The translations under genes and the position numbers were made by a program. The notes beneath the pieces are model-generated. The model saw only the letters and a program-made list of their open reading frames with translations, searched no databases and was not told the DNA's origin. Below are positions 1 to 64,000 of a DNA stretch of 64,000 nucleotides, piece by piece; position 1 is the stretch's first letter, and the number at the start of each line of letters is the position of its first letter. This DNA is from Hyaloraphidium curvatum SAG 235-1. Lineage: Eukaryota; Fungi; Monoblepharomycota. The stretch lies in NCBI GenBank assembly GCA_025558095.1, contig JAIVFI010000019.1:62001-126000 (forward strand), given 5' to 3'.

Positions 1-490
1 CCAACGCGGCCTTGAACTCCACGGGTCCGAAAACCGGCTTGGCGTCGCGCGGGCGCCGGAACCTTCATCGCGACACGTCAGAGCGCGCCGGTCAGCAGGC
101 GCGGAAGGACATGCCATTCGAAAGAGGGGTGGAGGTGGAACTGGAGCCGCGGCAGGTTCGCGGGGGTCCATGGCGTCGTGAGGAACGAGGTGACGAGCAG
201 CGCCGCATCGGTCGGCAACGGAGCGTAGGTCGACGTCATGGCGGTGTCTAACGAGCAAGATGCGTCGAGACAACCGGGATTCAGGAAGGAGAACGCGTTT
301 GAGGGCCGACGCGGGAGACGCTCTCGGAGCAAGCAAGCACGGCTGCAACGATTCAGCCGCGACCGCCCCTCCAAATCTCGTCTGCAGTCTAGCCTTGCAC
401 TTGCAATCTGTAAGATTTAAGAAGCCACTACTCTTTACAACGATCCTATGAGATGATACAAGATTGGCCGACGATTCCAACCGTGGAACG

Positions 491-2512
491 TCACGCAACC
501 GGCACGAAAGGCCTCATCATCGCGTTGTCCTCTGGCAATGTGGATCAGCATCGCCTGCGCACTTCCTTCTGCGAAGGATACTGACCGTGATGGAGGATGT
601 GGCAATGATAGACGTACCCCGGCCCGGCAGTCGCGTTGAACGGAAACGCCTCGCCTCGCGTCCCTGTGAAGCGCACCCCGAAGATGGTGACGTACCCCGG
701 CGGCGCCTTTCCCGTGTCTTTCCATCCTTGCTCGGCGATTTCGGCCGGCTCGGGGTTTCCCTGCAGGTACGGAGTGACGTCGAGGGGCCGCGGGGCCGAA
801 GACAGCGGCAGCTCGTCCGCCTCGTTCAGCCTCTGCCAGTCCTTGAGGTAGTCCTCCGCCCGGAACTTCTGCCTCGAAGCAATCTGGAACTGCACGAGGT
901 GGATGTGCATCGGATGCGTGTCCTGGGTGGGGTTGATGAACATCCAGTCCTCCGTGCCGCCGAGCTTGGGAAACTCCGTCGCGGCCACTTCGAACGGGAG
1001 GCCGTTGATGAAGAGACCAGTCGGCCCATTCTCGCCCACGGCTTCAGTCAGGACGATCTGGCGGCGGACCGTCGGCGCGGGCAGGTTCGGGAAGGGGCCG
1101 GCCAAGGTCGGGTTCGAAACGTAGGAGTTCAGCGTAACGCCGATCGCCGCCGCGACGTTGAAACGCATAACGAGTCTCGTCGTTTCGGGATCCACGGGAT
1201 CGCCATCGGGGAAAGGAGCCGGCGCCGAGTTGCGCCAGTAGAGCTTGGTGTTGGGCGGGAATGGCGAAAAGTCGACCACGATGTCGGCACGTTCGCCGGG
1301 CGCAAGCAAGATCGAGGACAAGGTCGCGGGGCTGTACCGGAAGACGCCGTCGGTGCCGATCATCGTGAAGGGCACGGTAGTGTTGGAATCGCCGCGGACC
1401 AGCGCCAGGTCAAAGAACCGCGAATCAGCTCCGTTGAGCATGCGGAAACGATAGGCGCCTCGGGCGACTTGGAGGTTCGGCCTGAGGCGGTCGCCGCATC
1501 AGATGGACTGGCAGCAGATGCTTCAGATCACCAACCAAGCTTTGCCGTTGACCACGACCACATCACCGAAGTATTCCGGGTTCCAGTTTGGATGGACGGA
1601 CGGGTTGTCGCCTTCCTTCTCGATGTAGATCGAGCCGTCGGCGCGGAACGTGCGGTCTTGCATCACGATCGGAATCTCGTACGGTCCGGAGGGAAGAACG
1701 CTGGCTTCGACAGGGTGCTTGATGATGTAGAATCCCGCCATTCCTGCCCCTGCGCCTCAGTACTGCCCGATCGCAAGAATCGGGGGTTTGAACTCACCCG
1801 CGAGCACGTTGAGCCTCGTCATGTACGCGACATGGTCGTGGTGCCATAAAGTCGTGGGCTTCATCGCGTTCGGATAGACAAACACGGCCGAATCCGTCCC
1901 GGTGGCTTCGGCACTCGAATACGTCGGGCCCCGCTGCCCGGCAGCCGTCCAATAGGCGTCGGGATGGCCGTCCGAGGCGCTCGGCGAGGCGGAGCCGTGC
2001 ACGTGTGCGACGATGGGGACGCTTGTCTGGGCGTCGAAAGGGCCGTCCCAGAGCGTGGGATCCACGGGGAAGAGGTGCGGAACGGCCGTGATCCGGTTGG
2101 TCCACTTGACCTTGAGCGTTTCGCCTGCGACGGACGCCTTCCATGAGCTTCACAGCACGCGCATTGAGCATGAAAGCTCATGCTCACCCGGGGCAACGAC
2201 GAACGAGGGGCCAGGGTAGCCCCTGACGTACCCAAGCGGCGCTCCCGTGGCCGAGTCGACGGCCTGTCCCCCGTAGCCGAACACTGGCGTCTCCGGGAAT
2301 CCGGGCGGCAGAACCTGCGCGTTGAACGCCGAGACGTCGACATCCACCGGAGACGCGGCCTTGCTGTACGCGGGGACGGGCCCGATCTCGTTGGCCCACT
2401 TCGGGACCGTGCGCGGGTCGATGCGGGAGTCCCCGTTGTGCTCCGCCCCCAGCACGGCGGGGGTGACGGCCAAGAGAAGGACCAAAACGGCGGCCTGCGA
2501 GAGGGGGCGCAT
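491..2512 (-). CDS. Secreted multicopper oxidase (bilirubin oxidase/CotA/LPR1-like), multi-exon
   Basis: Signal peptide MRPLSQAAVLVLLLAVTPAVLG. Four Cu-binding motifs across exons: HVHG, WHHDH, HPMHIH, and HCHILH-HEDNAMM (the last joined over an intron). Stop TGA at 491-493. Confidence 0.9.
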
Positions 2513-2718
2513 GACGAATTGCGTGTCGCGTGTGGTTGACTCGAAGGAGTAGTGAGTCACCACGGCTTTGCTCATCTCCCGTCTCCTTTACCTCTTCCTC
2601 TTTCTGCTGAATCACCACAGATCCAATCAGGGTTCGTGATGGTATCCCCATGTAGAGAAAACGATACTAACAAAGATCCAATCTCATCGGCTGCTACACA
2701 AATCGGCTGCTACACAAC

Positions 2719-4324
2719 TTAGATCCTCCCCCGCATCGGCGCCTTCCCCTCCTCCTTCCCCGACTTGCCGAGCAGGTACTCGTACGGATTCCCCCTTAGC
2801 CTCTCCTCCCCCCCTTCCTCCACGAACGGCGGCACGAACCCCGTCGGCCTCGTCTTGCGCAGCACCTCCCTGCACTTTTCCAGCTCCCCGATCGCCCGGT
2901 CGAGCAGCTGCATCGCGTCGTCGCGGTCCTTCTCGGCGTCGGCGAGCCACGAGGACATGGCGCGGCCGAGGCCGGCCGAGGTGCCCAGGGGGGCAGGTTT
3001 GGGACCGTTATAGGCCAGCTTGAGGATCTCATTGCTGCGCCAGGCGCAGTGCATGAGGCTGTCGGGGGTGAGCCGAGGAAGGAGGGGCCGGCCGCGCGGC
3101 GGGACTCACTACTCCCTGTAGCTGAGCCACGGCGGGTCGACGCGGCCGTAATACTCGCCGATGGAGTAGTCCGGGGCCGAAGCGAGGCGGAGGCTCTGGT
3201 AGCTGTTGACGACCGAAAGGCGGGGGTGGTCGGGGTGGCAGGAGATGACGGGCGCTACCTGGTGGTAGAACCGGGCCCTGCGTCGCGAAAGGTAAGCACG
3301 GCGCTGGCTTTGACGGCCGGGACAGGAGCGACGAACCCTTGCTGCGAATCGGAAGCCGTCAGAGGCAGTTTCGACAGGCCGCACGAACACGCCCACCATG
3401 AAGATGCACCACCCTTCGCCGGGGTACTTGACCTTGATGATCTTGTCCGCCGGCAGCTTGGCGATCGCCTCGTCGTTCATCTCCACGTCCTCCCGCGCCT
3501 TGTCCTTGCCGACCGCGACCACCTCGAGCTCCCCGCCGACCATCTGCGACGTGTCGCACAGCATGATCACCAGCACGTACTGCACCGAATCCGAGTGCCA
3601 CGCCGCCGCGGACCTCGCCGGCGCCCCCGGCGCGGGCGGCAGCCCCAGGTTGGTGTGCATGTAGTTGAGCGGGATGCTGTCCGGGGCCACCACGTCCCCG
3701 GCCAGGTTCCCCAGGATCCCCAAAACGTCGGGCGACCGGACCGAGTCCCGCGCGAACCGGCTCGTGTACCCCAGCCCCCGCAGGGACGCGGGGAACAGCT
3801 CCTCCCTGTGTACGGCAAAGGGGCGGGAGGCGGCGTCGCGGCCGATGATTTCCTTGAAGCGGGCGACACCCTCGGCCGAGAGGAGCTTGAAGGGGGTGGA
3901 GAAGCCGAAGCCGGACCAGGTGTCCTTGACCTTGGGTATGTCCTCGTAGGCGACGCGGTTGAAGTCGAGATCGTAGACGAATGCGGGGGGCTGGACGTGC
4001 CCGTGGCGGGAAGGAGCGGTGCCCGTGGCGAGAGGCGGTGCGCGTTGGCGAGGGGAGGGAGGGGCGTGAGATGGAGATAAGGCACCGTCCGGCCGCGCCC
4101 ACCTGGAAGTCGATGTGCCTCCCGAAATCGAAACGGAATCCCTCCTGCTGCTCTTCCAGCCCTCCGGCGACGTACTCCGGGAACGGCGGCATGTCCGCGA
4201 CGTGGTCCAGCGGCATGGGGGGCAGGTAGTTCCTTTGCGCGCCCGTGGCCTCCCCTCGCGACGAGGATTGGAAGACGTGGTCCGTGGTCGCCTCGAGGAC
4301 GATGTTGCCGCCTTTGGCGTTCAT
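2719..4324 (-). CDS. Putative 2OG-Fe(II) dioxygenase-like protein, multi-exon
   Basis: WHSDS (HxD) followed by VLVIMLCD..GGELEV, later HQVAPV...RLSVVNSY (distal His and RxS). Exons lie in ORFs 3359-4324, 3109-3723 and 2719-3054. Confidence 0.65.
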
Positions 4325-4737
4325 TGCGGCGGCGGCGAGGAGGCGGGGGGCGCGGAGTTTTGATGTGCTGGAGGTTCCCGATCGGCGCCGATCAGAGCTG
4401 CGAGCTGGGCACTTTCCCCCACGCGGTGGCGTCTCGTGAGTCTAGAAAATGCCAAGGACACTACCCAAGGGAAGTCCGCAAGCCTGGAACTGAGTGGATG
4501 CCGTGGGGCTTCGGACGGATTGACGACCACGGCCTCGGAACGGCCTGCTTTCGAACGGGAGGGTCGCCACACCGCCGCGGGAACTGATGAAACAGAGCTT
4601 GTTCTAATGCTTACTCCGGACGATTGGACTTCCGTCCTTCGCGGGGATTCGGTCGGACGGCGGCCGCCTGCAGCGGGGGTCGTGTCCTCGGGGCGCCGCG
4701 GCTGGTGCGGCCCGCCGAAAACAAGGAACCTTTTCCC

Positions 4738-5829
4738 ATGTCCTCCTTCCTCCGCTCCCGCCTGGCGGTGTTCTCCGCCGGCGCGGTGCTCTCGTACTTT
4801 ATGTTCCGCTGCCCGGCGGACAGCGGCGGCGGCTGCCGGCGGGACGCGCTCGGCGGGGGCCTCTGCGTGCCCGGCTTCCCGCGGCTGCGCGTGGAGCTCG
4901 CCGACGGCGGCCCGTGGTTCCGCACGGCCGGCCGGTCGCCGGGCGGCGACTTTGCCGTGTACGTGCACGACCCCGCGTCGGACGTGTGGACGTCGGCGCA
5001 GATCGCGAGGGAGGGCACGTGGCACGCGCACATCCTGGAGCGGCTCGGGGAGGTGCACGCGCGCCTCAGGCGGGGCCGGCCGCGCGGGCCGATCACGCTG
5101 CTGGACGTGGGCGCCAACGTGGGGTTCATCTCGGCGTGGTTCGCCGGGCTGGACGCGCAGACGTACTCGATCGCCGTGGAGCCCCACCCGGTCCACGCCG
5201 CGTGCCTGGAGCGCACGCTGGCACACGAGGCCAACGCGCGGTGGGCGGACAGGGTGACGCTGCACCGGCTGGCGGCCAGCGACACGTGGGAGGCCGAGGA
5301 GGCCTGCATGAAGGTCGACCCGACCAACGCGGCGCAGACCTACGTGGACCGCGCGATCCCGGACCGCGAGGGGGACGACCTGCCGTGCACGCGGGTGCCC
5401 ATGGGCAGGCTGGACCAGCTGATCGTGGGCAACTCGTCGTTTCCGGCGCCGCGGATCGATTTCGCCAAGCTGGACGTGGAGGGCTTCGAGCCGCTCGCGA
5501 TACTCGGGTCGGTGGGGTTCATGTTCAACGACTTTGCCCGGCAGCCGTACCTCATCATCGCCGAGTACAACCCCAAGCTGATGGGCAACGCCATGCGCGG
5601 GTCGCGGGACTGGGCGGCGCTGGCAAAGGGGTTCGGGCTGCCGGCGGGCGACGCGCGCGCGTTCCTGCTGTGGATGGCGGACCGCGGCTACTCGGTCGAG
5701 GAGGCCTACACGGGCGAGGCGTGGAAGAAGAAGGAGGCGCTGCTGACGGCGTTCGGCGACGCGTTCTGGAAGCGCACGCCGAGCGGGCACACAGACCTGT
5801 TCTTCCGGCTCGACATTCCGTGGCCTTGA
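4738..5829 (+). CDS. FkbM-family SAM-dependent methyltransferase with N-terminal membrane anchor, intronless
   Basis: LLDVGANVG, AVEPHP and KLDVEGFE motifs; hydrophobic N-terminus LAVFSAGAVLSYFMF. Confidence 0.85.
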   Translation: MSSFLRSRLAVFSAGAVLSYFMFRCPADSGGGCRRDALGGGLCVPGFPRLRVELADGGPWFRTAGRSPGGDFAVYVHDPASDVWTSAQIAREGTWHAHILERLGEVHARLRRGRPRGPITLLDVGANVGFISAWFAGLDAQTYSIAVEPHPVHAACLERTLAHEANARWADRVTLHRLAASDTWEAEEACMKVDPTNAAQTYVDRAIPDREGDDLPCTRVPMGRLDQLIVGNSSFPAPRIDFAKLDVEGFEPLAILGSVGFMFNDFARQPYLIIAEYNPKLMGNAMRGSRDWAALAKGFGLPAGDARAFLLWMADRGYSVEEAYTGEAWKKKEALLTAFGDAFWKRTPSGHTDLFFRLDIPWP

Positions 5830-6189
5830 GGCAGGAGGGGCGACGGAGCGCCGGACCTGGCCCACGTGGCTCGTGCTAAGCTAATTGATACCCAGTAGAG
5901 GATCGCTGGCGACTGAGAAATAGAGAGAAGGGGCACAGCATTTGACGGTTGGGTCCGACGCTCCGAGTTGGTCAGTCAGTCAGACCACGACTGACGTATT
6001 GAACTGGGCCTTCCCCCGGCGAACGGAGCCATGCCGGGCCGTGCCGGCCCGGTACAGCGATAGCGTTGTATCTGCTCCCCACGCCGGCCGTCCCCCGGGC
6101 CCCCATCCCCGACGCCTAGGCGCCTGGAGGAGCTTCAGCCCTCGACCGGCCCCTCATCCTTAGCCCTCCTCCCCGCTCTCCCATCCCCG

Positions 6190-7975
6190 ATGTCCGCGCC
6201 GGGCCGCTCCGAGCGGTACGACGAGCTGATGGCGCGCGCCAAGGCCAAGATGGACGAGATCAAGCGCGCGCGCGGCTCGGCGCCGCCGTCGCCGCCGCCG
6301 CGCTCGCGCCCGCCGTCGCCCTCGCTGGCGCGGTCGACGTCGGACCCGGTGGTCACCGAGCCGGCAAACGGGCTGCCGGGCCTGCGGGTGCCGCCCGAGG
6401 TGGCCAGCCCGCCGGCGCGCGTGAGCCCGTACAACCCGGCGTTCGGGGGCGTGCAGGTGCTGCCGGCCGCCGGGGGGGCGGGGGCCAGGCCGGGGAAGGA
6501 CGAGGCGAGGGTGGCCAGGGACGAGGCGGACGACGCGGCGTGGGTTTCTCCCGTCGATTTCCACGTATCGCGTCTGATTTGGTCGTCCTCCGTTGACAGG
6601 GAAGCGCTCCGGAGGCTCGAGATCGCCAAGGCGCGCGAGGAGCTCGAGGCGCTGCGGCGGCAGGAGGAGGAGCTCCTCAAAAAGGCGCGCGAGCGGCGGG
6701 AGCGCGAGGAACGCGAGGCCGCGGACCGTGCCAGGCGCGAGGCCGATGCCAGGGCGCGGAGGGAGGCCGAGGAGCGGGCCAAGAGGGAGGCCGAGGAGCG
6801 CGCGCGGAAGGAGGCCGAGGAGCGGTACCGGAGGGAGACGGAGGAGCGGCTGCGGAAGGAGGCGGAGGAGCGGGTACGCCGCGAGACGGAGGAGCGCAGG
6901 CGGCGGGAGGCCGAGGAGGCCGCGCGCCTGGAGGCCGCACGGCAGGAGGCCGCGCGGCAGGAGGCGGCGCGGCAGGAGGCGGCGCGGCAGGAGGCGGCGC
7001 GGCAGGAAGCCGCCCGCCGCGACGCCGAGAACCGCATCCGGATGCTGGAGCTCGAGCGCGCGCGGATGGAGGAGGAGGCCCAGCGGCGCGCCGCGCAGGC
7101 CGGCGAGGACGAGAGCGTCGACGTGGCCTTCCTCTTCGACTGCACGGGCTCGATGCAGGTCTGGATCGACCGCTGCAAGGCCACCGTCAGCCAGGTTCTG
7201 TCGCGGATCCGCACCTCGTACCCGGGCGCGCGGCTGCGGACCGCGTTCGTGGGGTACCGCGACTTTTCCCCGCCCGCCTTCCGCTCCTCCTACGCGCTCG
7301 AGGACTTCTGCCCCCCGGAGCGGCTCGAGGCCCAGCTGGGCAAGGTCACCGCTTTGGGCGGTGAAGACGCGGCCGAGGACGCGATCGGCGGGCTGGACCT
7401 GGTCCCCAAGCTGTCGTGGGCGTCGCGGACCAAGCTCGTGATCCACGTCGCGGACGCGCCGCCGCACGGGCAGCGGTTCCACGACTTCCCCGTGGGGCCG
7501 AAGTACGACCGCTACGCCGCCGGGCCGGACCCGGCGGGGAGGAGGCCGGAGGATATGGAGGCGGTGCTGGCGGCCATCGTGGCCAAGGGCATCGACATGT
7601 ACTTTTTCAAGGTGCGCCGCGCGCTCCCCGTCGACGCGCCGGCCGCTGACCCGCCTCGCGGCCCTTTTGCAGGTCCACAAGTGCACGCGCAAGTACGAGC
7701 ACGAGGTGGACGCCATCCTGCGTGGCATGCGCTCGCGGCTGACGGTCGTCAGCCTGCTGGACGGGAACCAGGACCCGGCGGCGTTCCTCGACGGCGTGCT
7801 GGGGGCCGCGGTGAACAGCATGCGGGCGTACAGGGCGCCGGCGCCCTACGCGGGCGGGGGTGGTGCGGCGCCCTATGCGGGTGGGGGCGGGCAGGCTCCC
7901 TATGCGGGCGGGGGTCGGGGTGGGGGTTACGGGCAGGCCGCGTACGGCGGGTACGCGCAGGGAGGGTACAGGTAG
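6190..7975 (+). CDS. vWA-domain protein with E/R/A-rich helical rod and Gly/Tyr-rich tail
   Basis: MIDAS DVAFLFDCTGSMQ, AFVGYRDF, GGEDAAED, HVADAPPHG (vWA type seen with alpha-kinases). Introns at ~6540-6599 and 7612-7672. Confidence 0.8.
6935..7015 (+). repeat. 15-bp coding tandem repeat (caggaggcggcgcgg) encoding EAARQ x5
   Basis: Visible directly in the sequence. Confidence 0.9.
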
Positions 7976-8208
7976 CGGGGCGGCGCAGGGTGGCTTCGCG
8001 TGTTTCTTTGTCGCGGTATTGCGCTTGTCTGGCGGGCCCGATGTATGGACCTGCTGCGAATGGAAGCTGTCTGGTACACGGATGCCATTCGTGAGACGTG
8101 CTCAGATTTCCCCTGCGATACAGTGAATTGTCGATACAGTCTGATTTTTCGCTCCCAGTCCCGAAGCGCAATGGGCGCCGACTGCCCGTTGCCGAGTCAG
8201 GAGACCCC

Positions 8209-11200
8209 TCAGTGCCCGAGGACGGTCTGCGCCCACGCCGCCTTGGCCCCCGCCTCGCCTCCCCGCGAAAGCACCACCTCGGTGACAAAGTCCGCGCCCT
8301 GCGGCAGCACGTACTCGGGATCGACGTTGGGCGACCACGCGTCGTGCCCGCCGCACCCCATCATGCGCGAATCCACGTGCACGTACACCTTTTCCGGGTC
8401 AGGCTTCAGCTCCCAGTCGTGCAGCGCCTTGTCGACCGCTTGCCACGGGAACGGCAGCGCCGAGAAGCCGTACCCGTCGCGGAGCTTGCCGTCCCTGGCC
8501 GCGCACGCGATGCCGATCGACCCTCCTACGCCGGAAAGGGCGACCCAGCGCGCGCCGGCGCGCCAGCCGCACTCGCCGGGGAACACGTACGGCTCGAACA
8601 GCTTCTCGGGGGTGCTCTCCCAGATCCCCTTGCGCACGCAGGCCACGCGGTCCGGGTAGGCCTCGTACGGGCCGAGGCCGGACCACCTGACCTTGGCTGC
8701 GGCCGATCTGGGCACGGCGAACTTGAAGCCCACGCGCGGGAGCGGGGGCAGCGACCCGGGCGGGGCGATCGTCGAGCAGAGCCTGATGTCGCCGTTGGCC
8801 TCGAACTCGTACCGCACGTGCGCGAGGATGACGGCGCCGGCCAGGGCGGCCCCCTTGGGCGCCACCATCTCGAACAGGGTCTCGACCGTCGTGCGCTTGC
8901 CGTCGGCAGCGTGGGCCACGATCGCCGTGCCGTCCTTGCCCGCCGGACGGCGCTCCATGCTGCCGAGGCCCATGCTCTTCCACCGCGCCGAGATGGAGAA
9001 GGGGCCGCCGCCGTAGTCGTTGTCGGTGCTGGCGCGCTCGATTCCGATGTCGACGGGCTCGGCGAGGAGCTCCTTGCCGTCGGGCGACTTCCACGAGAGG
9101 AGCCGGCCGCACTTGACGCCCACCACGGCGCTGCTGCCGTCGGCCATCTTGACGGCCAGGTCGCCCTTGGGGACGTCGAACGGGGCCGGGGCGCCCGAGG
9201 CTGCGGCTATGCCGTTGGCCATCTTGCCCTTGGAGGTCGCGAGTCCGGCGGCTAGCTCCGGTGCATCGAAGGAGGCGCGGAGGATCTCGGTGCCCTTGGG
9301 CAGGAAGTGCGTGCCGGCGGCGTTCTCGACAGTCACCTCGATCCACGCCTCGGTCGCCGCCTCGAGCTTGTTCCCGAGCAGCTTGGCCAGGGCGGCGGCG
9401 TCGCCGCCCGCCGCGGCCGCGAACCCCGGCAGCACGTCGGCGAGCTTGAGCGCCTGCTCCTTCTGCGGCGCGACGCCCTCGAGCCCCTTGACGGTCACCC
9501 ACTCGCCGCCGGCCTCGGCAGCGGCGTCGCACCCGACCCTCGCGCGGATCGAGACCGCAGCAAGGGGGCTGAAGTCGAACCTGTTTGTGACGACCAGCTG
9601 CCCGTCCTTGACCGCCAGCCCCACAGGGCACTGCTGCGCTGCGGCCTCGAGCGCCTGCGGGTGGGGGGTCCTGTCGGGGGCCAGGATGCCGTTGATGCAG
9701 AACTGCGCCGAGTTGGGTATGTCGCCAAAGTCGCCGCCGTAGCCGTACGCGGGCCTGTCCTTGGGGAAGCTCGCGGGGAGGTTGGGCAGGGCGGGGTCCA
9801 TGAGGATGCCCTGGTCGACCATGTCCCAGATGAAGCCGCCCTGCATGCGCGTGTTGAGGCGGTCGCGGAAGCGGCGCCAGTAGCCGGCGAGGCAGCCGCC
9901 CGAGTTGCCCATGGCGTGCGCGTACTGCGGGAATGCGTCGGGGTTCCGTTGGTTTCATTCATCCCCTGCAGCATGCAGAACGAGCCCACCTCGCATAAGA
10001 TGAGCGGGCGCCCCTTGGGATCCTCAGCGACGCTGCCGAGGCACTGCTCGGGTCGGAAGTACATGGGCACGATGATGTCGGTGGCATCGTTGAGGACGCC
10101 GCCGGACTCGTACCTGGAAGCATAGCGCTGCGGTCAGAACAGATGCATCGCATGCAAGTCGCGCGCGAAGCACTCACTGCACGGGCCGCCTCCCCCCGTC
10201 CCTGGCCCTCAGCCAGTCCGCCGCGGCCTGCGTGTTCCTCCCCATCCCGCTCTCGTTGCCCACGCTCCAGGCAAAGATGCACGGGTGGTTGGAATCCCGC
10301 ATCCACATGCGCGCGCACCGGCTGACGTAGGCCGCCGTCCAGTCGGGCGAGTCTGAGAGCGTGCCCGCGGGCTGCCCCGAAATCTGGAACCCGTGCGTCT
10401 CGAGGTCGCCCTCGTCGACCATGTACAGGCCGGCCTGGTCGCAGATGTCGCCCATGAGCTGGGACGAGGGGTAGTGCGCGGTGCGGATGCCGTTGAAGTT
10501 GAGCCGCTTGAGGAGCATGGCGTCGGAGGCCATGACCGACAGCGGGATGCCGCGGCCCATGGTGGCGTGGAATTCGGGGCGGTTGACGCCGCAGATGGTG
10601 ATGGGCGAGCCGTTGACGGTGACGAGACTGTTGGGCGCCGCGGTGATCTTGATGTCGACGAAGCCCGTGCGCACGGACTCGACGTCGAGCGGGGACGCGC
10701 CCGACTCGGCGTCGGCCTTGCTCGCGTGCAGGGAGATGACGGCCGTGTACAGATTCGGCGTCTCGGGGGTCCACGGCTTGGCGTTCGCCACGGCAATCGT
10801 GGCGCGGGCGGCGGCGGGCTTGTCGAAGGGCGCAAACTCGGGTTCCGACGCCGGGTCCCAGATCTTGTGAGCGGCTTCGAGCTCGGGGCTGGAGATGCCG
10901 CCGTCAGCGGCCGCCATCGCTGTGGCGACGGGCGCACCCGAGCCACCGTCGGCGCCCTCGTAGACCTCGACGCGGACAAAGTGCCCGGCTTTGGTGCCGG
11001 CCACTCCCTCGCACAGAACCTCGAAGGAGATCGTGCCCTCGCCGAGCGAGGCCTTGGTGCGGTAGTCGGCGATGGCGGCCTTGGGCTTCTTGACCAGGTA
11101 GGCCTCCCTGTAGATGCCGCTGATGTTCCACTTGTCCTGGTCCTCGATGTACGACCCGTCGCAGTAGCGCATGACCTCGGCGGCGATGACGTGCTCCGTG

Positions 11201-12018
11201 GCGGAGCGGTCGAGCAGGTCGGTCACGTCAAACTCGCACGGCAGCGCGGGGTCCTTGGAGAAGCCGGCGAACTTGCCGTCGACGTAGGCCTTCACGCACG
11301 AGTCGACGCCCTCGAAGACGAGCACGACGCGCTGGTCGTCGGCCTTCCACCGGTCGGGCAGCGCGATAGTGCGGCGGTACAGCCCGGTCGGGTAGGGGCC
11401 ACGCTCGCGGGGGTCGCGCGGCACAAAGTCCTTGTCCATCCAGGGCCTGTACTGCATCACGCCGCGGTCGTTGGCCTCGAAGGTGAACTTGCCAGTGCGT
11501 GCCGCGACGGGCGGGTTCTTCTCGCAGGCGTAGGTGGTGTTGGTGTAGATGGGGATGTCGCGCGTGGCCGCGGGCAGGCCCGAGGTCGGCAGCTGCCAGT
11601 GCGACGGCAGCATGATCGGGGCGAACGAGTCCGGGGGCAGGCCCTCGGCCTGCACCTTGGCGGCGGCCTCGTCGAAGCCGGGGGCGTTCCAGCCCTTGGG
11701 CGCGTCCTTGAGGTCGCCGACGAGCAGGAACTTCCAGCCGGGCGCGGGCTCGCCGGCCTCGCCGGTCAGCATGAGCACGTTGGGCGTGCACTCGCGCGCC
11801 AGCTTGGTCGGGTTCGCGGCGAACTTTGCCCAGAAGGCGCGCGCGGCATTGGCGTCGGGGAACGCGCGCATGGGCGCGTGGCCGGGCCTCCGCTTCCTGC
11901 CGACCACCCGCGGGTCGGCGTGGTCGGGCGAGCCGTCGGGAATGGGCCGCAGATACTTCTCGGCGAGGCGCTCCTCGAGCATCTTGTACGCCCGGCCGGG
12001 CGCCGCAAAGACCGACAT
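8209..12018 (-). CDS. lacZ: GH2 beta-galactosidase (LacZ/LAC4-like), 3 exons
   Basis: PIYTN, FEGVDS, DGSYIEDQDKWNISGIYREAYL, GVNRPE, NFNGIRTAHYP, WSVGNESG (acid/base Glu), RPLILCE|YAHAMGNS (nucleophile Glu), GGFIWDMVDQG, YGGDFGD, GLGPYEAYPDR. Introns 10114-10177 and 9925-9989. No signal peptide. Confidence 0.95.
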
Positions 12019-12702
12019 GGCGGCGAGGCGCAAGAGATCAAGGCCACCAAAATCCCGGCTTCCGGGAGGCCTGCAGCTGCGATTCGTCCAGCGGCCAAAA
12101 CGTCCGTGGGAGACTGCGAACGGAGGAACCCGTGGCATCTGTCAGCGCCGGCACACAACCCACTCGGACAGCTCAGTGGCGACGCTCACCGACCGCCTCT
12201 TGGCGATTGAATGCCACGCGATGCGTAAACGGTGACCGGCGATTCGGTCGGTGTTGACGGACTCGCCGGCAGGGCCCTCGCGAGCCCTTGAAACGCCACC
12301 ACCCCGAACCTACGCGGGACCAAACCGACGAAACACCCCTGGCCGTCCACCTGAAACCCCTCACCAGGCTTCCGCAACACCGCCTCCGTCTCGAGGTAGG
12401 GCAAGCGTTGACATTCCGGTGCTCCACACGCTGAAGACCGACTTTTCCGTGTTAAGGGCCCGGCACATCGCGCAGAATAGCGCGCTAACTCGGACGCCCA
12501 AGGTGGACACCGAAGGGACATCCTAAGGCCCGCTCCATACCTGACCAGTAGGTGGCTGTCGCCGGACCCCTTTGCTCCCCCCCCAGGGTGTCCTGACACC
12601 GTCCCTGTCCCCCTTTCCGCAACGCCGACGGGCAATCCCCGACTCGCGCCTGTCCTCCTCGGCGACCCTTCCTGGCTCCGTCCTGCACTCAAGAACACAA
12701 AC
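12019..12702. promoter_or_regulatory. Divergent intergenic region between beta-galactosidase and sugar permease (probable bidirectional promoter)
   Basis: Head-to-head gene arrangement only; no specific site identified. Confidence 0.5.
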
Positions 12703-14898
12703 ATGGCCCCCGCCGCCGCCGGGCCCGTGCCGGACGACTATCCCAAGGCCGTCACCGGCCGGAGCCTGAACACACTGTTCCTCCTGTCCCTGGTCGCCTT
12801 CCTCTGCTCGGCAACCTACGGCTACGATGGCTCGCTCATGTCGGGCATCAACGCCATGTACGTTTCAATCATCTGGGCAGCTCGCGGGCGCCGTGGCAGG
12901 TTGCTGACCGCACCTCCCAATCACGTGCGACCTCTACAGGAGCCAGTACCAGGACTTCTTCGGGTAGGCAGGGCCTTTCTTGTGCTTGGCTTGCTTCTTC
13001 TGATTCCGGACTTGCAGCGTCCAGCCCACCGGTGCCATGACCTCGCTCATCTTCTCCATCTACGTGGGTATCTTCAGGGTTTGTTCGACGCCTCTGACCC
13101 CTCCGGCGCAGAACGTCGGCAACATCTGCGCCGTGCCATTCTCGGGCCCCATCGCCGATCGCTTCGGCCGCAAGATCAGCATGGCCATCGGCTGCGGCAT
13201 CATCGTCGTCGGCGCCATCATCAACGGCACCTCGACCGTGCTGGCGCAGTTCATCGTCGGCCGGTTCGTCCTCGGCTTCGGCATCTGCATCGCCTCGGTC
13301 GGCGCGCCGTCGTGGGTCGTCGAGACCACGCCGCCCGAGTACCGCGGGCGCGTGACGGGCCTGTACAACACCTTCTGGTGCGTCTTTCCTCGCTTGCCGT
13401 CCCGATTAGCGGCTGACCCCGTCCCGCAGGTGGGTCGGCAACATCACGGCTTCGTGGACTCTCTACGGCACCGCCTACATCCAATCCGAATGGGCCTGGC
13501 GCATCCCGCTCTTCCTCCAATGCATCTTCGGCGGCTCCGTCTGCTTCCTCGTCTGGCTTCTGCCCGAGTCCCCCCGCTGGCTCGTGGCCAAGGGCCGCAA
13601 CGACGAGGCCCGCGCCGTGTTCACCAAGTACCACGGCGCCGGCGATCCCAACCACCCGATCGTGACGGTGCAGATGGAGGAGCTCATCGCGGCGCAGGAG
13701 GAGGAGGCGCGCAGGAAGGAGGCCGAAGCCGCCGTCACCTCGAGCAAGGGCGGCATCTCGCAGTACATCGGAGATTACTCGCCGCTCTACAACTCGCGCT
13801 CGGCGCTCTACCGCACCTTCATCCTCGCGTGCTTCTCCATCTTTGGCCAAGGATCGGGCAACGCCGTCGTCTCGTACTTCATGCCCGTCATGCTCGACGC
13901 CGGTTGGTCTCATCTTCGCTAGCCTGATCTCTGGAATTTGCCCTAACCCTAGCGTTCCTCGTGAACTCTTCAACATGGCTATTCTTGGATCGCCCTTTCC
14001 GAAGCTGGCATCACGGACCAATCGACGCAGCTCCTGCTGAACGCCATCAACTCGGTGCTCTCATTCTCGTCCGCCGTCACGGGCGCCTCGCTCATGGACA
14101 AGTTCGGCCGCCGCCCCCTGCTGCTCACCTCGACCTCGCTCGCCACCCTGCTCTTCACCGGCATCACCATCACCTCTGCGCTCGCTGCCGAGTCGACGAA
14201 CGTCAACTCGTCCCTTGGCACGGCGACGGTGGTGCTCATCTACGCCTTCGGCATCGTCTTCTCCTTCGCGTGGACCCCGATGCAGGTCCTCGGCCCCGCC
14301 GAGGTGCTCTCGAACGAGGCCCGCGCTAAAGGGATGAGCTTGAACAACCTTTTGGTCAATGCTGCTGGATTCTTCAACTCTTTTGTGACGCCGATCGCCA
14401 TGGGCGCGCTCGGGTGGTACGTGCTGCTGGCCTTCGCTTCGTGGACTCGTCTCCTGACGGGATCTTGATTGCATTCGCAGGAAGTGGTACATCTTTTACG
14501 TCATTTGGGACACACTCGAGGTCATCACCATCTACTTCTTCTTCCCCGAGACCAAGGGCCGCACCCTCGAGGAGCTCAACGCCGTCTTCGAGGCCAAGAA
14601 CCCCGTCAAGGAGTCTCTCAAGCCCCGCGCCGCCCCCGTGCTCGCAGAAGGCGAAGAAACGGTGCCAGAGGTCGCCGCGATCCCCAAGATGACCGACCTG
14701 GTGCGCGTGCCGACGGTGCCCGGGTTCCTGCCCGTCGCGCGCGTCGGCACGGGCGAGGACCGCTCGACCAACCAGCTGCGGAAGCGCACGATGACGGCGA
14801 CGGCTCTCGAGGCCGGGATGGCGGGCGAATCGGTTCAGCTCGGTGAGACGGCGCCGAAGATCGATGCGGTGCAGACGGATGTGGCGGCGCCGAAGTGA
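12703..14898 (+). CDS. MFS sugar porter, lactose permease/cellodextrin transporter (LAC12/CDT-like), multi-exon
   Basis: [88 protein letters not shown] and QxSGN are typical of the LAC12/CDT clade. Confidence 0.92.
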
Positions 14899-15307
14899 GG
14901 GTGATCGGAGGGGAAAAAAACGGCATTGTACATGCAGTCTGGGCCGCACAAGCTCATCGAGTGGAAAACTGTGATATCGCGGATGTCCTCCGCATTAACA
15001 TGCGTGCATCGTGCGCTGTTGCGGGAGGTCGAACCGTCGAGTCATCGCGATTGGCCGTCGGACGTCAGACCAACAATCCACTGGAACGGACGGCGGCAGA
15101 GCGCCAAATCGCCGGCTGCGGCCCAGATCGGCTTGTGGCCCTGTGTTTCAACGGGCCGTCGGCGGCTTCAGCACCATTTTTCTTGCGGGTGGCGTCAGAG
15201 AGACGAGGGCCCCGGAGCCAACGGACCCTGACCCCGAACTGACGGCCGTCCATTTGTCCCCCCCACATCTCCGCCGCCCCGCGCTGCCGCCCTCCGCGTT
15301 TCCCGCC

Positions 15308-16665
15308 ATGGCCGCATCGCAGCCCGCCGCGCCCGCTGCCGGGGAGTTCGACTTCACGTCGCACCCGCACCGGCGGTACAACCCGCTCAACGACACCTGG
15401 GTACTCGTCTCGCCGCACCGCGCCAAGCGGCCGTGGCTGGGCCAGACAGAGCAGCTGCCGCCCGACGACCGCCCGGAGTACGACCCCAAGTGGGATTCGC
15501 GAACTGCGGTTGCGGGGCACCCGTTTAACTCGTCGAACCCCACGACGGCAGGTGCTACCTGTGCCCCGGCAACGCCCGCTCCTCCGGCGCCGTCTCCAAC
15601 CCGCCGTACACGACCACCTACGTCTTCACCAACGACTTCCCCGCGCTGCTCCCGTCGCAGCCGCCCTACTCCCCCGCCGGCTCGCGCGAGGCCATCGGGC
15701 TCACCCCCGACCGCGCAGGCCTGCTCGACTCGCTCTACAAGGTCGAGGGGGACATGGGAACGTCGCGCGTGGTGTGCTTCTCGCCACGGCACGACCTGAC
15801 GCTCGCCGAGATGTCGGCCAAGGACCTCGAGGCCGTGGTGGACGTGTGGGTCGAGCAGTACAACGACCTGGCGACGCTGCCGTACGTGGGGTACGTGCAG
15901 ATCTTCGAGAACAAGGGCGCGGTGATGGGGTGCTCGGCGCCGCACCCGCACGGGCAGGTTCGTGGAGCCTGCCGCGCGTCCCCGGCCGCGTCTGAACGCG
16001 TCCGCAGATCTGGGCGACCGAGGAGGTCCCCACCGAGCCCGCCAAGGAGATATCGGCCTTCAAGAAGTACAAGGAAAAGAACGGCACCTGCCTCATGTGC
16101 GACTACGTGGCCAGCGAGCTCGCCGGGTCGAAGGCCCGGATCGTGTGCGAGAACGACTCGTTCGTGGCCATGGTGCCCTTCTGGGCCGTCTGGTGGGCAT
16201 ATTCTGCACCGCTATCGTCGCAGCTCACGCCTGACGCGCTTTGTGTGCAGGCCGTACGAGGTCATGATCGCAAGCAAGCGGCACCTCGCCGCCCTCCCGG
16301 ACCTCTCGGACAAGGAACGCGCCGACTACGCCGACCTGCTCCGCCGCGTGACGTGCCGGTACGACGACGTGTTCAAGTGCCCGTTCCCGTACTCGGCGGG
16401 GATCCACCAGAGCCCCACGGGCAAGGAGAAGACGGGCGATTTCCACCTGCACCACCACTTCTACCCGCCGCTGCTGAGGAGCGCAACGGTGAAGAAGTTC
16501 CTCGTCGGGTGCGTATTCCGCTCGGCATTGCAGTGGACGGTGCTGATCGTTTGGTGCTCCAGGTTCGAGATGCTCGGCGAGTCGCAGAGGGACCTGACTG
16601 CGGAGCAGGCGGCCGAGAGGCTGCGCGGGTGCTCCGAGGTGCACTACAAGCATGCGCAGAAGTAA
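15308..16665 (+). CDS. GAL7: Galactose-1-phosphate uridylyltransferase, multi-exon
   Basis: [57 protein letters not shown] (HPH catalytic), [28 protein letters not shown]. Confidence 0.97.
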
Positions 16666-16708
16666 AGGGCTGGCGGATGCCGTAGAGTGCGCAACAAAAA
16701 AGGTCTTC

Positions 16709-17297
16709 TTATTGTGTATGTACAGCGACCACAGTCAATACAGCTTCCATCTGCGGCGCACCTCCACGATGGAGGCGCAGAGAAGAACGAAGAGGCCGAA
16801 AGTGAGTCCAGCTGTTGGAATCCACACGCCAGCGAGGCGACGCTCCGATTCCAGTAGAAGAGGATAGTCGGCTCTGCATAGAACGTCTGTGCAGTGCAAA
16901 ATGAGAAAACAGATGTACGAAAAATAGAGGATCCGGTACACGTAAGTATCCAAGCATCCGTTGCCGCACCTGAGCAGGAAGATGCGGAAGCCCAGAAGGA
17001 GAGTGACCGGTAGATTCCAGAACAATACGCAAAAGAAGCACTGTCCACGCGAACTTAAGTGCGTTCCACAGCGCGCCCAGGAAGGTAAAGAGAGCGGCTG
17101 CGGCAACGGCCAAGAAGGGGACGAGTGCCGCTGCAACCACGACCATCAAGAGGAGCACGGCTTCGTCCGGCCACGCGCCGATGCCATGGCAGTACTGCAC
17201 CAGCGCCCCCCGCGTATGCACCGCCACCGTGACCGAGAGACCGGAGCCGAACGAGCCAAACAGGGCGGCGACGTCTTCGAGGAAGGAGCCAGACATC
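16709..17297 (-). CDS. Hypothetical small membrane protein (structure uncertain)
   Basis: ORF from MSGSFLEDVAALF with a long hydrophobic stretch; 3' exon structure unresolved. Confidence 0.3.
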
Positions 17298-17685
17298 GTA
17301 GACTTCGTGGTTGGGATCGCAAACAAGATTGGGTATGGTCTCTGATTGTTCGCGCGCGCGCCCGCGCTTTTGTATGAGAGCGCAGTCGCATGGGCGCAGT
17401 TGGAGGCCCTCCGACACATGAATCACACCAGGGCCATGATGGCGCCCTGGAAACCAGAGAGCGATCTCCTTATGGACCTGCAACAATCAGTGCAGATTTT
17501 GCCTTTGCCAAACATCCTTTCCGTGATAGAATTGACCGGAAAACCGATGCATACATAACAGTTCCCCTGCTACCGTAGGTGCCCGTTCCCAAAGTACGGT
17601 TCCATGACTTCCAGTTCCCAAACTCGGCGCCTTCGTTCATGCCTGCGCCGCCGTGAAAGAATCCGGGACCGATCGCTCCCGCCGC

Positions 17686-18696
17686 TCACCCAGGAAGCTC
17701 CGGGTCGCACTCTCCCGCCGCCGGGTTGAACCGGTACCCGTTACAGTTCCCTGGTCTCCGGTAGTTGCACGCGACGATGACCCCGCCCTGCCACCCCGCG
17801 CCGAGTTTGGAGCAGCCCGCCTCGTTCTGAGCGCAGTCGCGGCAAGGGGCGTTGGCGGGGACGGTGGCTTGGGCGCAGCCGACGTAGCCGGTGTTTTCCC
17901 ACATGACCTGTGGGGGGCGGAGGGGTGAGCCGGGATGCGGATGAGCATCAAAACGGCTACTCGCCTGCGTGTAATGGCCGCATACTCCGCCGACGCAGTC
18001 GCCGTTCCCGCTGGGATCGTAGAAGGAGATCTCCTCCTCGACCCAGCTCCGCAGCACCGCCTCGCCGGTGACAGCCGATCCCCACGCGGCGAACAGGTTC
18101 TGCCCCGCGCGGTAGCCCGCCGACGCCGGGGGATGCTCGAAATCGCACTGCGCGGCGAGGATGTCTGCCCATTCCTTGGCCTGGCCCTCGAGGAAGTCCG
18201 AGTACTGCAGCGCCGGCACGGGGCCGCCCATGGCCGGGTTGGCGCGGCGCGAGTTGTGCGAGGCGAGGAGCTGCGCGCCCAGCGAAGCGGAGGGCGGGCG
18301 GGTGGTCACCGGGCGGCGGCTGGTGATCGCCGGAGGGCGCCGCGTGGTGGTCTTGCGGCGGGTGGTCGTTTTGCGCCGCGTAGTGGTCTTTCTCCGCGTG
18401 GTCGTCCTTCTCCGCTTTGTGGTGGTCTTGCGCCGCCTCGTCGTCGTCTTCTTGAGCTGGCGCGGAGCGAGGACGGGTGCAGCGTCGCCGGCGAGCCCGA
18501 CGCCGCCCGCCGGCTCCAGTGAATCCGCCGACCGTGAATCCGCCGACCGGGGCCGCAGGAACGGGAGACCGTCCGGCCAGGAGGCGTCGGTGCGCATCTT
18601 GATCGGCGCCGGGGGGACCGCCGACGCGGGGGGGGCGATGGCGCACAGCGAGAGTGCTATGGCGGCGGGCAGCGCAGCGGCCCAGAACGACCGCAT
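17686..18696 (-). CDS. Secreted CAP/SCP/PR-1 protein with Lys/Arg/Thr-rich linker
   Basis: Signal peptide MRSFWAAALPAAIALSLCAI, LASHNSRRA, CDFEH, GQNLF, CGHYTQ|VMWENTGYVGCA, ACNYRRPGN. In-frame GC-AG intron 17908-17964. Confidence 0.92.
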   Translation of the reverse strand: MRSFWAAALPAAIALSLCAIAPPASAVPPAPIKMRTDASWPDGLPFLRPRSADSRSADSLEPAGGVGLAGDAAPVLAPRQLKKTTTRRRKTTTKRRRTTTRRKTTTRRKTTTRRKTTTRRPPAITSRRPVTTRPPSASLGAQLLASHNSRRANPAMGGPVPALQYSDFLEGQAKEWADILAAQCDFEHPPASAGYRAGQNLFAAWGSAVTGEAVLRSWVEEEISFYDPSGNGDCVGGVCGHYTQASSRFDAHPHPGSPLRPPQVMWENTGYVGCAQATVPANAPCRDCAQNEAGCSKLGAGWQGGVIVACNYRRPGNCNGYRFNPAAGECDPELPG

Positions 18697-19242
18697 GGCG
18701 GGTGCGTCCAAAGGAGCGAGAGTGCCAAGTAGCGTGAAGCGGCTAGCGGGGAGCCGCGGTCGGTTGTTGGAGGTGCTGTGCGTTTTGCGGCAGGGGTTGC
18801 GGGGTGCGGGCGGCGAGCGGTCAGCCGCCGCCTTGCGAGGCGGAGCTCTGCACCGCCAGAGAGCCCCACGTCCCAAAGGCCCCAAAGGCATAGGGAAAGG
18901 CGAGAAAATGGCCGCGATAGCACTGGTCCACCTAGCATAGCATCGGCCCAGTGATCGCGGGGCCGTCTAGCGGTGACCTGCAAGTGGTCTGACGATGATG
19001 GGACGTTCTCACCTAAGGAACATTCCCCGCCACCAAGTCCATTGCCAAGACGACGATGTGCCCTCTCGAGATACCCAAAATGACCATTCGAGGCACAACA
19101 GCAATCGCCACGGCCTGCCTCGTAGGGACGCTCTTCCGCCGAAAGTCCCTCCACACCAGCCTCCAACGTCACAAACTCCCGCGCTCTCCGGAGCCCGCAG
19201 CCCGTTCCAGCGCTCGGACACCGTGCCGCGATGCGCTCGGCC

Positions 19243-21375
19243 ATGCGGCGCCGCCGACCTCCCGGGGCCGCGAGCCCGCCGGGCGCCGCGCCCCCCCGCC
19301 GCGGCCCCTCCCCGCTCTCCCTCCCCTTCGCCGTCGTCGCCGCCCTCCTCGCCCTCCTCCTCCCTCCCGCCCTGGCCTACGACTTCTCCAACACCCCCAC
19401 GATTAACGCCATGGGCTCGTGCCAGTCGGCCGCCCCCGGGAGCATCCCGCAGCTCGACATGCCGCGGACCAACATGTCCCGCAACGCCGTCAACATCGTC
19501 GCCGCCACGCAGCCCGTGCCCGGCCGCAAGATGGTGGCGTACCTCGGAACGGGGGCCAGGGACCAGAACTGCTTCGCGGGGAACCCGATCGCGGACCCGC
19601 AGGGGTGCAGGTACTTCATCGCGATCCAGGGGACCTGGCAGTCGATGCGCAACTGCGGGTGGAGCGGGCCGACCATCAACGGGTCGTTCGAGATCCGGAC
19701 AAACACAATCTGTGGGTGTCTCGTGCCATGGCGTGGGGGCGGGCCTGTCCTGCCGCACCTGCGAGGCATTTTGGAAACGGTCGACTAACCCTCCTGGCCC
19801 CCCAGGGCTCGAATGGGAGGACGTGTACCCCGGCAACATCCGCCGCCCATCCAAGGTCCCGTACCAGGTGTCTATCGCCCTCCCGACCACCGTGACGGTG
19901 TCGGCCAACGTCACTGTGCTCGAGGAGTCGGGCATTAGGAACTTCAACCTCACGGGCATCTCGTACGAAAACACGGGGACGGGGTCCAAGTACCTGTTCA
20001 TTGACTTCACGATGTTCTCGCGCTGGTGCGTGCCTTTGCCGCGCACCATTTTCGCATGGCTGACCGTCGCTGGCACGCAGGCCAAACAACCTCACCCTGG
20101 CCGAGGGCGGCTTCCTCACCACGCCCGGCTTCCCCGGCAAGGCCGACATATTCTCGTACCAGCTCCCCACCTGCAGAAAGACCGACGGCTCGCAGAGCCC
20201 CTTCACGACGCAGGACTTTTGCTTCCAGACCGGCACCGTGCGCCTCGAGATCGGCGACCAGTGCCAGGTCGGCGGCGCGTACCGCTTCGCCTTCGACACC
20301 AACTGCTTCCCCGGCGCGGCCAACGTCAGCGACTGCAGGGGCAAGGTGCTGACCGCCGAGGCCTTTGTCGGCTCGGCCAACGCCACGGGCCAGCTGGATC
20401 TGGACGTCTGCCGCGCCATCCTCAACACTGTCGCGCAGGTCAACGGGACCATGGTCGCCGACCGGCCGGGCGGGTACTTCTTCGGCGACACGGTCACGCT
20501 CGTTGCTACCTTCTCCTCGCCCGACCTGCCCATTTTCGAGTCCCGGCTGACGGAGCTGGTCATGCAGCGCCGCACCGTCCGGCGCACGCCCAACGTCGGC
20601 AGCCCCTCGGAGCTGGACCGCAATACCAACACCACCGTGTACTTTTCCCAGCTGGGCCCCGCCAACGACCCCGGCGGTGCCACCGTGCTCGGCCGGAACA
20701 CCAACTTCTCCTACGTACCGGGGGCAAACACCGTCATCATGCGGATGGTGCCCAACATGCTGCCCGCCGCGCCGGGACTCAACTACAACCCGGATTCGTA
20801 CCTGACCACGGACGACTTTGACTCGATCACCACGTTCGGGTACTTTGCGGTACGCTATCAAACACCCTCCGCAGTCGCACGTTCGTTGACTTTTGCCGTC
20901 CCGGACGTAGGTCTTCCGCATCTACTTCGACTCCGTCGCCTCGGGCGGCCAGCGCCGGCGCCGCCTCGCGTACCGGCAGTCCCGCCTCCCCTCCTCCTCC
21001 ATCCGCCAGACGATCGAGCAGCGCACCGACGTCCAGGCGTCCGTCACGGTCCCGCAGGACCCCGACGCCGTCCCGTCGCCCACCCCCGTCGCGGAACCGG
21101 CACCGGCGCAGCAAGGGGGGCTGTCGACGCCCGCGGTGATCGGCATCAGCATCGGCGTGGCGGTGCTCGCGATCCTGTGCATCGCGCTGATCCTGGGGAT
21201 GGTCGCGCGGAGGAGGCGGCGGCGGAAGGTGGAGGAGGAGGAGGAGCTGCGCGCGCTGGCCAAGGAGAGGGTGCACTACGGGGGCAACGCGGAGAAGGAG
21301 GCGCCGACGTGGCAGCAGGTGCAGGCGGGGTCGGGGGAGCAGACGGCGTCGTGGGGCAGCCAGACCGGCGCGTAG
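19243..21375 (+). CDS. Type I membrane glycoprotein, Cys-containing beta-rich ectodomain, polybasic site before the TM, 4 exons
   Basis: Signal peptide ending PPALA-YDF, many N-x-S/T sequons, QRRRRLAYR, TM VIGISIGVAVLAILCIALILGMVA then RRRRRRK. Introns at ~19713-19805, ~20026-20080 and ~20850-20910. Confidence 0.75.
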
Positions 21376-21434
21376 AAGGATGTTGTTTCCAATCCGTCTA
21401 TTTGGAACGAGTTCCGTGACCAGCTGAATGCCTT

Positions 21435-22455
21435 CTATGCTTTGTCGTTGCCCGATGCCCCCGCGACTGCCGCCTGCCGCACGTTGTCCTTGAGCTTCGC
21501 GATTCCCTCGCTGAAGTTGCCCGGCCGCACCCTCGAAATGACCTGCTCGGCGCCGAACCCGACCGGCGGGTACTCTTTCGCCACGCCGCCCTCTCCGCAC
21601 AGCACCAGGCACGTCCCCCTCTCGTCCTCCCCCTCGACAAGCCTCACGAACGCGTCGATCGTTGCCTCCATGGGCGTCCAGTAGCCGTACGGAGGCAGAA
21701 CGTCCTTGTACAGCGGATGCGATTCGGCTTCCTTGGGGTTAGCGCCGTAGCCGGCCTTGGAAAAGATGGAGGTCCAGACGAACGAGGGCGCGAGGCACGA
21801 AAAGCGCTGGGGGGAGCGCGACAGGCCGAGGGTCCCAGCGTGGAACTCGGCGTTACCCTGCATGAAGTCGATGAAGGAGATGATGCCACCCTTGGCCGCC
21901 GCGTCTGTTGGAAGGGTCAAGGGCGTTTCGCTGGTTTCGGCACGCCATTTGCCCACATGCGATCCATTCGGGCGCCTGGAAGTCGCGGAACAGGCCGTGG
22001 AGCCCGGCAAACGACGCGTTGGCGACGAAAGAGGCTGGCTTGCCTGTCTCCCGCCAGTGGTTGGCCGCGGCCTTGCCGAGGGCCATGGTCCCGCACAGAT
22101 TTCCGTTGACCTGGTCCAGCCAGAACTTGTCGTCGGCCGTAAAGAAGTTTTCGGGGATCTGGAAGCCGGCGTTCGCGAAAACAATGTCGACACTCCCGAA
22201 GGCGGCGACGCCGGCTTCGAACGAGGAATAGATGGACGACAGGTCCAGCAGGTCCATCTTATGAAACACGAGGTCGCCCTCCTCGACGCCGTGCTTCCGT
22301 CTCAGTTCCGGCAGCAGCTTCTCCGCGACGGCCTCGCTTCTGTTCGCCACGAGCACTCGGGCGCCCAGTTGGAGCAGACGCTCCACGGCGGCGAGGCCAA
22401 TGCCTTCGGTGCCTCCCGTGACCAGCGCTGCTTTGCCGCGTATGGAGAAAGCCAT
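21435..22455 (-). CDS. Short-chain dehydrogenase/reductase (15-PGDH-like)
   Basis: ALVTGGTEGIG, DIVFANAG, VNGNLCGT, NASFAG, spliced YAAAKGG; one intron at ~21905-21958. Confidence 0.88.
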
Positions 22456-22554
22456 TGCGATGGCTTCAGTCTAGTTTGGGAGAGGTTTCGGCGATGCGGA
22501 TCCGGTTGCCACCTCGACCGGCGACAAACCACCGCGCCGCCTAGGCAAATGCGG

Positions 22555-23240
22555 AATCTTCCCGCTACCTTCTGAGTTGCATTCACATGCGATGCTTCTC
22601 AAACACTTAAGAAGCGACAGTGATGGAGCCCGTAGGCGCGCCGGTTCGCGTCGGCTCGCCTTTCTTTACTCAGGTGACAGACGCCATAGCGTAGATCGAT
22701 GCTGTTTCCGTTTCGTACGACCGTTTGTTGGGAAAGATTGAGCTGCGGCCTCGTACATGCCTAGACCGACATTAGAAACCCGGACATGCAAAGTCCAGGG
22801 TCACAAAGGCGCCGCCGCCGCGGAGGAAGCTCCAAAGCGCCACGCCGACAGTCAGCATAGTCACGACCATGGTCCTCAGAGTCGTAAATGTGACGACGAA
22901 TCCGAGGATCCGGCCCTTCCACTGGTCGACGTCCATATAGGTTTTCAGCAACGGTCGTCAGCCTCAATGAGCGCGAGGTATGCCTCCAGCCGCGAAGTCG
23001 GGGGGAAGCGCCGCCGTGCCTTTGCACAAAGCTCGCGAAGCGACCGACGGGCGGTGCGATACAGCTCCGTGACGCCCGAGATGTGCTGGTTGGCCACGGC
23101 AACGTTGACCATGTCCGACGCGGTTCCAACGCCGAGGTACGCGAACATGCCGAGGACGTACGGGACGCAGTTGCCCACGGCGACGTTGATGACAGCGGCG
23201 AGGAGGGTGCCGAGGACGTAGAAGCCGAGGTAGACGGCGC
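22555..23240. repeat. Direct segmental duplicate of ~26290-26990 (coding 3' end plus 3' flank)
   Basis: Shared aatcttcccgctacctt...cacatgcgatg...ctggtcgacgtccat blocks in both places. Confidence 0.85.
22772..23240 (-). pseudogene. 5'-truncated, frameshifted copy of the 7-TM gene at 26521-28116 (TM5-TM7 part)
   Basis: Near-identical to 26521-26990, but with indels (e.g. ~22950) and no upstream coding sequence. Confidence 0.85.
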
Positions 23241-23779
23241 TAAGATGCAAGGTCAGAGCGGCTTGTCAAGATCGGTCGTCCGAATCTGATCTCGCGCACG
23301 TGGCAGGTGGCTTTCTACTGCTCGAAGGGGTGCCAGAAGGCCGACTGGCCGAGACACAAGGACCACTGCGTGGCTCCTCCGCTCCCGAAGTAACTGGCCG
23401 GTAGGATTGCATTGCGCGGCTGCGCTCGATTCGGTGCGGTGTCTGGCTGCAAAGGTATACTACGTTTCTACTACGTTTGTGTCCAGCCGTGGACAGCAGC
23501 GAGACTTGCCCCGTAGATTTAGTCCCGTGTATCCGCATTTGACCTCCATCAGACCCAGACACTGCCCCCCGCGGATCCCAGCCCGGTGGCCTCGCCGATC
23601 CCCGGTGGTAGCCCACCGGTGCTGTTGCACCGACCTAGCACATGTGCTAAAGGCGGGCGGTCTGCGCACAGCCCGCGGACGAATCAAGGACCCGCCCAGC
23701 CGCCAGCCGCGCCCGCTGACTCAAACCACGCATTCATTCGAACAACTCCAACGAACACACCACTCTCCGCTCTCTCTCA

Positions 23780-24764
23780 ATGCATTTCGAAGCCATCTTC
23801 ATCGCGGCATTGCTTGTCGCCGCCACCCTGTCCGGTGCGCTTGTCGGGACGGCGCCGCCCGCGCGGATTCTGACTCGTCCGTCCCTCCGCGCACGCGCAG
23901 GCAACCCGGCCCTCGCCGCCCCGAGCCCCAAGTCCAACCCCCAGGCCACATGCGCGCAGTGGTGCGCCGCCTCGTTCGGCCCCGGCGGCGCGTCGCCGGC
24001 CGGCCGCAACTGCACCTCGCTCGCGGCCCAGGGCGGCGGGCCGTGCTACGGGTGCGGGCCCATGCAGCCCGCGAGGGGAACGCAGGCGTTCTGTGAGGCC
24101 CAGTGCAAGGATACGGCCTCGGACGCGGCCAACTGCGGGGGGTGCGGGAACGCCGTGGGTGCCGTCTGATGCGGGATATTCGTTGGAATGCTGATTCGGC
24201 GCGCAGTGCCCCGAAGGCTCGCGGTGTAACTCCGGCTCATGCTGTGCATCAGCAGAAGTTTATAGTGGGGTGAGTGTTGCTGTCCTCGGTCGCTCTTCGT
24301 CCGGCCTGCTTCACATCGCCGTTTTCCGCCAGCATCGTTCGACCGCCGACCTCAGGATACCTGGTTGCTCATCCGAAGGAAAGAACTTCACCGCGGTTAT
24401 TCGGAACAGCGCGTCGGCAAGGAGCATGTCTTCCATCTTCGGCTCACTGCGCCCGGAACTCCTGTTTGGAAACTTCTATTCCGCCTGGTTCGCAGCAAGA
24501 ACGGTCTTCGAGGACACGCTCGTCCGTCCCACGGGAGACAATACTCCCTATTTGATGATATATGTGCCATATTGGTACGGACACAACTCAGATGGAAAGT
24601 ACGTGGCCACGGCTCTCTTGTGCGACTGGAGCATGTACCAGGGCAAGGGGCGTCTCATGTGCACTGACCTCCAGCTTGAATTCCCTTGGGACGAACCCAT
24701 CTCGTCGGTGACGGGTCCGGACGATTTTTCGGTCGTGCTTTTTGAGCCTGCAGATGCGTGCTAG
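23780..24764 (+). CDS. Small secreted Cys-rich protein with Stig1-like motif, 3 exons
   Basis: Signal peptide MHFEAIFIAALLVAATLSG; CKDTASDAANCGGCGNA|CPEGSRCNSGSC; last exon in ORF 24270-24764. Confidence 0.65.
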
Positions 24765-24906
24765 AACGAGGTCGGCGGGGCTACGTGATCTGCGGACGTA
24801 CGGGCCTGTATTCTCCTATTCACTGTACATAGACGGACTGGGCGGGCTGCTGAGCGCTCGGGTCCGAACCGCGGCTAGCCTGGTCCAGCTCCGGTCTGGC
24901 CGGGGT

Positions 24907-25355
24907 TCAAACTGCGGGTGCGGCGGCGGCAACGCAGCCCGTCCGCCTGTCCTCGTGCGGACTCGGGCGATCGAGCATCCAACCAGCGGGACAATCCGCT
25001 CTTCCGGCGATGCCTGCTGTCCTCGAGCAGGCTGGTCAGGCGACGGAACGGATCGGGCCCGATCGTCGTTCACTCGCGGGCGGGTCGGGCCGTACCAATG
25101 CAAACGTCTTCGTACCCATTGTGGACCTAGTAGCTGCCATCGCGGACGTAGTCGTAGGGCTCTCTGTTCTCCGCGTCAGAGACCTAGGTTGGACGAGCGG
25201 CGCCAGCTACCTACCGATCAAACCAAACCGGCAGACTCCCCAAGTCGATCTCCGCGTAGGGCTCTTCGGGATCCTTGATCTTCTGTCGTCGCTTCGGAGC
25301 TGCCGCCGGAACCGCCGGCGCCACGTCCAGCTGGGAAGCCGGCTTGGGAGGCGCT
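24907..25355 (-). pseudogene. Decayed spliced gene relic of unknown family
   Basis: Frame APKRRQKIKDPEEPYAEIDLGSLPVWFDR, canonical intron 25164-25214, then EPYDYVRDGSY*VHNGYEDVCI with an in-frame TAG at 25127-25129; no start codon found. Confidence 0.35.
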
Positions 25356-26520
25356 CATTTCGAACGCACTCCAAACACTACGTACGCGATCGAGGATACC
25401 CTACTCGCCTCGTCATTCAGGTGTTCCACAAGATGTGGCGCCACCTCCCTGACTCAAAAGCCCACCTCTTGGACGACCGCGACCGTAACTCATTCGCGAA
25501 GGAACTTAAATGCTCCTTATACCCTCTCGAATCTGCCTTTGCGAACTCATGAGCCCCACCTCCTCCGGCGCTTGGGCGCCGATCTATTCATCCAATCTCT
25601 CCCATATACCTCCACATAGATAATGATCTCCTCAATCCACGAAACCTACGTCTCGCTTCTGCATGACGGCTCGTCGATCCACTTTGAAATGTCAGGTGCG
25701 TGCCCTCGGTCCGTTGCTTCTTCGGTCGCGGCGTAGCCTTCCCATCCTATGAATAGCCCTCCAACAGGGGAAGGAATCAGGCCGGTCCTCTATCGCGTGC
25801 AATGGTTTTACCTCGGTCGTTGATGCTGGTAGTTGAGTTCAGGTCCGATCTTGTCCCGTACTGGGACAGTCAGCGGAGGACTTGAGCCCCGACCGCCCGA
25901 GCACAACAACCTCCAAAGCAAACACCCACGCAACCTCGGACAGCCCCTTCTCAGCGTACCGGTGCCGCACGAGAGACTCAAGGCGCACTCTCACGGCCCC
26001 TGCTGTTGGACGATCTCGGCTATCGAACCCCTTGAGACGTCGCTCACCGAATTGCCGCTCCCTCCCCCCCTGCGACCTCTGTTTGCTCGTCAACACTGCT
26101 CGCGGGGAACCCGCTCTCAACTTTCCACGGCTAGGTGAGTACTCGATCGGCGTCAGCAGCCCGGGCTCTGGTAGGTGTGTTTATCGGCAAACGTCCTTCC
26201 GAAAAAGGCCTAGGGAGCTTTCGCGTGAAGCGCCGAGTATCTTGGCGTGTGATTGCTTGACCAAAGCTTGAACCACCGCCGCCTGCGAAATCTTCCCGCT
26301 ACCTTAGAGTTGCATCACATGCGATGTTTCTCAAACACGTAAGAAGAGACGGTGATATCGCAGCGCCTGGCTCGCGTCGGCTCGCTTTTCTTTACACAAG
26401 ACCCGTTCTGAGGGGGCACTGCTGACAGTCGCCATGGCGTAGATGGATGTTGTTGTTTCCGTTTGTACACCGTTTGCTGGGAAAGATTGAGCTGCAGCCT
26501 CGTACATGCCTAGACCGACA

Positions 26521-28116
26521 TTAGAGACCCGGACACGCAAAGTCCAGGGTAACAAAGGTGCCGCCGCCGCGGAGGATGCTCCAAAGCGCTACGCCGACAG
26601 TCAGCATCGTGACGGCCATGCTCCTCAGAGTCGCAAACGTGACGACGAAGCCGAGCACCCGGCCTTTCCACTGGTCGACGTCCATGTAGCTCTTCAGCAC
26701 ACGGTCGTCAGCCTCAATAAGCGCGAGGCATGCCTCCAGCCGCGAAGTCGGAGGGAAGCGCCGCCGTGCCTTTGCAGAAAGCTCGCGAAGCGACCGACGG
26801 GCGGTGCGATACAGCTCCGTGACGCCTGAGATGTGCTGATTGGCCACGGCAACGTTGACCATGTCCGACGCGGCTCCAACGCCGAGGTACGCGAAAATGC
26901 CGAGGACGTACGCTGGGACGCAGTTGCCCACGGCGACGTTAGTGACGGCGGCGAGGAGGGTGCCGAGGACGTAGAAGCCGAGGTAGACGGCCAGGAACTC
27001 CATGAAAGTGAAGCGCTGTCGCCACAGCGCACTGAGCTCCTCGTGAAGTTGTTGGTACAGCTCGTAGTCGTCCGAAGGCTGGGCCGCCATTGCACCTTCC
27101 TTGTTGAGCGTGCCCGAGATGGGCTCGCCATGTGCGGATTTTCGAACCAGCTTCTCCCCAGGGCGGGGCTCCGAATCCAATTCCGAGAACAAGTTCCGTT
27201 CGTGGCGCGAAACCAGGGAATCCAGGGCGATCCAGACGGCACGGCGCTGTAGCCGCCGGGAGAGTTCGAGGCTGGCCACATTGGCCCGGAAAGTGGACCC
27301 CAGGATGCTGATGTACCCGTTGTTGACCCACCACAGGGCAATAATCACGACAAGGGAGAGGATGCCCCACCACGTCCCAATGGCAACTTCCCCGAACGTG
27401 ATGGCCATCGTCCACACCATGCCGAACAGGCTGCTGACCGTCAGAAGGCAGATCCTGGCCACCAAATCCAAAATGGAGTAGCCAGCAACCCTCGACATGA
27501 CGTCCCCCACGCAGGCCGGGCAGGGGCACAGCCCATCGCCGTCCTCGTGCGCGAGGAGAGGGGAACCCTCGGGTTCCTGGCCAACTAGCTCCGTCCAGCG
27601 AACGACGCCGGACAGATTATGCCCTGATACATCCCCGTCCGATCCTTTCTTGTGGACCGCGAATCGCAGGCTGTAGCGCGTGAACAGCGGCGGCAGCAAG
27701 AGCATGACCACGTTCAAGGATAGCATCGCAGAGAAGCCACCCCAGTAGTTCCGGCTCGAAAAATGGGGGAGGAGGGTGTTCGCGTGCCACAGTGCCCCCA
27801 GCATGACGAAGACGGCCCCGAGCATTAGCAAGTTGCGGAGCAGAGAGCGACGCGCCCACGGCGCCAGCCACAGATTGAGGACGACGAGGGCGTGAAGAGG
27901 TTTGCAGGCAGAAAGAATGGACAGAAACTCGGGAAGGGGGAGCTTGGGCCGCACATGCCGTTCCGCGAACACCGCGCCGAACGTTGGAGGGAGCGGAGGG
28001 GAGGCGGGGAAGAGCGCGGCCCACTCGGCGTTCGAGAATCCCGGTTGGTCGACACGGGCTTTGTCCTCAACGTCCAGCCCTAGTTCGGCGATGTGATTTG
28101 GCGGCGATTCCGCCAT
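26521..28116 (-). CDS. 7-TM membrane protein, gustatory-receptor-like/7TMIC candidate, intronless (paralog A)
   Basis: 531 aa, seven hydrophobic segments with alternating short and long loops, CPCPAC in loop 2-3, C-terminal KGRVLGFVVTFATLRSMAVTMLTVGVALWSIL. Confidence 0.8.
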   Translation of the reverse strand: MAESPPNHIAELGLDVEDKARVDQPGFSNAEWAALFPASPPLPPTFGAVFAERHVRPKLPLPEFLSILSACKPLHALVVLNLWLAPWARRSLLRNLLMLGAVFVMLGALWHANTLLPHFSSRNYWGGFSAMLSLNVVMLLLPPLFTRYSLRFAVHKKGSDGDVSGHNLSGVVRWTELVGQEPEGSPLLAHEDGDGLCPCPACVGDVMSRVAGYSILDLVARICLLTVSSLFGMVWTMAITFGEVAIGTWWGILSLVVIIALWWVNNGYISILGSTFRANVASLELSRRLQRRAVWIALDSLVSRHERNLFSELDSEPRPGEKLVRKSAHGEPISGTLNKEGAMAAQPSDDYELYQQLHEELSALWRQRFTFMEFLAVYLGFYVLGTLLAAVTNVAVGNCVPAYVLGIFAYLGVGAASDMVNVAVANQHISGVTELYRTARRSLRELSAKARRRFPPTSRLEACLALIEADDRVLKSYMDVDQWKGRVLGFVVTFATLRSMAVTMLTVGVALWSILRGGGTFVTLDFACPGL

Positions 28117-28241
28117 GGAGCCTCAGGTTGAAGAGGGGTGCGGACCGCAGTAGCGAGTTGGCTGCCGCGCGATCGACGTCACGTTTCGTTGTCTGGCCGT
28201 CTCCCACATCTAAATCGCGGAGCCGACCGCCGAAGTCGCCC

Positions 28242-29888
28242 ATGGAGGGCGCAACGCGTGAAGAAGCCGACAGCCGCGGCAACGGCGCGTCGGAAAAGCC
28301 GCCCCTCTCCTTCCTCACGGGGGATGAGCTCCTTTGCCTCCTGCCCGCTCCCGTGGCCCCCGCGGCCGGAATCGGCGTGCCAGCTCAAGAGGATCCCGCT
28401 GCGGCAGCCCGGAACGCGCGTCCGCTGACGGCCGCGGCGGTGAAAGAAGTCGTTGCCGCCGCGGAAGATCCGGTGCTGGAATGGTTGACGCGCATCTCTC
28501 TCGCCCTGGCCCCGTACGCGGCGCGTTCGAGGTTCCGGATCGGCCTGTGCCATCTTATCAGCATCTCTACCATCATTCCTTTCCTCTGGATTGCCGGGAT
28601 CCCGTATGGATTCGGCCGGAAACAGCTCGTTGCCACCACCGTGGCCTTCAGTCTCGAGTGCGCGTTTTATTCGTTGCTCGCTACGAACATCGGCTGGTTT
28701 GCGGGACGCCGAAGCGGGGCGCGACCGGCTCCGTCGAAGGAGGATGACCCGGAAGGAGGGGAAGCCGCAGGCGATAGCCCAGTCCCAGGCGGATTCTTTG
28801 CGGCCGCAACTCTCGACGTCTGGCCGGATTCGTCCTTCTGGCGGTACCTCATTCTCTGTCAATCCGGTGCACCCCGGAACCAGCTTTTCCTGATGCACAT
28901 TGATGCAGACGGTTCGAATTGCTGTTGCCCACGCAAATCCTGCGCCGGTTCGGTCGCATCCCGTGCCGGCCTTGTACGCAGTGTCACCCTCGCTTTCTTT
29001 TCGCTCGTGGTCTTGCTGAGCTACGTGACTAAGTTTTTTACGGCTATGGTGACCCTCGGCGGACAAATGTGGACGACCGCGTGGACGCTTGCGGGCATCC
29101 TTTGGATCCTTTCGTCTTGCAACAACGAATTTGTATCCACGTTCGGTGGTGCCGGAACCTCGGACAACCTGGCCGCGAGGGAACTTGAACGGAAACTCAC
29201 AGTCCGTGCCGTGCGTCGGTCATTGGAGGCCCTTGTGGAACGCCTTCAGGGCCTCGTGGAGGGGCCTGCTGATGCGAAGACAGCCGCATGTGAAAGATGG
29301 TACGCTTCTCTGGTTCCCCTTCTTGCAGCCAGGTGGCGACAGGACGTTCTCTTGCCGCAGTACGCCGCGCTAGCTGGAGTTTTCTTCATCGCCGAGACAA
29401 CTGCCTTCATCATTTACGTGGTACGTAACGTAATCCTGTCGATCCTCTGATGGCGTCTGAACCATCTTCAATCCTCGTTCCAGACCACGGGCAACTGCGT
29501 TCCAGTCTACGTGATCGCTCTGCTGTTGATGGGATACTCCGGTCTCATGTACCCCCTCTTCAACGCAGCGGTCGGCAACGGGCGCATCACGCAGACCACG
29601 GCCCTCCTCCGCTCGGCCTCTCTTTCCCTCAGCGAACTCGAGCTGGCGTGCACAGAAGCTCAGCAACCCCTTGCGCGCCGCATCGCGGCGCACCGGGCCA
29701 GGCTCCGCGACCTGGAGGAGGTCCACGTGGATGGTGCAGGCGTGCGGCTCTTCGGAGCGCGGGTTACGGCCAGCCTAGTGCGCAAGATAATGGCAGCCAC
29801 GGTGACGGCGGTGTTTGCAGCGTGGACGGTGCTTCGCGCCCTGGGGGTCGTGCTGACCATGGAAATGGTCTGTCCGGCGACGTCTTGA
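28242..29888 (+). CDS. 7-TM membrane protein, divergent paralog B, 2 exons
   Basis: Shared motifs CCCPRKSCAG, LERKLTVRAV..SLEALV, GNCVPVYV, RLFGARVTASLVRKI..VFAAWTVLR...MVCP; intron 29421-29483. Confidence 0.8.
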
Positions 29889-30038
29889 TTTTGCGATGCA
29901 CGACCAATCGCAGCACTCACTGACGCTAACGTCGCATGCAAATCGTCGCTTATCTAGAAAGTTTTGCTGAATGTGTATGATTTGGCCGTTCTATTGACGT
30001 CTGACCATGTCGCCAGCTCCGATCCCCGGCCGCCTTGC

Positions 30039-31604
30039 CTATGCAGAAAGTAAATACAGACCCGGACATGCAAAATCCGGGGTCACAAAGGTACCCCCGT
30101 TGCGAAGGATAGTCCACAGCGCCACGCCGGCCGTCAACATCGTGGCGAGCACGCTCCTCAGCGCCGCAAAGGTGACCACGAACCCGAGGATCCTGCCCTT
30201 CCACTGCTCCACGTCCGTGTAGCTCTCCAGCACCCGATCATCCGCCTCCACGAGGGCCAGGCAGGTTTCGAGCCGCGGGCTCGGGGGGAGCTGGCGCCTC
30301 GCGCCGGCGGAGATCTCGCGCAGCGCGCGGCGGGCGGATCGGTACAGCTCCGTGACCCCCGAGATGTGCTGGTTGGCCACGGCGACGTTGATCATGTCCG
30401 ACGCGGTTCCAACGCCGAGGTAGGCGAACAAGCCGAGCACGTATGTGGGAACGCAGTTGCCGACGGCGACGTTGATCACTGCGGCCAAGACGATCCCGAG
30501 GACGTAGAAGCCGAGGTAGACCGCCAGGAACTCCATGAAGGTGAAGCGCTGGCGCCAGAGCGCGCTTAGCTCCTCGTGGAGCCCCTGGTAGAGCTCGCGC
30601 TTCGAACCGTGCATCAGGGCGGGTTCGGCGACCGATCCCCAAGCAAGTTTCTCATCGGAGCCCAGCTCCGCGTCCGACGCCGCAGACAACCTCTGCTCGT
30701 GCCGCGACACGAGGGCATCCAGTGCCATCCAAACCGCACGGCGCTGCAGCCTCCGCGAGAGATCCAGGCTGGCCACGTTGGCGCGGAACTGCGCACCGAG
30801 GATGCTGACGTAACCGTTGTTGATCCACACGACGGCGATCAGCAGCACCAGGGAGAGGACGCCCCACCAAGTGCGCGAGACCTCGCGGAAGGTGATCCCC
30901 ATGGTCCACACCGTTGTGAAGAGGCCCGCGGCCGCCATCAGGCACAATCTCGCCCCCACGTCGGCGAACGAGTAGGCGGCGACCCTCGACATGACGTCCC
31001 CCACGCACGCCGGGCAGGGGCACAGGTCGTCCCCGTCCTTGTGCGCCAAAAGCGAGGCATCCGGTTCCCCGGCGACGAGTTCGGCCCAGCGGACGACCGC
31101 GGATAGGTTGTGGGCCGACATGTCGCCGTCCGGGTCCTTCCTGTAGGCCGCGAAGCGCAGCCTGTACCGGGTGAAGAGCGGCGGCAAGAAAAGCATGACG
31201 ACGTCCCAGGATACTATCGCCGCGAATCCGCCCCAGTAATTTCGGTTGGAAAAGATCGGAAGGAGGCTGTTCGCGTACCACAGCGCTCCCAGCATGACGA
31301 TATTGGCCCCAAACATAAGCACGTTGCGGAGGAGCGAGCGGCGCGCCCACGGTGCCAGCCACAAGTTGAGCACCACGAGGGCATGCAAAGATCTTGAGGC
31401 AGAGAGAATCGAGAGGAAGCGCGGCATGGGGAGCTTGGACCGCGCATGGCGTTCGCTCGCGGGTCCGAACGTCGGGGGAAGTGGGGGGGAGGACGGGAAG
31501 AGCGCGGCCCACTCCGCGTCCGAGAATCCCGGCGGGCCGCAATTCGGCTTCGTCTCGATGTCGAGCGAACACTCTGCGCGGCCGTTTGGCGGCGGGTCCG
31601 CCAT
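30039..31604 (-). CDS. 7-TM membrane protein, paralog C (close to A), intronless
   Basis: 521 aa, colinear and highly similar to 26521-28116 along its length. Confidence 0.8.
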   Translation of the reverse strand: MADPPPNGRAECSLDIETKPNCGPPGFSDAEWAALFPSSPPLPPTFGPASERHARSKLPMPRFLSILSASRSLHALVVLNLWLAPWARRSLLRNVLMFGANIVMLGALWYANSLLPIFSNRNYWGGFAAIVSWDVVMLFLPPLFTRYRLRFAAYRKDPDGDMSAHNLSAVVRWAELVAGEPDASLLAHKDGDDLCPCPACVGDVMSRVAAYSFADVGARLCLMAAAGLFTTVWTMGITFREVSRTWWGVLSLVLLIAVVWINNGYVSILGAQFRANVASLDLSRRLQRRAVWMALDALVSRHEQRLSAASDAELGSDEKLAWGSVAEPALMHGSKRELYQGLHEELSALWRQRFTFMEFLAVYLGFYVLGIVLAAVINVAVGNCVPTYVLGLFAYLGVGTASDMINVAVANQHISGVTELYRSARRALREISAGARRQLPPSPRLETCLALVEADDRVLESYTDVEQWKGRILGFVVTFAALRSVLATMLTAGVALWTILRNGGTFVTPDFACPGLYLLSA

Positions 31605-31988
31605 GGAGCAGCGGTAAGGCTGACGGGGGACAGTCCTTGCCTCGCCACCCTCGCCACCTCGACGTTACACCTGATGAACCGTTTCAAGCTTCACACCGGG
31701 CATCTCTATCTCATGTTCGTTCTTTGCTGCTGTTCATCGGCATATTGCTTCGGCGACGCAACTGCAGGCATGTGCTCGAGTCTCGGCGATTGATGAGTGG
31801 CGAGAAGAGGAACAGGCAGACAGGCGGATGCACTTCACGGGCCAGATCCTCAGCATCGTGGAATACTACACATCTCGGTTTCGAAGCCTGATCGGGTCCG
31901 CTCGCGGTTCTCACGTGCGCCTGCCGACGGGTTTTCAAGGTTGCCGCGCCGGGGGCTTTGGGGCCACGCCACAGAAACCAGGAACGCG

Positions 31989-34900
31989 ATGGCGTCGCCG
32001 CCGCCGGCCGGGCCCGGAGCCGCGGGCGCCGGCGGGCCGCTGCCTGAGCCGCCGCGGCCGGCGCGCGTGGTCACGCTGACGGACGTCGACGCGGGGGAGA
32101 CGGTGCTCGCGCCGCCCGCCACGCCCGACACGGAGCTCCCGCCGTACTCGGCCGCGCCCGCCGCCGGCGAGGCGTCGTCGGGCGTCGCGCGGCTGCGTGT
32201 GTGGGAGGCGCTGGCAGCAGACTCGGACGACGACTCGCTCGGCTCGCGGGGGTCGCGGTCGCCCAGCCCCGACACGCTGTCGCGGCCGGCCGATCAGAGC
32301 TCCGATCGCGGCGACCATCTGAGCAGCCCGAGAGATGGCAGCCAGTCGCGGAGCGCGTCGCCGGGCCCGTTCTCGCGTGCCGAGCAGGCCGCCCGCATGG
32401 GCCTATCGGGGCTTTCGCTAGAGCCGCGCAAGGCGCTGTCGGAGGCGTGGACTCTCCCGGCGTCGTTCGACGAGAAGAAGGTGCAGCCGCCTCGGACGCC
32501 GACGGCCCCGCCCCGGACGGGGTCGGCCAGCCCGGTCTTTTCCAGCAAACCGGGGCGGAACTTGAAAGGTGGAGAGCTGTACGGCACGCTCAAGATCGAG
32601 AGTAAGTGCTCGCTGGTTGCTAGTTTAATGTTACTTTGTGCTCATCGTTCATCTACTCGCAACTCTCCTTCTCTGCGGTCGCTAGTCGTCAGCGTCACGG
32701 ACCTCCCCGTGCGGCGCCGTTCGACCCTCACCAAGGCACTCTTGCTCAACCAGAAGCCCGAGCGCCGGTGGACGCCTTTTGTCGTGGTCTCGTACGGTGC
32801 GTCGACCTACAAGACAAAGGTCCGCGCCCAGCTCCCTGTGCCCTACGGCTCCGACACGGCCTCGGTGGTCTTCAACGCCAACATGCCCGACGTCGCCGTG
32901 CTCCGCTCCCAGCTGCACTGGGACGTGGTCTTCTCCCTCTGGGACTCGCAGGCCATCGGAACCAACAAGGCCATCGGGACCAGCCTGAGCGTGGAGGTCG
33001 AGGACCTCGTGGACCCCGTGCAGCGAGACGGCGGCGGCTACTGGGAGACGTCGCGGCAGGCCCCGCCGGAGCGCCGGAGCTTCGACGACGTGCAGCGGCC
33101 CGTCACCCCGCCGAGCATGCCGGACGACGGCGTCCCCGTCGCCCGTGCCAAGTCGTGGACCAACCTGGACGTTTTCGACGGGAGCCAGGCGGACATTGAT
33201 CCTCCTTCGCCCACGTCGCGGACAACCGCGGACCTCAACCTGATGATCCCCTACCCGACCACCGACGAGGTGCCGCTGGCGATGCCTGGCCCCAGCGCCG
33301 GCAACGGCAAGCGAAAGGGCTGGCTCCGCTCCCGGCGCACCCGCTCGCGGTCGGCCTCCCCCTCGCCCGCCAAATCCTCGGGCCAGACCTCTGGCGGGTC
33401 GGACCAGGAATCCGACCGCGCGGACCGCAAGGCCTTCCGCCGGCCCATGTCGCCGCTGTTCCGCCGCTCGGGGTCGTTCACGCCCCCGGCGTCGCCGGCG
33501 ATCCCGGGCCTGCGCTTCCCGGTGATGAGGGAGAAGAAGCTGCTGGTGGAGCAGCCGCCGATCGTGGATTCGGACGGGAGGGTGGAGGAGCTGCCGCCCA
33601 TCACGCTCAACATCCGGTACGGGTTCAGCCCGAGGTTCCGTGGGTTGCTCTTTCCTTGCAAACTGGCACAGCAGCTCTGCTCACTGGTCGATTCCGCCTT
33701 TCAGATCTCATCCGCAACTTTATCCTCACCGTGCTCCACAACATCCGCGCCCGGCAGCTCGCCACCGGGTCCCCCATCGGCGCCCCGAACCAGATGATCG
33801 ACCCCACCGCGCCCATCACGCACATCTCCATCGTCGACGTCCTCCTCATCAACGCCGAACGGCTGGGCGGCTGGTTCGCCGACGAGGACCTGGACGCCAT
33901 CTTCGTGGGCCGGGATGAGATCACGGTCGACGAGTTTGTGGAGCGCTGGGACGCAAGGGACTGGGAATCGCGCGAGGCCGAGCTCCCCCCGAGGCCGCCC
34001 AGCCCCGGACCGAAGAGCAAGGCGGCGGGCAAGGAGAAGGAAGGGAACGGGAACGGGTCCGCGTCGGCGGCGCCGGGGACGCCGGCACCCGAGGATGCCT
34101 TTGCCGAGCTGGCCTGCTTCATCTGCGAGCAGCCCTTCCCCCCCGCCGATCCGACCTCTGCGCTGCCCTACTCGGTGCAGCAGCTGAACCACCTCCTCGT
34201 CTGCGCCAGCAGGGATTACTCCGCCGCCGCGACGAGCATGCTCAAGCGCCGCGAGTTCCTCACCGAATCCGCCGCCGCCCGGGGCCTCTACACCTCGCTG
34301 CTCGCGCGCCTGGGGCTGGGCACCTACCGCGTCGGCAAGCACGAGGGGTTCATCCTCGTGCAGAACCGCGAGACGGGGCAGCTGGAGGAGGAGTACATCC
34401 CGTCCTACGTCCGGCTCGGGATCCAGCTGCTCTACCGGAGCCGCGTGTCGCGGTCCATCGTCGAGACGAACACCATCGCCGGGCTGTTCCGCAACACCAC
34501 CGCTGGGCACGGGGCGCGGTACGACGACCCGCGGTCGGCGTCGGGGATCGCAAAGTTCATCCGGACGTACCGGATCAACGTGGACGAGGTGGAGAAGCCG
34601 GTGGCCGAGTACAGGACGCTGAACGAGTTCTTCACGCGGAGGCTCAGGGCCGGGGCGAGGAAGCTCGACGCGCCCGGGGACCCGGGGGTGCTGGTGTCCA
34701 TGGCGGACTGCAGGCTGACGTGCTTCGCGTCGGTGAACGAGGCGACGCAGGTGTGGATCAAGGGGTCGGGGTTCACCATCACTAGGCTGCTGGGCGGCGA
34801 TGCGGCGATGGGGAAGGAGTTTGCGGACTCGACGGTGGTGATCTTCAGGTGCGAGGCGAGCGCAGGCGAGGTGTTTCGTTGCCTTGACACTTCGCTGGCT

Positions 34901-35557
34901 CTTCTTGGCAGACTGGCACCCTGCGACTACCATCGATTCCATTCGCCGGTCGACGGAAAGGTCGTGGGGTTCGTGCCGGTCAAGAGCCCTGGACTATAGT
35001 GAGTCGGTTGCCTGCAATAGCAGATGGAGTCCTAACAATCGATCTCTTCTCACTCCTAGCTATACCGTCAACCCGGTGGGTAGCTTTCCGCATTCTCTCC
35101 TCCGATCATTCTGACTGTTTCGCGGCATTCAGATGGCCGTCCGCTCCCCCGTCGACGTCTTTGGCGACAACGTGCGCGAGATCTGCTACGTCGACACGGG
35201 CCCCGACCGGTTCGGCCTCGTGGCGATCGTGGCCATCGGCGCCATGCTTGTCGGCAGCATCGTGTGGACGGTCAAGGAGGGGCAGGAGCTAAAGCGCATG
35301 GACGAGATGGGCATGTTCAAGTTCGGCGGGAGCACGGGTGGGTCTCCTCTCTCCATGCGTGCTTATTGTATCTGACTCGTTTTCACCCTACAGTCGTCAT
35401 GCTGATCCAGAAGGGGATCGCTCAGCTGGACGAGGATCTGCTTGCCAACAGCGCCAAGGCCCTGGAGACCGTGGTGCAGGTCGGCAACAGGATCGGGGAG
35501 CTCGTGCACGGGAACGGGGGAGACTGGGAGGAGCAGGGAGATGCGGGTGCTGGTTGA
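31989..35557 (+). CDS. PSD2: Phosphatidylserine decarboxylase 2 (C2-domain type), multi-exon
   Basis: C2-like PFVVVSYG..YKT, TLNEFFTRRLRAGAR, SMADCRL, WIKGSGF, FRLAPCDYHRFHSPVDG, AIGAMLVGSI, FKFGGST autocleavage motif. Confidence 0.92.
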
Positions 35558-35934
35558 TGGCATCGCGGCCTGAGCTGGGGCATGGTGAAGACGAAAGGGT
35601 AATTGTACGACGCGGGCAATGAAGCCGCCGTGGCAGGTTGAAGCAGTACGACTCGGTGCAGGAGCGTGCCAGCGTCAAGCCGTTGTGTCCATCCCGCCGA
35701 GCATCACTTCGCCTACTTCACTTCAGTCCACATTCAGCGATGATTGTTTGTACGGCAGGGCAACGGAGTCACAGAGAGCCCTGTTTGTGAGTTCAGGGTC
35801 TCGGGGCTTCGGTCGTCGTCCCCCAACGCCACGCCCGAACGTACGCGAGTACTGCACCGAATCCGCAAGGGAAGGCTGCCAGTAGAGGTAAATTCTAGTG
35901 CTTCGTCGTCCCGGGCATCGCTGACGTCCCTCAG

Positions 35935-37239
35935 ATGGCCGCAAACGGGACGGCCGCGGTCCCGCTTCTCTCCGTTTCGCCGACGGTGCTGTCACAGGAA
36001 CGCCTCGATGCCCTCATGGCCGCGTTCCGCGAGACGTACCCCAAGCACACCGACAAGCCGTTCGTCTTCTCTGCTGCGGGGCGCACCGAGATTAGCGGGA
36101 ACCACACGGACCACCAGAACGGCCGCGTCGTCGCCGCCGGAATCGACCTCTCCGCAGCAATGGCCTGCGTGCCCAGCGGCACCTCCGTCTTCAAGCTCGT
36201 CTCCAAGGGCTGGGACCCCGTGGTCGTGGACCTCGCGTCCCTGGACCCCGTCAAGTCGGAGGAAGGCACCACCGCGTCCCTGATCCGCGGCGTGGCACAG
36301 GGGCTGTCCAAGAAGGGCTACAAGATCGCGGGCCTGGATGCCGTTGCTAGCTCCACGGTGCTTCCTGGCTCCGGCCTCTCTTCTTCGGCAGCTTTCGAGG
36401 TTCTCATCACCTACGCGCTCATGGGGACCCTGAACGACCCCCTGCCGGCGGGCGCCGAGCCGCTCAACCCCAGCGACGTCGCCATCATCTCCCAATGGGC
36501 CGAGAACGTGCACTTTGGCAAACCCTGCGGCCTCATGGATCAGATGGCCTCGGCGCACGGCTCGGTCGTCGCCATCGACTTCGGGACCAAGCCTCCCAAG
36601 GTCGAGAAGCTGCCCTTTGACCTCGCCTCGACCGGCTACGTTCTTGTCATCGTCAACAGCGGCGGCTCGCATGCCGACCTCACCCCCGAGTACTCGGCGA
36701 TCCGGTCCGAGATGAACTCGGTCGCCAAGTGGGTCTCGGGCGGTCGCACGGAGCTCCTCGGCGAATGCAACGCCGACGAATTCCTGGGCATGGTGCGCAA
36801 GCTCCGCGAGTCGGGTGTTTCCGACAGGGCCATTCTCCGCGCTTTGCACTTTTTCGAGGAGTGCGGCCGCGTGGACAAAATCGCGGAGCTGCTTCGCACC
36901 AAGCCCCTGGACATGCCCGCCTTCCTCGATACGGTGCTCTCCTCGGGCAGATCCTCTGCCATGTACCTGCAAAACCTGCACGCCGAGTCGCACCCCGAGG
37001 AGCAGCCCGTCGGGCTTGCACTGGCGATGACGGAGCAGTTCCTGTCGGCCAGGAAGGTGCCCGGCAAGCACCCCGGCGCGTACAGGGTTCACGGAGGCGG
37101 GTTCGCGGGCACGATCCAGGCTTACATTCCCAAGGACATCCTGCCCGAGTACATCGAAATGATCGAGGGGTATCTTGGCAAGGGGAAAGTGATGCAGATC
37201 GCTATCAGGGCCGAGTCTTCGGGGCGGGTCATGTACTAG
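35935..37239 (+). CDS. galK: Galactokinase (GHMP), bacterial-type, intronless
   Basis: AAGRTEISGNHTDHQNG, LPGSGLSSSAAFE, GKPCGLMDQMAS, RVHGGGFAGTIQA. Confidence 0.92.
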   Translation: MAANGTAAVPLLSVSPTVLSQERLDALMAAFRETYPKHTDKPFVFSAAGRTEISGNHTDHQNGRVVAAGIDLSAAMACVPSGTSVFKLVSKGWDPVVVDLASLDPVKSEEGTTASLIRGVAQGLSKKGYKIAGLDAVASSTVLPGSGLSSSAAFEVLITYALMGTLNDPLPAGAEPLNPSDVAIISQWAENVHFGKPCGLMDQMASAHGSVVAIDFGTKPPKVEKLPFDLASTGYVLVIVNSGGSHADLTPEYSAIRSEMNSVAKWVSGGRTELLGECNADEFLGMVRKLRESGVSDRAILRALHFFEECGRVDKIAELLRTKPLDMPAFLDTVLSSGRSSAMYLQNLHAESHPEEQPVGLALAMTEQFLSARKVPGKHPGAYRVHGGGFAGTIQAYIPKDILPEYIEMIEGYLGKGKVMQIAIRAESSGRVMY

Positions 37240-37372
37240 CTGAGCTTTGTCGGGCTGAGTCGGAGAAAAAGGGGCACTTGTATATCCCATAAGAAAGGGA
37301 TGAGGAAGAAATCGAGGTTCATCGCAGTTTCTCCGTGGACATCGACACGTCAGCTTTTGACAAACCGCGCCA

Positions 37373-39626
37373 ATGACTGCCCCTGAAGCGCAACCACCGA
37401 GCTTGCGACCAGTCAATGTCCTTCCTCTCCCCGTCCTGCAGCGGATACTGAGGTGCAGCGCGTTCTTTAGCCCTGGACTCCGGCAACGTGACTCAACGAG
37501 ATGCTTCCGCCAGCTTCCTTGCCTCTGCGACCAGCGCAACCCTGGGCTCACATTCCCGGCTCAGCGAAGATTGTTGCCTTCTCCGTGCTTCCGCCTCCGC
37601 CCTTCTGGGGGCTGCGCAGGTCAATTCGGCTTGGGCGGGCGCCTCTCTCCCAGAACTGTGGCGATGTCGCCGAATCGTCGGGCTCGACCAGCTCGCTTCC
37701 CTCCATAGGCTCATTGTGCCCCATCCGTCCGTACCGAGACGGACGCGGGAACGGATTGAGCTCTGTCGCTCCTCTCTGCGGCACCTCGATTTTCCTACCG
37801 TTCCCGAAAGCGCCCGGGTGGAGCCCCACGACTTCAACAAGGAAGGATTGCGCACCATTACCCTCCTCGCCGCTGTGCTTTCGGTCTGCACTTTGCTGTC
37901 GTCTGTGTCGGTGTCCGACCGCGGCTGGCGCCTCGGAAACGGAACGATTGCGGGCCATGATCTCGTCTTGGATTCGATCCCGGGAAAGGTCGAGGCTGTT
38001 CGACTGGAAGGCGTCGAGTTTTCCGCAGAGGCCTCGCGAAACTTGCTGGATCAGCTCCCCAGGTTGCGGGAGCTCGCGCTCAAGGAGTTTGATTCGCCGT
38101 TTAGCAACAGCGATCACCTGAGTCCGCTCGCTGATGCCGTTCCTGAGGCTTTGACTTGCCTGGATTTGGATCTTGCCAACGATGGCGTCGGGGTTGGAAT
38201 CTCAGACCCCGAATTTGCCCTGCTCTTTCGGCGGCTTCGCGGCCTGCGCGAGCTGAAGCTCGTGCGGTGCCACGATCTCTCAACCAGCGTTCTGCGGACC
38301 GGACTTCGGAACTTCAAGAAGCTGGAGGTGCTTCACCTTGTTGTGGCGAGCCGCCATCAGGCGCACCCCGAGCCGCCACCGGGCTGCGAGCTAAAGCTTG
38401 CTGCGGATCCGCGCGCACCGCCGCCTCGCGTCGTCGTCAAATCGGCCATGGTGCAGGTGCCGAACACGTACTTGACGGGGATCGCGGAGACTTCGGACCT
38501 GCGACCGTAGGCAGACACGAGCGTGAGCTGATCGCCTCCAGACGCCCGGCACGGACCCACTTCTCGGGCGAGTGGTCGGCCTTGGCGCACCACCCCGGCC
38601 GGGCTGTGTCGAAAAACAGCGGGCGCGAGGGGCAGAACTGCACGTTGGGATGCCGAGGATGGCGAGGAGCATACCGACGTTGGGGGGAACGGGGTGACCG
38701 GCCTGCCCCTGCTCGGGAGCGTCGCCCTTGTCCGAACCGTCCTCGCCATGCTCCTCCTCTTCACCCTCCTCCGAGATGTACTCGAGCGGGGGGAGGTCAT
38801 CGTACTCCTCCTCCTCGCGCTCCTCGTCGGCCCGGCCCCTTGCACGTCGAACCTGTCGCTCGGGCGTGTTAAGGTACCGCGGTCCCGGCATGCCGAACGC
38901 CCTCCCGCCCCTCAGCCGTGTTGCCGCCGCCGTCCCCCTTCATGTCCGCCATTTTGCTGTCCGCCGCCGTCGACCGTGGCTGCGGTCGAGGGGCGCCGAG
39001 GGGTGCAGCGCGTGAGGGAGGTCCGACGGGGAGCGGCGCCGGGTTGCCCCCACCGCGCCTCGTCCCGCCGCCGCGCCGCGCCGCCGCCGCACAGGAACGC
39101 GCCCGCCGTCACCGCGGTGGTGTCCTCCGGCCCAGGGAGCCGTTCCGGTGGACGTGGGAGCCGGTTTGGGCGAGGGGGTGTTGGGCGCGCGCTCCGCCCG
39201 GGGTCTGGCCCCCACCGGCCCGGAAGCCCCCCGGCAGGGGATCTCACTACCCATGCATTTCCCAGCGGGTTTTATTGCATGAAAAGCATGCTTCTGCATC
39301 TCAACGTCCGAATCCCGCGCGCCGCCGGCGGGCGTTCACGGGGGAAAGAACTGCCCGCGAAAAGTTATTGTAGCCTGCTGCTCGTTGACCTTGCGCTCCG
39401 ATCATCGGCTCTTGCGCCGGCCGTCCTCCGCGACGCGATCCCCTCTTTCCAGGGCAACCTCGTGCGCTTGGACTTCTCTGGTTCGTTGCTTTCAAGGGGG
39501 GTGCTGGAAGCCATCGGTTCTTCTTTTCCAGATCTGCAAAGGGTTCAGTTGGAGGGATGTTCAGGCTGCTCTCAAGGGGAGATTGCCGATCTGTGCCGCA
39601 GGTTGGAGAGCAACCTGGGGAAATGA
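37373..39626 (+). CDS. F-box/LRR-like protein, probably interrupted (possible pseudogene)
   Basis: F-box-like LPLPVLQRIL|SFL (intron 37451-37513). LRR-like LRELALK, LTCLDLD, LRELKLVRC, LEVLHL, and distal LVRLDFSG, LQRVQLEGC (39254-39626). The middle ~38540-39250 does not read as LRR. Confidence 0.55.
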
Positions 39627-39836
39627 AACAGAGGTAGATGCTTCGCGTTGTTGAATCCTGAGTATGCTCCCGTCCGCGGAGGCTTTAGGTTGCCGCGTTG
39701 GTCTTGCCACGGCCTGCGGAGTGCGGCCCGCGGCGCCACGGTCACGTCGACAAAGCTCAGCGACACAGCACCGTTCTTCGGAGCCAATCCCGCGCGGGGG
39801 CGTTGCTGCCCTTGCTCTCGTTGCCGTCCCGCCCGA

Positions 39837-40916
39837 ATGGCACCGCTGGTCGGCGCCGGCGCGGCGCCGGACGCGTCGGAACTCGGAGCAGCGCTGCTCG
39901 CCGGCGCGACCCAACTGCACAACTTGGCGGCGCGCCAGGTCCCAACTGATCCCGGATCCTCAATTACTTATCAATGGACTCATCTCACGGATGCGACAAA
40001 GTGGGTTTTGCGGCCGAGGACGCTCTGCAGGGCAGGTGCTGACGCTCCGACACGGCATTTCCTTCTTGGACGTGAAATCGGACCGTACTCGGGCAGATAC
40101 ACCCTCTACTTTCTCGCCGGCTTTTTTGTCGCGATCCTTATCCTGTGGCCGATTCCGTACCTGAACTTGGTCCTGTATCCCTTCAAGCTCGTGACCATCT
40201 CGTTCCACGAGTTTGGGCACGCGTCGGCAGCGTGGCTCACGGGCGGGAGGGTGACAGGGATCACCGTGGAGCCGAATCTTGGCGGCAAGACAGAGTACCG
40301 GGGAGGCGTGCAGGCCATCATCCTCCCGGCCGGCTACATCGGCTCCTGCTTCTGGTGGGCACACTTGCTTGCTCGAGCCGGAAGTCTTCCAACAATGACC
40401 GACCGTAGGGGCTCGATAATGGTCTTTGCGGCGTTCGACGCCCTCGCGACGAGGATCGTGTCTCTCATCATTTGCGTCCTCCTCCTGATTGTCATCGTCG
40501 TCGCCAAGAACTGGCTTCCGCGGCTCCTGAACGCCTTCTTCATCGCCGTCATCTGCGTCCTCTGGTGGCTCTCGACGACGCAGTATGATCCCAACGGCTA
40601 CGGCCTGCGCGCCGTGACGCTCTGGTTCGGCGTCATGTCGAGCATGTACGCGCTCTGGGACATCATCGAGGACCTGGTGACGCGGAGGGTCAACGCCAGC
40701 GACGCGACGCAGTTTGCCAAGATGTGCGGCAAGTCGTGCGCGGCGACGGCGCAATGCTGGGGCGTCATGTGGGTTTCCCCTGCCCGGCGGGAGGGACGGA
40801 CGGCTGATCCCAGATCCCGCGAACGCAGATGGTTCATGATCTCGCTCGCCTTTCTCGGCCTCGCAATTTTCGGCGGGGTTACCGCCTTCAATCGCGCGCC
40901 GTACCCACCCATATAG
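39837..40916 (+). CDS. Peptidase M50B-like intramembrane metalloprotease, 4 exons
   Basis: FHEFGHA, GG..TGITVEPNLGG, PAGYIGS, YALWDIIEDL, SDATQFA; introns 40001-40096, 40355-40408, 40769-40828. Confidence 0.9.
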   Translation: MAPLVGAGAAPDASELGAALLAGATQLHNLAARQVPTDPGSSITYQWTHLTDATKWVLRPRTLCRAGADAPTRHFLLGREIGPYSGRYTLYFLAGFFVAILILWPIPYLNLVLYPFKLVTISFHEFGHASAAWLTGGRVTGITVEPNLGGKTEYRGGVQAIILPAGYIGSCFWWAHLLARAGSLPTMTDRRGSIMVFAAFDALATRIVSLIICVLLLIVIVVAKNWLPRLLNAFFIAVICVLWWLSTTQYDPNGYGLRAVTLWFGVMSSMYALWDIIEDLVTRRVNASDATQFAKMCGKSCAATAQCWGVMWVSPARREGRTADPRSRERRWFMISLAFLGLAIFGGVTAFNRAPYPPI

Positions 40917-41360
40917 CCGTTTGGCGAGGTGGTCGGCTTGTTGTTGGGGCATAGTCGCGCGAGGAGGCGCCTTGCTTGGGCAAGGTGTATTCGGGATGTG
41001 GTTCCCGCAGGGACTCAATTTATGTAATGATGTTAATGGTACGGTATGGTGGCAAGAGAGAAAGCGAGTCCGACATTTCCTTGTTTGGGTATTCGGTGAC
41101 GTCGGAGCGATCCCGCGCGAAGGGCGGATGAATGCGGTCTCGCTTCACTCACCCAATTGCGCGCAGGCGTGCATTTTCTGCCTCGGCTCGCACCGCAATA
41201 TCTCGCTAGCTACTTTCTCGCTGGTAGAAGGTCGGTGGCCCGCGACTTTGCTGGGTGCTGATCCGACCGGAGAAGCCTCCGCAGTGCAGGCGCTGGGGCT
41301 GTGCCCTGTGCCCGCCGGATTCACCCGCAGGCAACCGCACCCAGCATCCGCATCTGCAGC

Positions 41361-41368
41361 TATAAAAA
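41361..41368 (+). promoter_or_regulatory. TATA-like box upstream of the tetraspanin-like gene
   Basis: TATAAAAA about 97 nt before the ATG at 41458, in GC-rich context. Confidence 0.45.
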
Positions 41369-41457
41369 GACGGCACCCGCCCTTCCCTTCGACACCAGAG
41401 CGACAAAGGCACCCACCTCGGAAACACCAGAGCAACAGACTCAACCGACAGACAACG

Positions 41458-42116
41458 ATGGGCACCTCCCACTGCGGCCGCTTCACCCTCTTCGTCCTCA
41501 ACTCCCTGGTCCTCGTGGCCTCGGTCGTCGCCCTCGGCATGGGCATCTACTCACTCCTCCGGTACCCGGCACCGCCGCCGCTGCAGCTGGCCACGTTCGC
41601 GAGCCTGGTCGCGGCGGGCGGCTCGGGGCTGCTCACGTCCGGTGAGTTCGACTTGGTCCGCGGACGGCGAACCTCAAGCTCACCACTTCCGCCAATCAAG
41701 CAATGGGCTTTGCCTGCACCTGCCTCGGCGGCCGCACCCCGTTCGCCATCTACCGCCTCCTCGCGGGCCTCGCCATGCTCCTCTCGGCGGTCGCCGCGGG
41801 CCTGGCTACCTACAATTACGTTAAGTATCAGGGCCCCTCCGAGGACTTCTTGCTGCAAGTCTGGAACGACATGGGTGCCCTTCGGAACTCTTTCCAGAGC
41901 ACCTTCGGCTGCACGGGCTTCGAAGGCTGCCTGCCGCAGCTCGAGGCCATCGCCCGCGCGACGTCGCTGGGGTGCATGGCCGCGGGCTGGGCGACCTTCG
42001 GACTGCTGGTGCTGGCCATGGTCATCGCGTTCGCGGTGCCGGAGGAGGAGGAGGAGCGCAACGCGGTGGCGCCGGCGGGCAACGTCGTCGTGATCCAGGG
42101 CAAGTCGTCGGCGTAG
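41458..42116 (+). CDS. Tetraspanin-like 4-TM protein, 2 exons
   Basis: LFVLNSL..LGMGIY, MGFACTC, large loop with W..FQSTFGCTGFEGC, fourth TM; intron ~41642-41700. Confidence 0.6.
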
Positions 42117-42238
42117 TGCGGAAACCACGAACTGTATCTTCGCAATCACGAAATTGTACACGGAGGTATCAACCACGAGAGAGAGCTCCATCCGAACCGT
42201 CAAGTCCGAGTGCCGGTTGAGCCGTCGCATGAGCGCCA

Positions 42239-43018
42239 TCAGCAGCCCGCCCCGGGGGCGTCGTAGAGCAGCGAGTCTTTCTCCCGCAGCGGGCAGTATG
42301 GCCCGCAGGAGTCCTGATTCAGGTCGTAGTAGACCAACATAACCTGATGAAACCAAAAATGAATGGCTGAAGGGGGAAGAAGAAGCGGCGCAACGCACCC
42401 AGTCCGCGCCCTTGATCCAGTTGAGGTCAATCTTGAACCAGTTCGGGTTCTGAGGCGGGTTGGGGATGTGGTCGCGCGATCTCCAGTTGCAGCCCGTTCC
42501 CATGTCGTTGGCCTCGCAAAAGATATTGCCCCATTCTAGCGCGAAGGAGGGTGAGCGAGGCCGAGACCGGCGCAAGGCGAGGAAGACTGACCATCCTTCT
42601 GAACCCAGAGCACCTCCGAGCACCAAGAGGTTGGCATGGTCGACCAAATGCCCTGGTAGGGGGCAACCCAGGGAGCAGTCGGCTTCCGCGGCGGGGGCGG
42701 AGGCGGTGGGGGCGGCGCCGGAGCGGCGTTCTTCGCGAGGGTGGGCGTCTTCTTGGCTGGCTGCTTCTTGGCGGGCTGCTTCTTGGCAGGCTGCTTCTTG
42801 GCGGCTGCCTTGGCGGTTGCCTTGGCCGCCTTCGCCGTCTTGGTGCCCGCGAGCTGCCTCCGCTCGAGCCCGCCGAGTCCGCTCATCACGCCGACGTTGG
42901 CGAGGCCGTCGGGCGCGGGGCGATTGCCTGCCAGCATGGCGCCGCCGGGGATCACGGCGGCGTTGACGGCGGCGACGAGAGCGGCGGCGACGGAGCCGAG
43001 GAGGGCGAGGGCGCGCAT
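42239..43018 (-). CDS. Secreted protein with AKKQP repeats, poly-Pro and a Cys/Trp-rich C-terminal domain, 3 exons
   Basis: Signal peptide MRALALLGSVAAALVAAVNA, ERRQ, (AKKQP)x3, poly-Pro, then WCSEVLWVQKD|EWGNIFCE..GCNW..|..SCGPYCP..GC stop. Confidence 0.7.
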
Positions 43019-43298
43019 CGCGGCGGCGGGCGGCGGAATCGCGGCGGCGGTCGACGGGGCTGCTGTTGCGAGATCATGGCCGGAACAGCGCGCTTTTATG
43101 GCGGGGAGTTGGGGGTCCGGGGGACAGGGGACGCGATGCACAGCAGGGGACTTCCGGTGGGCCCTTTGGCTGTTTGACAGCCAGCCGGGGTTCCGGGGTT
43201 CCGCCGCAGAGCAACAAACGCACCGCGAGCAAGCGGAAGGAAAAGGGCCCATAGGGGCCTGCCAAAAGGGGAAAAAAGCACCAAAGCTTGCTGCGGCT

Positions 43299-43349
43299 GG
43301 GGCTCGGGAGGCTCCGGGGCTCGGGAGGCTCCGGGGCTCGGGAGGCTCC
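43299..43349. repeat. 17-bp tandem repeat (ggggctcgggaggctcc) x3
   Basis: Visible directly; intergenic, upstream of the 43018 gene. Confidence 0.8.
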
Positions 43350-43699
43350 GAGGCCGTGCCGTTGTGCCGCGGCGCGGAACCCAGCAGAGTCGCGGCGGCA
43401 AACCTCCCGCACCGCGGGCGACGGGCTGCAGGCAGGCCGGAACACCTCGCAAGTGCGCATGCAACTCTCCCCACTCGGTTGCCGGTAGCCATGGTCGCGA
43501 TGCGCTCGGATCGGCTCGGCGCCGGGAAGCAGTCAACCGGGCGTTGTAGGGCCACCTTCTCCCCGCTCATGTCTCGCGCACACGAAATGAAGCCCGAACC
43601 CCGACGATCTCTTCCGTGCTACATGATGCCCATCTGCCAGAGTACATTCCCAGGCCGCCTCCCGCGGCTCGTTCCCCCTCCCGTGCCCCGTCGCAGCAA

Positions 43700-46600
43700 T
43701 CACCCCTTCCTCCCCGCCATGAACGCCGACCTGCCCCCCATCCTCGCGTACTCGGTCACGTCCACCACCTCGGTCCGGAACGTCCGCTTCTCCTTGCCTT
43801 CCTCGGGCGGCGCCGCCGCGGGCGGGCCGAACAGGTTGCGCCGCCGCGCGGATGCCCAGTCCCCCGAATCGTCCCACGACCCCTGCTCGCGCAGCTTGCG
43901 CACGTAGAAATCCTCGTACAGCCCCGCGTTAGGGGACCCGCTGGGTAGCGGCCCGTTCAGGCTCGGTCGGCGCGGGGGGGACGGGTTGCCGCTCCGCGCG
44001 CCGCGCGGCAGGGCGTCGCCGACCGTGTTGGCCGACAGGTCCGCCTGCGAGGTCGGCACGCTCGAGTACGACCCCGAGTTGGAGGCGAACCACCCGCCCG
44101 GCCGGTCGGCGGCAGGCAGGTGCGTCTCGAAGGTGAAGTCCGCGAAGAAGGGCGACGGCCCCGCGCTGCGCCGCGACGGCGACGCCGGGCTCTCGGGCTC
44201 CCGCGTGGGGCTCGTTGCGGGGAGCGCCTCGGTGGCGGGGAGCAGCGAGGTGTCGAAAAAGATGGAGGTGTACACCGGCCCGGGCTTGTCCCCGTCCTTG
44301 CGCTCCGGCGGGGGCGGCGGCGCGGGTTTTGGCTCGGGCGTCCCCGAACCGGCCGGCGGCACGAACCCCGGGCCCCACAGCGGGCCCGTGAGGAAGTTGG
44401 AGTGCGGCCAGAACCCCTTTGCGGGCGAGTCCATGGGGGTCTCGACGGTCGCGCCGGGCTGGGTGAGCCACAGGGGGGTGATGGTGCCCGGCTGCAGCCA
44501 CGCGGCCGAGGGGAAGACGGCCGAGCCGGGACCGCGCGACGTGACGGGGCCGGGGGCGGTCGAGTTGGGCTCGTGCCCGGGGACGCCGACGCCGCTCCCG
44601 AGGAGGTCGGGCGCGCGGGTGAGCTCGACCTCGTAGTTCTGTGGGCCGACAACGAATGTGATCAGCAGATGATCCGCGATCCCGCACCGGGTCCACCCAC
44701 CATCCCCCAGTTGTTGTCCCACCACTCGCCGCAGTTCTCGGCCACGTACCGCACCGCGAAGATCATCGTCAGCCGCACCAGCTTGCCCGAGCTCTCGCGG
44801 TCGCGCTCGTAGATGCGCCGGAAGGTCTCGCCGATGTCGAGGTGGAACCCGAACCGGTCGATGCCGTAGGAGGATTCGAGGGGGGAGAGGTAGTGGCACG
44901 TGAGGTCGTCGTACGACTGTGGGAACACGTCGACCAGAAGCGTTAGCCGACATGGGCCGCAAACGCCCGCCGCGCGGACCCACCTGCCAGAAATCCAGCG
45001 TGTACCTTACCGACACCCTCTTCCCGAAGCTCAGGTTCCTGACGTGCACCTCCCCGAACATGATCCCCTCGTCCATCCTCCTCAGGCTCCGCAGCACCAC
45101 CATGTGGTCCGGATGCGTGAGCTCCCCCTGCTCGGGCACGTGCTCGCTCCGCATCACCAGGTCGTACCGGAACCGCGTCTGCACGAATCCGGCGGGCAGC
45201 GAGTCGCTGTCGGGGGCAGTGTACCGCGGCGCGGCGATGACGGCGTAGGGCACGTCGTGCTTCTCGAACAGCACGACGGAGCGGAGCGAGGTGTCCGAGA
45301 ACCGGAGGCTCTTCTTGTAGTGCGACGAGTGCCTGCTCGACCGCAGCGCCGGGCGGACGAGCTTGCCGCTGCGCAGGGTGGGCAGGTGGTCGAACAGCCC
45401 GGCGTTGGGGTGCGGGCTCTGCAGGTTCAGCAGGCCCCTCTTCCCTTGCAGGAGGGAAGGCGCCGACGCCGAATGGGGGAGGTACCTACCCCCCCCGATC
45501 CTCACGTCGAACGTCGTCACCTCCTCGTCGAACCACCCGTCCTCGCTCCCCGACGCCGAGCTCCCGGAGCTCCCCCCCGCGCTCGTCGCCCTCCCACCCA
45601 GCTCCAACGACCCGCGGCGGTGCCTCGCCCCCGCCACGTCGCCCGACGAGCTGTACCCCGCCTGCCCCGCAAACGTATCGCTCGGCTTCTCCCTCGGCGA
45701 ACCAATCACCCCGCCCTGCGAATCCTTGAACCGCTCGTCGCTGAGCCGCTTGCTGCTCGTCACCCTCTTGAGCCCCCCCTGGTTCGCGGCGTGCTGCGCC
45801 CCCGGCACCCGCGACGGCAGCGACAGGTCCAGCCCGCGGATCCCCATCCCCGCGCCGTCCCCGCCGAACGACACGGGGCTCGCGCCGACGCTCACGCCGA
45901 ACATCGGCCTGCCCTGCGGGAGCTCGTCGTCCTCGCTCTGCGTGTCCGAGGTCGAGTCCGAGGGGGGCAGCGAGAAGGGGGAGCCGATCCCGCGGCCGCC
46001 GCGGGGATCGTCGACCTCGGCTTCGGAATCGGTGTCCGAGTCCGAGTGCAGGTGGAACGAGTCGCGCGGGGAGAGCCGGGGGGCGGGGGACAGCGGCGGC
46101 GCGGGCCCCGAGGGCGGCGAGGGCGTCCTGTCGTCGGGCTTGCCGGCGGGCGGCTTGGCGACCTTGGGTGCTGGCTTCTTCTTGGCCAGGATCCGGAACA
46201 GCTCCTTGGCCGCCTCGGGCTCCGCCGCGTCCCCGGCCGCGGGGGGCGCGGCGAACGACGGCGGGCGCGCGGCGAGCGCCACGGGCTTGGGCGCCGCGGC
46301 GACGGGCACCGGCTTGCCGATCGCCCCGTCGCCGATCGAGATGGGCCTGGGGACGATGCCCGACTGCTGCGCGGGCGGGGGCGGCTGCACCGCCGAAACG
46401 ACCGCCGCGACGACCGATATCGCCTTTGGCGTGATCCCGCTCGGCCGTTCCTCCGCCTCCTCCTCCCGCGGTGCTGGTTCCGGTGCGGGGAGGGGCACGT
46501 CGCATTCCGCGACCTCGACCTCCTCCCCCGCGTCCAGGGTGGCTTCGGAGCCGTCGGACCCGCCCGCGGGCGGGGTGGCGCTCGAAGGGGTCGGGGAGGC

Positions 46601-47992
46601 GCCGAGGACGATCGAGGCGACGTCGGCGCGGAGATCGCGCCGGCGGGGCGGCGCGGTGCCGGGCGCGAGTTCCGCGTGCGAGATCTCGGGGGAGGCTTCC
46701 GAGGCGGTGGAGGGGGTGTCGGTGTCGGTGCGGCCGAAGGAGATGCCGGAGCCGCGGCGGGTGGGCGAACGGCCCCGCGCCGAGTCGGGTTCCTCGTACG
46801 ACGGGCGGTACGCGGGGAGGATGGATGCGAGGGGCGCGGGCGCCGCGGCCTTACACAAACGGGGTGAGCACGTTGGCGCGGGAACTCGAAAGCCCTGCCG
46901 CCGGAAGCCCACCTCAAGGGTACCCGTCGACTCCCTCCGCTCGAGCTCCCTCGGCTCCATCAGCCGCATCAGCATCGCTACCCCGTCCGCGCTCCGCGAC
47001 TTTTGCATCCCCCTGGAGCGCATCAGCCTCTCCTCCCTCTCCTTCTCCGACTCCTCGGCGTCGTTGAGCCCGCGCCTCTCCGCGGCGCCGAAGCTGTGCG
47101 AGGGGGTCGGCGCCGTCGGGCGGGTCGAGGGGACCAGCGGGGGGTAGGTGAGGGAGGAACTCGAGGCGGAGGAGCTCGCGAGGCTCTCGGTGTCGCTTTC
47201 CGACATCCACGCCTCGAAGCGTTCGGGGGGCAGCACGTCCCGCGGGGACGGCAGGGTGTACAGGGAGCTCGGCGGCACGGCGTAGGGGTCGATGGCCGTT
47301 GGCACAAAGAGCCGCCTGGCGGGGCTGCTGGTTTCAAAGACGGGGGAACGCCCGGGCTGCTCGGACGAGGTGCGGCGCATGCGGCCGGGGCTCGACAGCG
47401 GCGACTCCGAGTCGGACGAGGTGCGCCGCCTGCGCGAGGGCGAAAAGTCGATCTGTGGGCCGAAGCGCTGCGGCGCGAAGCCGAAGCCGCCGAGGTCCTC
47501 GAGGCCCTCGTCCGGGTCCTTTGGGCCAGTGCGCATGATCTTCGATTGGGGCGAGGGCGGGTCCAGCACGGAGGAGAGCGACGACGCCGAGCGTGCCGGG
47601 GAGTGGCTGGCCGACGACGAGGGCGAGGCCGAGCGCGGGCCTTGGGAGAGGCCCGGCAGCGGGGGGAAGAGGGGCGGCGGGCCGGGGCCGCCCGCCGCCC
47701 GCTCGCCGCCCAGGCCGCCGCCCGCGGCCACTCCGGCGACTGGGAAGGCCAGGCCGCCAGAGGAGGGCGGGAAACCGGGCGACGTGAGCGCCCCCGCGCT
47801 CGGGGCACCGGCAGCAGGCAGCCCGCCCTCGCCGCCCGGGAACACCACGCCCATGCCGCCCAGCATGACGAACCGCCGTGCCGGCTGCGCGAACTTGCGC
47901 ATTCGCGGCGGCGTGCTCTCAGACACCTCCTCGGGCGGCACCAGCGCCGGGAACAGCCGCCCCAACGGGGGCGCGGATGACTCGCCCGGCAT
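43700..47992 (-). CDS. PP1 glycogen-targeting regulatory subunit with CBM21 (GAC1/GIP2-like), large disordered arms
   Basis: PP1-docking-like KKSLRFSD..LRSVVLF; CBM21 GEVHVRNLSFGKRVSVRYTLDFW, DRFGF, FAVRY..EWWDNNWGM|NY. Introns 44917-44983 and 44639-44700. Confidence 0.85.
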   Translation of the reverse strand: MPGESSAPPLGRLFPALVPPEEVSESTPPRMRKFAQPARRFVMLGGMGVVFPGGEGGLPAAGAPSAGALTSPGFPPSSGGLAFPVAGVAAGGGLGGERAAGGPGPPPLFPPLPGLSQGPRSASPSSSASHSPARSASSLSSVLDPPSPQSKIMRTGPKDPDEGLEDLGGFGFAPQRFGPQIDFSPSRRRRTSSDSESPLSSPGRMRRTSSEQPGRSPVFETSSPARRLFVPTAIDPYAVPPSSLYTLPSPRDVLPPERFEAWMSESDTESLASSSASSSSLTYPPLVPSTRPTAPTPSHSFGAAERRGLNDAEESEKEREERLMRSRGMQKSRSADGVAMLMRLMEPRELERRESTGTLEVGFRRQGFRVPAPTCSPRLCKAAAPAPLASILPAYRPSYEEPDSARGRSPTRRGSGISFGRTDTDTPSTASEASPEISHAELAPGTAPPRRRDLRADVASIVLGASPTPSSATPPAGGSDGSEATLDAGEEVEVAECDVPLPAPEPAPREEEAEERPSGITPKAISVVAAVVSAVQPPPPAQQSGIVPRPISIGDGAIGKPVPVAAAPKPVALAARPPSFAAPPAAGDAAEPEAAKELFRILAKKKPAPKVAKPPAGKPDDRTPSPPSGPAPPLSPAPRLSPRDSFHLHSDSDTDSEAEVDDPRGGRGIGSPFSLPPSDSTSDTQSEDDELPQGRPMFGVSVGASPVSFGGDGAGMGIRGLDLSLPSRVPGAQHAANQGGLKRVTSSKRLSDERFKDSQGGVIGSPREKPSDTFAGQAGYSSSGDVAGARHRRGSLELGGRATSAGGSSGSSASGSEDGWFDEEVTTFDVRIGGGRYLPHSASAPSLLQGKRGLLNLQSPHPNAGLFDHLPTLRSGKLVRPALRSSRHSSHYKKSLRFSDTSLRSVVLFEKHDVPYAVIAAPRYTAPDSDSLPAGFVQTRFRYDLVMRSEHVPEQGELTHPDHMVVLRSLRRMDEGIMFGEVHVRNLSFGKRVSVRYTLDFWQVGPRGGRLRPMSANASGRRVPTVVRRPHVPLPLPPRILLRHRPVRVPPRHRRDLPAHLRARPRELGQAGAADDDLRGAVRGRELRRVVGQQLGDGGWTRCGIADHLLITFVVGPQNYEVELTRAPDLLGSGVGVPGHEPNSTAPGPVTSRGPGSAVFPSAAWLQPGTITPLWLTQPGATVETPMDSPAKGFWPHSNFLTGPLWGPGFVPPAGSGTPEPKPAPPPPPERKDGDKPGPVYTSIFFDTSLLPATEALPATSPTREPESPASPSRRSAGPSPFFADFTFETHLPAADRPGGWFASNSGSYSSVPTSQADLSANTVGDALPRGARSGNPSPPRRPSLNGPLPSGSPNAGLYEDFYVRKLREQGSWDDSGDWASARRRNLFGPPAAAPPEEGKEKRTFRTEVVDVTEYARMGGRSAFMAGRKG

Positions 47993-48941
47993 CGCGGCCG
48001 CGTCCCGCCGGCGCCGCGTGCTGAGGCGGGCGGGCAGCCCCCGCTGGTCTGCCGCCGCCGTTAACGGGGCGGGCAGCCGGATCCCGCGGGCAGGTGGGTG
48101 GACGCGAAAGATTGGTAACGGCGCAGGCCGTGCGGAACGAAAGACGCGACCGGCCGGCCGCAGAACGCGGATAATCGCGGCTCGACTTGCCCCCGTCCCG
48201 TCAGCCCGGGACGCGGACGCACGAGCAAGCTGCTCGGAAACGGATTCGAGCCTGGTGCGCGGTGCGGGTCGTCCCGGAGGTTGAGGTTGTCCGCGGCGCT
48301 GGCCGACTCGAGTGAATCACCAGCCGGCCATATCCCGAACATCCGCACCCCGGTCCCCCACGAGTACCACTTCATCGCCATTCTGCTCCCCGCATTTACT
48401 CCGTCGAATCGCCGCGCTCCGGGTTTTGGGGCCGCGGTGCAAGGACGCCCCGCGGGCTGGGCAGCGCAACGCCGCTCCGCCCAGCCTCTTCCCTTCGGAA
48501 CATCGGCCGCGACCATCCCGTCGCATCCTTCCCGAACGGGCGGACGAGCGCGTGCACGCGCGCACGAAGGTGCTGATGATGATTCCCGACACCCGTTTGC
48601 GCCCTCTGCGGCCACAGCGTCACGATGCCGCGCTTATCTGCCTCCCACGCACCGACCCCGGCCGCCCGCCCACGTCCCCACCCGCCCGGAACCGCATCCC
48701 ACCCATCGCAATCCACGCACCGATACCCGCCGACCCAATGCAATCAAAATCGCCCGGCCACAAGTGTTAGGGCAGGTGTTTAATGGCGCAGGTGGCTAAA
48801 CGGTTCAGGGATGCGCGCGACGGAGCAACGCGGAGTATCATTTCCCGCGGACTTAAAACCCCGCGCCCCATTCCCATTCCCGCCATCCGCACCGCCCGTC
48901 CGCAAACGATTTCCCACCATCCGCACCGCCCGCCGCAAACG

Positions 48942-49316
48942 ATGGCCCCCCTCCTCTTCACCTCGCTCGGCCTCCGCTCCGCGGCCTTCGGCGCTTCCCT
49001 GTGGGCCGCCGGCGTCGGCATCATCCGCGCCGGCGGCGACACCCTCTTCCCCCCCGGCCCGGACCCAAAACGCCAAGCCGCCCTCTTTGCCGCGGGCGTC
49101 CCCATTAGTTGGGCGACCATCAAATCCCTCCCCCTCGTCGGCGTGCCGCCGCAGCACAAGCTGGCCGCCATGGCGATCGGCTCGGGCACCGCGATCGTCC
49201 TGGACGGCGTCGCGATCGAGCGGGGGCTGTACTCGGAGGACACGGAGGTCAAGGCCAAGCTGGGGCCGGTGCTGCTGTGGACGGTCGGGGTGGGGCTGCT
49301 GATGGCGGCGCTGTGA
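48942..49316 (+). CDS. Small 4-TM membrane protein (DUF5367-like), intronless
   Basis: 124 aa, four hydrophobic helices, GASLW..G..IIR, AIVLDG, LLW.VG patterns; family call from memory. Confidence 0.6.
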   Translation: MAPLLFTSLGLRSAAFGASLWAAGVGIIRAGGDTLFPPGPDPKRQAALFAAGVPISWATIKSLPLVGVPPQHKLAAMAIGSGTAIVLDGVAIERGLYSEDTEVKAKLGPVLLWTVGVGLLMAAL

Positions 49317-49533
49317 GCGGGCCGGGGGGACGTGGCGGGCGGATGACGAGGGTCGTGCGCCAATGAACCGATGTATACACTCCAATCGCCCGATACATGG
49401 TTACGGACGCCAGATAACGATGCAGACCTGCAGACCAGAGGGTTTTCTCCCAGTGCGGATCCAAAAAGCCACCCGCCGCCAAGCAGCCCCAAAGACCCGG
49501 CAGCCCAATTCCAGATCCATCCCCGCCAACGCC

Positions 49534-51655
49534 TTACCCGTCCGTGATCCCCAACCCCTCCAGCATCTCCGCCACCCCCCCCTTCTTCTCTCTGTACGCC
49601 GCGAACCTCCGCATCCCGTACCCCAGGTTGTCGTACTCCCACTCGTCCCCCGCATCGTACCGCTTCCTGTTGGCCGCCTGCATGATGCCCCACAGCCCCC
49701 AGTGCACGTGCACAAGGAGCTCCAGCAGCCGCACCTCGGCCGCCAGGTGGTCGAGCTCCCCGTCGAGGTCGTCGGGGGCCGCGGCGCCAAAGAGGCGGTA
49801 GTACGACCTGAGGTAGGCGGAGAGGTAGAAGCGCTGCTGCTCGGGGGTGGGAAACCATTCCGTGTGCATGAGGTGCGGGCGGGGGAGGTGGTAGTCGTAC
49901 ATCCACTCGCAGAAGTGGTTGGCGATGTCGTAGCCGCGCATGTTGAAGCCTGGACGGGCGGAGGAGGGTTAGCGTGGGGTGGGAAGGGCGACCACTTTGT
50001 AGGTTCCCACCGGCATACTCGTAATCAACGCTGTGGGTTTCACATGTTGGCTGGTCAGCAAAAGGATAACTGACAGGCACCGCGTAGAACCCACAGGACC
50101 AGCGAATCGTCCAGCTTCTTCTTGAGCACGTTGCCGTACTGCATGTCGTTGTGTGAAAACACGATCGGGCTCCCCAGCTTGCCGACCATCCGCCTGATCC
50201 ACTCCACCTCCTTCTTCCAGTGGTCGAACCCCTCGAAACCCTCCAGGGCGGCGCGCTCCTCCGGCCCCCTGAGGCGCAGCTCGGCGGCGTTGCCCTCGGC
50301 CACGGCGAACCACGACGCCAGCCGGGCCCACATCTCCGACGCCTCCTCGGGGCTCGCGCTGGGGTCGAGCCGCGGGCTCGCGAGCGCCTCGAGGGTCGGC
50401 GAGCGGAGCGCCGTCAGCCGCGGGGACTTGAGCGACGCGGGGGTCCCGGTGCGGCGCGGGACGAGCCCGGGCGACCTGTGCGCCGGCAGAGGGGGCGACC
50501 GGGGGGTGGGCGCGCGGCCGTTCAGGGCCGGCGAGTCCCGACCGGCGGCGGCGGCCATGCGGGGGGAGCTGGTGCCCGAGTCGTGCGAGTCGCGGCGGGT
50601 TCTGTCGCCCGAGGAGGACGAGGAGGAGCCGATGAGGTGGAAGCGGGCCATCTGCTCCGCGATGCGGGGGGAGAACTCTTCGGTGCGCATCTGCGGGCTC
50701 GTCAGGGTGTCCGAGTCGACGAATTCCTCCAGGCGGCCGTTGGCGAAGCACCCCACGATCCGCGGGCCCACGCCCATCCGGGAGAGGCGGTGCATCCAGA
50801 CCAGCTCGCGCTCGCGCTGGACAAAGTTGTCCACGCCGACGCCGTAGATGCGGAGGATGAGCTTGCGCGAGGCGGGGCGGCCGTCACGCTTGAAGCGGGG
50901 GAAGAGGGAGAAGAAGCCGGAGGAGGGTTCGGGCTCGGGGACGGTGTCGGGGAAGGGAGGGCACTTGACGATGAAGACGTAGTTGGTGCACGCCGCGGAG
51001 AGGCGCAGCAGGGTCAGCTGGCCGGGCGACGTGACGCCCCGCATTTCCTGCGGGATGAACCGCTGCAGCAGCGGGAACAGGGCGACGGCGAGGTCCGAGT
51101 GCTCGGGGAAGTCCCTGTCAGGGAGGTCAGGCGGTGCCCAGCGGGCTCCTTCGAACGGCAGACCCACTCCAGGTTGAGCACGACGTCTTCCGCGGTCGGA
51201 ACGCCCCGCTTGCGGAGGTAAACCATGATGGACGAGCTCTCCTTCTGCGGCTTTGCCACGGACGAGCGCCTAGACGCGTCGTCGACGTGCACGACCGTGT
51301 CGTCGTCCAGCGCCTGCGCCGGCGGCGGCAGCAGATCGTCGAGCGGCGGCGGCACCGGCACGGCCTGCGAGCCGGGCAGCAGCGAGTAGAGCGCCGACGC
51401 GATGGAGCCGAGGATGCCCGGCGCGTCCTCCGTGTCGGCGACCGACGGCGGCAGCGACGGCGGGTCGGGCGACGGCGGCCGGATGAGGTCGAACAGCGGC
51501 GCCGACGGGTCGATGTAGTCGTCGTCGCCCGCGCCGCCGTCGATGTACGCGTGGTTGGCGTCGTCGGGTTCGGTGTGCCCGTTTGCGTGGCCGTCCGCGC
51601 CGTCCGCGGGCTCCGCGGCCGGCGGCACGCCGCTGAGAGGAGGTTTGGACGCCAT
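49534..51655 (-). CDS. Choline/ethanolamine kinase, 4 exons
   Basis: LSAACTNYVF, LILRIYG, GPRIVGCFANGRLEEF, FSHNDMQYGNVL (Brenner motif), VDYEYAG (microexon 50011-50030), GYDIANHFCEW, HVHWGLWGIMQ. Confidence 0.93.
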
Positions 51656-51959
51656 ATCTTAGGCGGCCGAGCCTGCTCGGCGCTCAGATAGCGTGGTGAC
51701 GTGCGGTCACGAGCTTGATCCGTCGGGTGGCGCAGAAGCCGGCCAGCTTTTGGGTCTCCCTCCCTCTTCTCCCCTTAATAAACACTTAGAACTCCGCGAT
51801 CGGTGGTCGTCAGCGCCGGTAGATGAATTCCAGGAACCTTGGCCCGAGGCCGCAAGGGCGGAAACGCTTATTCAAGCACGGAAGAAGAGCGATCACATGG
51901 TCCCATTTCTCTTCATCGTTTCAATCCCATACTTCACGCACAGCGAGCCAGACCACGTA

Positions 51960-52310
51960 TCACAACGTCGCCGGGCATACCATATCCATGGTGAGCACGA
52001 CCCCCAGGGCGCGCAGCACCGTCCAGGGGCAAACTCCGCCGCCACGGTTGCTTCCACCACCTTGCGCACTAGGCTGGCCGTGACCCGTGCTCCGAAGAGC
52101 CTCACGCCCGCTCCGTCGACGTGGACCTCGTCGAGGTCGCACAGCCGGGCCGGTGCGCGGCAATACGGCGTGCGAGGGGCTGTCGCGCCTCCGTGAACGC
52201 CAGCTCGACGCTGCTCAGAGACAGCGATGCCGAACGGAGGAGCGCGGCGGTCTGCGTGCATTGCCGATGGCGGTAGTGAGGAGGGGGATTAGAAGGGCCG
52301 AGTATCCCAT
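51960..52310 (-). pseudogene. Frameshifted 3' fragment of 7-TM paralog B
   Basis: DLDEVHVDGAGVRLFGARVTASLVRKV and WTVLRALGVVLTMDMVCPATL in different frames; matches ~29500-29888 in inverted orientation. Confidence 0.85.
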
Positions 52311-52599
52311 CAACGTCCGGGAGACCCAAGCAGCAAGTCAGCAAGGTGCGAACGGACTGCAGCGGGCTTCACGTGACGTGACTTTGCGCCCACCTGAACG
52401 TCGGCCGCATCCATCGGGATCTACCAGCCTTGCGCATTAGTTGAAGGTTGCTCACAGCCTGACGGGGATTCGTGGCACCGGCACGCGATGGGCGCCCGAC
52501 GACCCGGAAAAGCCCGACCGAAGTGAGGACCCGCCCACGCTCCACCTCGTGCACAGCCCCACTGTCCCTCAAACACCCACAACACTGAGCGCCTTCGGA

Positions 52600-53859
52600 A
52601 TGCCCCCCCGCGCCACGCTCCTGACGTCCAGGGTCATTCAGGAAAAGGAGGACTACCCTCCGGGCGACCACGCCTTCCTCGTCCCACACGAGTGTATTCG
52701 GCGCGACCTCCGGAGGGGGGAGTATGCCCTCGCGAGGGCCGATGCCGCGAAGGACCCGTGGAAGGTGTACGCCTTCGCGAGATGGTACTCGGGCTACTAC
52801 TGCCCGGCGCTGCACGCGCACCGTGGGTTGGACCGGGCAGGAGGTCGAGCGCCCCCGCTGACCACCGCGTCCCCCTCCTTCGCCCTCGGCCACTGGTGTG
52901 CGCCGCTCCGTCGTGCGCGCCGCTCCGCCGCTCTCTCTACGCCGACACCCCGTCTTTGGCCACCGAAATCCTCCACAGACGACGCCGAGGAGGAAATCTT
53001 CATCCCGTTCTACTCCGACCTCGGCGAAGGGGATGTGCACATGGGGAGGGAGTACACGCACAAGCGTTTGCTCGAGCTCATGGACAGCGTGTTGGAGCTG
53101 GCAAAGGAGGCCTGCGCGCTTGCCGACGAGGCCAAAGCTGCGGGCGGGGAGGCCGGCAAAGCCAAGCTCTCCGCCAAGTTCGACGAGGTCAAGGCCCGGT
53201 TCACGGAGATGGCGGACTACACTCGGGACCACCTGGACGAGGAGGAGCGGTTCTGGCCCCCGATCATCGAAAGGCACGGCGAGGACGAGCTCAACAAGGT
53301 TGGATTGCGCTCTCAACTTGGCTGGCTAGCCTCTTCCTAACTTCTCCGAATCAGGCGATCGCCAAGCTCGTCGCGACGGACCTGGCCAAGAAAGGCGACG
53401 CATATCTCGCTTTCAAGGCTTTTGGAGGCGGTCTCATGGACGCCATAAGCCCCGCCTGCGGCTACGCCCACGGGGCGGTCCCCCCGTCGCTGCCGTGCGC
53501 CGAGAACCTGGCGCCCTGGGCGAAGGAAGATTTCGCGGACAAGTTCTATGCGACCATGGCCTTCGTTGTGGGTCTCTTTCCGAAGTCATATCTGTGATCA
53601 GCGCTTGACTCGTTGTTTTGATGGGAATATGTTCGTGCCCCCGCACTCCAGCCTCGGATCTTTATCTTCCCTTCGTATGTGTTCCAAGCCTTATTCCCCG
53701 ATCCGCAACATGCCTCTTACGGCCGTCATCTTTCGCAGGTGGCGCAGGGAGTACGTCACAAAGTGGCGGACGATGATCGAGTCGGTCGGGGGCGACGTCA
53801 ACGTGCTCCAAATTGAGTCGCTCAAGGAGCCCGAGTCGTCGTGGTGCTCCGTCATGTGA
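52600..53859 (+). CDS. Hemerythrin-like (HHE) domain protein with C-terminal CaaX, multi-exon
   Basis: HECIRRD, LHAH|HDAEEE (intron 52823-52978), HKRL, HLDEEERFWP; ends WCSVM-stop. Confidence 0.8.
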
Positions 53860-54188
53860 TGGAAGAGGCAAACGTGCCGTGGACCGTCACATTTGCGGCG
53901 CCAGGCAAGGAAAGTACATTTCTTCGTTGTAATTCCCCAGACCAAAGCAGAGCCAGAGCTCCATTGATACGTCGTTCACGATCACGGTGCCCGCGAATTG
54001 CGCCTCGGGCCCGATGACGGGCGCAGTAGTAGCGCGTGGCGGAGCAACCCCGCCCGCTTCCCGATCTTCCACACGGCGGGCGGCAGTACCCGAATCGGCC
54101 GGCCGGCCCGCAGCGCAGCCTTAAGCGGTGCGTGGGCGGGCTCGGTCCCGGTGCCTGTCTCCGACGCCTTCTCAAGCAAGTAGCGAGC

Positions 54189-57100
54189 ATGGCCCGCCTT
54201 CCCCGGGTCCCCCGCGCGCTCGCCCTCGCCCTCTGCGTGCTCTCAGCGGCGCTCGCGTCGTCCGCGGCGCCGATCGCGCGGCGATCGATTGCGCCGCCGC
54301 TCGGCACCGCGACGGTCGGCGTCGTCGCGGCGGGCTGCGACGGCGCGCCCGCCGCGCCGGCGTGCCCCGCCGGCCGCCAGATCCGCGTGGCCGCGCTGAC
54401 GTTCGGGACGGCCGCGACGGCGTGCGGCGGCCCGCTCGCCCCGCCGCGCCCGCCGCGCCCGCCGTGCGCGCTCTCCGCGCACGACCAGGCCGCGGCGACC
54501 GCGCTGGCCGCGCAGCGCTGCGACGGCCTGCAGGCGTGCTCGGTGGCGCCCGCCGACCTCGTGCGCCTGTTCGGCGACCCGTGCGCGGGCGTGGGCAAGG
54601 CGCTGGCCGTCAGCTACGCGTGCCTCGACGCCGTGCTGGACCCGCCGGCGCCCGCCACGCTGCCGCCGCCAGGCGACCTGTACCTCCGCCGCCCGTCGGC
54701 GTTTGCCGCGCCAAAGTGCCCCGCCTACGCCGCGGGCGTGGCGGCCGCCTCGGACGCGGGCATCTTCTGGTCGTCGGTGGTGGCCGGCTCGGCCAGCGTC
54801 GTCCGTGTGTCGGCCGTCTACGTCGACCTGAACGCGACAGACCTGCCCGGCCTCGTGCAGGCGGCAACCAAGGGCGCCTTCTCCCTCGACGACGTTGCGG
54901 AGCTCAACGTCACGGCCGTCAACTTCCAGGTGCTCCCCGGCGCCCTGGTCTCCATCGGCAGGAACAACCCGGGCCTCACCCGGGTCCGCATCCGCGCCGT
55001 CAACGTGATCGCCAGCGGGACCGGGGAGCTGGACGTGCGCTCCAACGGCCCCGACGCCGCGGGGAACTTTGGACCGGACGTGGAGGTGGTCGCCGCCAAC
55101 ATCTACGGCGCCCTGAAGATCCGCCAGAACGGCCTGACGGCGCTGAACCCGCTCGTCTCGACCAACCAGTACGCCGCCAGCCTCCAGATGTGGGAGAACG
55201 AGAACGACCCGGTCACCTACTACTCCGCGTGCTCCACCACCACCTTCAACGCCGAGTCGGTGAACGGCGGCGTCCTCATTCCCCCCATCTGCAGCGCGGG
55301 CTCGGGCCCCGACCCGACGCAGTTCCAGCCCTTCTGCGCGACGAGCCCGCAGACCACCTGCACGACCTTCTGGACCGATGCCAACCAGCCCGGGCTCACG
55401 TTCTGTGCGCGCTGGTCCGTCAACATCGCCGCGAGCGTGTACTACGGCACGCCCATGCTCGGCGCGGGGCAGAACGACAGCTGGAGCTACTTTGGCGTGA
55501 AAACGGACAGGTTCACGTGGCCCCAGTACACCGGGTTCGCGTCCGGCAACGATCCGAACCCGCCCACCCTGCCCGCCAAGGCCGCCCCGCACGGGAGGGT
55601 GACCACCTCGGCCCTGAACTTCCTCGGTGCGGACGCGGATCCGGCTTCCGCGGTCGGCTCGGCGACTTGGGGCGCGAACCCCGCCGGTGTCTTCTCCACC
55701 GCCGACTACTCGATCGCCCTGGACGCCTTCCCGTCGCAGGAGTACCTCTACAGGCTCCTCGGCCAGGGCCAGATCCCGAGCAACCTCTCGTACGCCGGCT
55801 TCCTGGAGGTCTCGGCGCGGTGGCAGGACAACCCGCCCTCCTCGGGGATCGGGACCGACTGGAGCGCTGCGATGGACGCCGCGTGCCCCTCCAACAACGA
55901 GCCCTTCAGCGTGCTCCAGGGGACCATAAGCCATACCCCCTCGCAGACCTCCCCCTCCTCCTTTCCCGGCCTGGACCCCACCGTCGCCCGCCTCGCGCTC
56001 AACTGCCTCGACGAGATGGTCGCCTCGTCCCGCTTCCCCGACGCCCAGGCCTTCGCCGCGGACCTCGCCCCCGCCTTCGGCCCCGGCTCCGGTACCTCCC
56101 GCGGGCTCGCCGCCTCCCTCGCCCGGATCGTCTCCCGCGCCTCGGAGCTCCGCACGGACAGGACCTCCCCCGCCGTGCGCACCGTGCCCTTCCTATCCGG
56201 GGCGACCATCGCCGACCAGGCCGGCGGGGTGCTGGACGCGCTGGTGGCGAGCGAGGCCGCGCTCGACGCGCTGATGCAGCAGGGGGCGGGGTATTCGACC
56301 GCCGTGGCGGGCGTCCAGGGGACGCTGGCGATGCTGGACGCGCAGGTGCAGGGGGACGGGGCGGCGATGCAGGCCGACGAGGAGTTCATGCGGTCGATCG
56401 CCGCGGTGGCCGCCAGGCTCAACGAGACTTACGTCGAGGCGATCGCAAAGAGCAACGCGACGCTCAAGGTGTTCGAGGCGGGGGTGCGCAAGAAGATCTC
56501 GGAGGAGGTCGGGGAGGCCGTGTTCCAGTTCTTTGCCAGCGCCGTGGCGGTGGTGCTCGGGGACGTCGGCGCGATCGCGGGGATGGCGGCCGCGGCCGAG
56601 GGAGCGCTTGGACAGGCCGTCAAGGACGTGGAGAAGATCGCGAGCTTCCTGAGCAACCTCGGAAACCTCGTCAACAGCATCTTCACCCTCATCAACGTGG
56701 GATCCGCGCGGGGCGATGCCGCCCGCGACGCTGACGCGGCCCTCTGTCCCGCAGAACATCATCACCTTTGTCAACCAGCTGCAGAACACCCCTAACCAGC
56801 CCAACATATCCGTGACCCCCCAGCTGTCGGCCAGCTTCCAGAACAACACCCAGGCATTGGTCTCCCTCTCCGTAGCCACCCTCAACTTCAAGGACCTCCA
56901 CGACGAGGTCTTCATCGCCCTGAGCCCGGCCATCGCCATGGGCATCGACGGCTCGACCGACTACGCCGAGGCCCTGGCGCACGTGGCCAACACGGGGTTC
57001 GACTGGTCGCAGGCCCAGATCCAGCTCCTGTCGGCGCAGAACAAGTACGTTCAGGACGGGCTCAAGCTCCAGGCCGCCCAGGCGCAGCGCGACAAGGTCG

Positions 57101-58006
57101 CCCTCGTGGTGCAGCGCCTGCAGGACGTGGAGAACTCGCTGGACCTGCCCGCAGCCGTGACGGAGGGGTACCTCGACCTCCTGGACGGCAAGATGCGCGC
57201 CCTGGAGCTGTTCGGGCAGGCCTGCGACGCCTACTCGTTCGCCTACACGGCCGAGTGCCCGCTGCGGGCGTCGGGGATGGCCCCGAACCCGACCTCGCCC
57301 GCGGCGGTGTTCAAGGCCGCGGTGCAGGGTTCCCTGGCGAGCCTGGACGACGTGTTCCACGGATCCAGCTGCTTCTGCAACGCGAGCTTCGTGGTCACCG
57401 ACCCCGGGTTCATCGGGAACCTGACGGGCGGGAACGGGACCGCGGTGCTGGACCTGAGCGACCCTACGAACCAGCAGCTGTACAACTTCTTCGGGCCGTT
57501 CGACGACGTGCACGTCTACCAGCTCAACGTGGGTCTCCATGGCGGCCCTCGCAAATCCGTCGATCTCACGCGCTCCGTTCCGTCAGCTGAAGCCGTACGG
57601 GATCGTTCCCATCAACCCGCCGCCGGGCACCGCGCCCACCTTGACCCTGGACGTCCGCCCCGTGGGCCTCTTCACCAACACCTTCTCCTACTCGGGCGGC
57701 TGGTACGAGCGGCAGTTCCTCGCGCGCCCGTACGGGATCACCGTGCAGCTGGAGCCCACCAACGACTGGACCGTCACCGTGCCGGGCTCGCTGTCGGGGC
57801 TCGAGGCCGGCAAGGTGTACGCGCCCTCGCCGTACGCCCGGTGGTCGATCCGCGAGAGCGGGGAGGACCTGGTGCGCTGGGACTGGAGCGGGGTGTGGGG
57901 GGTGCAGGTGGAGATGTGGGGGAAGCACGCGCGGAGGCACTCGCTGAGCAAGCCGGCGGCCACGCCGCTCTCGGCGCTGCAGTACTGCACGTGTCCGGGC
58001 TCGTAG
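54189..58006 (+). CDS. Large secreted protein: SUEL (galactose/rhamnose-binding) lectin domain plus toxin-like helical C-terminal region, 3 exons
   Basis: Signal peptide; CPAG.QI.VAALTFG..C..C..RCDGLQACSV....FGDPCAGVGKALAVSYAC; introns 56697-56754 and 57529-57586; about 1230 aa. Confidence 0.8.
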
Positions 58007-58068
58007 CTCCCAACACGATCCATCCAAACCTGCGGACTGGGTAACCCCGATTGCTACGCCAGGCCCAG

Positions 58069-58277
58069 ATGGAGCATGATTACTCGTTCTTGCCCGACGA
58101 TAAGCCGATCCCTGGAATGTGTTGGTGTTGCAGGACGGTCAGCGAGGACGAGAAGACGGAACTGCAGCGGTGCGGAGCTTGCAAGTATGTCCCTAGCTAG
58201 TCACTGATCTCGCCTCGTGGCGCAGGGTTGCCGGCTACTGCTCGGCTCGCGGGACTCAAGAAAAGCTGATGAGATAG
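58069..58277 (+). pseudogene. Truncated MYND-type zinc finger relic
   Basis: MCWCCRT..ELQRCGACK|VAGYCS (intron 58185-58225), then an early stop; second half of the MYND motif is absent. Confidence 0.55.
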
Positions 58278-58471
58278 ATCGAATCCAAATGTTCATCACG
58301 GTGCCGAAGCGGCTTCCGAAGCTTCCGCAACTTTGTGCAGCGGAAACGAGGAGCAAGACAGATTTGCCTTCACCTCCGGAGCAGGCTGCCTTGCCCCCGC
58401 CACACTTCCGCTGTCGCCCAGCAGCTCCTTTCCCCGCCAATCGCCAATCCCGACCGGCAAACCGTGCAGCG

Positions 58472-60233
58472 ATGGCCACCGATGACGACTACCACGACTC
58501 GGGCATCCGCCCCGCCTCCTCGCTGCGCTCGTGGCACGCCGTCCCCGCCTCATCGGACTTCCCCATCCAGAACGTCCCGTGGGGCGTCGGCACCTTCCCC
58601 GACGGCGCGAAGCACATCTGCACGCGCATCGGCGACACGGTGCTCTCCATGCGTCTGCTGACGGCCTCGGAGTCGCCGGCGAACCCGTTCCGCGGGCACG
58701 CGGACCTCGTCGCCGCGTTCGCGGGCGACGCGCTCAACGCGTTCATGGGGCTCGGCAAGGCAAAGTGGAGGCAGGCGAGGCAGATTGTTCAGGACCTGCT
58801 GAAGGAGGGCGCGTCGGCCGAGGTCCAGGCGTACGTCAAGGCTTGCGGCGTGGACGCAAAGGACGTCAAGATGGGGCTGCCCTGCGTGATTGGAGACTAC
58901 ACGGTGAGGTTCGGCGAGCTTTCTGGCCTTCTGGGGCCCACATCGGCTACGTGGATGTCTTGCACGGCCTTGAGTGACAAGTTGGCGGGCCTCGGAGGGA
59001 GTCGTTGGTGGTCACTAGCATCCTTCTGATCCTCGCCCCTTCCTCAACCATTCAGGACTTCTACGCCTCGAAGGAGCACGCCACGAACGCCGGTATCATC
59101 CTGCGCGGCAAAGACAACGCCCTCCAGCCCAACTGGTACCTTTTGATCCTCCGCACTTGCCGACACCCGCTCACCGTTCTCCGATCGCCAGGCTCCACAT
59201 CCCCGTCGCTTACCACGGCCGTTCCTCCTCCGTTGTCCCCTCGGGCACCCCCATCGTCCGGCCCCGCGGGCAGGTCAAGGGCCCCGAGGGCGTCAAGGTC
59301 GTCAAGTGCGAGAAGTTCGACTACGAGCTCGAGATGGTCGGTCTCTGCCCCTTTTGTCGGCCTGAACCGGAACTGACCATCCTATTGGCCTGCTGGACAG
59401 GCCTATCTGATTGGCGGCCCCGCCAACGAGCTCGGCGCCCCCCTCCCCGTCGCCACGGCGGCCGAGAACGTCTTCGGCCTCGTGATCCTGAACGACTGGA
59501 GCGCGAGGGACATCCAGGCGTGGGAGTACGTCCCGCTGGGCCCGTTCCTGGGCAAGAACTTTGGTGGGCTCCGCGTGCTGGCTGTCAGCGGCTGAGAAGG
59601 GCTGACGGGTCGTGCAGGGTCGACGATCAGCTGCTGGGTAGTCAGCGAGGCGGCGCTCGAGCCGTGGCTGGTGCCTATGGCGGAGCCTGAGGTGCCGGTG
59701 AGAACGATCTGGACGGAACTTGGTGGGCTTTCTGCTAAGCACTGTTCTAGGTCCAAAAGTACCTCGACGGCGGTCCCGAGACCAGGAAGATGTGGGACGT
59801 CAAGGTCGAATGCCTCATGAAAGGTGATTGGCAGCTCAGTGGCTCATTGCCTCCTGATCGTCTGACTAGATTGGTCATTACAGCCGACGGCGCCTCCGAG
59901 CTCACCCCTCTGACCCACACCTCCCTCCGGCACCTCTACTGGTCACCCGCCCAGTTCCTCGCGCACCACACCGTCAACGGCTGCCCGCTGCGCCCCGGCG
60001 ACCTCCTGGGGACCGGCACCATCTCGGCGCCCTCGCAGTCGCCACTGTCGTTCGGATCGCTCCTGGAAAAGAGCTGGAACGGGACCAAGCCGTTCCCCGT
60101 CGCCGGCGGCGGCGAGAGGACCTGGCTCAAGGACGGGGACGAGGTGGTGATGCGGGCGTGGTGCGAGGGCGACGGGTACAGGGTGGGCTTCGGGGAGTGC
60201 GCGGGCGTGGTGAAGCCGGCCCTGGACCTTTGA
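58472..60233 (+). CDS. FAH: Fumarylacetoacetase, multi-exon
   Basis: [16 protein letters not shown]|[79 protein letters not shown]. Confidence 0.96.
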
Positions 60234-60421
60234 GCTGCCGTCCAATGAAAAAGTGAACGAGTAGAGCAACAGGAGGTACGCCCTTCTATCGAGGCGAGCA
60301 GCATGCAGCAGCAGCGCAGCTAGCAAGCGCCTCCGAGCTGATGGATTGAGTGACAACAAAACTACAAACGGTCCCAGGCACTTCAGTTCCCGCCGAATCG
60401 GAGCCTGTAGCCGGGAAAGCA

Positions 60422-61309
60422 ATGACCAACGATACCGAGACCGCGATGGACATTGAGGTCCCGGCGGGGAGCGGCTCGACCGGAGCCCACGAGCCCCCTG
60501 CTGCCGAGTCTTCCGCTGCTGCCCCTACCGGCGAAGCGGGGAAAGGCCCCGAGCCGCCCGCCAAGAAGCGGCGCACCGAGAACGGCGGATCGGCGGACGG
60601 AGCGAGTGCGCCCGCGGACGGGGCAGCCGGCCCCAACCCGCGCCGCCGCGGCTCCCCGCCGCCGTGGCCGCCCGCGGCGCTGCGGCCCGACATCGAGCTG
60701 TTCGGCTGGGCGCCCGACCCCGCGCTGCCGTTCGACGACAACCTCGTGACGCTGTCGCTGCTCGTGTGTCGCTCCTCGCTCTCGCGCCGCGGCCACATGG
60801 GCGCGATCGTGGTGCGCCCGCCCGCGGAGACCAGCCCTGGCCACGCGCCGCCCGACATCCTGGTCATGGCAAACAACGTGCCGGTCTACCCGCCGGCAAA
60901 CAACAAGAAGGGCCAGAGCGCGGTCGAGATCCACGCCGAGGCGAACGCCGTCGCCCTGTGCGCCCAGCGCGGGATCGGCACACAGGGCGCGTGGATCTAC
61001 ATCTCGTTCCCGCCGTGCAAGGACTGCTTCATGTCGGTGCTCTACGCGGGCATCAAGCGCGTCGTGTTCCGGAACAGGATGATGCACGAGGACGTCAAGG
61101 CCACGGCAAAGGCCTGGGGCGTCGAGCTCGTCGAGTTTGACCGGGAACGGGACATGGCCTGCAACCAGCTGTCGCGGGAGATCGCAAACAAGTGGAAGGA
61201 AGAAAGGAACGTGGCGACGGGCGGCCAGCAGGAGGGGGCCGGTGCGGAGGCGGCCGAAGAAGCCGACGCGGACGCCGCAGGGCAGGAAGCGAATGGGGAG
61301 GCACCCTGA
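60422..61309 (+). CDS. Zn-dependent cytidine/dCMP deaminase-family protein, intronless
   Basis: HAEANAV and FPPCKDC motifs, MGAIVV, AGIKRVVF; NLS-like PPAKKRR. Confidence 0.85.
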   Translation: MTNDTETAMDIEVPAGSGSTGAHEPPAAESSAAAPTGEAGKGPEPPAKKRRTENGGSADGASAPADGAAGPNPRRRGSPPPWPPAALRPDIELFGWAPDPALPFDDNLVTLSLLVCRSSLSRRGHMGAIVVRPPAETSPGHAPPDILVMANNVPVYPPANNKKGQSAVEIHAEANAVALCAQRGIGTQGAWIYISFPPCKDCFMSVLYAGIKRVVFRNRMMHEDVKATAKAWGVELVEFDRERDMACNQLSREIANKWKEERNVATGGQQEGAGAEAAEEADADAAGQEANGEAP

Positions 61310-61860
61310 CCGGGTGTTTGCCCTCGAGTACTATCCGTTTCTGTTGTAACCGCTCCTGCTAAAGGGTAGCGCAGCGATTTTCCGGCCGCACGAAGAGAGT
61401 GACGACGCAACCAAGCATCCGCTCCGATCAGATCTCTATCACAGGCGCTGAGCGCCCCCCAACCCCGATACATCACGTCACGCCATATACATTGAATTCG
61501 GGGAAGAGGGGAGGGGTTAGATGTCCGCCGAGCTGCCGGGTACAGGCTTCCTTGAACCTGTTCATAAGCTGTTGGCAACCCAGTACGCGCCCCCGCTGAA
61601 CAACGGCGCGCAGACGGCCGGTCTGGCGGGCCATGAGACCATCGACATCCCAGTCTTTGCCGTCGGATTTGGTGCGCGGGGGAGAGATCTCTCGAGACCA
61701 AACACGGAGTTGTTCGTCCGCCGCGTCGTGCAGGCGGCCGAAGGTCGAGACCGCAAACCAAACGAGGTTGTGCACGGGGGGATCGGGAACGTAGAACGAT
61801 CACGCCGCGGCGGGAACGACCAATTCATCCGCCCCTGTCTCCCCCGTCCCCCGCCCCACG

Positions 61861-63899
61861 ATGGCCGGCCTCGTCGACGCCGTGTTCTCCAACCCGCTCG
61901 TCCTGCTCTTCCTCTCGGCCTGCGTCGGGCTCGGGCTCCTCCTCGCCATCCTGGCGATCCAGTTCCCGGACCGCGCCATCTTCACCAAGAAGCGCAACGA
62001 CGTCGTCCTCGCCAAGGGCGGGAAGCCCATCGTCGGCCACCTCTACGACGCAAAGTCGCTCGCCAACATTAACCGGAGGCTCGAGTACGAGCTCGAGCGG
62101 ATCAAGGAATACGGCCTCGTTCGGAGGGTCACCGTCTGGCCCATCTTCAAGCCTTCGCTCGATGTCATAATCAGCAACAACCCGGCGGACATTACGCACA
62201 TCCACTCGGACCCGTACCTGTGGGTCAAGGACGCCGAAAGCGACAACACTTTCGAGCCGCTGCTCGGGGAGGGCATTTTCAACTCGGACGGGTGGGGAAC
62301 CAGCTTGCCTTTCGACGCGAGCCGTGTGCTTAGGTCATATACCCTTCTTTGCAGCCACGCGTGGTCGGCTTCGCGGAAAATCGCGTCGAAGCTCTGTGGG
62401 TTGCCCGTCCGGCGCCGCCGCGCGAGGCCTCGGGGCCCCGCTCACTCCAAACCCCGCAGTCACCCTCAAGGGCTTCCGCGACTACTTTTCCGGCGACTTC
62501 ATCAACGAATGCGATCACCTGTCGGAGCATCTGCGCGCCGCCGCCGATGCCGGCGCCGTCGTCGACCTCCAGGACCTCCTGCTCCGTTGCACCCTCGATT
62601 CGTTCACCCGCCTCGCGCTGGGCAAGGACCCGAAGTCCCTCTATGGCAAACCCATCATCAAGGACGGCCGGTACTCGCTGCCGCCATCTGAGTTCATGAA
62701 CGCTTTTGATCAGCTCATCCTGCTGTGCTCGATGCGCGGCGCGGACCCCCTGTGGCGCTGGACGGAGCACCTGAACGGGAGGCGCAAGCAGGTCGAGCAC
62801 TGCGTCAAGATCGTGGACGGCTTCGCGTACCAGGTGATGAAGGAGAAGAGGGCGGCGCTCGAGAAGCGGGGGGAGAAGAAGGAGGGCAGCTCGCCGGACG
62901 ACGACCGTATGGACCTTTTAGATTTCTTCCTCTCCGCCCGCAACGACGATGGCTCGCCGCTGACGGACCGTCAGCTGAGGGATGCTGTCTTGTGAGTTGG
63001 CTCTCGCGTGCGAGAAACGGTCAATCTTGACCCACCCAACCGCAGGAACTTCCTGATCGCCGGGAGGGACACCACCGCGCAGACGCTTAGCTGGTGCTTT
63101 TGGGAAATTGCGCAGCGCCCCGACGTCGAGGCCAAGCTTCGCGAGGAAGCCATGCGCGTGCTCGGCAAGGACGGCAAGACGACCTACGAGACGCTCAAGG
63201 ACCTGCCCTACGCCTACTCGGTCTTCAACGAGACGCTGAGGCTGCACGCCAACGTGCCCGCGCAGGGCAAGACGGCCACGGCGGACACGGTGCTTCCGGG
63301 GTCGGGGATCAAGATCGACAAGGGGATGATCGTGGGGTGGAACAACTGGGCGATGGGGCGCCTGACCGAGGTCTGGGGCCCGGATGCGGAAGGCAAGTCG
63401 AGCGTTGCGACTCTAGTTGAAGACAACGCTGACTTTGGAACGCAGAATTCAAGCCCGAGAGGTGGATGCTCGAGGAGGGCGGCGTCATGAAGCAGAACTC
63501 GCGCGTCAAACACTACGTCTTCAACGGCGGCCCGAGGCTCTGCCTCGGCATCAACTTTGCGCAGCAAGAGGCCACTGGTGAGCGGAAGCGGGATGATTGC
63601 CGTCTTTGGCTAACTGGTTGGCAGTCTTCCTTTCCACTCTCATTCGCCGTTTCAAGCTGACCCTCGTGAACGAGGACGATCCCACCAAATGTGTGCTTTT
63701 CGTACATTTCCTCTGCCGCGGGCTCACGAGTCTTTATAGGGGGCAACTGGAACGAGGACCCGGCCAAGCGCGACGGCCGATACACTCTTGGCGTGTGAGT
63801 GGTTTCGCTTGCGGTCCTGGGCGCTTTTCCCTGATCGCCGGGATCTCCAGGACGCTTGGACTTCGCGGAACGGTCGATTTCGCAGTGCAGACGTTGTGA
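61861..63899 (+). CDS. Cytochrome P450 (fatty-acid omega-hydroxylase-like, CYP86/704/52-type), multi-exon
   Basis: N-terminal TM, LLGEGIFNSDG, LIAGRDTTAQ (I-helix), ETLR, FKPERW, FNGGPRLCLG heme ligand. Confidence 0.95.
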
Positions 63900-64000
63900 G
63901 TTGTATTTGGATTCAAGAAGTTGTCTTCTGTGCCACGCTGGCATCCAAAGGCCGTTCTCGTCCGAAGATTGGAGCCTTACAAGCAATCCGGAGGAGCACT

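What the first reader, a model, noticed from the sequence alone, without database searches (positions are those of the whole stretch)
8209..16665. Eukaryotic 'lac-gal' cluster: beta-galactosidase <- -> lactose permease -> GAL7
Seen: a cytosolic LacZ-type GH2 with both catalytic Glu, head-to-head (684 bp) with a LAC12/CDT-like porter, and GALT 409 bp further on. Known: Kluyveromyces has the divergent LAC4-LAC12 pair and yeasts have GAL1-10-7 clusters, at separate loci. Here uptake, hydrolysis and Gal-1-P disposal are contiguous and all three genes have introns. Inference: an independently assembled beta-galactoside catabolic cluster; the natural substrate may be algal or plant galactosides rather than milk lactose.
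Basis: partly seen in the sequence, partly recalled or inferred. Interest (0 to 1): 0.85.

Follow-up and report, generated by a model that had tools for sequence, protein, structure and literature searches.

The report
Chytrid beta-galactosidase, sugar porter, GALT cluster
In the early-diverging fungus Hyaloraphidium curvatum, a LacZ-type beta-galactosidase, a sugar transporter and the genome's only galactose-1-phosphate uridylyltransferase lie side by side and are all transcribed, which looks like a home-made version of the yeast lactose and galactose clusters; its function is untested.

Summary
On 8.5 kb of the public Hyaloraphidium curvatum assembly lie three genes. The first is a 1226-aa cytosolic five-domain GH2 (minus strand, CDS 12018..8209). 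The second is a 597-aa MFS sugar porter, head to head with it, 684 bp between the start codons. The third, 409 bp further on, is the genome's only GALT. Spliced transcript contigs confirm every intron they cover and show that all three genes are expressed.

The GH2 keeps both catalytic Glu and 14 of 15 LacZ active-site residues; His357 is Pro. It is not a LAC4/BgaD orthologue. It sits in a clade whose other named members are ochrophyte algae, and an AU test rejects one fungal clade. The porter is fungal-type and has no close paralogue. GALT is chytrid-type. None of nine fetched contexts of homologues repeats any pairing, and the two GH2 paralogues have no such partners. So lineage-specific, independent assembly is supported.

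Not shown: co-regulation, the porter's substrate (LAC12/CDT kinship could not be tested), and enzyme activity. GALE and mutarotase are unlinked; a divergent GalK-like gene lies 19 kb away.

Verdict: a real new variant of the known permease-hydrolase cluster, extended by a Leloir gene, of moderate interest.

The parts
8209..9924 (-). GH2 beta-galactosidase, coding exon 3 (YAHAMGNS... to the stop at 8209-8211): end of the TIM barrel, domain 4 and domain 5 (Bgal_small_N, with the Trp999 equivalent)
9925..9989 (-). GH2 intron (65 nt, GT..AG)
   Evidence: spliced contig; boundaries
9990..10113 (-). GH2 coding exon 2 (YESGG...LILCE). It ends with the nucleophile Glu (LacZ Glu537)
10114..10177 (-). 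GH2 intron (64 nt, GTGAGT..CAG). The position is shared, within 1 nt, with eukaryote-like metagenome relatives L036 and L037
10178..12018 (-). GH2 coding exon 1 from ATG 12018 (MSVFAAPG...): long N-terminal extension, sugar-binding domain, Ig-like domain, and the first half of the TIM barrel with ETHG and NESG (Glu461)
12019..12393 (-). GH2 5' untranslated region: 12019-12113, intron 12114-12189 (76 nt), and a first exon inside 12190-12393. This first exon overlaps or abuts the first exon of the divergent porter transcript
   Evidence: record 3 carries a minus-strand and plus-strand introns in one contig
12190..12702 (+). Porter 5' untranslated region: first exon ending at about 12395, intron 12396-12456, exon 12457-12551, intron 12552-12693, then 12694-12702
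12703..14898 (+). MFS sugar porter CDS, 597 codons plus stop, in 7 coding exons: 12703-12857, 12940-12963, 13018-13063, 13112-13377, 13430-13902, 14005-14416, 14481-14898. Motifs DRFGRK, PESPRWL, DKFGRR and [10 protein letters not shown]. The mRNA runs to at least 14961
15308..16665 (+). GALT (galactose-1-phosphate uridylyltransferase), 377 aa, about 5 exons. Intron 15490-15551 is confirmed by a transcript contig. It has the HPH active site and a CxxC zinc site, and is the only GALT in the genome
35935..37239 (+). Loosely linked, intronless GalK-like GHMP kinase (GALK1/bacterial type, divergent), 19 kb from GALT. Membership of the cluster is uncertain

Best explanation
This is a lineage-specific catabolic gene neighbourhood of the monoblepharid (chytrid-grade) fungus Hyaloraphidium curvatum.

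Proposed working:
1. The sugar porter imports a beta-galactoside. Candidates are lactose-like disaccharides, galacto-oligosaccharides or galactosyl-glycerol from algal and plant galactolipids.
2. The cytosolic five-domain LacZ-type GH2, transcribed divergently from an overlapping or abutting promoter region, releases galactose.
3. A galactokinase encoded elsewhere phosphorylates the galactose.
4. The adjacent, single-copy GALT passes galactose-1-phosphate into the Leloir pathway, avoiding build-up of toxic Gal-1-P.

Shown: gene identities, exon structures, transcription, conservation of catalytic residues, a mosaic origin (an ochrophyte-type GH2, a fungal-type porter, a chytrid-type GALT) and absence of the arrangement in every relative examined.

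Inferred: the substrate, co-regulation, and that the linkage to GALT was selected rather than accidental.
For: Identity and architecture: five GH2 domains; E. coli LacZ is the best solved relative, 414 bits; 14 of 15 LacZ active-site residues, including Glu461, Glu537 and Trp999; GALT HPH and CxxC motifs; sugar-porter motifs.

Transcription and splicing: one search shows spliced contigs over all three genes, and one contig joins the two 5' ends.

Single copy: GALT; porter without a close paralogue.

Only this one of three GH2 paralogues has a porter or GALT beside it.

Organism and annotated products.

Mosaic origin: GH2 clade with Ectocarpus, Ochromonadaceae, Mallomonas and Epipyxis; AU p = 6e-81 against one fungal clade; porter nearest to fungal porters at 44-53% identity per exon; the next-best GALT hits are chytrids.

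Precedent for permease-hydrolase pairs and for Gal-1-P toxicity: PMC11497787 and PMC10774165.
Against: There are no expression data under galactoside versus glucose conditions.

No shared promoter motif and no CGG-N11-CCG site was found in the three upstream regions.

The porter's nearest homologues are uncharacterised, and none of the six contexts looked at lies next to a GH2, so its substrate rests on context alone.

LacZ His357 is Pro here. By my knowledge of the E. coli enzyme, that residue contacts the galactose 3-OH.

GALT is the housekeeping copy and would be needed whatever its neighbours are. The rest of the Leloir pathway is not adjacent.
Confidence: 0.6

Rival explanations
1. Only the divergent GH2-porter pair is a functional unit, a classic permease-hydrolase couple. 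GALT is a housekeeping gene that happens to lie next door.
For: GALT is single-copy and is needed for any galactose metabolism. It appears to have its own transcript: depth drops in 14900-15099 and a separate contig begins after it. No shared upstream motif was found. GALE, mutarotase and the Gal1-type kinase are unlinked.
Against: The chance that the only GALT lies within two genes of one of three LacZ-type GH2 genes is about 0.001 (my estimate). A GalK-like gene is also within 19 kb.
Confidence: 0.25
2. The cluster handles a glycoside other than a plain beta-D-galactopyranoside. The His357-to-Pro change and the long N-terminal extension of this GH2 sub-clade would mark an altered sugar specificity, and the porter would carry that other substrate.
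For: His357 is Pro in the window gene, in its paralogue C31 and in P0413. It varies (N, T, S) in other members of the clade, while nearly all the other LacZ-type rows of the table keep His; the one exception is Paenibacillus, which has Asn. The porter's specificity is unknown.
Against: The other 14 LacZ active-site residues are kept, including the Na+/Mg2+ ligands, Trp568, Phe601, Asn604 and Trp999. The adjacency of GALT makes sense only if galactose is released.
Confidence: 0.1
3. The whole arrangement is accidental adjacency in a gene-dense genome and has no functional meaning.
For: Intergenic distances in the window are short throughout. No synteny was seen elsewhere.
Against: The joint chance is of the order of 1e-5 (my estimate). 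The pairing matches a well-documented functional pattern in other fungi (PMC10774165). The pair shows head-to-head transcription with touching 5' ends.
Confidence: 0.05

Closest known systems
LAC12-LAC4 cluster of Kluyveromyces lactis/marxianus and Candida (Sungouiella) intermedia (PMC6926475; PMC11497787)
   Same: A divergently transcribed sugar-porter permease and an intracellular GH2 beta-galactosidase.
   Different: The GH2 is not orthologous. The window enzyme scores 283 bits against LAC4 (3OB8) and 414 against E. coli LacZ, and it lies in another clade. Here a Leloir gene is attached; in the yeasts GAL1-GAL7-GAL10 is a separate cluster. The genes here have introns, and no Lac9/Gal4-type sites were found.
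bgaD-lacpA couple of Aspergillus nidulans and NCU00810-NCU00809 of Neurospora crassa (PMC10774165, citing Fekete 2012 and Orosz 2014)
   Same: An adjacent intracellular GH2 and lactose permease in a filamentous fungus, induced by galactose or arabinose in those species.
   Different: The Pezizomycotina-type GH2, represented here by Cryphonectria, groups with the unclustered H. curvatum paralogue on contig C44, not with the clustered gene. No GALT is reported beside those pairs. Whether the porter is orthologous could not be tested.
GAL1-GAL10-GAL7 clusters of budding yeasts, Schizosaccharomyces and Cryptococcus, and the GALLAC cluster of C. intermedia (PMC11497787)
   Same: Physical linkage of Leloir genes, and in GALLAC a link between lactose and galactose genes.
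   Different: Only GALT is present here. GALE is on contig C6, the mutarotases on C35, C6 and C24, and a Gal1-type kinase on C26. No regulator gene was recognised.
E. coli lac operon (lacZ-lacY)
   Same: It works the same way: a LacZ-type five-domain enzyme plus a dedicated importer. LacZ is the closest solved structure.
   Different: The porter belongs to another MFS family (sugar porter, not LacY). The genes are eukaryotic, spliced and separately transcribed.

Membership tests
GH2 LacZ-type (five-domain) beta-galactosidase | Domain order: sugar-binding domain, Ig-like domain, TIM barrel, domain 4, Bgal_small_N | tested here: met
   Pfam on P0412 finds all five. Exon-wise hits.
GH2 LacZ-type (five-domain) beta-galactosidase | Acid/base Glu461 (NESG) and nucleophile Glu537 (CEYAHAMGNS) | tested here: met
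GH2 LacZ-type (five-domain) beta-galactosidase | The full set of galactose and metal-binding residues: N102, D201, H357, H391, E416, H418, M502, Y503, H540, W568, F601, N604, W999 | tested here: inconclusive
   12 of these 13 are kept. His357 is Pro in the window gene, in C31 and in P0413.
GH2 LacZ-type (five-domain) beta-galactosidase | Beta-galactosidase activity | not testable with these tools
   Needs an enzyme assay.
Fungal lactose/cellodextrin permease clade of the sugar-porter family (Lac12, LacpA, CDT-1/2, NCU00809) | Sugar_tr fold with the family motifs (GRK/R loops, PESPR, PETKG) | tested here: met
Fungal lactose/cellodextrin permease clade of the sugar-porter family (Lac12, LacpA, CDT-1/2, NCU00809) | Placement in a tree with the characterised members | not testable with these tools
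   No characterised sequence could be fetched by reference. The nearest homologues are uncharacterised; some are auto-named 'lactose permease'.
Fungal lactose/cellodextrin permease clade of the sugar-porter family (Lac12, LacpA, CDT-1/2, NCU00809) | Lactose or beta-galactoside transport | not testable with these tools
   Needs an uptake or complementation assay.
Class I GALT (HIT superfamily) | GalP_UDP_transf N- and C-terminal domains, the HPH nucleophile motif and a CxxC zinc site | tested here: met
Yeast LAC cluster (LAC4-LAC12), as a homologous unit | Orthology of the hydrolase to LAC4 | tested here: not met
   Different GH2 clade. AU test.
Fungal GAL cluster (GAL1-GAL10-GAL7) | Kinase, epimerase and transferase adjacent to one another | tested here: not met
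   Only GALT is here. A GalK-like gene lies 19 kb away. GALE is on another contig.
Metabolic gene cluster in the functional sense | Co-regulation of the members by the substrate | not tested
   Only one transcriptome-like run of unknown growth condition was available. All three genes are present in it.

The most novel reading that the evidence does not exclude
This would be a carbohydrate-catabolic gene cluster in a chytrid-grade fungus, built as a mosaic. The parts are a beta-galactosidase of a clade otherwise known from ochrophyte algae (ancient eukaryote-to-eukaryote transfer or a relic gene), recruited next to a native fungal porter and the native GALT. It would serve a planktonic saprobe feeding on galactolipid-derived galactosides of algae. 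If so, permease-hydrolase-Leloir clustering arose independently outside the Dikarya.
Probability: 0.25. Interest if true: 0.6.

Novelty: new variant of a known kind. Interest (0 to 1): 0.42.

Why it matters
Catabolic gene clusters are well studied in yeasts and moulds but hardly at all in early-diverging fungi. My full-text searches found no paper linking Hyaloraphidium to a galactosidase, and none pairing 'GAL cluster' with Chytridiomycota.

If this cluster is co-regulated, it is an independent replay of the LAC and GAL solutions with non-orthologous parts. That would be useful evidence that selection, for example against toxic Gal-1-P, drives such clustering. It would also offer a new LacZ-type enzyme lineage with a Pro in place of His357 for enzymology.

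Tried and rejected
1. Synteny. I fetched nine contexts: three around GH2 relatives (L036, L037, L039), five around porter relatives (L033, L034/35, L040, L041, L042) and one around a chytrid GALT (L038). None holds two of the three gene kinds within 8-10 kb. Gonapodya and other monoblepharids could not be reached. H. curvatum's own records are withheld by the context tool.

2. Regulatory motifs. No CGG-N11-CCG site and no shared word of 12 or more bases occurs among the GH2/porter intergenic region, the GALT upstream region and the GalK-like upstream region. One shared 11-mer between the last two is within chance.

3. Porter subfamily. The representative search with exon 8, two name look-ups and the Atlas gave only 'sugar porter' with sporadic 'lactose permease' auto-names. 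I rejected the claim 'LAC12/CDT-like' as unproven, not as false.

4. Recent bacterial transfer of the GH2. Rejected. The gene has three introns, one at a position shared with eukaryotic metagenome relatives, it has the host's GC content, and it sits in a eukaryotic clade.

5. My first reading of the 654-aa ORF from ATG 12138 as the N-terminus. Rejected: that ATG lies inside a 5'UTR intron. The start is ATG 12018, as in P0412.

6. Joined spliced model. Its exons were searched apart by reference. For the GH2 and GALT I used the database proteins P0412 and P0121 that the tools returned.
Full report
**Organism.** The window is G000:C19:62001-126000 of a 31.9-Mb, 55-contig genome of about 66% GC. 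The annotated NCBI proteins of Hyaloraphidium curvatum map onto it. The GALT P0121 (377 aa) maps exon by exon to window 15308-16662. The GH2 P0412 (1226 aa) maps to 12018..8212. The contig lengths recorded for these proteins (721,311 and, for the paralogue P0411, 572,809) fit the assembly; contig C31 is 572,809 bases. So this is the public assembly of H. curvatum, a monoblepharid 'chytrid'. I found no paper linking this species to a galactosidase or a GAL cluster.

**Observation.** All three genes are real and lie at the stated places. One public run (X1) consists of contigs that skip GT..AG introns, so it behaves as a transcriptome. It covers all three genes.

The gene models it supports, with boundaries checked, are:
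- GH2, minus strand: CDS 12018-10178, 10113-9990 and 9924-8209, plus a 5'UTR intron at 12114-12189. The ATG at 12138 is therefore intronic, and the start is ATG 12018, as in P0412.
- Porter, plus strand: two 5'UTR introns, then seven coding exons from ATG 12703 to the stop at 14896-14898, 597 codons in all.
- GALT, plus strand: ATG 15308 to the stop at 16663-16665. One intron (15490-15551) is seen in the contigs. The other three are inferred from the mapping of P0121.

One 917-nt contig carries the minus-strand intron 12114-12189 together with five plus-strand introns. This means that reads of the two divergent mRNAs overlap by at least one assembly word inside 12190-12393. The two genes therefore share a promoter region with touching or overlapping 5' ends. 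This is suggestive rather than proven, because contigs cannot show transcript ends.

**The GH2.** It has the five LacZ domains. E. coli LacZ is its best solved relative at 414 bits. K. lactis LAC4 scores 283 bits. In an alignment anchored on an Enterobacter LacZ, 14 of 15 LacZ active-site positions are kept: N102, D201, H391, E416, H418, E461, M502, Y503, E537, H540, W568, F601, N604 and W999. His357 is Pro in this gene, in its paralogue on C31 and in the nearest outside relative P0413. From my knowledge of the E. coli enzyme, His357 contacts the galactose 3-OH in the transition state. Activity is therefore likely, but specificity or rate may differ. The N-terminus (MSVFAAPGRAYKMLEERL...) shows no signal peptide, so a cytosolic location is inferred.

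**Origin of the GH2.** The genome has three LacZ-type genes. I built a 45-row maximum-likelihood tree.
- The window gene and the C31 paralogue are sisters (99), and P0413 from a Logan assembly joins them (100).
- All three sit in an 18-row clade (100). Its other named members are Ectocarpus, Ochromonadaceae sp., Mallomonas and Epipyxis, all ochrophyte stramenopiles. The rest are unnamed metagenome or transcriptome sequences.
- The third paralogue (C44) groups with Streptomyces and the Pezizomycotina enzyme of Cryphonectria. It scores 485 bits against LAC4.
- Forcing the H. curvatum genes and Cryphonectria into one clade costs 325 log-likelihood units (p-AU 6e-81). I named that group after seeing the tree, which is a caveat.
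- The intron after ...RRPVQ is at the same place, within 1 nt, in two eukaryote-like metagenome contigs. The gene also has the host's GC content.

It is therefore an old eukaryotic gene, not a recent bacterial import. Whether it reached the Hyaloraphidium lineage by transfer or survived there as a relic cannot be told from an unrooted tree.

**The porter.** It carries the sugar-porter motifs and has no close paralogue; the next-best hit in the genome is about 32% identical over exon 7. An exhaustive profile search with exon 8 found nothing above 52% identity. The full-length hits are fungal sugar porters from Orbilia, Coleophoma, Verticillium, Penicillium, Fusarium, Umbelopsis and the chytrids Cladochytrium and Rhizophlyctis. 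Several are auto-named 'lactose permease' and none is characterised. Identity per exon to the best of them is 44-53%.

**GALT.** It has both Pfam domains, the [11 protein letters not shown] active site and a CYLCPG zinc site. It is the only copy in the genome, and its next-best relatives are chytrids.

**Is the arrangement inherited?** In nine fetched neighbourhoods none repeats any pairing. These were three around GH2 relatives, five around porter relatives and one around the GALT of Gaertneriomyces. The loci of the two GH2 paralogues hold no porter and no GALT. Together with the three different histories of the parts, this supports assembly within the Hyaloraphidium lineage.

**Rest of the pathway.**
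- A galactokinase signature lies in the window itself, at 35935-37239. It is an intronless, divergent GALK1/bacterial-type kinase with low scores: 116 bits against a cut-off of 499. It is 19 kb from GALT, behind unrelated genes.
- A Gal1/GALK2-type kinase lies on contig C26, directly after an NAD-dependent epimerase/dehydratase gene.
- The true GALE is on C6 and the mutarotases are on C35, C6 and C24.

The cluster therefore covers uptake, hydrolysis and the transferase step only.

**Regulation.** No Gal4/Lac9-type CGG-N11-CCG site and no shared long word occurs in the three upstream regions. Co-regulation is untested.

**Comparison with known systems.**
- Divergent permease-GH2 pairs are known: LAC12-LAC4 in yeasts, bgaD-lacpA in A. 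nidulans and NCU00809-NCU00810 in N. crassa. They are described as a recurrent pattern for disaccharide transporters and hydrolases (PMC10774165; PMC6926475).
- GAL1-7-10 clusters are also known, as is a GALLAC cluster that couples lactose and galactose genes (PMC11497787). That paper also notes that loss of GAL7 blocks growth on lactose, probably through Gal-1-P toxicity. This gives a plausible selective reason for keeping GALT beside the pair.
- What is new here is the host (a chytrid-grade fungus), the non-orthologous GH2 of an alga-associated clade, and the direct attachment of GALT.

**Verdict.** This is a new variant of a known kind and is of moderate interest. The strongest doubts are the porter's unknown specificity, the His357-to-Pro change, and the possibility that GALT is merely a neighbour.

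Noticed in passing
window 35935-37239 (+): An intronless, divergent GalK-like GHMP kinase (GALK1/bacterial type; galactokinase signature 52 bits, but far below the NCBIfam equivalog cut-offs) lies 19 kb from the only GALT. I found only weak and equal similarity to bacterial, archaeal and human GalK (59 bits each), so a recent transfer is not evident.
   Followed up: partly
G000:C26:331872-335475 (L026:1288-2511 and L030:1210-2532): An NAD-dependent epimerase/dehydratase gene lies directly upstream, on the same strand, of a Gal1/GALK2-type kinase gene. It may be a second small GAL-like pair, reminiscent of GAL10 or ORF-X next to GAL1 in yeast clusters. The true galE is elsewhere, at C6:819581-820537.
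   Followed up: partly
window 12190-12393: One transcript contig joins the first exon of the minus-strand GH2 mRNA to the first exons of the plus-strand porter mRNA. The divergent transcripts therefore seem to overlap head to head. Both have 5'UTR introns.
   Followed up: partly
window about 10560 (GVNRPEFH in GH2 exon 1); also L007 and P0413: LacZ His357 is replaced by Pro in a three-member sub-clade (the window gene, the C31 paralogue and the Logan protein P0413). It is variable (N, T, S) in other members of the ochrophyte-type GH2 clade.
   Followed up: partly
G000:C44:102031-105042 (L006:2031-5042, minus): The third GH2 paralogue is of the Arthrobacter/LAC4/Pezizomycotina type (600 bits to 9M0E, 485 bits to LAC4). 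It is not next to any porter. Its neighbour is a DnaJ/zuotin-like gene.
   Followed up: partly
L036:12010-12075 and L037:12550-12715: Two eukaryote-like metagenome contigs (42% and 50% GC) carry GH2 relatives with an intron at the same VQ|YESGG position as the window gene. The gene caller split them into two ORFs there.
   Followed up: partly
window 26521-31604 and 491-2512: Earlier notes of the scan flag a tandem 7-TM gustatory-receptor-like cluster and a CotA-type multicopper oxidase in this window. I did not examine them.
   Followed up: no

Follow-up and report, generated by a model that had tools for sequence, protein, structure and literature searches.

A greatly expanded Hyaloraphidium curvatum protein family with a predicted 7TMIC fold and no detectable sequence similarity to insect chemoreceptors

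Introduction

Insect odorant receptors (OR) and gustatory receptors (GR) are targets for vector and pest control, and their deep origin is still debated. The structural criteria for the 7TMIC superfamily set out by Benton & Himmel 2023 (PMC9998090) are seven transmembrane (TM) helices, an inner N-terminus, longer intracellular loops, long TM4-6, a split TM7 and a tetramer with a TM7b pore. Candidates outside animals and plants amount to a handful, mostly with one to six copies per species (PMC7746228). The fungal GRLs are SpunGRL1 and SpalGRL1, one per species in two species of Spizellomyces; iterative searches starting with GR or DUF3537 sequences brought both to light (Benton et al. 2020, PMC7746228). 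In a later structural screen "Fungi" was limited to Chytridiomycota and Blastocladiomycota, and the supplement of that preprint holds no mention of Hyaloraphidium, Gonapodya or fungal phyla (Himmel et al., bioRxiv 10.1101/2023.08.30.555482).

The literature searched contained no paper joining Hyaloraphidium and gustatory receptors. Hyaloraphidium curvatum is an aquatic monoblepharid chytrid, a non-motile, non-flagellated planktonic unicell. We know of no chemotactic behaviour in this organism, nor of functional data for any fungal 7TMIC. Here we analyse a gene cluster in a 64-kb window (the whole stretch of DNA examined, 64,000 nucleotides) of its genome, for which an original prediction had proposed insect GR/OR-like channels.

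Results

Gene organization

The window contains three intact paralogs (A, B and C) and a broken fourth copy of the same family:

22772-23565, minus strand: broken fourth copy (genome search, with 1 TGA; tblastn; ORF pieces 22945-23250 and 22772-22951)
26521-28116, minus strand: gene A, intronless ORF of 531 aa, predicted 7TMIC-fold protein
28117-28238, no strand: divergent A/B intergenic region, 122 bp from ATG to ATG (start-codon coordinates)
28239-29420, plus strand: gene B exon 1, 394 codons, running from the N-terminus into the middle of TM5 (ORF and first ATG)
29421-29483, plus strand: predicted gene B intron, 63 nt, GTACGT...CAG, with an in-frame TGA inside (read from the sequence)
29484-29888, plus strand: gene B exon 2, 134 codons and stop; end of TM5, TM6, TM7a, TM7b and the C-terminal C-P (ORF, sequence)
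30039-31604, minus strand: gene C, intronless ORF of 521 aa

The original prediction of three paralogs of about 520-530 aa agrees with these lengths (531, 528 and 521 aa). The genes are clustered as proposed, but they do not form a strict tandem array, as B is divergent from A, and the 122 bp between their start codons are probably a shared bidirectional promoter. An Rfam scan of the window gave no match.

Gene B was compared exon by exon. The last codon of exon 1 is complete and is followed directly by GTACGT; the frame restarts in exon 2 at TTGNCVP, which corresponds to the family motif N-x-A-x-G-x-C-(I/V)-P, giving a protein of 394 + 134 = 528 aa. Its identity to A is about 27-32% (32% over the IL1 motif and TM3-4), and the region 28215-29882 was matched in tblastn by 40 of the 42 paralogs.

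Genes A and C share 71% identity, and identical entries for both proteins are present in the protein database. Their dN/dS of 0.19 (dS 0.9) shows that this pair is under purifying selection. The broken copy lies just beyond the 26521-31604 cluster and matches gene A residues ~260-531, with 85-88% identity over the last ~160 residues. It carries a frameshift near 22945-22951, its upstream part is degraded and the N-terminal half is missing.

Family size and divergence

In the 31.9 Mb genome the back-translated signature H-x3-D-x2-C-P-C was counted 312 times, compared with 2 for the control, which points to about 400 copies of the Hyaloraphidium family. In an exhaustive HMMER search 469 clusters fell within E ≤ 1e-3 and 418 within E ≤ 1e-10, and at least about 123 distinct family loci were resolved in the organism's own genome (from the best 124 of 791 candidates). 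The hundreds of copies, mostly intronless, lie on nearly all contigs, both dispersed and locally clustered, and include pseudogene fragments; the genes adjoining them are ordinary unique genes. Among 30 sampled family proteins, 26 are NCBI entries of the form "hypothetical protein DFJ74DRAFT_..." of H. curvatum. The expanded repertoire of the original prediction was thus an understatement.

Paralogs are ~30% identical to each other, with saturated dS, which indicates that there was no recent burst of copies. Homologs in another species are likewise ~30% identical, compared with 74% for one housekeeping enzyme of the same two organisms. The further claim of rapid evolution holds for this comparison between species, but not for A and C, given their low dN/dS. 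The family member P0003, which fits the family profile better than any other member, has a homolog in another organism at 53% identity, the sole such clear case found. A word-index protein search with gene A or with the 42-sequence alignment recovered only A and C, the index being blind at ~30% identity, and a metagenome search for related loci with P0152 alone or with a 5-sequence alignment found none.

Topology and predicted helices

Hydropathy averaged over 42 paralogs showed six peaks, one of them double, corresponding to seven TM helices. In the AlphaFold2 (AF2) model of gene A the membrane helices are TM1 91-115, TM2 121-144, TM3 206-240, TM4 249-273, TM5 370-397, TM6 402-~423 and TM7b 494-517. 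The N-terminus is hydrophilic over ~90 aa and lacks a signal-peptide-like start, and short pre-TM1 helices occur at residues 61-88 of gene A. The inner loops (2-3, 4-5 and 6-7) average 68, 52 and 36 aa, and the outer loops (1-2, 3-4 and 5-6) 10, 8 and 4 aa. Across 113 paralogs, the mean number of Lys and Arg residues is 21.1 on the inner flanks versus 3.0 on the outer flanks. By the positive-inside rule, the topology is predicted to be N-in, inverted relative to that of GPCRs. The N-out, GPCR-like arrangement had been named in advance as the outcome that would speak against the original prediction. A GPCR reading was rejected: the charge distribution is N-in, GPCR chains reached a Foldseek probability of ≤ 0.09 at most, and none appeared in the VIA lists.

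Judged by AF2 secondary structure and alignment ranges, TM4-6 are extended towards the cytoplasm, spanning 249-273 plus 280-310, 353-397 and 402-453 in gene A and 263-286 plus 292-323, 337-380 and 385-435 in P0003. The last helix is split in both models, which share the same helix layout: P0003 has segments 442-457 and 475-498, and the two segments of gene A, as assigned by DSSP of the model, are joined by a linker of 16 residues with a small hairpin:

26686-26745, minus strand: TM7a, gene A residues 458-477, cytoplasmic, in the position of the anchor domain
26566-26637, minus strand: TM7b, gene A residues 494-517

The averaged hydropathy and the AF2 models thus reproduce the layout first read from the letters, namely a hydrophilic N-terminus, a pre-TM1 segment, paired TM helices, long 2-3, 4-5 and 6-7 loops and a split last helix; the two peptide strings quoted for that helix are both present in the sequence. 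The G-F-x-I/V-T pattern is conserved in the 7a-7b linker of the family, but we found no evidence for it as a general 7TMIC hallmark. The absence of the TM7 motif TYhhhhhQF (TYxxxxxQF in the original prediction) was confirmed by per-column frequencies, with at most the Thr kept in the family.

Structure models and nearest folds

AF2 models were obtained without templates for gene A with 42 paralogs (pLDDT 86.4, pTM 0.85) and for P0003 with 113 paralogs (pLDDT 92.1, pTM 0.91). For both models, the top seven of 48,161 PDB representatives (VIA) were insect GR/OR/Orco chains, aligned sequentially over ~80-90% of the target; the next, unrelated rows covered ≤ 216 residues. Solved insect receptors of this kind include Gr43a (8jm9), BmGr9 (8vc1), MhOR5 (7lic) and AaegOR10 (8v02). 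Insect GR/OR/Orco chains also came first in Foldseek (probability up to 0.97, E 0.016-0.3), with TM-scores < 0.5 and an rmsd of 5-6 Å against the solved structures. The likeness to the Orco/GR fold that had been anticipated was therefore recovered, with insect receptors ranked first for two models. Solved TMEM39 chains were absent from the matches listed. Sequence identity in the structural alignments to insect receptors was 8-12%.

An ESM-Atlas shape search returned an unnamed eukaryotic 419-aa cluster (TM 0.54/0.65). Among the protein-language-model neighbours are clusters of DUF3537, 7tm_7, Trehalose_recp and SRR, and the DUF3537 clusters (0.90-0.91 by language-model features) are among the nearest named ones. 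No solved PHTF structure exists for comparison, to our knowledge. PHTF clusters (Class-B 7TMICs; Benton & Himmel 2023, Himmel et al. 2023) were found among neither the feature nor the shape neighbours.

Sequence-based searches gave no support from known families. The Pfam models 7tm_7 (PF08395), 7tm_6 (PF02949) and DUF3537 (PF12056) had no match at E ≤ 10 in 4 + 42 proteins, a six-frame genome search with PF08395 and PF12056 had none either (the control genomes were likewise blank), and a sequence-profile search of the PDB returned nothing relevant. Complex prediction with four copies of residues 285-531 and no alignment gave a score of 0.00, with the chain itself unfolded, an outcome that speaks neither for nor against tetramers.

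Conservation pattern and candidate sites

Conserved positions among the paralogs, given here in gene A numbering, include:

27511-27549, minus strand: signature H-x3-D-x2-C-P-C-x2-C, residues 190-202, in the cytoplasmic loop that leads into TM3 (113 paralogs)
26920-26922, minus strand: Cys399, in the 4-residue outer loop between TM5 and TM6, 99% conserved (paralog alignment)
26533-26535, minus strand: Cys528, C-P 97% conserved, in the C-terminal tail on the extracellular side (paralog alignment)

Within the signature, H190, C197, C199 and C202 are 99-100% and D194 95% conserved in 113 paralogs. This His/Asp/Cys3 cluster is probably a metal site. Cys399 and Cys528 probably form a disulfide that links the C-terminal tail to the TM5-6 loop; the strands 399-401 and 521-523 are the sole 3-residue strands in the gene A model.

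TM7b is the most conserved helix, with an entropy of 1.71 bits versus about 3.0 for TM1-4, the most variable. Its family consensus is R-T-x-x-V-T-x-x-T-V-x-V-G-L-W-S-x-L-R-G, and the conserved face consists of T499-T503-T506-G510-S513, together with R498 and R516. This Thr/Gly/Ser face is a candidate pore lining. In the 7a-7b linker, G489 is conserved at 97% and V492 at 77%.

Discussion

Judged by the structure models, the Hyaloraphidium family appears to be a new, sequence-orphan and greatly expanded branch of the 7TMIC superfamily. We infer channel activity and chemosensory function, and on balance lean towards the view that A, B and C are 7TMIC-fold members of a family of about 400 genes encoding tetrameric ligand-gated chemosensory channels. 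As in insect ORs and GRs, the cytoplasmic TM4-7a bundle would hold the subunits together as tetramers, and the conserved Thr/Gly/Ser face of TM7b would line a cation pore. Ligands would bind in a pocket formed by the outer half of TM1-4, and because this pocket varies, each paralog could translate the binding of a different small molecule from outside the cell directly into ion flux, providing a large chemosensory repertoire for a non-motile planktonic unicell. The cytoplasmic metal site and the Cys pair tethering the C-terminal tail, both probable, would be additions particular to this family. We offer more tentatively, as a possibility, that this is an independent, insect-scale repertoire of ~400 7TMIC ligand-gated, cell-autonomous chemoreceptors with their own cytoplasmic metal/redox site and maybe an Orco-like core member, P0003.

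The 7TMIC fold could also be real, whether homologous or not, in proteins that act as another kind of channel, a transporter or a scaffold, for example in organellar ion homeostasis, in redox or metal sensing through the Cys3-His cluster, or in self/non-self or anti-parasite recognition. We know of no function for the distant 7TMICs PHTF and DUF3537. The seven best PDB matches also fit such roles, the positions with the least variation are in a cytoplasmic loop outside the putative ligand pocket, the outer loops have only 4-10 residues, and channel function is unproven for most 7TMICs according to Benton and Himmel (PMC9998090). However, some 400 diverged paralogs with variable TM1-4 and a conserved TM7b follow the pattern of a receptor repertoire, unlike that of housekeeping channels, and turnover between related genomes is fast (~30% identity for the family, 74% for the one enzyme), so that we consider these roles, taken together, unlikely. 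That the family is a lineage-specific set of seven-helix proteins, resembling 7TMICs through convergence, chance or model bias, seems to us improbable. Such an origin would agree with the lack of any link to 7TMIC families by sequence or profile, with the low TM-scores and high rmsd against solved structures, and with family signatures (HD-CPC-C, and C-P twice) that are not known from 7TMICs. Against it, two independent models gave 7TMICs as seven of seven top matches with most of the target aligned sequentially, a TM7 split in two, which is rare, was found along with long TM4-6 and an N-in topology, and the DUF3537 and 7tm_7 clusters emerged independently among the language-model neighbours; the known fungal GRLs also retain just 1/4 TM7 motif positions.

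Two further readings were rejected. A Tmp39 cluster was the best named language-model match (0.94, 199-202/256 features), which would suggest a divergent family of TMEM39 (Pfam Tmp39)-like ER membrane proteins. This is very improbable, since Tmp39 was shared by only 1 of the 10 best named matches and flagged "probably wrong", the Pfam Tmp39 model had no match at E ≤ 10 in 42 members, and the ESM-Atlas shape search returned no Tmp39 cluster. The hundreds of mostly intronless copies over nearly all contigs, and the existence of pseudogene fragments, might be expected of mobile-element cargo or another selfish repeat, but this reading is scarcely credible: the 800-bp upstream and downstream flanks of 53 paralogs have no common sequence, and it was rejected on these unique flanks. 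The ~30% identity and saturated dS of the paralogs, the dN/dS of A versus C and the ordinary neighbouring genes also speak against it.

If the favoured reading of ligand-gated chemosensory channels is true, the family would exceed by far every other 7TMIC repertoire known outside animals and be a tractable microbial system for how 7TMICs sense chemicals. A sequence-orphan family with this predicted fold and ~400 copies in a single 32-Mb fungal genome indicates that large receptor-like 7TMIC expansions also exist outside animals with nervous systems, and that sequence-based surveys miss entire branches of the superfamily. Hundreds of compact, mostly intronless genes for ligand-gated channels from a culturable microbe would be of use for studying ligand recognition, gating, birth-and-death evolution of repertoires and sensing in planktonic fungi.

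Plant DUF3537 proteins (PF12056) and, by prediction, the present family both represent a 7TMIC fold outside animals; the plant families are small (4-12 genes), and PF12056 finds nothing in Hyaloraphidium. SpunGRL1 and SpalGRL1 are likewise 7TMIC candidates from fungi of chytrid grade, and they match the present family in secondary-structure layout and in keeping 1/4 TM7 motif positions, but they are single-copy genes as opposed to ~400, and the present family is invisible to GR and DUF3537 models. Relative to insect GRs and ORs, the Hyaloraphidium proteins have no detectable sequence similarity, no Pfam match and no TYhhhhhQF. They exceed the insect receptors in length by ~100-130 residues; the N-terminus measures 90 aa, and the first inner loop, which holds the invariant H/D/C3 cluster, 68 aa. 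One Cys in the TM5-6 loop and one in the C-terminal tail are conserved as a pair, and the proteins are encoded by mostly intronless genes of a unicellular fungus. Insect GR/OR/Orco proteins share with the predicted structures the seven N-in TM helices, short outer loops, a helix ahead of TM1 near the N-terminus, long TM4-6 that extend into the cytoplasm and a TM7 split into 7a and 7b, as well as the variable N-terminal half, the conserved TM7b, gene clusters, pseudogenes and the size of the repertoire.

Genes of the cluster and their neighbours

Three paralogous genes, A, B and C, lie between 26521 and 31604 in the window, as the original prediction had proposed. A fourth copy, 3 kb from gene A, lies outside the region that the prediction covered.

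22772-23565, minus strand: fourth copy, covering the equivalent of gene A residues ~260-531
26521-28116, minus strand: gene A, complete ORF of 531 aa
28239-29420, plus strand: gene B exon 1, first ATG at 28239, closing on a complete codon ahead of GTACGT
29421-29483, plus strand: gene B intron, 63 nt, GTACGT...CAG, with an in-frame TGA inside
29484-29888, plus strand: gene B exon 2, restarting in frame with the family motif TTGNCVP
30039-31604, minus strand: gene C, complete ORF of 521 aa

Full-length identity between genes A and C is 71%, and since identical 531- and 521-aa entries are present in the protein collection, these ORF calls correspond to existing gene models. Gene B (394 + 134 = 528 codons, analysed as two separate exons) sits between them on the opposite strand, with 122 bp between the A and B ATGs. 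It was matched by 40 of 42 family members in tblastn, shows 32% identity to gene A over 129 residues and 27% over residues 182-529, and is a distant paralog of A. The ORFs, the A/C identity and the tblastn matches of B bear out the proposal of three complete paralogs of one family.

The fourth copy is 85-88% identical to gene A across the last ~160 residues, but is 5'-truncated, with a frameshift near 22945-22951 and a degraded upstream part, and is a pseudogene fragment. Two antisense ORFs, at 22757-23221 (plus strand) over this copy and 26506-26829 (plus strand) over gene A, mirror each other and were rejected as genes, being duplication by-products.

Directly adjoining gene C, and diverging from it, is an ORF of 666 aa (31797-33797, plus strand) rich in Ser, Pro and Arg, which may encode a disordered regulatory protein or be a compositional artefact of a 70% GC region. 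An ORF at 33656-34999 (plus strand) holds ...HRFHSPVDG..., a motif known from phosphatidylserine decarboxylases; it probably corresponds to a single exon of a housekeeping gene with introns beside the cluster.

Copy number and arrangement in the genome

The window corresponds to positions 62001-126000 of contig 19 in the H. curvatum assembly (31.9 Mb, 55 contigs, ~65% G+C). A six-frame search of this assembly with gene A gave at least 136 matches (81 of 706 candidates scored), and a profile built from the C-terminal two-thirds matched at least 130 times, at no fewer than ~123 distinct loci and always with E <= 1e-15 (124 of 791 candidates scored). Back-translated H-x3-D-x2-C-P-C, a signature of the family, occurs 312 times in the genome, compared with 2 occurrences of the reversed control. 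Column frequencies indicate that ~74% of members should carry this exact form, implying ~400 copies, a density of roughly one every 75-80 kb. The repertoire is therefore expanded, as predicted.

Copies were found on at least 37 of the 55 contigs by the gene A search alone. Local arrays are frequent, with six signature motifs on both strands within ~33 kb at 704002-736677 of contig C1, and likewise at 784007-816948 of contig C5. About 14% of the profile-search rows contain an in-frame stop, for which a pseudogene, intron or frameshift is possible. Dispersal as cargo of a repeat element was ruled out, because the 800-bp sequences flanking 53 copies show no similarity to one another.

An exhaustive HMMER search of 1.84 billion representative sequences returned 469 clusters with E <= 1e-3, of which 418 reached <= 1e-10 and 297 reached <= 1e-30. 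Thirty family proteins were looked up, and for 26 of them the NCBI entry is a 'hypothetical protein DFJ74DRAFT_...' from Hyaloraphidium curvatum; in the first two samples, chosen regardless of composition, the figure was 19 of 20 H. curvatum models.

Predicted topology and conserved residues

Mean hydropathy over 42 paralogs peaks at residues ~94-113 (TM1), ~126-146 (TM2), ~215-238 (TM3) and ~249-270 (TM4), followed by a double peak at 372-422 (TM5/6) and TM7 at ~494-516. Among 113 paralogs, mean loop lengths are 68, 52 and 36 aa on the side of the N-terminus, versus 10, 8 and 4 aa on the opposite side, and membrane-near Lys+Arg number 21.1 and 3.0, respectively. By the positive-inside rule, the N-terminus and all long loops are thus predicted to be cytoplasmic, and the C-terminus outside. 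This orientation, the reverse of that of a GPCR, excludes GPCR topology and agrees with the inverted arrangement of long inner and short outer loops, without a signal peptide, that had been read from the sequence.

In the cytoplasmic loop directly ahead of TM3, the motif H-x3-D-x2-C-P-C-x2-C is nearly invariant (H190, C197, C199 and C202 conserved at 99-100%, D194 at 95%), and this His/Asp/Cys3 cluster is most simply explained as a metal site, probably for Zn. Two other Cys residues are conserved at 97-99%: C399 lies in the outer loop of four residues that links TM5 and TM6, and C528, usually followed by Pro, in the outer C-terminal tail. Both belong to the paired strands of the AlphaFold2 model, and likely form a disulfide.

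The second half of the last helix, TM7b, has the consensus R-T-x-x-V-T-x-x-T-V-x-V-G-L-W-S-x-L-R-G. The conserved T499, T503, T506, G510 and S513, bracketed by R498 and R516, are spaced 3-4 residues apart and so lie on one helical face, a candidate pore- or interface-lining face.

Predicted fold and superfamily relationship

AlphaFold2 models were generated without templates for gene A (42 genomic paralogs; pLDDT 86.4, pTM 0.85) and for P0003 (113 paralogs; pLDDT 92.1, pTM 0.91), the member closest to the family profile. Both contain a helix pair before TM1, a TM4 extended by a cytoplasmic helix (in A as far as residue 310), and very long TM5 (353-397) and TM6 (402-453). After these, a helix in the cytoplasm (458-477) is joined to the final membrane helix (494-517) by a 16-residue linker that contains a small hairpin, in accordance with the split last helix described earlier; residues 399-401 pair with 521-523 in a small two-strand element.

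For each model, the seven top structural matches among ~48,000 candidates were insect GR, OR or Orco structures of one small superfamily, the seven-transmembrane ion channels (7TMICs), aligned in full, which argues against chance resemblance. The rows below were coiled-coil and helical-repeat proteins, with 99-216 residues aligned. Foldseek, a different method, also placed GR/OR chains first, with probability up to 0.97 but weak E values (0.016-0.3) and TM scores of 0.25-0.42. The models thus agree with the Orco/GR-like fold initially suspected. An ESM-Atlas shape search gave TM scores of 0.54/0.65 over 364 residues to a eukaryotic cluster in which echinoderms are commonest. Language-model feature neighbours, which serve as leads only, include DUF3537 (0.90-0.91) and the 7tm_7, Trehalose_recp and SRR clusters (0.85-0.88).

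Published structural criteria for 7TMICs are seven TMs, an inside N-terminus and longer inner loops, with ORs/GRs as best reverse hits, long TM4-6 and a split TM7 (PMC9998090). For accepted distant members the scores are 11.8-12.9 in the case of PHTF proteins and 13.1/9.9 for T. trahens GRL3/4, compared with 2-4 for negative controls that have at least seven helices (PMC9998090). The modelled H. curvatum family displays all of these structural features, at the distant end of the range, and we consider genuine 7TMIC fold and kinship likely.

At the sequence level, Pfam matched neither the three window proteins (B entered exon by exon) nor any of 42 members at E <= 10, the 7tm_7 and DUF3537 models gave no match in six-frame searches of this genome or of control genomes, and PDB sequences searched with a profile likewise yielded none. 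TM7b lacks the TYhhhhhQF hallmark of GRs, as the original prediction had noted for the canonical ending. The family therefore falls outside the GR/GRL and DUF3537 sequence families, and would constitute a new 7TMIC branch, recognisable by fold only.

Conservation and homologs elsewhere

Comparison of A with C gave dS 0.90, dN 0.175 and dN/dS 0.19, showing purifying selection; divergence is greatest in TM3-4 (58% identity, dN/dS 0.27) and smallest in TM5-6 (86% identity). In the set of 113 paralogs, no helix comes close to TM7b in conservation, its column entropy being 1.71 bits versus ~3.0 for TM1-4. Insect receptor families have a conserved pore helix and a variable ligand-pocket half, a pattern that the H. 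curvatum family matches.

Three full-length homologs (P0042, P0060, P0073) came from Logan assemblies, two of them on SRR26194948 contigs of 48 and 74 kb (L057/L058) of a second, fungus-like genome (GC ~54%), with 53-56% G+C and fungal-type neighbours. A YVC1/TRPY1-type channel gene is situated 2 kb from one SRR26194948 member, and one of the homologs adjoins a PALP-family enzyme gene. The enzyme and its H. curvatum counterpart share 74% identity, whereas the family members show ~30% identity to any retrieved H. curvatum paralog, indicating that the family is present in a related organism and turns over fast. The predicted rapid evolution thus holds for turnover between organisms, but not for A and C, which are under purifying selection.

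A metagenomic fragment, P0152 (L056:237-1208; contig GC 53-56%; JGI samples 3300043314 and 3300050339), is 53% identical to P0003, a match hinting that P0003 may be conserved as a core or 'co-receptor-like' member.

H. curvatum contig C43, ~321262-322767: P0003, the sole member for which this analysis found a clear homolog in another organism

Possible function and comparison with known 7TMICs

By analogy with solved ORs and GRs, the subunits would form tetramers held together by the TM4-7a bundle in the cytoplasm, with TM7b lining a central cation pore that would open when a small molecule binds in the outer half of TM1-4 and TM6, where sequence varies. This analysis shows fold class, topology, conservation pattern, copy number and purifying selection; the full statement, 7TMIC fold and kinship together with the predicted receptor-channel function, we hold to be only slightly favoured.

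H. curvatum is a monoblepharid (chytrid-grade) fungus and a non-flagellated freshwater plankter. In the literature searched, we found no paper joining Hyaloraphidium with gustatory receptors. Two Spizellomyces species, with one gene each, account for the published fungal 7TMICs (PMC7746228), and a later structural screen names Chytridiomycota and Blastocladiomycota alone, with no expansion (bioRxiv 10.1101/2023.08.30.555482). The two chytrid GRLs likewise keep just one of four TM7 motif positions (PMC7746228), and share this weak motif retention with the H. curvatum family, but the latter is beyond sequence-level detection. It represents a new form of a known superfamily, greatly expanded and orphan at the sequence level.
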